This document shows positions 1 to 21,207 of a DNA stretch of 21,207 bases, in pieces. The translations under genes were made by a program, and so were the position numbers. The notes beneath the pieces are model-generated. The model searched no databases. It was not told the origin of the DNA and saw nothing but the letters and a program-made list of their open reading frames with translations. The DNA lies in NCBI GenBank assembly GCA_030424595.1, contig JAUHWG010000011.1, forward strand, positions 257,130 to 278,336. Direction: 5' to 3'. Source of the DNA: Polyangia bacterium (lineage in GTDB: Bacteria; Myxococcota_A; Polyangia; Nannocystales; Nannocystaceae). How positions within the stretch are numbered: position 1 is the first letter of the stretch; every line of letters starts with the position of its first letter.

Positions 1-1
1 G

Positions 2-625
2 GTCGCGCGAGGGCTGGTGCGGGGGACGCTCACCCGCTACGCGCCGAGCGTCGCCCCCGGCGAGTGGCGCTTCGTCGTCGGCGAGCACGGCCGCCCCGAC
101 ATCGACCCCGCCCACGGCCTCGGCGATCTCCGCTTCAACCTCTCGCACACCGACGGGCGGGCGGTGATCGCCCTGGCGCGCGGGGAGATCGGCGTCGACG
201 TGGAGGCTCGCGATCGTCGGGGGGACCTCCGCGGGATCGCCCATCACTTCTTCGCCGCGCCGGAGGTCGAAGCCCTCGCCCACCTCGACGGGCCGGAGCT
301 GGCGGCCCGCTTCTTCGACACCTGGACCCTCAAGGAGGCCTACATGAAGGCGCGGGGGATCGGCATCAGCCTCGGCCTCGGCCGCTTCTGGTTCGTCTTC
401 GGAGAGGACGGCTCGATCGCCGTCCGCTTCGCGCCGGAGCTCGGAGATGAGCCCGCCTCCTGGAGCTTTCGCCGCTTCGACCTCGGCCCTGCGCACCCGG
501 TCGCGCTGGCGCTGCGCTGGCCCTCCGGCTCACCCGTCCAGGTCCGACTCTTCGCGGGCGCGCCAGGGGAGCCCTGCGCTGGGTCGCGCCTGATCTCGGG
601 GAATAGGCAGGTCGTCTCGGCCTAG
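2..625 (+). CDS. 4'-phosphopantetheinyl transferase, Sfp-type (5' end lies outside the window)
   Basis: The frame is open from the window edge; the track ORF 17..625 begins at an internal GTG. The translation carries the three Sfp-type motifs: FNLSHTDG (motif 1), GVDVE (motif 2) and WTLKEAYMKARG (W/KEA motif 3). Third-codon positions are GC-rich. Confidence 0.8.
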   Translation, partial: VARGLVRGTLTRYAPSVAPGEWRFVVGEHGRPDIDPAHGLGDLRFNLSHTDGRAVIALARGEIGVDVEARDRRGDLRGIAHHFFAAPEVEALAHLDGPELAARFFDTWTLKEAYMKARGIGISLGLGRFWFVFGEDGSIAVRFAPELGDEPASWSFRRFDLGPAHPVALALRWPSGSPVQVRLFAGAPGEPCAGSRLISGNRQVVSA

Positions 626-698
626 CGGCCGCCTCGTCGGCACGTCGCGGCATCGCCCGCGATGGCGCTCTCACGCCCTCGCCCGCTATTGTCGATCG

Positions 699-2108
699 GT
701 GTCGTCCATCGCCACCCCTCCGGGCCCGCGTGTGTTCGCCGGCCTTCTCGCGGCGGCCGCCTGCGCACCGCCGGGCGGAGGCGACTCGGACACCACGACG
801 GATCCCACGGAGTCGACGCCATGCGATGAGCCGATCGGGCCGGGTTTCACGATCGCCAGCGCCGAGGCGTGGCACCGGGTCGATGGCGTCCCCTGCGGCG
901 ACGTCAACGGCGATGGCCTGGCGGACATCGTGATCGTCGCCGCTCACGACTTGGCCTATGTCGTCTTCGGCAAGTCTGACGCCGCTCCAATTGCGCTCGC
1001 CGACCTGTCCCCGGACGAGGGCTTCGCCATCACCGTGGAGGCGAGCGCCGACGGCGATGAGCTCGGCGTCTACTCGGTCGGCGACGTCGACGGCGACGGC
1101 TTCGACGATCTCGCGGCGACCCTCGCGGGCCAGGTCCGCCTCCTCGCCGGTGGCCCTGAGTCGCATCCCTGGGTGCTCCAGGCCGACGAGAGCCTCCCGC
1201 CTCTCCTGGTGGACGGGCTCGAGACCAGCAGCATGGACCATGTCTTCGCCGCTGGTGACCTCAATGGTGACGGTTTCGGCGACATCCTCGTCAACGACAA
1301 CACGGCCTACTTCAGCACCCACTACGTGATCTTCGGCGAGGAGAACCCCGGGTACCACTCTCGAGATGACCTCGCCGCCGAGGTCGGTGGGGCGGCGATC
1401 GTCGCCTACGGTTCGGTGCTCGCCACCGGCGACGTCGACGGCGATGGCTTTGATGACCTCGCCGTCGCCAGCTCGAGCGGGGTCTTCGGGCAGGGCTTCG
1501 ACGGCGTCGAGGTCGTCTTCGGCGGCCCCGCGATCGGCAGCCTTGAGTTCTTTGACGACCTCTGGCCAATCTTCGAGGGCTACTCGATCCGTCTGGACGG
1601 AGCGTACCTTCGGATCGCGGTCGACGGCGGTCGCGACGTCGACGGGGACGGGCGCACGGACTTCGTAATTCGCCCGGACATGCCGGGCGAGCCCGCCTGG
1701 ATTCTCTTCGGCCAGTCTGGCGTGGAGTCGGTCTTGCTCCCCCAGGATCTGACCGATGGGTCAGGTTTTTCTGTCCTCCAGGGGGCTGAGCTGGCCCATG
1801 GAAGGTGGCCGTACCTGCTCCAGGATCTCAACGACGATGGCCGCGCAGAGATCGTTGTGTTCGAGGGGGAGGAGGCGTACGTGGTCCGAGGCAAGGCCGA
1901 CCTTGCTCCGGTCGATCTGAGCGAGGTCGCCTCTGGGATCGGCGGCTACGCCCTCCGCGATCGTCCCTGGGCTCGTCAGGGGGCCGTCGCCTGGGCGGAG
2001 ATCGACGGCTCTCCGGGGGTGGACGCGATCGTCTCCGCGCCGGCGGTCCCTGGGGAGCGCTACGAGGCGGGCTGCACCTACGTCTACTTCGCCCCTGAGG
2101 GTCGCTAG
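699..2108 (+). CDS. FG-GAP (integrin-alpha-like beta-propeller) repeat lipoprotein
   Basis: GTG start. The N-terminal signal peptide ends in a lipobox-like LLAAAAC. Calcium-binding FG-GAP motifs recur at regular spacing: DVNGDGLADIVI, DVDGDGFDDLAA, DLNGDGFGDILV, DVDGDGFDDLAV, DVDGDGRTDFVI, DLNDDGRAEIVV. Confidence 0.75.
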   Translation: MSSIATPPGPRVFAGLLAAAACAPPGGGDSDTTTDPTESTPCDEPIGPGFTIASAEAWHRVDGVPCGDVNGDGLADIVIVAAHDLAYVVFGKSDAAPIALADLSPDEGFAITVEASADGDELGVYSVGDVDGDGFDDLAATLAGQVRLLAGGPESHPWVLQADESLPPLLVDGLETSSMDHVFAAGDLNGDGFGDILVNDNTAYFSTHYVIFGEENPGYHSRDDLAAEVGGAAIVAYGSVLATGDVDGDGFDDLAVASSSGVFGQGFDGVEVVFGGPAIGSLEFFDDLWPIFEGYSIRLDGAYLRIAVDGGRDVDGDGRTDFVIRPDMPGEPAWILFGQSGVESVLLPQDLTDGSGFSVLQGAELAHGRWPYLLQDLNDDGRAEIVVFEGEEAYVVRGKADLAPVDLSEVASGIGGYALRDRPWARQGAVAWAEIDGSPGVDAIVSAPAVPGERYEAGCTYVYFAPEGR

Positions 2109-2324
2109 CCCCGGCCTGTCCGCCGCTTCGCGATCGGGCGACGTGCGACGCTGATGAAGCATGGCCGTGCTAGGTGACCGATCCGAGCGCCCCGCGGGCG
2201 CGGTCGCGCGGGCGCCGTGGAGGAGCGTCGCTCCGCGCCAGCGTCGACAGCTCTGAGGCCGGTCGAGGAGAGGGCGCGGACGCCCCTGAAAGTCTGACCT
2301 TGCGGCCTCCACAGGGCTCGTCGA

Positions 2325-2352
2325 GACTCTCGCTAGACGGAGCCGAGAGTCC
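2325..2352 (+). promoter_or_regulatory. 8-bp inverted repeat (GACTCTCG ... CGAGAGTC) with the likely GGAG Shine-Dalgarno in its loop, ending 2 nt before the ATG at 2355
   Basis: The two arms are exact reverse complements and the loop is about 12 nt. The position suggests the ribosome-binding site can be sequestered. Coordinates are approximate (+/-2). Confidence 0.35.
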
Positions 2353-2354
2353 CG

Positions 2355-2939
2355 ATGAAGACCTGGAGCGCAGCATTTCTAGCCCTGGCCCTCGCCTGTG
2401 GCACCTCTGACGACGACACCTCAGCCGGCGCGAGCACGGGCGACGAGAGCACCGCGACCGCGACGGCGCAGAGCAGCTCTACGGGGGGCGATGCCAGCAC
2501 GGGCACCCTGACCGGCACCGGGGAGACAGACGGGACCACCGTCCCGACCGCGACCGACGCGACCGACGCGACCACGACCGACGCGACCACAGACACCGCC
2601 GGGACGGGAGGGACGCCGCTCCTGCCCTGTGAGGAGCTGAGCTTCGGCCTCAGCTGCGAGAACCCCCAGGCCGCGATCGGCTACCCCGCCTGCTCCGACT
2701 ACTTCGGCGACCTCACGGGGGTCGAGGTCACCTGCAAGTCCAACCCGAACGTCATCGTCAGCGAGTCCCCGTGCGCCGGCTACGAGCACTACGTCGGCAG
2801 CTGCATCTTCTACAACGAAGCGCTCCCGGACCGCTGCTACATCACCCATGTGGGCGCCGACTCGGCCGACCTCATCGAGGCTGGCCGCGCGTTCTGGCAA
2901 AACCCTGCGGTCTGCGCGAACTGGATCGACGGTCCCTAG
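2355..2939 (+). CDS. Putative lipoprotein with a Thr/Asp/Gly-rich linker and an 8-Cys C-terminal domain (hypothetical)
   Basis: ATG start. The signal peptide plus lipobox is FLALALAC-G. A low-complexity linker (TDATDATTTDATTDT) is encoded by a tandem nucleotide repeat. The C-terminal 100 aa carry eight Cys, consistent with a disulfide-rich secreted domain. Confidence 0.7.
   Translation: MKTWSAAFLALALACGTSDDDTSAGASTGDESTATATAQSSSTGGDASTGTLTGTGETDGTTVPTATDATDATTTDATTDTAGTGGTPLLPCEELSFGLSCENPQAAIGYPACSDYFGDLTGVEVTCKSNPNVIVSESPCAGYEHYVGSCIFYNEALPDRCYITHVGADSADLIEAGRAFWQNPAVCANWIDGP
2544..2600 (+). repeat. In-frame tandem repeat (gaccgacgcgacc units) encoding the Thr/Asp/Ala linker
   Basis: Direct repetition of gaccgacgcgacc / gaccacgaccgacgcgacc is visible in the sequence. 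Such repeats are prone to length variation. Confidence 0.5.
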
Positions 2940-2978
2940 GAGGCCGTCGCCAACGTGAAGGCGGACGACACCGAGCTC

Positions 2979-4745
2979 CTACTCGTCGTGGTCCTTACCC
3001 TCGACGATGTCGGTGAGCGACGCGGCGTCGTGGGAGTGGAACTCGCCGGCCTTGAGGCGGGCGAAGTAGCCGCGGTAGTGCTTCATCGCGATCGCGCCGA
3101 AGATCAGCATGATCGGGATGTTGACGATCAGCATCACGCCGGTGCCCAGGGTGGTGAGGTTGTCGAGCTCGGCGTCGGTCGTGACCAGGCCGACGGTCGC
3201 GAGGACGATCGCGGCGCAGTAGAAGAGCTTGTAGGGGACGACCCAGCGCTCGCCGGCGATGTAGACGACGCCCTGCTCGCCGTAATAGGACCAGGAGATC
3301 ATCGTCGAGAGGGCGAAGAGCCACGACGAGAAGAGGATCAGCCACTTGCCCAGGCCCGGGAGAACGCGGTCGAAGGCGTGGCTGGTCAGGGCGGCGCCGA
3401 CGTAGTCGCGGTAGATGTCCTCGCTCTCGAGCACCGGCGCGGCCGCGCTCTCGATCGAGCCCCACTCGACCCTCCACGCCTCGGCGGTCTCCGGGTCAGC
3501 GACCACATCGCCGCTGATCCGTTGCAGGTCGGTGCCGGTGCTGGGGTCGACGTCGCCGGCGCGGGCGATGGCGAAGACGGTGTCGCCCGCCTTCCACGGG
3601 CCGCTCACCGCCTCGGCCTCGCGGCTCTTGGCCGGGAGGGCCGAGCTGTCGAGGGTCCAGGCGTCGGCCGTCTCAGCGGCGACGAAGGTCGGGGTCTCGG
3701 CGAAATGAGCCTCGCCGTCGCGGTTCCAGGCGCCGCTGGAGAGGATCACCAGCGAGGTCAGGGTGGCGACGACGATCGTGTCGATGAAGGGCTCGAGCCC
3801 GGCGACGACGCCCTCGCGGACCGGCTCGTTGGTCTTCGCCGCCGAGTGGGCGATCGGCGACGAGCCCTGGCCGACCTCGCTGGAGAAGAGCGCGCGCTTC
3901 ATGCCCCAGAGGAAGGCGAGGCCGAAGGAGGCGCCGACGAAGGCGCCGCCGGCCTCGGCCGGGTTGAAGGCGGAGACGACGATCAGGCGGAGCATCGCCG
4001 GGATGGCGTCGAAGTGGACGCCGAGGACGTAGAAGGCGGCGATCAGGTAGATCGCGCACATCACCGGGACGATCCGCCCGGCGACAGCGCCGATCCGCTT
4101 GATCCCGCCGAGGATCACCGCCCCGACGAGGACCGCTTGGATCGCGCCGACCAGCGGCTGCGGGATCCCGAGGCCGTCCTCGGTGACGACCGCGACGTTC
4201 CAGGCCTGGAACATGTTGCCGCCGGTGATCGTGGCGATCAGGAGGGTGATGCAGAAGAGGACGCCGATGATCCGGCCGATCGGGCGCCACTTCGGGTTGC
4301 GCTGGGCGAGCCCCTCCTCGATCACGTACATCGGCCCGCCGTGGGGCTCCTCCGGGTCCTTGGTGTTCCGGAAGAGCATCGACTGGGTGACCTCGGTGGT
4401 CTTGAGGGCCATGCCGAAGATGCCGACGACCCACATCCAGAAGATCGCACCGGGACCGCCGAGGGCGATCGCGACCGCGACGCCGCCGATATTACCGAGG
4501 CCGACGGTCGCCGAGAGTGCGGCCGAGAGGGCCTGGAAGTGGTTGATCGCGCCGGGGTCGTCGTGGTCGTCCCACTTCCCGCGGATGACCGCGACCCCGT
4601 GGGTGAAGGCGTGGTACTGGCAAAATCCGCTCCAGAAGGTGAAGAGGACGCCGACCGCGAGGACCGCGTAGAGGACGAAATCGTGGAAGATGACGCCGTT
4701 GATCGCGCTGAGGACGTCGTTGAAGCTCTGGAGAAATTCGTCCAT
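2979..4745 (-). CDS. Alanine/glycine:cation symporter (AGCS family, TC 2.A.25) with an inserted hydrophilic loop domain
   Basis: The AGCS signature GGPGAIFWMW is present, along with multiple transmembrane segments and a conserved C-terminal LFALSTMISWSYYGEQ block. I place the start at the internal ATG giving MDEFLQSFNDVLSAING. The 18 upstream codons of the track ORF have poor GC3 and are probably not coding. Confidence 0.85.
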   Translation of the reverse strand: MDEFLQSFNDVLSAINGVIFHDFVLYAVLAVGVLFTFWSGFCQYHAFTHGVAVIRGKWDDHDDPGAINHFQALSAALSATVGLGNIGGVAVAIALGGPGAIFWMWVVGIFGMALKTTEVTQSMLFRNTKDPEEPHGGPMYVIEEGLAQRNPKWRPIGRIIGVLFCITLLIATITGGNMFQAWNVAVVTEDGLGIPQPLVGAIQAVLVGAVILGGIKRIGAVAGRIVPVMCAIYLIAAFYVLGVHFDAIPAMLRLIVVSAFNPAEAGGAFVGASFGLAFLWGMKRALFSSEVGQGSSPIAHSAAKTNEPVREGVVAGLEPFIDTIVVATLTSLVILSSGAWNRDGEAHFAETPTFVAAETADAWTLDSSALPAKSREAEAVSGPWKAGDTVFAIARAGDVDPSTGTDLQRISGDVVADPETAEAWRVEWGSIESAAAPVLESEDIYRDYVGAALTSHAFDRVLPGLGKWLILFSSWLFALSTMISWSYYGEQGVVYIAGERWVVPYKLFYCAAIVLATVGLVTTDAELDNLTTLGTGVMLIVNIPIMLIFGAIAMKHYRGYFARLKAGEFHSHDAASLTDIVEGKDHDE

Positions 4746-4867
4746 GGGCGGCCCTGTACAGGTCGCATGATGGCGGGCGAGGGCTCCTAGCGCAATCATC
4801 GCCCCGGCGCCCGCGGCGAGGAGGGCGCTTCGAGAGCAGGGCTGCCTGCCTGCGAAGCGGGGTCAGA

Positions 4868-4884
4868 ACCCTGTCACACAGGGT
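4868..4884. promoter_or_regulatory. Perfect inverted repeat ACCCTG-N5-CAGGGT about 125 bp upstream of the AGCS transporter start; candidate operator
   Basis: The palindrome is read directly from the sequence. It is followed by a (CTCACG)x3 direct repeat. Coordinates are approximate. Confidence 0.3.
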
Positions 4885-4954
4885 CCTCACGCTCTCACGC
4901 TCTCACGGCGGTCTCTTCGCTGCGCGAGCGCGACGGGACCCTCACCGCAGCCGC

Positions 4955-5965
4955 CTAGCGAGGCGTCGGAGCTTCGTCGGAGGCCGCCATCTTCGCCTCG
5001 AGCTCCTTCGCGTCCTTCGCAGACATCTTCGCGGGCTTGGGCTCGGGCTTGGGCTTGGGCTCGGGCTCGGGCTTGGGCTCGGCCCCGGGCGCGGGCTCGA
5101 TGGGCTTCACGGTCGGCTCTGGCTTGCCGAGCGTCGGCGCGTCCGGGCGGATCCCGTGGGGGACCTCGATCCGCTCGCCGACGGTGACCTTGCGGCCGAA
5201 GTGGATCGCCGTGACCTTCATGGTCAGGTCGCTGAAGTCCCAGCGGAGCTCCAGGCTTCGGCTCGGCGGGAAGAGGACCTTGCCGTCGGCGTCGCGCTCA
5301 GGGACCTCACCGCGGGTCGCGGTCGGCTCGCCAAAGCGGGCGGTCATCGCCTTCACGGAGTCCTCGTAGTCGTCGAGGGCGGCCGCGTGGTTGTCGTGCG
5401 AGCGCTGGTAGGAGACGTGGCGCAGCGGCAGCTCGTCGTTGTCGAAGACGAAGAGGAGGCGGCCGCGGGACTTCACGCGCTCGCGATCGCCGATGGTGTC
5501 GGAGTTCACCGAGGGGCAGGAGAAGCGGACCTGCGGGTTCTTCTCGCGCTTGCTCTTCTTCTTCATCCACGAGGCGGAGGAGACCGCGTCTTCGCCCTTC
5601 TCCGCCTGCTTCTCGCGCTCCGCCTCGCGCTTGGCCTCCATCATCGCTCGGATCGAGGTGTCCTTGCAGGTGAAGCCCTTGGCCTCGACGTAGGCCTTGA
5701 CGTCGGCGTAGCTGGAGCGGCCGATCTCCGCGCCGAAGGCCGCGGCCTCCGGGGCGCGCGGGCCTGGATCAGGGTCGCGGAACTCGAGCGGAGCGGCGAT
5801 CTCCTCGAAGAGCTTGCCGCCCTTCGCCTTGGTCTCCGCGGCGGGCTCGGCCGCCTCCTGGCTCCCCGAGCCGGCGCTCTCCGGGTCGCTGCGGGCGCAG
5901 GAGGGCGCGACAGCGAACGCGAGGGTCAGGGCGAGGAGGGGTCGTATCGACGGGTGCAGGGGCAC
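4955..5965 (-). CDS. Putative lipoprotein with a C-terminal Pro-Glu-Pro-Lys (PEPK) repeat tail (hypothetical)
   Basis: The N-terminus is a signal peptide LLALTLAFAVAPSC. The C-terminus reads KPEPEPKPKPEPKPAK and is encoded by a hexanucleotide microsatellite. Third-codon positions are GC-rich. I recognised no conserved catalytic motif. Confidence 0.65.
   Translation of the reverse strand: MPLHPSIRPLLALTLAFAVAPSCARSDPESAGSGSQEAAEPAAETKAKGGKLFEEIAAPLEFRDPDPGPRAPEAAAFGAEIGRSSYADVKAYVEAKGFTCKDTSIRAMMEAKREAEREKQAEKGEDAVSSASWMKKKSKREKNPQVRFSCPSVNSDTIGDRERVKSRGRLLFVFDNDELPLRHVSYQRSHDNHAAALDDYEDSVKAMTARFGEPTATRGEVPERDADGKVLFPPSRSLELRWDFSDLTMKVTAIHFGRKVTVGERIEVPHGIRPDAPTLGKPEPTVKPIEPAPGAEPKPEPEPKPKPEPKPAKMSAKDAKELEAKMAASDEAPTPR
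5031..5100. repeat. Hexanucleotide microsatellite (gggctt/gggctc)n encoding the PEPK tail
   Basis: About 10 consecutive 6-nt units are visible on the + strand between roughly 5037 and 5095. Confidence 0.6.
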
Positions 5966-6082
5966 AGCGGCGATACCCTAGGCGATCGGTTGGGATCGCG
6001 CTAGTAGGCCCTAGTGGGGCGAGGTCCTCACCCCAGTCCGCCAGGCGCGAACTCGCCCCTCGCTCGAGTGCCGCGGGAGCGC

Positions 6083-6592
6083 TCAGCCCGGGTACTTGGG
6101 GGGTGTTTGGCTGAGGACGATCCGCGCCGCCGCGATCGCCTCCCGCAGATCCGGATCGGAGACCGCGTGGATCGCAGCGGCGGTGCCCTCGGAGGGCTGC
6201 GCGGGGAGGGGCGGCGCGCGATCGGGGAAGATCACCTTCGGCTCGAAGGGGGCGGGCGGGGGCCGCTCGCGGCGTGCTAGGCGGAGGCGCACCGACTTGA
6301 GGTCGGTGTTGGGCGCGAGCTCTGTGAGCTTTCCGATCAGGGCCTGGCGCATGTACGTCAGCTCGTGTAGCCACTGAGAGTCGTGCACCGCGATAATCGC
6401 CTCATGCCCCGAGACCGCCTCCGGCCAGGCGTGGCTCGCCAGCGCCTCGCCGGCGACCTGGGGCCAGACGTCGCGGAGCTGGTAGAGGCGAATCTTGTCG
6501 CTCGGGACGTAGGAGCGGATCCAGTTCCAGATCCCGTCGGAGATCGGACGGGGCCTGCCGCGGATGTTCCTGCGTCGACGCCGTCGGGCCAT
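6083..6592 (-). CDS. DUF721 / DciA-like protein
   Basis: The segment DVWPQVAGEALASHAWPEAVSGHEAIIAVHDSQWLHELTYMRQALIGKL fits the DUF721 pattern W..v.Ge.la.H..P..l..g.L.v.v.ds.W..EL......l..kL. I take the start at the internal MARRRRR; the track start at 6631 is also possible. Confidence 0.6.
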   Translation of the reverse strand: MARRRRRRNIRGRPRPISDGIWNWIRSYVPSDKIRLYQLRDVWPQVAGEALASHAWPEAVSGHEAIIAVHDSQWLHELTYMRQALIGKLTELAPNTDLKSVRLRLARRERPPPAPFEPKVIFPDRAPPLPAQPSEGTAAAIHAVSDPDLREAIAAARIVLSQTPPKYPG

Positions 6593-6730
6593 CGCCCGCG
6601 AGCATGCCACAGGCGAGGGGCGGTCGACCATCCGCCGGCATCGCGGTTCTCGCGGTCCTCGCGGTGGTCGTGCTCGTCGCGGTGGTCGCGGGCCTCGCGG
6701 TGGTCGTGCTCCTCCTCGGGTCGGGGGTCT

Positions 6731-7111
6731 TTGTGGACCGTCGCGCTCGCCCTCCTGCTCGCCCCTTCGACCCTCGCCTGCGCGCCGGCTCAGGGCTGGG
6801 CGCCGTCGGGACAGCGGACCTGCGCCCGCGAGACCCCGGCGATGATCTGCGCCGAGGTCGTCCCCGACAGGCCGCTCCGCTTCGACCTCGGCGGGACCTC
6901 GATCGTCCCCGGCGAGTGCGCCCAGGCCCCAGCCAAGGGCGGGCTCCTCCGGATCGCCGTCGACGACGGCCGCAGCGGTGGGGACGACTATCGCTGGATC
7001 CGGGCGCCGCGCGGGCGGGTTACCTGGGTCAGCGTCCGTGACGATCGGCTCTGGCTCCGGGTCGACCGACGTCAGCGCTGCGATCGCGAGCCCTTCGCCG
7101 GCGCGGAGTAG
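6731..7111 (+). CDS. Small secreted four-Cys protein (hypothetical). Start uncertain: TTG at 6731, or a fusion with the upstream frame through a frameshift.
   Basis: About 90% of third-codon positions are G/C across some 125 codons of this frame. This frame is contained in the implausible track ORF 6383..7111. The product begins with a signal-like LWTVALALLLAPSTLACAPA and continues into a 105-aa domain with four Cys. No competing coding frame exists on either strand. Confidence 0.45.
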   Translation: MWTVALALLLAPSTLACAPAQGWAPSGQRTCARETPAMICAEVVPDRPLRFDLGGTSIVPGECAQAPAKGGLLRIAVDDGRSGGDDYRWIRAPRGRVTWVSVRDDRLWLRVDRRQRCDREPFAGAE

Positions 7112-7172
7112 CAGCTAGGAGTTGGAGTCGGCGGCGAGGACCCTCGCGATGCGCTCCTCGCAGCCTGTGGCA

Positions 7173-7206
7173 GGAGTCCCGTGTGCTCTCGCTTGCCCTC
7201 GTTGGC
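7173..7206 (+). repeat. Dispersed intergenic repeat, copy a (GGAGTCCCGTGTGCTCTCGCTTGCCCTCGTTGGCC)
   Basis: Shares the core AGTCCCGYGYGCTCTCGC plus the flank with five other copies. Lies between convergent gene ends. Confidence 0.55.
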
Positions 7207-8928
7207 CTAGGGAGCGCCGTCGGTGCCGGCGCTGTCGGTCTCGCCGTCGGTCTCGCTGTCGGTCTCGGTCTCGCCTGTCTCCAGGGTCTGGGGGCGGTTG
7301 GCGAGGAGCTGCTCCGCCGCTTTGGCGTCATCCCGGGCCTGGGTGTGCTGGGCGGCGAGGGCGAAGCGTCGCCGCAGCGACCGTTCGCTGGAGTCACCCG
7401 CGGACGGCGCCCGGATCCGTTCGGCGGCGACGACGAGGCGGAGGCTCGCGCCGGTGGGCGGCGCGGCGGCCTCGACCTCTGGCAGGAGCCAGTCGATCTC
7501 GGCGACGAGATCGGAGCGGCGGCTCTCGGTCGAGCGGCGGGTCTCGGGGACCAGCTCGGCGAGGGCGTGGAGGGCCGCGTCGGGGCGAGCGCGGAGGGCT
7601 ATGATCGCCTCGGCGAGCGCCTGCTTGCGGGGCGCGGCGGAGCTCAGCCTCGTGAAGAGGGGGGGGACGACCTCCTGTACGGAGGGCCAGATCGGGGGCG
7701 TCGCCTCGGGGAGGGGCTCCTCGCCGACCCGGGGCGGAGGCGACTCTCGCTGGCGGAGCTCGCTGAAGCGCTCGACCGCCCGGCGCCGGCCGTCCTCTCG
7801 ACCGTGGGCCTGGAGCGCGCTCAGGAGGAGCGCCTCGACGGGATCGCTGCCGATCCGCGGGCTGTAGGCGATCGAGAGGTCGATCGCCTGGTCGACAAAG
7901 CCGCTCTCGATCAGGCGGTCGACCTCGGCGGGCCACGTGCGCATCAGCTCCTGCGGCGTCGGCTCCCCCTCCTCGGCGAGACGCCTACCGACCGCCGCGC
8001 CCTGGAGGTAGCGGCGGCCGGCCGTCCGCTCGCTGAGGAGGAGCGCATCATCACCGCTGTAGGGGGTCGCCTCGACCGCGAGGAGAACCTCGAGGAGGCG
8101 CCGCTCCACGGTCGTCGCCAGGTCGTCGAGGCCCGGGACCCGGCGCCGGCGCTGGGCGTCGGCGAAGTGACGCCCGTAGTGGAGAAAGCGCCCCGCGAGG
8201 ATCCGGGCGAGCGGGGGCAGGGCAGCCCGCGGCGTCAGGCCGAGCTGGAGGAGCGCCTCGTCGTAGGTCCGGGCGAGCAGGGCGTTCGCCTTGATCCGCG
8301 CCGTATGGGTCGCGGTCCGCTCATGCCGGCGTTGACCGGCGAGGACGAGCAGGCCGAGCACGCGGTCATCGATCGGCGAGACCCGGGCGCCCAAGGGATC
8401 CTCGAGGGCGTCGTTGAGGGTCGCCGGGTCCGGCGGGGTCGTCGGCCTGTCGAGGGCGACGAGGCGGGCGATCCCGCGGAGATCGGCCGCGCTCCCCAGG
8501 GTGCCGAGGAGGTCGGCCGCAGCCGCCGGTGAGTCGGCGCTGAGGAGCCGGGCGCGGGCCTCGACGGCGGCGGCCGGACCTCTGCGCTCCGGACAGGCGA
8601 TCGCCCGGGCAGCCGGGGAGATGTCGCAAGGGGGACTCTCCTGGGCTGGGATCGCAGGATCCGCCTGGGCTGCGCTCTCCTCGGGCGGATCCTCGCGGTC
8701 GCCGCATGCGGGCCCGCTGCTCACGAGCAGGGCGACGAGGCCGCAGCCCGTGAGGAAGCCGACCTTTGGGGCTCGTCGCGGAGGATCCGAGGGATCGTCC
8801 CGTCCTCGTCCGCGCAGGGCGGAGGTCCGAGGTCTGGGATCGAGGCGCGTTCGCCCGCGCCTCGGCGGGCGACCGCCGCTGCGCGTGCCATCCGCAGGGG
8901 GGCTGACGCCGTCCACGCCTGATCTCAC
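7207..8928 (-). CDS. Hypothetical protein (573 aa) with an Arg/Pro-rich N-terminus, an internal signal-like hydrophobic segment and an acidic Thr/Glu/Asp C-terminal tail
   Basis: Third positions are GC-rich in this frame for 19 of 20 codons in the sampled stretch, against 15 of 20 for the overlapping + strand ORF 7183..8532. The GTG start overlaps the TGA stop of the upstream PilZ gene (GTGA). I recognised no domain. Confidence 0.6.
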   Translation of the reverse strand: MRSGVDGVSPPADGTRSGGRPPRRGRTRLDPRPRTSALRGRGRDDPSDPPRRAPKVGFLTGCGLVALLVSSGPACGDREDPPEESAAQADPAIPAQESPPCDISPAARAIACPERRGPAAAVEARARLLSADSPAAAADLLGTLGSAADLRGIARLVALDRPTTPPDPATLNDALEDPLGARVSPIDDRVLGLLVLAGQRRHERTATHTARIKANALLARTYDEALLQLGLTPRAALPPLARILAGRFLHYGRHFADAQRRRRVPGLDDLATTVERRLLEVLLAVEATPYSGDDALLLSERTAGRRYLQGAAVGRRLAEEGEPTPQELMRTWPAEVDRLIESGFVDQAIDLSIAYSPRIGSDPVEALLLSALQAHGREDGRRRAVERFSELRQRESPPPRVGEEPLPEATPPIWPSVQEVVPPLFTRLSSAAPRKQALAEAIIALRARPDAALHALAELVPETRRSTESRRSDLVAEIDWLLPEVEAAAPPTGASLRLVVAAERIRAPSAGDSSERSLRRRFALAAQHTQARDDAKAAEQLLANRPQTLETGETETDSETDGETDSAGTDGAP

Positions 8929-9545
8929 TCGTCGACGATCCGCCGGATGACCTCACGGATCCGGTGGACGCCGCCCATGTCGCGGGCGACGAACTCGACC
9001 CCACAGCCGTCGGGGTTGTCGTTGTTGCGGACCACGGATTGGACCTCGAGGGGGCGCGCGCTGCCCGGCGGTGTGATCTCGATGATGATCTCGTCGCCGA
9101 CCGCGAGGTCCTCCTTGGTCAGGAGGAGCGCCCCTGCCTCGGAGATCTCGGAGATCGTCGCCGCGGTCAGCTCGGGCTCGCCGCTGCGCCGCCAACGGAT
9201 CTCGACCAGCACCGGCTGACGGACGTGGCGGCGGCGCGGCATCATCTTCGCGTCGCCCGCCGCGACCTCGCGCAGGAAGTCGAGCTTGCGCCACTCGGAG
9301 CCGACACAGCGGAGCACGCCGCCTGCCCGTACGCGCAGGCGAGGGCGCGCGCTCTGCCACTTCTTGCCGATCGCCCGGACCATCATCTTGCCCGGAAGAC
9401 CGCTGAAGAACACCTCAGCCAGCACCTCTTCGCCGGGCTCAAAGCGCTCTGTGGTGAAGACCTGGATCGCGTTCTCCTCGCCTGGAGTCTTGAGCGCGTC
9501 GACAAAGGCCTCTCCAGAGGAGTAGTGGCAGCGGATCCTTCGCAA
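8925..9545 (-). CDS. PilZ domain protein (putative c-di-GMP receptor)
   Basis: The C-terminal half carries RRHVRQP (RxxxR) followed about 25 aa later by ISEISEAG, a (D/N)xSxxG-like motif, then the typical hydrophobic beta strands. The N-terminal half may be a degenerate PilZ or PilZN domain. TTG start per the track; the start codon is uncertain. Confidence 0.55.
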   Translation of the reverse strand: MRRIRCHYSSGEAFVDALKTPGEENAIQVFTTERFEPGEEVLAEVFFSGLPGKMMVRAIGKKWQSARPRLRVRAGGVLRCVGSEWRKLDFLREVAAGDAKMMPRRRHVRQPVLVEIRWRRSGEPELTAATISEISEAGALLLTKEDLAVGDEIIIEITPPGSARPLEVQSVVRNNDNPDGCGVEFVARDMGGVHRIREVIRRIVDE

Positions 9546-9568
9546 TTGGGTCTCTGACTCGAGTTGAA

Positions 9569-9588
9569 CGACCGCCCTAGGCGGTCGC
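9569..9588. promoter_or_regulatory. Perfect palindrome CGACCGCC-cta-GGCGGTCG in the divergent PilZ / GT2 intergenic region; candidate dimeric-regulator operator
   Basis: Exact 8-bp arms are read from the sequence, centred on a CTAG, about 24 nt upstream of the PilZ start. Confidence 0.4.
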
Positions 9589-9714
9589 CGATGGTATCAA
9601 GCCCGCGGGAGCGCTCGCAAGCGAGGGGCCAGCCACAGGAGACCCTTGCGTTGTCCGGGCCGGCCGGTCCATAGATCGAGCGAGGGCCTGCACCTGCGGG
9701 GCCCCGGTGAGCGC

Positions 9715-10500
9715 ATGCCAGAGGCTTCGATGACGAGCGCAGAGAGGACGGGCGAGGAGCCGCGGCTGCGGCCCGTCGTCCTCCTCCCGACCTACAACGA
9801 GCGGGAGAACCTCGCGGCGATCATCGCCGCGATCCACAGGGTCCAGCCCGAGCTCGACATCCTCGTCATCGACGACTCCAGCCCCGACGGCACCGGAGAG
9901 GTCGCCGATGGCCTCGCTGCGGCGGACTCGCGGATCTCTGTCCTCCACCGCGCCGGTAAGGAGGGCCTGGGTCGCGCCTATCTCGACGGCTTCAGCCGCG
10001 CCCTCGGGGATCCCGCAGAGTACACGCACCTCATCCAGATGGACGCGGACTTCTCGCACGATCCGGCGCACCTCGCCGCGATGCTCGAAGCGGCCTCGTC
10101 GGGCGCCGATGTGGTCGTCGGCTCGCGCTACGTCGCGGGCGGGCGCACGGTCGGCTGGTCGCGACGCCGTCGGCTGCTCTCTCGGGCAGGCGGGACCTAC
10201 GCGCGCCTCGTCCTCGGGGTCGGCGTCCGCGACCTCACGGCGGGGTTTGTCTGCTATCGCCGCGAGGTCCTCTGCGCCCTCGACCTCGCCGGCGTCGAGG
10301 CGAGCGGCTACGGCTTTCAGATCGAGATGAAGTTTCGCTGCGAGCGGCGGGGTTTTGCCCTCCGCGAGGTGCCGATCGCCTTCCCGGATCGCCAGCGGGG
10401 CACCTCGAAGATGTCCTTTGGGATCATGGCCGAGGCGCTCGGTCTGGTCTGGCGGCTGCGGTGGCGTGAGCGCGGAGCGAGACAAGGAGCGCGAGGATGA
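9715..10500 (+). CDS. Polyprenol-phosphate (dolichol-phosphate) mannose synthase, GT2 family
   Basis: The translation carries VVLLPTYNERENL, ILVIDDSSPDGTG and QMDADFSHDP, which are Dpm1/Ppm1-type GT2 motifs. I place the start at an internal ATG (9715 or 9730) because the upstream track codons have weak coding character. Confidence 0.8.
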   Translation: MPEASMTSAERTGEEPRLRPVVLLPTYNERENLAAIIAAIHRVQPELDILVIDDSSPDGTGEVADGLAAADSRISVLHRAGKEGLGRAYLDGFSRALGDPAEYTHLIQMDADFSHDPAHLAAMLEAASSGADVVVGSRYVAGGRTVGWSRRRRLLSRAGGTYARLVLGVGVRDLTAGFVCYRREVLCALDLAGVEASGYGFQIEMKFRCERRGFALREVPIAFPDRQRGTSKMSFGIMAEALGLVWRLRWRERGARQGARG

Positions 10501-11399
10501 CGATCAAGGTCTACCTGTCGACGGCCGGGCGGCCCCTCGATCCCGCGGAGGCGACGATCTCCGTCTTCGATCGCGGCTTTCTCTACGGCGACAGCGTCTA
10601 CGAGACCCTGCGAACCGCCGGCGGGCACTTCGTCGAGATGGAGCGGCACCTCGTCCGCCTCCGGCGCAGCGCCGCCGGTATCGGCCTCGAGATCCCCTAC
10701 ACCGACCAGGAGATCGCCGAGGCGACGCGGGCGACCTGCGACGCGACCGGCAACCCGGACTGCTACGTGCGGGTCGTCGTCACCCGCGGCACCGGCGAGC
10801 TCGGCCTCGATCCGCGACACGCCGGCGTGCCGCTGCTGGTGGTCGTCGCGAAGGAGCTGAAGCTCGCCCCTGCGGAGCTCTACGAGCGCGGGATCTCGGC
10901 CCATATCGTCGACGTCCGCAAGATCTCGCGCCGCTCGCTCGACCCGACCCTGAAGACCGGCAACTACCTCAACAGCATCCAGGCGCTCCGGCAGGCGACC
11001 GACAACGCGGCCGAGGACGCGATCATGCTGAGCGTCGACGGGGCGGTCGCCGAGGGGGCGACGAGCAACGTCTTCATGGTCAAGGACGGGGCGATCCTCA
11101 CCCCCTCGCTCAAGACCGGTCTGCTGTCTGGGATCACGCGGGCGCTGATCTGCGAGCTGGCCCGCGCTGACGGCCGCGAGGTCGCGGAGGTGACGATCTG
11201 GCCGGACGATCTGCGCGCCGCCGACGAGGTCTTCCTGACCTCCTCGGTGCGCGGTCCGATCGCGGTCACCAAGCTCGACGGTGCGCCGGTCGGGCAGGGC
11301 CGGGTCGGTCCGGTGACGCAGCGGCTGAGCGCGCTCTACAGCGACTATCTCGGTTGGGTCGCGCGGGGCGAGCTCGATCGGGCCGAGTCTGCGAGCTGA
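10497..11399 (+). CDS. Class IV PLP-dependent aminotransferase (branched-chain amino acid / D-amino acid aminotransferase or aminodeoxychorismate lyase family)
   Basis: DRGFLYGDSVYET and TLKTGNYLNS resemble the IlvE catalytic-lysine region. The length is 300 aa. The ATG overlaps the upstream TGA (ATGA) and AGGAG sits 7-11 nt upstream. Confidence 0.8.
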   Translation: MTIKVYLSTAGRPLDPAEATISVFDRGFLYGDSVYETLRTAGGHFVEMERHLVRLRRSAAGIGLEIPYTDQEIAEATRATCDATGNPDCYVRVVVTRGTGELGLDPRHAGVPLLVVVAKELKLAPAELYERGISAHIVDVRKISRRSLDPTLKTGNYLNSIQALRQATDNAAEDAIMLSVDGAVAEGATSNVFMVKDGAILTPSLKTGLLSGITRALICELARADGREVAEVTIWPDDLRAADEVFLTSSVRGPIAVTKLDGAPVGQGRVGPVTQRLSALYSDYLGWVARGELDRAESAS

Positions 11400-11570
11400 G
11401 CCGGCCTGAGCCCGCCTGGCTGGCGGCGTGGGGACGCGCGAGCACGGCCCTGCGAGCGCGCGAACGCTGATGTAGCTGGCCTTACGGCCATCTCCTGCAG
11501 ATCATCGAAGACGCGGCCGCGCCGCGGCGAGGGGATGGCGCTGTGGTAGCGTTGCTGCGGCCCTCGAGGC

Positions 11571-11590
11571 CGCTGCGCGCCTGTGCGCAG
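11571..11590 (+). promoter_or_regulatory. Inverted repeat CTGCGC-N7-GCGCAG just upstream of the RBS of the 822-aa gene
   Basis: The 6-bp arms are exact reverse complements. GGAAGG follows as the Shine-Dalgarno. Coordinates are approximate. Confidence 0.3.
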
Positions 11591-11610
11591 CCGAGAATGG
11601 AAGGCTAGCG

Positions 11611-14079
11611 ATGAGCATGAACGTCACCGTCCGGGTCCACAATTCCTCTGGCTCGCACACCCTCGCCGGTGTCCTCGTCGAGGGCGGCGGAGAGGCCTCG
11701 GCGAGCTTCGGCGCAGCCCTCTCGGGGCCGGGGGCGCACCTCCTCCTCGGCGGCGATCGGGACTACCACGTGAGCCTCGACGAGGCGCTCAGCGCCGACG
11801 CCATCGACGTGCTCCGCGAGCGTGTTGGGGGGCGCGTGTCGATCAATTTTGTCGGTCGGCGCGGGACCTATCGCCAGCGTTTGGTGGCGCTCGGCGGCGC
11901 CCTCCTGGTCGCTCCGCCGGAGACGCCCGCGGCGGATGCCCCTGCGGAGGACGCGGAGGACGCGAGCGCGGCGGCCGAGGCCGCGGGCAGCCTCCACCTC
12001 TCATCGACGATCTACGGGGCCAACCCCCTCTACCTCCTCGCCGACGGCACCCTCTCCGCGACCCCGGCCGGGCCGGCGCCGACCGGCATGGACGCGCTGG
12101 AGGCGATGGTCACCGCGGCTCGCTGGGTCTCTTCGCGGCGGACCAGCTCCTTTGAGCGCCTCTTCCCGGCCTCGGCGTTTCACCCGGACATGCCGATCCG
12201 TGAGGAGCGGCTCTCGGTCGTCCAGGCCGGCGCGCTCCTGGGTCAGATCGAGTCCGTCCTCAACGCCGCGTCCATCGACGCCGAGGATCCCGACGAGCTC
12301 GCCCTCGATCGCTCCCAGCTCCGCTCCGCCTGCGTCACCGTCCTCGCCCATGTGATCGCGACCGCCGCGAAGGACCCCGAGTTTCGAGCCCCCGCCGATC
12401 GAGCGACGGCGATGGTCTTCTCCCTGATCGAGGCGGAGCAGGGGGACGCAGCCCGACCGGAGCTGCGGGCCCACGCGATCCAGCTCCTCTCGCAGCGGGG
12501 TCCGGCGCTGACCGACGCCCAGCAGGCCGAGGTTCGGGCGCTCCTGCAAAACCTCCGACGACAGGCGCCGCCCTACGACGAGATCACAGGTCCCTGGCGC
12601 TTCGCCCTCTGCTCCGGCTACGAGTTCCACAAGGGCGGCGTCGAGGTGCTCAAGCGCCAGTACAAGTTCACCGAGGTCGAGGCGCCCGAGGGCACGCCGA
12701 AGCCGCCGGGATCCTTCTCCCGCGGCTACACGGTGCTCGAGGCGCCCTTCCGCGGCCCCGCGGGGCAGGTCATCCAGATCTTCGCCCGCGCCGCCAGCCC
12801 CCGCGACGAGAACCGGGAGATGGAGTCGGAGTTCTTCACCGGGATCGCCGTCAACCGCCACGCCAACCTCGGCTCTGCCGACATGAAGGCCGCGCTCGTC
12901 GACATCCGCCAGCGCGGCTACAAGCTGATGCTCAACGCCCAGTGCGCCGGCCTGACCACCCGCTTCGCGATCTCGCGGATGTTCCCCGAGGCGGACATCT
13001 ACTCCTCGTGGGACTCGACCTACTTCCGCACCGGCGCCGACGGTGAGCTCTCCTCCTCGGAGGGGATCGACTGCTTCATCGCCGTGCTCACCGGCATGAG
13101 CGCGGCGGAGGACTTCGCGGCGATCGACGCCCGCCTCAAGGACGCCCAGTGGTACCACTCGCAGAGCCGGCAGAAGGACTTCGTCCAATTCATCGGCCCG
13201 GCGCACCCGCTGGTCTCGCGGCGCTACGAGGACGTCAACCGCGACGGCAAGGCGGACTACTACGACGGCTTCCTCGACCTCCGCCTGGTCGAGATCGCCG
13301 AGGACCTGCACGGATCGGCGCTCCCTCGCGATCCCGGGGCGGCTCCCTCGCAGATCTCTGGGGCGGCCGCCAGCGGCCTCGGCTGGGCCGCCGGATCCCT
13401 CAACCGCGTGACCCAGTACTCCGAGCTTTGGGACGAACTACCCGGCCAGACGGAGCTCTTCTACGCCTTCCGATCCGGCGGGTTCTATAGCCATAAGGTG
13501 CCGCCGCAGGACGTCGGCGTCGGCAAGGGGCCGGCGGTCGACGTCGGCACATTGCCGGCGGTCTGCCGCTATCTCAGCCAAGAGGAGGGCGGGGCCGGGA
13601 TCGCCGGCGAGGTGATGCTGCACTCCTGGCTCAGCCACGCCGCCCAGGAGCTAAAGCGGCTCCTCTCGGCCGCCGACGCCTATTGGCGGGCGATCGACCT
13701 CGGCTACCTCGGCGGTCGCGCGCCCCTCGACACCGTCGCCGGACAGCGCGCCGGCCTGCTCCTCACGCTCGCCGGCCTCCTGGAGTTCCCCGCCGACCAG
13801 AACATGATCGACGCGCTTTGGGGCATGTCCCTCGACATGTTGAACCTGCCCAAGATCTCGCGCTCGCTGGTCCGTCGGGCGATCAACGACGAGGACCACA
13901 ATCAGGGCAACTACTACGGTTCGCGTCGAGGCGTCCGTGAGCTGCTCGGCAGCGGCGAGGAGCCGGGCACGATCGAGAAGAGCGACCCGGTCGCCTACGC
14001 CGCGCTGCTCGCCGACGACCCGTCGATCGGTCGGGCCAAGCCCCTCGACTTCGACGGCGGCGGGGCAGGGCCGGCGTAG
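11611..14079 (+). CDS. Large hypothetical protein (822 aa), no recognisable domain
   Basis: GC3 periodicity is very strong: 20 of 20 codons have G/C at the third position in the sampled stretch. There is no signal peptide. An Ala/Glu/Asp low-complexity linker follows the first 110 aa. The antisense ORF 12001..13311 is an artefact. Confidence 0.75.
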   Translation: MSMNVTVRVHNSSGSHTLAGVLVEGGGEASASFGAALSGPGAHLLLGGDRDYHVSLDEALSADAIDVLRERVGGRVSINFVGRRGTYRQRLVALGGALLVAPPETPAADAPAEDAEDASAAAEAAGSLHLSSTIYGANPLYLLADGTLSATPAGPAPTGMDALEAMVTAARWVSSRRTSSFERLFPASAFHPDMPIREERLSVVQAGALLGQIESVLNAASIDAEDPDELALDRSQLRSACVTVLAHVIATAAKDPEFRAPADRATAMVFSLIEAEQGDAARPELRAHAIQLLSQRGPALTDAQQAEVRALLQNLRRQAPPYDEITGPWRFALCSGYEFHKGGVEVLKRQYKFTEVEAPEGTPKPPGSFSRGYTVLEAPFRGPAGQVIQIFARAASPRDENREMESEFFTGIAVNRHANLGSADMKAALVDIRQRGYKLMLNAQCAGLTTRFAISRMFPEADIYSSWDSTYFRTGADGELSSSEGIDCFIAVLTGMSAAEDFAAIDARLKDAQWYHSQSRQKDFVQFIGPAHPLVSRRYEDVNRDGKADYYDGFLDLRLVEIAEDLHGSALPRDPGAAPSQISGAAASGLGWAAGSLNRVTQYSELWDELPGQTELFYAFRSGGFYSHKVPPQDVGVGKGPAVDVGTLPAVCRYLSQEEGGAGIAGEVMLHSWLSHAAQELKRLLSAADAYWRAIDLGYLGGRAPLDTVAGQRAGLLLTLAGLLEFPADQNMIDALWGMSLDMLNLPKISRSLVRRAINDEDHNQGNYYGSRRGVRELLGSGEEPGTIEKSDPVAYAALLADDPSIGRAKPLDFDGGGAGPA

Positions 14080-14131
14080 CTGGCCCTCGGGCGGGCGAGC
14101 GCGGCGAAGGCTGGGGGCCTTGCCCCGAGCC
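14080..14131. terminator. Candidate bidirectional terminator between convergent genes: GGGGC-ctt-GCCCC hairpin nested in a longer imperfect inverted repeat (AGCTGGCCCTCGGG ... CCCGAGCCTCAGCT)
   Basis: The inverted repeats are read from the sequence. They lie between the TAG of the + gene and the TGA of the - gene. There is no U-tract, as expected in high-GC genomes. Confidence 0.35.
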
Positions 14132-14860
14132 TCAGCTGGCTGTAGCTCGACCCGTCGGCAGGTGCTCTGCCAGGAAGGCCATGGTCTTCGTCCAGGCGAC
14201 CTTCGCGGCTGCCTCGTTGTAGAACATCGGCGCCTCGTGGTTGTCGAAGGCGTGGCCCGCGTGCTCGATGTGGACGGTGAAGCGGGGATCGTCAGCGAGG
14301 GCTGTCTCGACCCGCTGGGCGGCCGCCAGGGGGATGTATGGATCCTCGTCGCCGAAGTAGATGAGCGTCGGGCAGCGGATCTCGGGGATCATGTCGAGCA
14401 TGTCGGGGACGGTCGACCCGTAGTAGCTGACGCAGCAGCGGGGATCGCCGGCCGCGGCGACGCCGAAGGCGAGCGAGCCGCCCATGCAGAAGCCGATCAC
14501 GCCGGCTCGCGAGTCGACCTCGGCGAGGCCGTCGAGGTGGCGGAGCGCCGCCTTGCAGTCGGCGACCGCGAGCTCCGGGTTCAGCTGAGAGACCTTGGCC
14601 ATCGACGCCTGGACGCCGGCCTCATCGTGCTCTGCGACCCAGTTGGGATGAAAGCGCCAGAAGACGTCCGGCGCGGCGACGACATAGCCCGCTTCGGCGA
14701 GGCGCTCCGCCACCGCCCGAATGTATGGACCGACGCCGAAGATCTCCTGGATCAAGAGGAGCCCGGGGCCGCGGCCCCCCTCGGGGAGCCATACGTGGAG
14801 GTCAAAGGAGCCGGATTCTACGGTGACGCTCTCGCAGCGCTGCTGGATCATGGGCTGCAT
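14132..14860 (-). CDS. Dienelactone hydrolase family protein (alpha/beta hydrolase, Cys nucleophile)
   Basis: Only the last 242 codons of the 648-aa track ORF look like protein (MQPMIQQRCESVTVES...). The sequence GFCMGG is the DLH nucleophile motif and GHAF the His region. Upstream of the ATG at 14860 the ORF is antisense to the lipoprotein gene and compositionally non-protein-like. Confidence 0.75.
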   Translation of the reverse strand: MQPMIQQRCESVTVESGSFDLHVWLPEGGRGPGLLLIQEIFGVGPYIRAVAERLAEAGYVVAAPDVFWRFHPNWVAEHDEAGVQASMAKVSQLNPELAVADCKAALRHLDGLAEVDSRAGVIGFCMGGSLAFGVAAAGDPRCCVSYYGSTVPDMLDMIPEIRCPTLIYFGDEDPYIPLAAAQRVETALADDPRFTVHIEHAGHAFDNHEAPMFYNEAAAKVAWTKTMAFLAEHLPTGRATAS

Positions 14861-14941
14861 GGTAGTCGCCTCGCGCCGGGCTGGCGAGTCGGTGTAGACC
14901 TCCCCCTCGTGGAGCGAGAGAGCGCGTGGTAGCGTCTCCGG

Positions 14942-16657
14942 ATGCGATCCTCTACGCCTCTGGTCCCCCTCTCCGGTCGCGGCCTGGCGACGCTGCTCGG
15001 CGCGGTCGGCCTCCTCCTCGGCGGCGCCTGCGGTGACGATGCCATAGGCACCGCGTCGGACAGCGCGACGGGCTCGACGGGCACCGGCACCGGGACGGCG
15101 ACGGTCTCCGAGACCGAGAGCGGCAGCGGCAGCGCCGGCGATTGCACCCCGGGCCAGACCCAAGAATGCTCCTGTCCTGAGGGTCAGGGGACGCAGGTCT
15201 GCGCCGCGGACGGAGGAGGCTACGGCGCGTGCGAATGCCCCGGGCCGGCGGTCTGCGGCGACGGTGAGGTCGCGGAGGGAGAGGAGTGCGACGACGGGGC
15301 TGCGAACGCCGACGACGGCGCCTGCACCAGCGAGTGCAAGCTGGCCTCCTGCGGTGACGGTGTCGTCCAGACCAGCGTCGAGATCTGCGACGACGGGGTC
15401 AACGACGGGGCCTACGGCGGCTGCGAGGAGGGCTGCGGCGCCCTCGCCCCCTACTGCGGCGACGGGATGACCAACGGCCCCGAGGCCTGTGACGACGGCG
15501 ACGAGGTCGACGGTGACGGCTGCAACGCCGACTGTCGCCAGTCGGGGGCCGAGGTCTGGACGAAGAAGTACTCCGGCCGCGACGCGGGCGACGCCAGGGC
15601 CCACGGGGTCGCGGTCGATCTCGACGGTAACGTCATCGTCGTAGGAGAGGAGTTTGTCGTCGGTCAGGGCGCGAACATCTGGATGGCCAAGTACACCAGC
15701 GAAGGGGAGCAGCTGTGGACCCAGACCCGCTCCGGCAACGGCACCTTCGCCGACGTCGCCCGCGGGGTCGCGGTGGACTCGGCCGGCGACTACATCGTCG
15801 TCGGTGAGCTCTCCGTCCAGGGCGAGGACGGCAACCTCTGGGTCCTCAAGATGGACCCCTCCGGCGAGGAGATCTGGTCCGACGTCTACAACGGACCGAG
15901 CGACCTCGGCGACAGCGGCAACGGGGTCGCGATCGACAGCGAAGACAACATCTGGGTCGTCGGCGAGGAGTACAAGCTGATCGGCCTCAAGAACATCGTC
16001 GTCCGCAAATACGACCCCGACGGGACCCTCCTCTGGGACGACATCTATGATCATAAGGCCGGCAATGACAGGGCCCACGGCGTCGTCGTCCTCAGCGACG
16101 ACACCGCGGTCGTCGTCGGCTCTGTCTACGAGCCGATAGGCCTCGCCGATCTCTTCGTCCGCCGCTACACCGCCTCCGGCACCGAGTTCTGGACCAAGAT
16201 GTGGGACAGCGCCGCGGGCAACGACATCATCCGCGGCGTCGCCCGAGACGTCGACGACAACGTCATCCTGGTAGGCGAGGTCTACGCGCCGATCGGCCTC
16301 GCGAACGTCTGGATCCGCAAGCTCTCAGACACCGGCCTCGAGCTGTGGACCCAGATCCACGACTCCGCCGGCTCCGACAACGACATCGGCCGCGGAGCTG
16401 CGGTCGCCCCCGACGGCACGATCGTCGTCGCCGGTCAGGAGTACACGGCCAACGACTTCGCCGCGGCGTGGGTGCGGAAGGTGACCCCTGAGGACGGCGC
16501 CGAGATGTGGACCCATATCCACGACGGCGACGAGGCGGGGCAGGACATCGCCAGAGCCGTCGCGATCGACCCCGCGACGGGCTACATCTACGCCGCCGGT
16601 CAGGAGTACGAGGCGGGCAACTTCGCCGCGCTCTGGCTGCGCAAGCTGACCCCCTGA
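14942..16657 (+). CDS. Lipoprotein with three Myxococcus cysteine-rich repeats followed by a 7-blade SBBP-type beta-propeller
   Basis: The signal peptide plus lipobox is LLLGGAC, followed by a Thr/Gly linker. Three CGDG...EECDDG-type repeats follow. Then come seven repeats of W..G.....D.A.GVAVD..GN..VVGE. Codon periodicity is consistent with coding. Confidence 0.8.
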   Translation: MRSSTPLVPLSGRGLATLLGAVGLLLGGACGDDAIGTASDSATGSTGTGTGTATVSETESGSGSAGDCTPGQTQECSCPEGQGTQVCAADGGGYGACECPGPAVCGDGEVAEGEECDDGAANADDGACTSECKLASCGDGVVQTSVEICDDGVNDGAYGGCEEGCGALAPYCGDGMTNGPEACDDGDEVDGDGCNADCRQSGAEVWTKKYSGRDAGDARAHGVAVDLDGNVIVVGEEFVVGQGANIWMAKYTSEGEQLWTQTRSGNGTFADVARGVAVDSAGDYIVVGELSVQGEDGNLWVLKMDPSGEEIWSDVYNGPSDLGDSGNGVAIDSEDNIWVVGEEYKLIGLKNIVVRKYDPDGTLLWDDIYDHKAGNDRAHGVVVLSDDTAVVVGSVYEPIGLADLFVRRYTASGTEFWTKMWDSAAGNDIIRGVARDVDDNVILVGEVYAPIGLANVWIRKLSDTGLELWTQIHDSAGSDNDIGRGAAVAPDGTIVVAGQEYTANDFAAAWVRKVTPEDGAEMWTHIHDGDEAGQDIARAVAIDPATGYIYAAGQEYEAGNFAALWLRKLTP

Positions 16658-16900
16658 GTCTCCGCGATCTGTGACGGTGGGCAGGGCGGTCTCTCGCGTT
16701 GGGAGCCGCCGGTGGCCAGCGCGGCGCGCCCGGGACACAGGGCCTATCGCTGCCTGGACCCGCGAGGCGGGTTCTCGCTCAGCGCTGAAGGAGGCATGTC
16801 TCGCTCAGCGGCGGTGGCCGCCCGAGGCCCGAGGATGGGTCCCGGACCCGTCGTCCCGTCGTGGTCAGGGCATGAGCACCCGCGGGCGCGACAGGCCGGC

Positions 16901-17473
16901 TTAGGAGGCGCTCTCGCTGGGTGCCAGGCGGAAGAGCGCGTCGCGGAGTTTGTCGAGCTTGTCGAGCATCGCCCCATCGCCGCGGATCGACGCGAGGATC
17001 GCCGCCTCCGCCTCGGCCGTGAGGGCGTCGGTCATCGCCTGGCTGAGCCCCACGCTCGCGCCGATCTCGGAGATCCGCTCGAGCTCTTCGTCGGAGAGTC
17101 CGTCGCGGGCGGCGATCGTCGCGACCCCGTTGACCAGGTACATCGCCTTCGCGCTGCCGGCGGGCACGAGCTCGCTGACATGCTCATCGTTGGCGGAGCT
17201 GAGGTCGATCGCCATCAGCTGATCCTGGGCGACCGGCGGCACGCCGTAGTGGCTGAGCAGCGCCCGCATGCCGTTGGACTCCGCGGTCGAGAGGCCGTCG
17301 GTCGCGGCGATGTGGCGGGCGACGAGCGCGAGGCCGATGACCTCCTGGATGGTCAGCTCGATCCCGGCGGCGTAGCGAGAGCTTCTCTGAGCGGCGCTCT
17401 TGAGCTGTTCGGCGACGGCGTCGTCGAGGCTAGCGAGGAGGGTTTGGGCGCTGTCGTGGAAGGGGTTAGGCAT
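16901..17473 (-). CDS. TerB-like (tellurite-resistance TerB family) protein
   Basis: Two repeats of the TerB-like helix motif are present (IAATDGLSTAESNGMRALL and IAARDGLSDEELERISEIG). I place the start at the internal ATG giving MPNPFHD. The 48 upstream codons have lower GC3 than the body (15 of 20 against 19 of 20). Confidence 0.5.
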   Translation of the reverse strand: MPNPFHDSAQTLLASLDDAVAEQLKSAAQRSSRYAAGIELTIQEVIGLALVARHIAATDGLSTAESNGMRALLSHYGVPPVAQDQLMAIDLSSANDEHVSELVPAGSAKAMYLVNGVATIAARDGLSDEELERISEIGASVGLSQAMTDALTAEAEAAILASIRGDGAMLDKLDKLRDALFRLAPSESAS

Positions 17474-17582
17474 GGCTTCGTCGCTGCGTGGCCGCGATGC
17501 CGGAGATGATCGCAGGGCCTTGGGGCGACGACAAGGCGCGGTCCCGAGCGGACGAAGGCGCTCGCTCGACGAGAGGGCCCGA

Positions 17583-17612
17583 GGAGCCCCCGCGCGCTCT
17601 CGCGCGGCCGCC
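17583..17612 (+). repeat. Dispersed intergenic repeat, copy e (GGAGCCCCCGCGCGCTCTCGCGCGGCCGCC)
   Basis: Core match CCCGCGCGCTCTCGC. Confidence 0.45.
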
Positions 17613-17626
17613 GTCATGCCTGGGCT

Positions 17627-17650
17627 GCGACGATGCGACGATGCGACGAC
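17627..17650. repeat. Tandem octamer (GCGACGAT)x3 in the intergenic spacer
   Basis: Read directly from the sequence: gcgacgat gcgacgat gcgacgac. Confidence 0.6.
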
Positions 17651-17712
17651 GCGCGGCTCCGTCAGGCTCGACCGCAGGCCTGCGGTCCCGAGCGGGCGAC
17701 GTGCCTGGGGCC

Positions 17713-17755
17713 GCTAGCAGCCCCTGGCACAAGTCCCGTCGTGCTCGACTCGGCC
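17713..17755 (+). repeat. Dispersed intergenic repeat, copy f (GCTAGCAGCCCCTGGCACAAGTCCCGTCGTGCTCGACTCGGCC)
   Basis: Matches copy b over the CTAGCAG..AAGTCCCG..GTGCTC core, with one indel. Confidence 0.45.
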
Positions 17756-17818
17756 AAGACTTGGAGTACGGCCCGGTCCCGCGGCGTCTTGTCCGAGCCG
17801 AGAGGTCACGAGGGTCTG

Positions 17819-18796
17819 CTAGGAGCTCGTCGGGCGCTCCGCGACGACGAGGGCGATCCACCCAGCGAAGGCCTCGCTCGTGACGAGCGAGCGGGCGCGG
17901 TCTGCGAGACGTTCCCGGATGAGGGGTCGCCAGGCGTCGATGAGACCGGACTCCGCGAGCAGATCGGCGAGCGAGCGCTCGCCCAGGGCCCCTTGGAGCC
18001 GCTCGATCCCCCCGCGGAGCGAAGCCTCGAGCTCGTCCCACTCGGCGATCGCCTGGAGGAGGGCGACCGCGTCGGCGGCGAGGTCCGTGTGCGCGATCTT
18101 GTCGAGCTCGGCGACGAAGCGGACCTGCGGTTGGCCCAGGAGCTCGCGGACGCTGTCGGAGCGCCAGGCCGCCATCTCATCGCTGTGCTTTGGATCGGAG
18201 ATCCGCTCGATCACCATGTCGATCGTGTTGGCCAACGCGCCGTCGACGAAGGCGTTGACCTTGTCGTCGAGCTGGCGCTCGACCTCCGTCCCGACGACGC
18301 TGGCGACCCCCTTGGCCATGTCCATCAGCCGCGAGCGGAAGCCTGCACCGGGGATCCTGCGGGTGTCCGGGAGCGCCGACCACATCTTCTTGCCGAACTC
18401 GAGCAGCGTGCTTTGGAGGATTGAGCGCATCATCGACCGCATCGCCGCGTGGTTGATCGCCGCTCGGACGAGCTCCTGACCGGGGGTGAAGGGGCGCCCC
18501 AGGGCGGTCGCAAGCGCGGACGGAAGGGTCGGCGGGAGGGCGGCGGCGACGGACCCCTCATCGGTCTTAATGTGCCCCCTCAGCTCCCCCAGCTCCTGCT
18601 CGATCCAGGGCGCGAGGCCTGGGTTCGCAGCGGTCTCTCTGAGCGCCGTCGCGACGCCGGTCGCCAGCATCTCGGCCGGGCCGAGCGCGTCACGGAGCGG
18701 CTGCGCGAGCGCATGATCGAGGAGAACGTCGACACCCGCGTCGACGAGCGCAGGGTCTGTCCGGAGGCGGTTGATAATGGTCGCTGGGTCGATCAT
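17819..18796 (-). CDS. Hypothetical all-alpha protein (325 aa)
   Basis: I place the start at the internal ATG giving MIDPATIINRL. The 50-codon N-terminal extension in the track overlaps a dispersed repeat copy and is Arg/Gly-rich junk. The body has strong GC3 periodicity and is rich in Leu, Ala, Glu and Arg helical sequence. Confidence 0.6.
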   Translation of the reverse strand: MIDPATIINRLRTDPALVDAGVDVLLDHALAQPLRDALGPAEMLATGVATALRETAANPGLAPWIEQELGELRGHIKTDEGSVAAALPPTLPSALATALGRPFTPGQELVRAAINHAAMRSMMRSILQSTLLEFGKKMWSALPDTRRIPGAGFRSRLMDMAKGVASVVGTEVERQLDDKVNAFVDGALANTIDMVIERISDPKHSDEMAAWRSDSVRELLGQPQVRFVAELDKIAHTDLAADAVALLQAIAEWDELEASLRGGIERLQGALGERSLADLLAESGLIDAWRPLIRERLADRARSLVTSEAFAGWIALVVAERPTSS

Positions 18797-18806
18797 CGCG
18801 CGCACC

Positions 18807-18858
18807 CTAGCAGACCGCGGCAAAAGTCCCGCGCGCTCTCGCTTGCCCTCGTCCGCCC
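18807..18858 (+). repeat. Dispersed intergenic repeat, copy b (CTAGCAGACCGCGGCAAAAGTCCCGCGCGCTCTCGCTTGCCCTCGTCCGCC)
   Basis: Longest copy. Starts 11 nt upstream of the 325-aa gene start, in the divergent promoter region. Confidence 0.55.
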
Positions 18859-18916
18859 CCTCGGCCCCGCCGAAACTTGCGGTACGGCCTCGTACAGCGG
18901 CGTTTCGTCGAAGCCA

Positions 18917-18960
18917 AGAGGGCCAACGATGGCGGCGCGAGAGCACACGGGACTTTCGCC
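18917..18960 (-). repeat. Dispersed intergenic repeat, copy c (inverted; reverse complement reads GGCGAAAGTCCCGTGTGCTCTCGCGCCGCCATCGTTGGCCC)
   Basis: The reverse complement matches copy a at 18 of 18 positions in the core and shares the CGTTGGCC flank. Confidence 0.55.
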
Positions 18961-18965
18961 ACGGG

Positions 18966-19014
18966 CTGCTCGCAGGCCGCGGAAAAAGTCGCGCACGCTC
19001 TCGCTCGTCCGGGC
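18966..19014 (+). repeat. Dispersed intergenic repeat, copy d (CTGCTCGCAGGCCGCGGAAAAAGTCGCGCACGCTCTCGCTCGTCCGGGC)
   Basis: Direct repeat of copy b about 160 bp downstream, with conserved core and upstream flank. Confidence 0.5.
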
Positions 19015-19174
19015 ACCGCGTCTGCGACGGCGGGCAGCAGGCCCGCTCTCCGACGGGATCGAGCTCGACCGCGGGAGAGAGCGCCGTGGTGTCGGGCGCT
19101 TGTGGCCAGGCACAGGGCCCCCGCGTCGCATGTGGAGGGTGGCATCGGCCGAAGGGCCGTGGCCTGATCGAACC

Positions 19175-21207
19175 ATGGTGGAATTACATAGGGTTCGGGG
19201 GCGCTTTGTCGTCGGGGCGCTCACGTTGGGCTGCGCCGGTCTTGGCTGCAACGGAGATGACAATGCGAGCGGGACCGACTCGGCGACGAGCACCGAGGGG
19301 ACCGTCGGGACCGCGACGACGACGACCGGCGGGACTGGTACGGACACGGAGGGGACGACGTCGATGTCGGGCTCGGGCACGGCGAGCGCCACCATGGGGA
19401 CGACCGCGGGCACCGACGCGACGACCATGGACGTGACCGTGACCGCCTCCGAGAGTGAGAGCGCGAGCGACACGGCGACCGAGAGCGAGAGCGGCACCGA
19501 GACCGGCGGTGATGACCTCTGCGTCGGCGGCACCCTCTGCGGAGAGCCCGCGAGCTGTTGCCCCATGGGCAACGAGTGCGTCGAGGACAGCTGTCTCCCC
19601 GAGTGTGCGAGCGAGGTCCGCTGCGGGCCTATGCTCGAGCTGTGCTGTGACGAGGGAGATGTCTGCTCCGGCAATACATGCGCGACGCCAGGCGTCCCCT
19701 GTCAGGACTCCTATGATTGTGAGCAAGGCGAGTACTGCGAGCCCGTTCTCGACAAGTGCCTCCCCCAGCCCGATCCCTTGACCTGCGAGCTCATCCCCGA
19801 CTTTGATGAGCTTACGGTCGCCCTCGAGTGGTCCTATACCGACGATCAGATCATCTCCATCCCGGTCGTCGCCGACCTCGACGGCGACCTGGTCCCGGAG
19901 GTCGTCATCAACACGACCAAGGAGCCCGGCGGATCCTGGCCTGACGGGGCCATCGTCGTTCTCAACGGCCAGACCGGCGACGTCATCTGGAAGAACGCCC
20001 ACGACCCGAACAACAACAAGTTCGGCTCCCACGGGCGCTCCTCGATCGCCCTCGGCGACGTCAACGGCGATCAGCTCCCGGACATCATCTACGCCGGACG
20101 GACCACCGGCGGCCGCTCCCCGATCCACGCGGTGGACTCCACCGGCGCGCTCCTGTGGACCTCCCGGACCGCCAACAATCAGCTCGCGACCACGACCGTC
20201 GAGAACGGCGCTGCGACCCTCGCCAACCTCGACGACGACCCTGAGGCCGAGATCATCTTCGGCGCCGCCATCTTCGACAACGACGGCCTCATGGTCTGGT
20301 CTCAGGGCGGCAATGGTGGGGTCTACGGGACCTCCAATGGGTACACCGGCGGAGTCTCGGCTGCGGTCGATCTCGACGGTGACAACTATCCGGAGATCGT
20401 CTCCGGTCGTGATGCCTGGAAGATCGACTGGCAGGTCGACAACAACAACGATCCCGTCGTCAACGTCGTCCCCTTCTGGCAGAGCCCCGGCGCCGACGGC
20501 TATCCTGCCATCGCCGATCTCGACAGCAATGGGACCCCAGAGGTCATCATCGTAGGCTCTTCCTCCGTGCGGATCGTCGACGGCGCGACCGGCAAGCTCT
20601 GGTGCGGCGTCGATCCCTCAGGCGTCGCCTGCGAGAACAACGACAACGCCCGGACCCAGCCCTACCCGGTCCGCGGGGGAGGTCGTGGCGGTCCCCCGAC
20701 CGTCGCTGACTTCGACGGAGACGGACGTCCCGAGGTCGGCATCGCCGGCGCATCCCGCTACGCCGTCTACGACTTCAACCGCGACGGCGAAGAGGTCGTC
20801 AAGCCGGGCGGAGACCCCGACCCCGCCGCCGGAGCGGTCTTTGTCCGCTGGTCGAAGGTCACCCAGGACGTCTCCTCCAACGCCACTGGCTCCTCCGTCT
20901 TCGACTTCCAGGGAGACGGCGCAGCCGAGGTCGTCTACGCCGACGAATGCTTCATGCGCGTCTACTCGGGCACCGACGGCACCGTACAGCTTGAGGTGCA
21001 AAACTCGAGCGCCACGATCCACGAATACCCCCTCGTCGTCGACGCCGACGCCGACGGCAACTCCGAGATCCTCGTCGTCGCCAACATCCTCAGCTGCAAC
21101 GTCCCCAACTTCACCCCACGCCAAGGCCTCTACGTCTACGGCGACGCCGGCGACGGCTGGGTCCCGACCCGCAAGGTGTGGACCTCACACACGTATCACG
21201 TGACCAA
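19175..21207 (+). CDS. FG-GAP repeat lipoprotein with an N-terminal Thr/Gly/Ser linker and a Cys-rich module (3' end lies outside the window)
   Basis: Absent from the ORF track because there is no stop in the window. My own translation from the ATG at 19175 gives MVELHRVRGRFVVGALTLGCAGLGC (signal peptide with a lipoprotein-like Cys), then a T/G/S-rich linker. A module with about 20 Cys follows (CCPMGNECVEDSCLPECAS...). At least eight FG-GAP repeats follow (ADLDGDLVPEVVI, GDVNGDQLPDIIY, VDLDGDNYPEIVS, ADFDGDGRPEVGI, FDFQGDGAAEVVY and others). GC3 is high. An alternative ATG lies at 19130. The - strand ORF 19184..20128 is antisense. Confidence 0.8.
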   Translation, partial: MVELHRVRGRFVVGALTLGCAGLGCNGDDNASGTDSATSTEGTVGTATTTTGGTGTDTEGTTSMSGSGTASATMGTTAGTDATTMDVTVTASESESASDTATESESGTETGGDDLCVGGTLCGEPASCCPMGNECVEDSCLPECASEVRCGPMLELCCDEGDVCSGNTCATPGVPCQDSYDCEQGEYCEPVLDKCLPQPDPLTCELIPDFDELTVALEWSYTDDQIISIPVVADLDGDLVPEVVINTTKEPGGSWPDGAIVVLNGQTGDVIWKNAHDPNNNKFGSHGRSSIALGDVNGDQLPDIIYAGRTTGGRSPIHAVDSTGALLWTSRTANNQLATTTVENGAATLANLDDDPEAEIIFGAAIFDNDGLMVWSQGGNGGVYGTSNGYTGGVSAAVDLDGDNYPEIVSGRDAWKIDWQVDNNNDPVVNVVPFWQSPGADGYPAIADLDSNGTPEVIIVGSSSVRIVDGATGKLWCGVDPSGVACENNDNARTQPYPVRGGGRGGPPTVADFDGDGRPEVGIAGASRYAVYDFNRDGEEVVKPGGDPDPAAGAVFVRWSKVTQDVSSNATGSSVFDFQGDGAAEVVYADECFMRVYSGTDGTVQLEVQNSSATIHEYPLVVDADADGNSEILVVANILSCNVPNFTPRQGLYVYGDAGDGWVPTRKVWTSHTYHVT

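Follow-up and report, generated by a model that had tools for sequence, protein, structure and literature searches.

A CTAG-inserting MITE as the probable source of intergenic repeats in a Nannocystaceae myxobacterium

Introduction

Prokaryotic MITEs are small elements with terminal inverted repeats (TIRs) and flanking direct repeats, which also occur as deletion derivatives and whose transcripts may form hairpins (PMC10969869). With regard to insertion sites, IS630 was described to prefer the TA within CTAG (Tenzen and Ohtsubo 1991, as cited in PMC2170065), and CTAG has been reported as a consistent target-site duplication of IS5 (PMC10379815).

In this study, we analyzed a stretch of 21,207 nucleotides (hereafter the window) from an uncultured myxobacterium of the family Nannocystaceae. 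A previous sequence-only reading of this DNA had noticed a ~45-bp repeat in several intergenic spacers, and had named a MITE-like or REP element, the binding site of a regulator and a structured RNA motif as candidates. Here, we found that these repeats are very probably the inverted ends of a ~160-bp non-coding MITE that inserts at the rare tetranucleotide CTAG, often at a TAG stop codon. This MITE represents a new family within a well-known class of elements.

Results

Repeats in the window

The repeat core, AGTCCCGYGYGCTCTCGC, was matched five times in the window, compared with a mean of 0.7 expected by chance from 100 shuffled sequences, none of which reached five. The shared unit described previously is therefore real, correctly placed and above chance. 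Three matches were exact (7175 and 18825 on the plus strand and 18937 on the minus strand), and two additional plus-strand matches contained two (18987) and three (17586) mismatches. The core of a further copy, designated e, carries a 1-nt insertion and was recovered by the family profile. All copies in the window lie outside genes, in agreement with the non-coding location claimed before. However, the ~45-bp unit is not free-standing but represents the terminal inverted repeat of an element of 158-165 bp. Copies b and c, which had been considered separate, are the two arms of one palindromic element, and the inverted repeat noticed between them is not limited to 20 bp, as complementarity spans the whole element. 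Thus, the seven units noted before amount to five elements, which are listed below together with two neighbouring segments:

18811..18968, plus strand: complete element bc, 158-bp body (profile E=3.5e-50, model positions 8-175); left arm 18811-~18857 (copy b), right arm ~18920-18968 (copy c); flanked by CTAG (18807-18810) and CTCG (18969-18972)
18973..19109 (far boundary approximate), plus strand: element d, older and decayed (profile match 18969-19009, E=5.7e-5)
17718..17818, plus strand: element e, 101-bp body (profile E=2.7e-12); flanked by CTAG (17714-17717) and CTAG (17819-17822)
17560..17712 (approximate), minus strand: copy f, old and degenerate (weak profile match 17578-17644, E=0.0076)
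7161..7206, plus strand: solo arm a, 46 bp (profile E=6.4e-8); flanked by CTCG (7157-7160) and CTAG (7207-7210)
17474..17559, minus strand: conserved region upstream of the 190-aa gene, outside the element
19115..19174, plus strand: region upstream of the FG-GAP gene, outside the element; conserved in the window and the relatives L071 and L072, partly in L074

The 325-aa gene has its ATG at 18796, and the left end of bc lies 10 nt away from it. Of element d, a single arm can still be recognised (18973-~19019, copy d), on the side facing bc, and its orthologues are better preserved in L071 (2185-2302) and L072 (2645-2776). Element e is a deletion derivative from which one arm core and a portion of the second arm are missing. 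The 325-aa gene ends in a TAG stop codon that lies within the CTAG at 17819-17822, at the end of e, and the CTAG beside arm a likewise includes the stop TAG of the minus-strand 573-aa gene. Copy f is recognisable mainly through synteny with L071, whose aligned copy is decayed to a similar degree but has no (TGCGACGA)x3.5 microsatellite, whereas f contains one at 17626-17653. This tandem repeat and a doubled CGGTCCCGAGCGG (17539 and 17683) are the small repeats that had been reported for the 345-bp spacer; the latter is statistically unremarkable, at least two matches being found in 13 of 100 shuffles.

Outside the elements, the segment 17474..17559 is nearly invariant among the window, L071, L072 and the more distant L074, and contains TTGTCG-17 nt-GATCAT, a promoter-like arrangement upstream of the 190-aa gene. 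The label "TerB-like", which had been given to the 190-aa protein, was not supported by Pfam or NCBIfam. In total, about three quarters of the DNA in the 345-bp and 378-bp spacers comes from the element, which explains most of their unusual length and allows the element DNA to be separated from the short, probably regulatory segments that show true conservation.

Anatomy of the element

A full copy is 158-165 bp long, non-coding, G+C-rich (~70%, as in the host) and nearly perfectly palindromic, with two arms of ~45-50 bp around a centre that is itself a palindrome. Complementarity between the left and the right arm exceeds 45 nt, such that the arms represent terminal inverted repeats and the whole element forms one hairpin. 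Full copies and derivatives (46-110 bp) are within the size range of MITEs (<500 bp, non-coding), and are too short to contain a transposase.

Aligned copies share this architecture, and both of their ends carry either CTAG or a variant of it with one base changed. CTAG itself was observed at about half or more of the ends, and the remainder are one-base variants. One flank is often CTCG or CTGG rather than CTAG, including those of bc and a, and perfect duplications are rare; such imperfect pairs could reflect either decay or a CTAG that belongs to the element. Terminal variants co-vary between the two ends (CAGCCCGTGG...CCACGGGCTG versus GAGGCCGTGG...CCACGGCCTC), and pair 9-167 is CG in four and GC in four of the aligned copies. 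Many copies, such as a, e, L062 and L067, are deletion derivatives that lack the hairpin.

Filled and empty sites in close relatives

Orthologous sites were compared using syntenic contigs of close relatives from the family Nannocystaceae. Element bc is absent from L071, L072 and L073, which contain a single CTAG at this site, and removal of bc plus one tetranucleotide from the window yields ...CCGCGGCCTG-CTAG-GGTGCGCGCGATG, as observed in these three relatives. Removal of e (17714-17818) yields ...GAGCTC-CTAG-CGGCCCC, which is collinear with L071, where the stop-codon CTAG directly precedes the same flank; L074 likewise has a bare CTAG stop, and its spacer measures 81 bp. Similarly, removal of a (7157-7206) yields ...CCC-TAG-GAGCGC, collinear with L080 (a 90%-identical orthologue), whose empty site is TTAG followed by the same flank.

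In all three comparisons, the difference between filled and empty sites is exactly the element plus one tetranucleotide. Because the sequences become collinear again around one CTAG (TTAG for a) once the element is taken out, this difference shows insertion with target duplication, which the sequence-only reading had proposed to look for as a sign of mobility. Every empty site includes TA within CTAG or TTAG, and duplications of 2 bp (TA) and 4 bp (CTAG) are indistinguishable here since the CTAG target is palindromic. Both the window and an 86% relative (L072) carry element e, whereas a 94% relative (L071) lacks it; this pattern requires either independent insertions at one CTAG or precise loss.

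Distribution beyond the window

A 24-nt arm pattern matched 16 metagenome contigs from two data sets, which have only the repeat in common with the window or with one another. The occurrence of copies elsewhere, a check raised previously, was thus observed at 16 unrelated chromosomal loci. The family profile detected 31 copies or fragments in 110 kb, including the five in the window, and further copies in the syntenic relatives. Contig ends often fall within the element (L054 at both ends, L059, L060, L061 and L069), as multi-copy repeats disrupt assembly.

The 20 ORFs adjoining copies are ordinary chromosomal genes encoding FtsZ, MlaD, RsmF, an ECF sigma factor, an aminotransferase and others, with no transposase among them. 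TAG stop codons abut many copies, and all five copies located among called genes in L071 and L072 are intergenic. When a genome collection was scanned with a 19-nt core, at least 53 matches were obtained, and those listed were all single chance matches in coding DNA of unrelated phyla. Searches of plasmids (BLAST with the full element) and viral contigs (pattern scan) returned only chance fragments or nothing.

Folding, strand asymmetry and RNA signals

Element bc folds as one long hairpin on both the plus (-102.2 kcal/mol, z -8.4) and the minus strand (-131.3 kcal/mol, z -12.6), and a transcript through any complete copy would be predicted to form a very stable hairpin. Six single arms were also folded as DNA, and their z values relative to shuffles ranged from -0.1 to +1.8. 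A hairpin within each arm (GGCAA...TTGCC), which was considered by eye, was rejected as the arms fold no better than shuffled sequences.

In all 13 copies, the antisense strand gives the better fold. This asymmetry traces to six C.A positions that the whole family has inherited from a master copy, and the rare private substitutions in the stem show no strand preference for keeping G.U pairs (29 versus 21). Strand-specific selection on an RNA was rejected for these reasons.

None of the Rfam families matched the repeats or their vicinity at E<=1. The sole Rfam match in the window was a sub-threshold Guanidine-II at 4169-4212. Scans of 17300-19300 for sigma-70 promoters and intrinsic terminators, which are crude for myxobacteria, identified no sites; thus, the elements do not resemble classical terminators and are without consensus promoters. 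The orientation of copies relative to the adjoining gene is about 4 versus 4, without bias, and the near-palindromic sequence makes this assignment unreliable for decayed copies. Unstructured arms together with the lack of Rfam matches and of strand bias argue that the element is not primarily a REP, a regulator site or a dedicated RNA.

Discussion

Possible mechanism of insertion

It is likely that a transposase encoded elsewhere in the genome would bind the conserved arm core (GGCRRRAGTCCCGYGYGCTCTCGC), cut at the element ends and insert the element at CTAG, and that insertion would duplicate CTAG or its central TA. Such mobilisation would occur in trans; neighbouring ORFs, plasmids and viral contigs yielded no autonomous element sharing these ends. 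Transposases of the IS630/Tc1-like (TA within CTAG) and IS5-like (CTAG) types are both compatible with the target.

CTAG occurs only 20 times in the window compared with 58 expected from base composition. Copies are intergenic because this tetranucleotide is depleted and almost confined to TAG stop codons and intergenic DNA, so copies land immediately past a stop codon or shortly ahead of a start codon, and gene bodies are always spared. As each insertion adds a new flanking CTAG, elements stack side by side, as did bc, which entered the CTAG next to the older element d.

Alternative explanations

Among the candidates proposed previously, a MITE-like element agrees with the TIRs, the CTAG flanks, the dispersal and the three empty sites, whereas a REP was not supported, nor was a regulator site as the primary function. 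One alternative is a REP/REPIN, in which two inverted REP units form a single-stranded DNA hairpin mobilised by a RAYT (HUH/Y1) transposase, with CTAG as the cleavage or recognition tetranucleotide. The element is indeed an inverted doublet with a long hairpin, the same strand folds better in each of the 13 copies as if one DNA strand were the substrate, and a CTAG-carrying element inserting beside another CTAG could mimic a duplication. However, a REP unit is an imperfect palindrome and the single arms are not palindromes, the head is CTAG instead of GTAG, and the strand asymmetry arises from the six master-copy positions, without bias in private changes. In addition, no RAYT gene is present among the 20 adjoining ORFs, albeit a small sample. 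We consider a REP/REPIN very unlikely.

It appears even less probable that the copies are a cis-acting structured RNA family (a leader, a 3' stabilising or terminating structure, or an RNase III target) which is kept by selection and for which mobility is the origin only. The structured RNA motif suggested before stands insofar as transcripts of full copies would form hairpins of -100 to -131 kcal/mol. Copies are also located directly past stop codons, bc lies immediately before a start codon, the DNA upstream of the 325-aa gene comes almost wholly from the element in three lineages, and Correia and ERIC elements are known to have such effects (PMC10969869). On the other hand, neither an Rfam match nor U-tract terminators were found, copies show no orientation preference, rare stem substitutions have no strand bias, many derivatives are without the hairpin, and presence or absence varies among close relatives. 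Clustering around the 190-aa, 325-aa and FG-GAP genes and strong conservation of the core might also suggest operator sites of a regulator controlling these three genes, and an arm-like sequence could be recognised by eye, below the profile threshold, upstream of the 325-aa orthologue in the distant L074. Yet the same sequence occurs beside unrelated housekeeping genes on 16 other contigs, follows stop codons as often as it lies upstream of genes, is found between convergent genes, and is absent at orthologous sites of close relatives; moreover, the truly conserved segments upstream of the 190-aa and FG-GAP genes fall outside the repeats. Operator sites are therefore extremely unlikely.

Possible co-option and significance

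Under the preferred MITE explanation, the 5' leader hairpin noticed for the 325-aa gene is possibly a consequence of insertion and not its cause. Since the upstream DNA of this gene is almost entirely derived from the element in three lineages, its promoter or leader must include element sequence, and the TAGGGTGCGCGCG-ATG beside the element end at the gene start is conserved even in the distant relative. Co-option of the terminal arm at this gene, as a promoter or a regulatory 5' hairpin, is conceivable but doubtful. If this is the case, new insertions into the flanking CTAG would swap the arm for a near-identical one. More generally, a CTAG-seeking MITE could represent a genome-wide module that sits at start and stop codons and shapes the ends of mRNAs, and the element may influence the expression of adjoining genes.

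With these results, a MITE family with a clear target rule (CTAG) is documented in Nannocystaceae, and this rule accounts for the strictly intergenic, stop-codon-adjacent distribution without invoking selection. In practical terms, the element breaks metagenome assemblies, and its use as a strain marker is possible, given that three of the five copies in the window vary between close relatives. General concepts are unchanged, as MITEs with such properties are well known.

Comparison with known systems

IS630/Tc1-mariner-derived (Stowaway-like) MITEs insert at TA and are flanked by its duplication, and the insertion sites of the element are compatible with this pattern; no IS630-family transposase with its ends was found. 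The terminal sequence CAG...TGGC-AAAAG may resemble Tc1-type ends. A 4-bp CTAG (YTAR) duplication, as for IS5, is equally compatible with the sites, and no IS5-family transposase with the ends of the element was detected. After CTAG, these ends begin with GAG or CAG; IS5-family ends begin with GA or GG.

REP/REPIN sequences with their RAYT share with the element short intergenic repeats, inverted doublets, a long hairpin and high copy number. They differ in the palindromic single unit and the GTAG head discussed above, and in contrast to them, filled and empty sites of the element differ by the element plus one tetranucleotide, resembling target duplication.

Compared with the prokaryotic MITEs, which are typically AT-rich and have inverted repeats of 4-30 bp (PMC10969869), the element is G+C-rich and its inverted repeat spans almost the whole length. 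Its target, the CTAG tetranucleotide, ties insertions to TAG stop codons, unlike prokaryotic MITEs in general. The host group is not among the taxa listed by that review, and no description of such an element was found in the papers searched. On the other hand, like Correia of Neisseria, Chunjie of Geobacter and QMITE of Coxiella (PMC10969869), the element is non-coding and shorter than 500 bp, and has terminal inverted repeats and flanking direct repeats. It also shares with prokaryotic MITEs many dispersed intergenic copies, numerous deletion derivatives, nesting of copies, and transcripts that are predicted to form very stable hairpins.

Repeat copies and anatomy of the element

Inspection of the sequence located the repeats of the sequence-only reading in 17200-19500 and at the site near 7173. 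Their best-conserved stretch, AGTCCCGYGYGCTCTCGC, recurs exactly at three window positions (7175+, 18825+ and 18937-) and imperfectly at 18987+ (two mismatches) and 17586+ (three mismatches), whereas shuffled sequences gave a mean of 0.7 and no shuffle reached five. These copies also emerged from an unbiased repeat search, grouped into one direct family (D8) and one inverted pair (I5), and the small repeats claimed for the 345-bp spacer between the 325-aa and 190-aa genes are present. On these grounds the original observation stands. Copies b and c, which had been described as a 20-bp inverted repeat, are indeed inverted; however, they are two arms of a single element rather than independent units, and the DNA between them is palindromic as well.

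A family profile made from eleven full-length copies and searched across 110 kb revealed 31 copies or fragments, five of them in the window. These matches and the body of the complete element bc are as follows:

7154-7208: copy a
17578-17644: copy f (weak match)
17713-17811: copy e
18805-18972: copy bc
18811-18968: body of element bc, flanked by CTAG (18807-18810) and CTCG (18969-18972)
18969-19009: copy d

Element bc folds into a single uninterrupted hairpin (-102.2 kcal/mol, z = -8.4 on the plus strand; -131.3 kcal/mol, z = -12.6 on the minus strand; -53.8 kcal/mol when folded as DNA). Copy e shares an arm and the central part with bc, and its terminus CTGCTAG, the inverse of its initial CTAGCAG, coincides exactly with the 325-aa gene's stop codon. 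The recurrent layout in metagenome copies is CTAG, arm, central palindrome, inverted arm and CTAG, with a total of 158-165 bp; shorter deletion forms were also found.

When a genome collection was searched with the 19-nt core, the matches listed were only chance ones in coding DNA of unrelated phyla. Scanning of metagenome contigs with the longer arm pattern GGCRRRAGTCCCGYGYGCTCTCGC identified 16 contigs from two data sets, which have nothing in common with the window or each other except the repeat. Several contigs start or end in the element interior, and the sole public contig with the 325-aa protein, 100% identical to the window, ends within e on one side and within b on the other. Breaks of this kind are typical where a multi-copy repeat interrupts short-read assembly.

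Insertion and target duplication

The 325-aa protein has its homologues in MAGs of Nannocystaceae and Nannocystis; the DUF4215 cysteine-rich repeat protein and ~70% G+C fit Myxococcota. Contigs encoding orthologues are syntenic with the window (L071, 94% identity; L072 and L073, 86%; L074 and L075, 73%), as are L076-L080, which were reached via the 573-aa protein, and the syntenic contigs confirmed the starts of the 325-aa and 190-aa genes. None of the 190-aa, 325-aa and 573-aa proteins, which are conserved only in Nannocystaceae-like genomes, gave a Pfam or NCBIfam hit of meaningful E-value, and neither database supports the TerB-like label of the 190-aa protein (16901-17473, minus strand).

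Spacer lengths vary among these relatives, and the variation consists of elements. At the bc site, the window without 18811-18972 (the body and one tetranucleotide) is collinear with L071, L072 and L073, whose empty sites all read ...CCGCGGCCTG-CTAG-GGTGCGCGCGATG; on the same strand the window reads ...CCTG-CGAG-(bc)-CTAG-GGTG.... Since three relatives are collinear at a single CTAG, bc was inserted into the CTAG bordering element d, which is older and common to all three lineages. At the e site, the window without 17714-17818 is collinear with L071, in which the same flank begins immediately after the stop-codon CTAG, and the more distant L074 has a bare CTAG stop just 81 bp from the next gene. 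At the a site, removal of 7157-7206 gives collinearity with L080, which reads CCT-TAG-GAGCGC.... Thus, close relatives are polymorphic for three of the five copies in the window, and filled minus empty equals the element plus one CTAG-like tetranucleotide. The search for target-site duplications, proposed earlier as a check of mobility, was therefore positive at three window sites. The duplication is CTAG or its central TA, as a palindromic target gives the same result for both. A further case is suggestive: the DLH gene has a copy at its stop-codon CTAG in L076 and a bare CTAG in L071, with downstream flanks that are not cleanly alignable; in the window it ends differently, with a TGA stop and no element copy.

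One flank is frequently CTCG or CTGG rather than CTAG (e.g. at bc and a), which the insertion model leaves unexplained; its decay in many elements suggests ongoing CTAG loss. Copy e is present in the window and L072 and missing from the closer relative L071, which implies that one CTAG was hit twice or that the element was lost precisely; slippage across the hairpin from one flanking CTAG to the other could plausibly account for such a loss. In the more distant relative L078 (GCA_964474905.1, 11612-13200), the site orthologous to copy a is instead occupied by an AT-rich spacer plus an additional 446-aa gene; no profile-detectable copy was found in the ~32 kb covered of this genome.

CTAG depletion and stop codons

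The window contains 20 CTAGs compared with 58 expected from base composition: 6 are stop codons, ~10 intergenic and ~4 within genes on our own gene map. Because most of the window is occupied by genes and CTAG is rare and mainly found at stops or between genes, an element requiring CTAG would be steered to gene ends. We offer this as the reason for the non-coding location of the copies. Many copies across the family adjoin a TAG (or TAA) stop, and in L071 and L072, whose genes were called by a tool, all five copies that lie among these genes are intergenic. TGA is usually the prevailing stop in genomes of ~70% G+C. Here, TAG was the most frequent stop in high-GC3 ORFs (~10/16 in the window and 19/~36 in metagenome loci L055-L070), which fits a genome keeping CTAG mainly at gene ends.

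Several other sites were observed. At 2936-2949, CTAGGAGGCCGT, the first 12 nt of a GAG-type terminus, coincides exactly with the 194-aa gene's stop codon, within a convergent spacer of 39 bp. The remainder of the element is absent, and a lost copy may have left this piece as a remnant or footprint. Within 7107-7125, roughly 40 bp from copy a, TAGCAG-CTAGGAG follows closely on the TAG stop at 7109-7111 and juxtaposes both terminus types, CTAGCAG and CTAGGAG. The metagenome contig L070 (1100-3520) has a truncated copy at a TAG stop and, beyond it, a segment of lower G+C that may be a separate insertion; the translation of this segment's 558-aa ORF is visibly rich in pentapeptide-like repeats.

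Conserved flanks and neighbouring genes

The truly conserved portions of both spacers lie outside the repeats, and the ten nt preceding the 325-aa start codon are conserved too:

17474-17559, minus strand: upstream region of the 190-aa gene (~85 nt), near-invariant in four genomes including the 73% relative
~60 nt: upstream segment of the FG-GAP gene

The former contains one copy of CGGTCCCGAGCGG and TTGTCG-17 nt-GATCAT, which by its sequence is a likely promoter. In L071 and L072, nothing but element d and the upstream segment of the FG-GAP gene precedes the 325-aa gene, so that element sequence must form part of this gene's promoter or leader. In the window, bc inserts 162 bp between this gene and d; the adjoining 45 nt are almost unchanged, as the terminal arm of bc is nearly identical to the displaced d arm. 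There, a transcript from upstream would bear a predicted hairpin of -131 kcal/mol that stops 10 nt short of the 325-aa start codon.

Two further features were noted. A sub-threshold Guanidine-II riboswitch match (4169-4212, minus strand; 25.3 bits vs gathering score 32, E=0.2) within the sodium:alanine symporter gene is probably due to chance, and six in-frame repeats (15589-16653, period ~156-159 nt) in the 571-aa DUF4215/beta-propeller gene are protein repeats with no relation to the element.

Nature of the element

Regulator binding sites, REP or MITE-like elements and a structured RNA had been proposed. The unrelated neighbouring genes (FtsZ, MlaD, RsmF, an ECF sigma factor and others), the positions downstream of stop codons and the presence/absence among relatives speak against an operator. 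REP-type units are expected to be palindromes in themselves; the folding of six single arms did not surpass that of shuffled sequences (z -0.1 to +1.8), and the element is headed by CTAG, not GTAG. A dedicated RNA might be suspected from the better-folding strand, which is the same in 13/13 copies; however, this uniformity is accounted for by six C.A positions that the whole family shares and that presumably go back to a master copy. Where a pair is otherwise Watson-Crick, rare changes on a single side retained G.U on one strand in 29 cases and on the opposite strand in 21, i.e. without bias, no Rfam model matched the repeats and no U-tract terminator was found around them, all of which argue against such an RNA. 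The co-variation of the ends (CAG...CTG vs GAG...CTC) is expected of transposon subfamilies as much as of an RNA.

The MITE half of the earlier suggestion agrees with anatomy, dispersal and insertion, and a non-autonomous DNA transposon that is mobilised in trans is the reading with the best support. Its most conserved part, the arm core, would likely be the transposase-binding site. No transposase was found near any copy examined (20 neighbouring ORFs), in plasmids or in viral contigs. IS630, with its preference for the TA of CTAG (Tenzen and Ohtsubo 1991, as cited in PMC2170065), and IS5, for which CTAG duplication has been reported (PMC10379815), are both compatible with the target. The host group is itself unusual, since no MITE of it appears in a review of prokaryotic MITEs (PMC10969869) or was found in the literature searched. 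Recognition of the element helps annotate these genomes; its general interest is modest. It resembles prokaryotic MITEs (PMC10969869) in size, terminal inverted repeats, flanking duplications, dispersal, deletion derivatives, nesting and hairpin-forming transcripts, whereas its high G+C, near-complete palindromy and CTAG target with stop-codon association are unusual. It is a new family within this known class.
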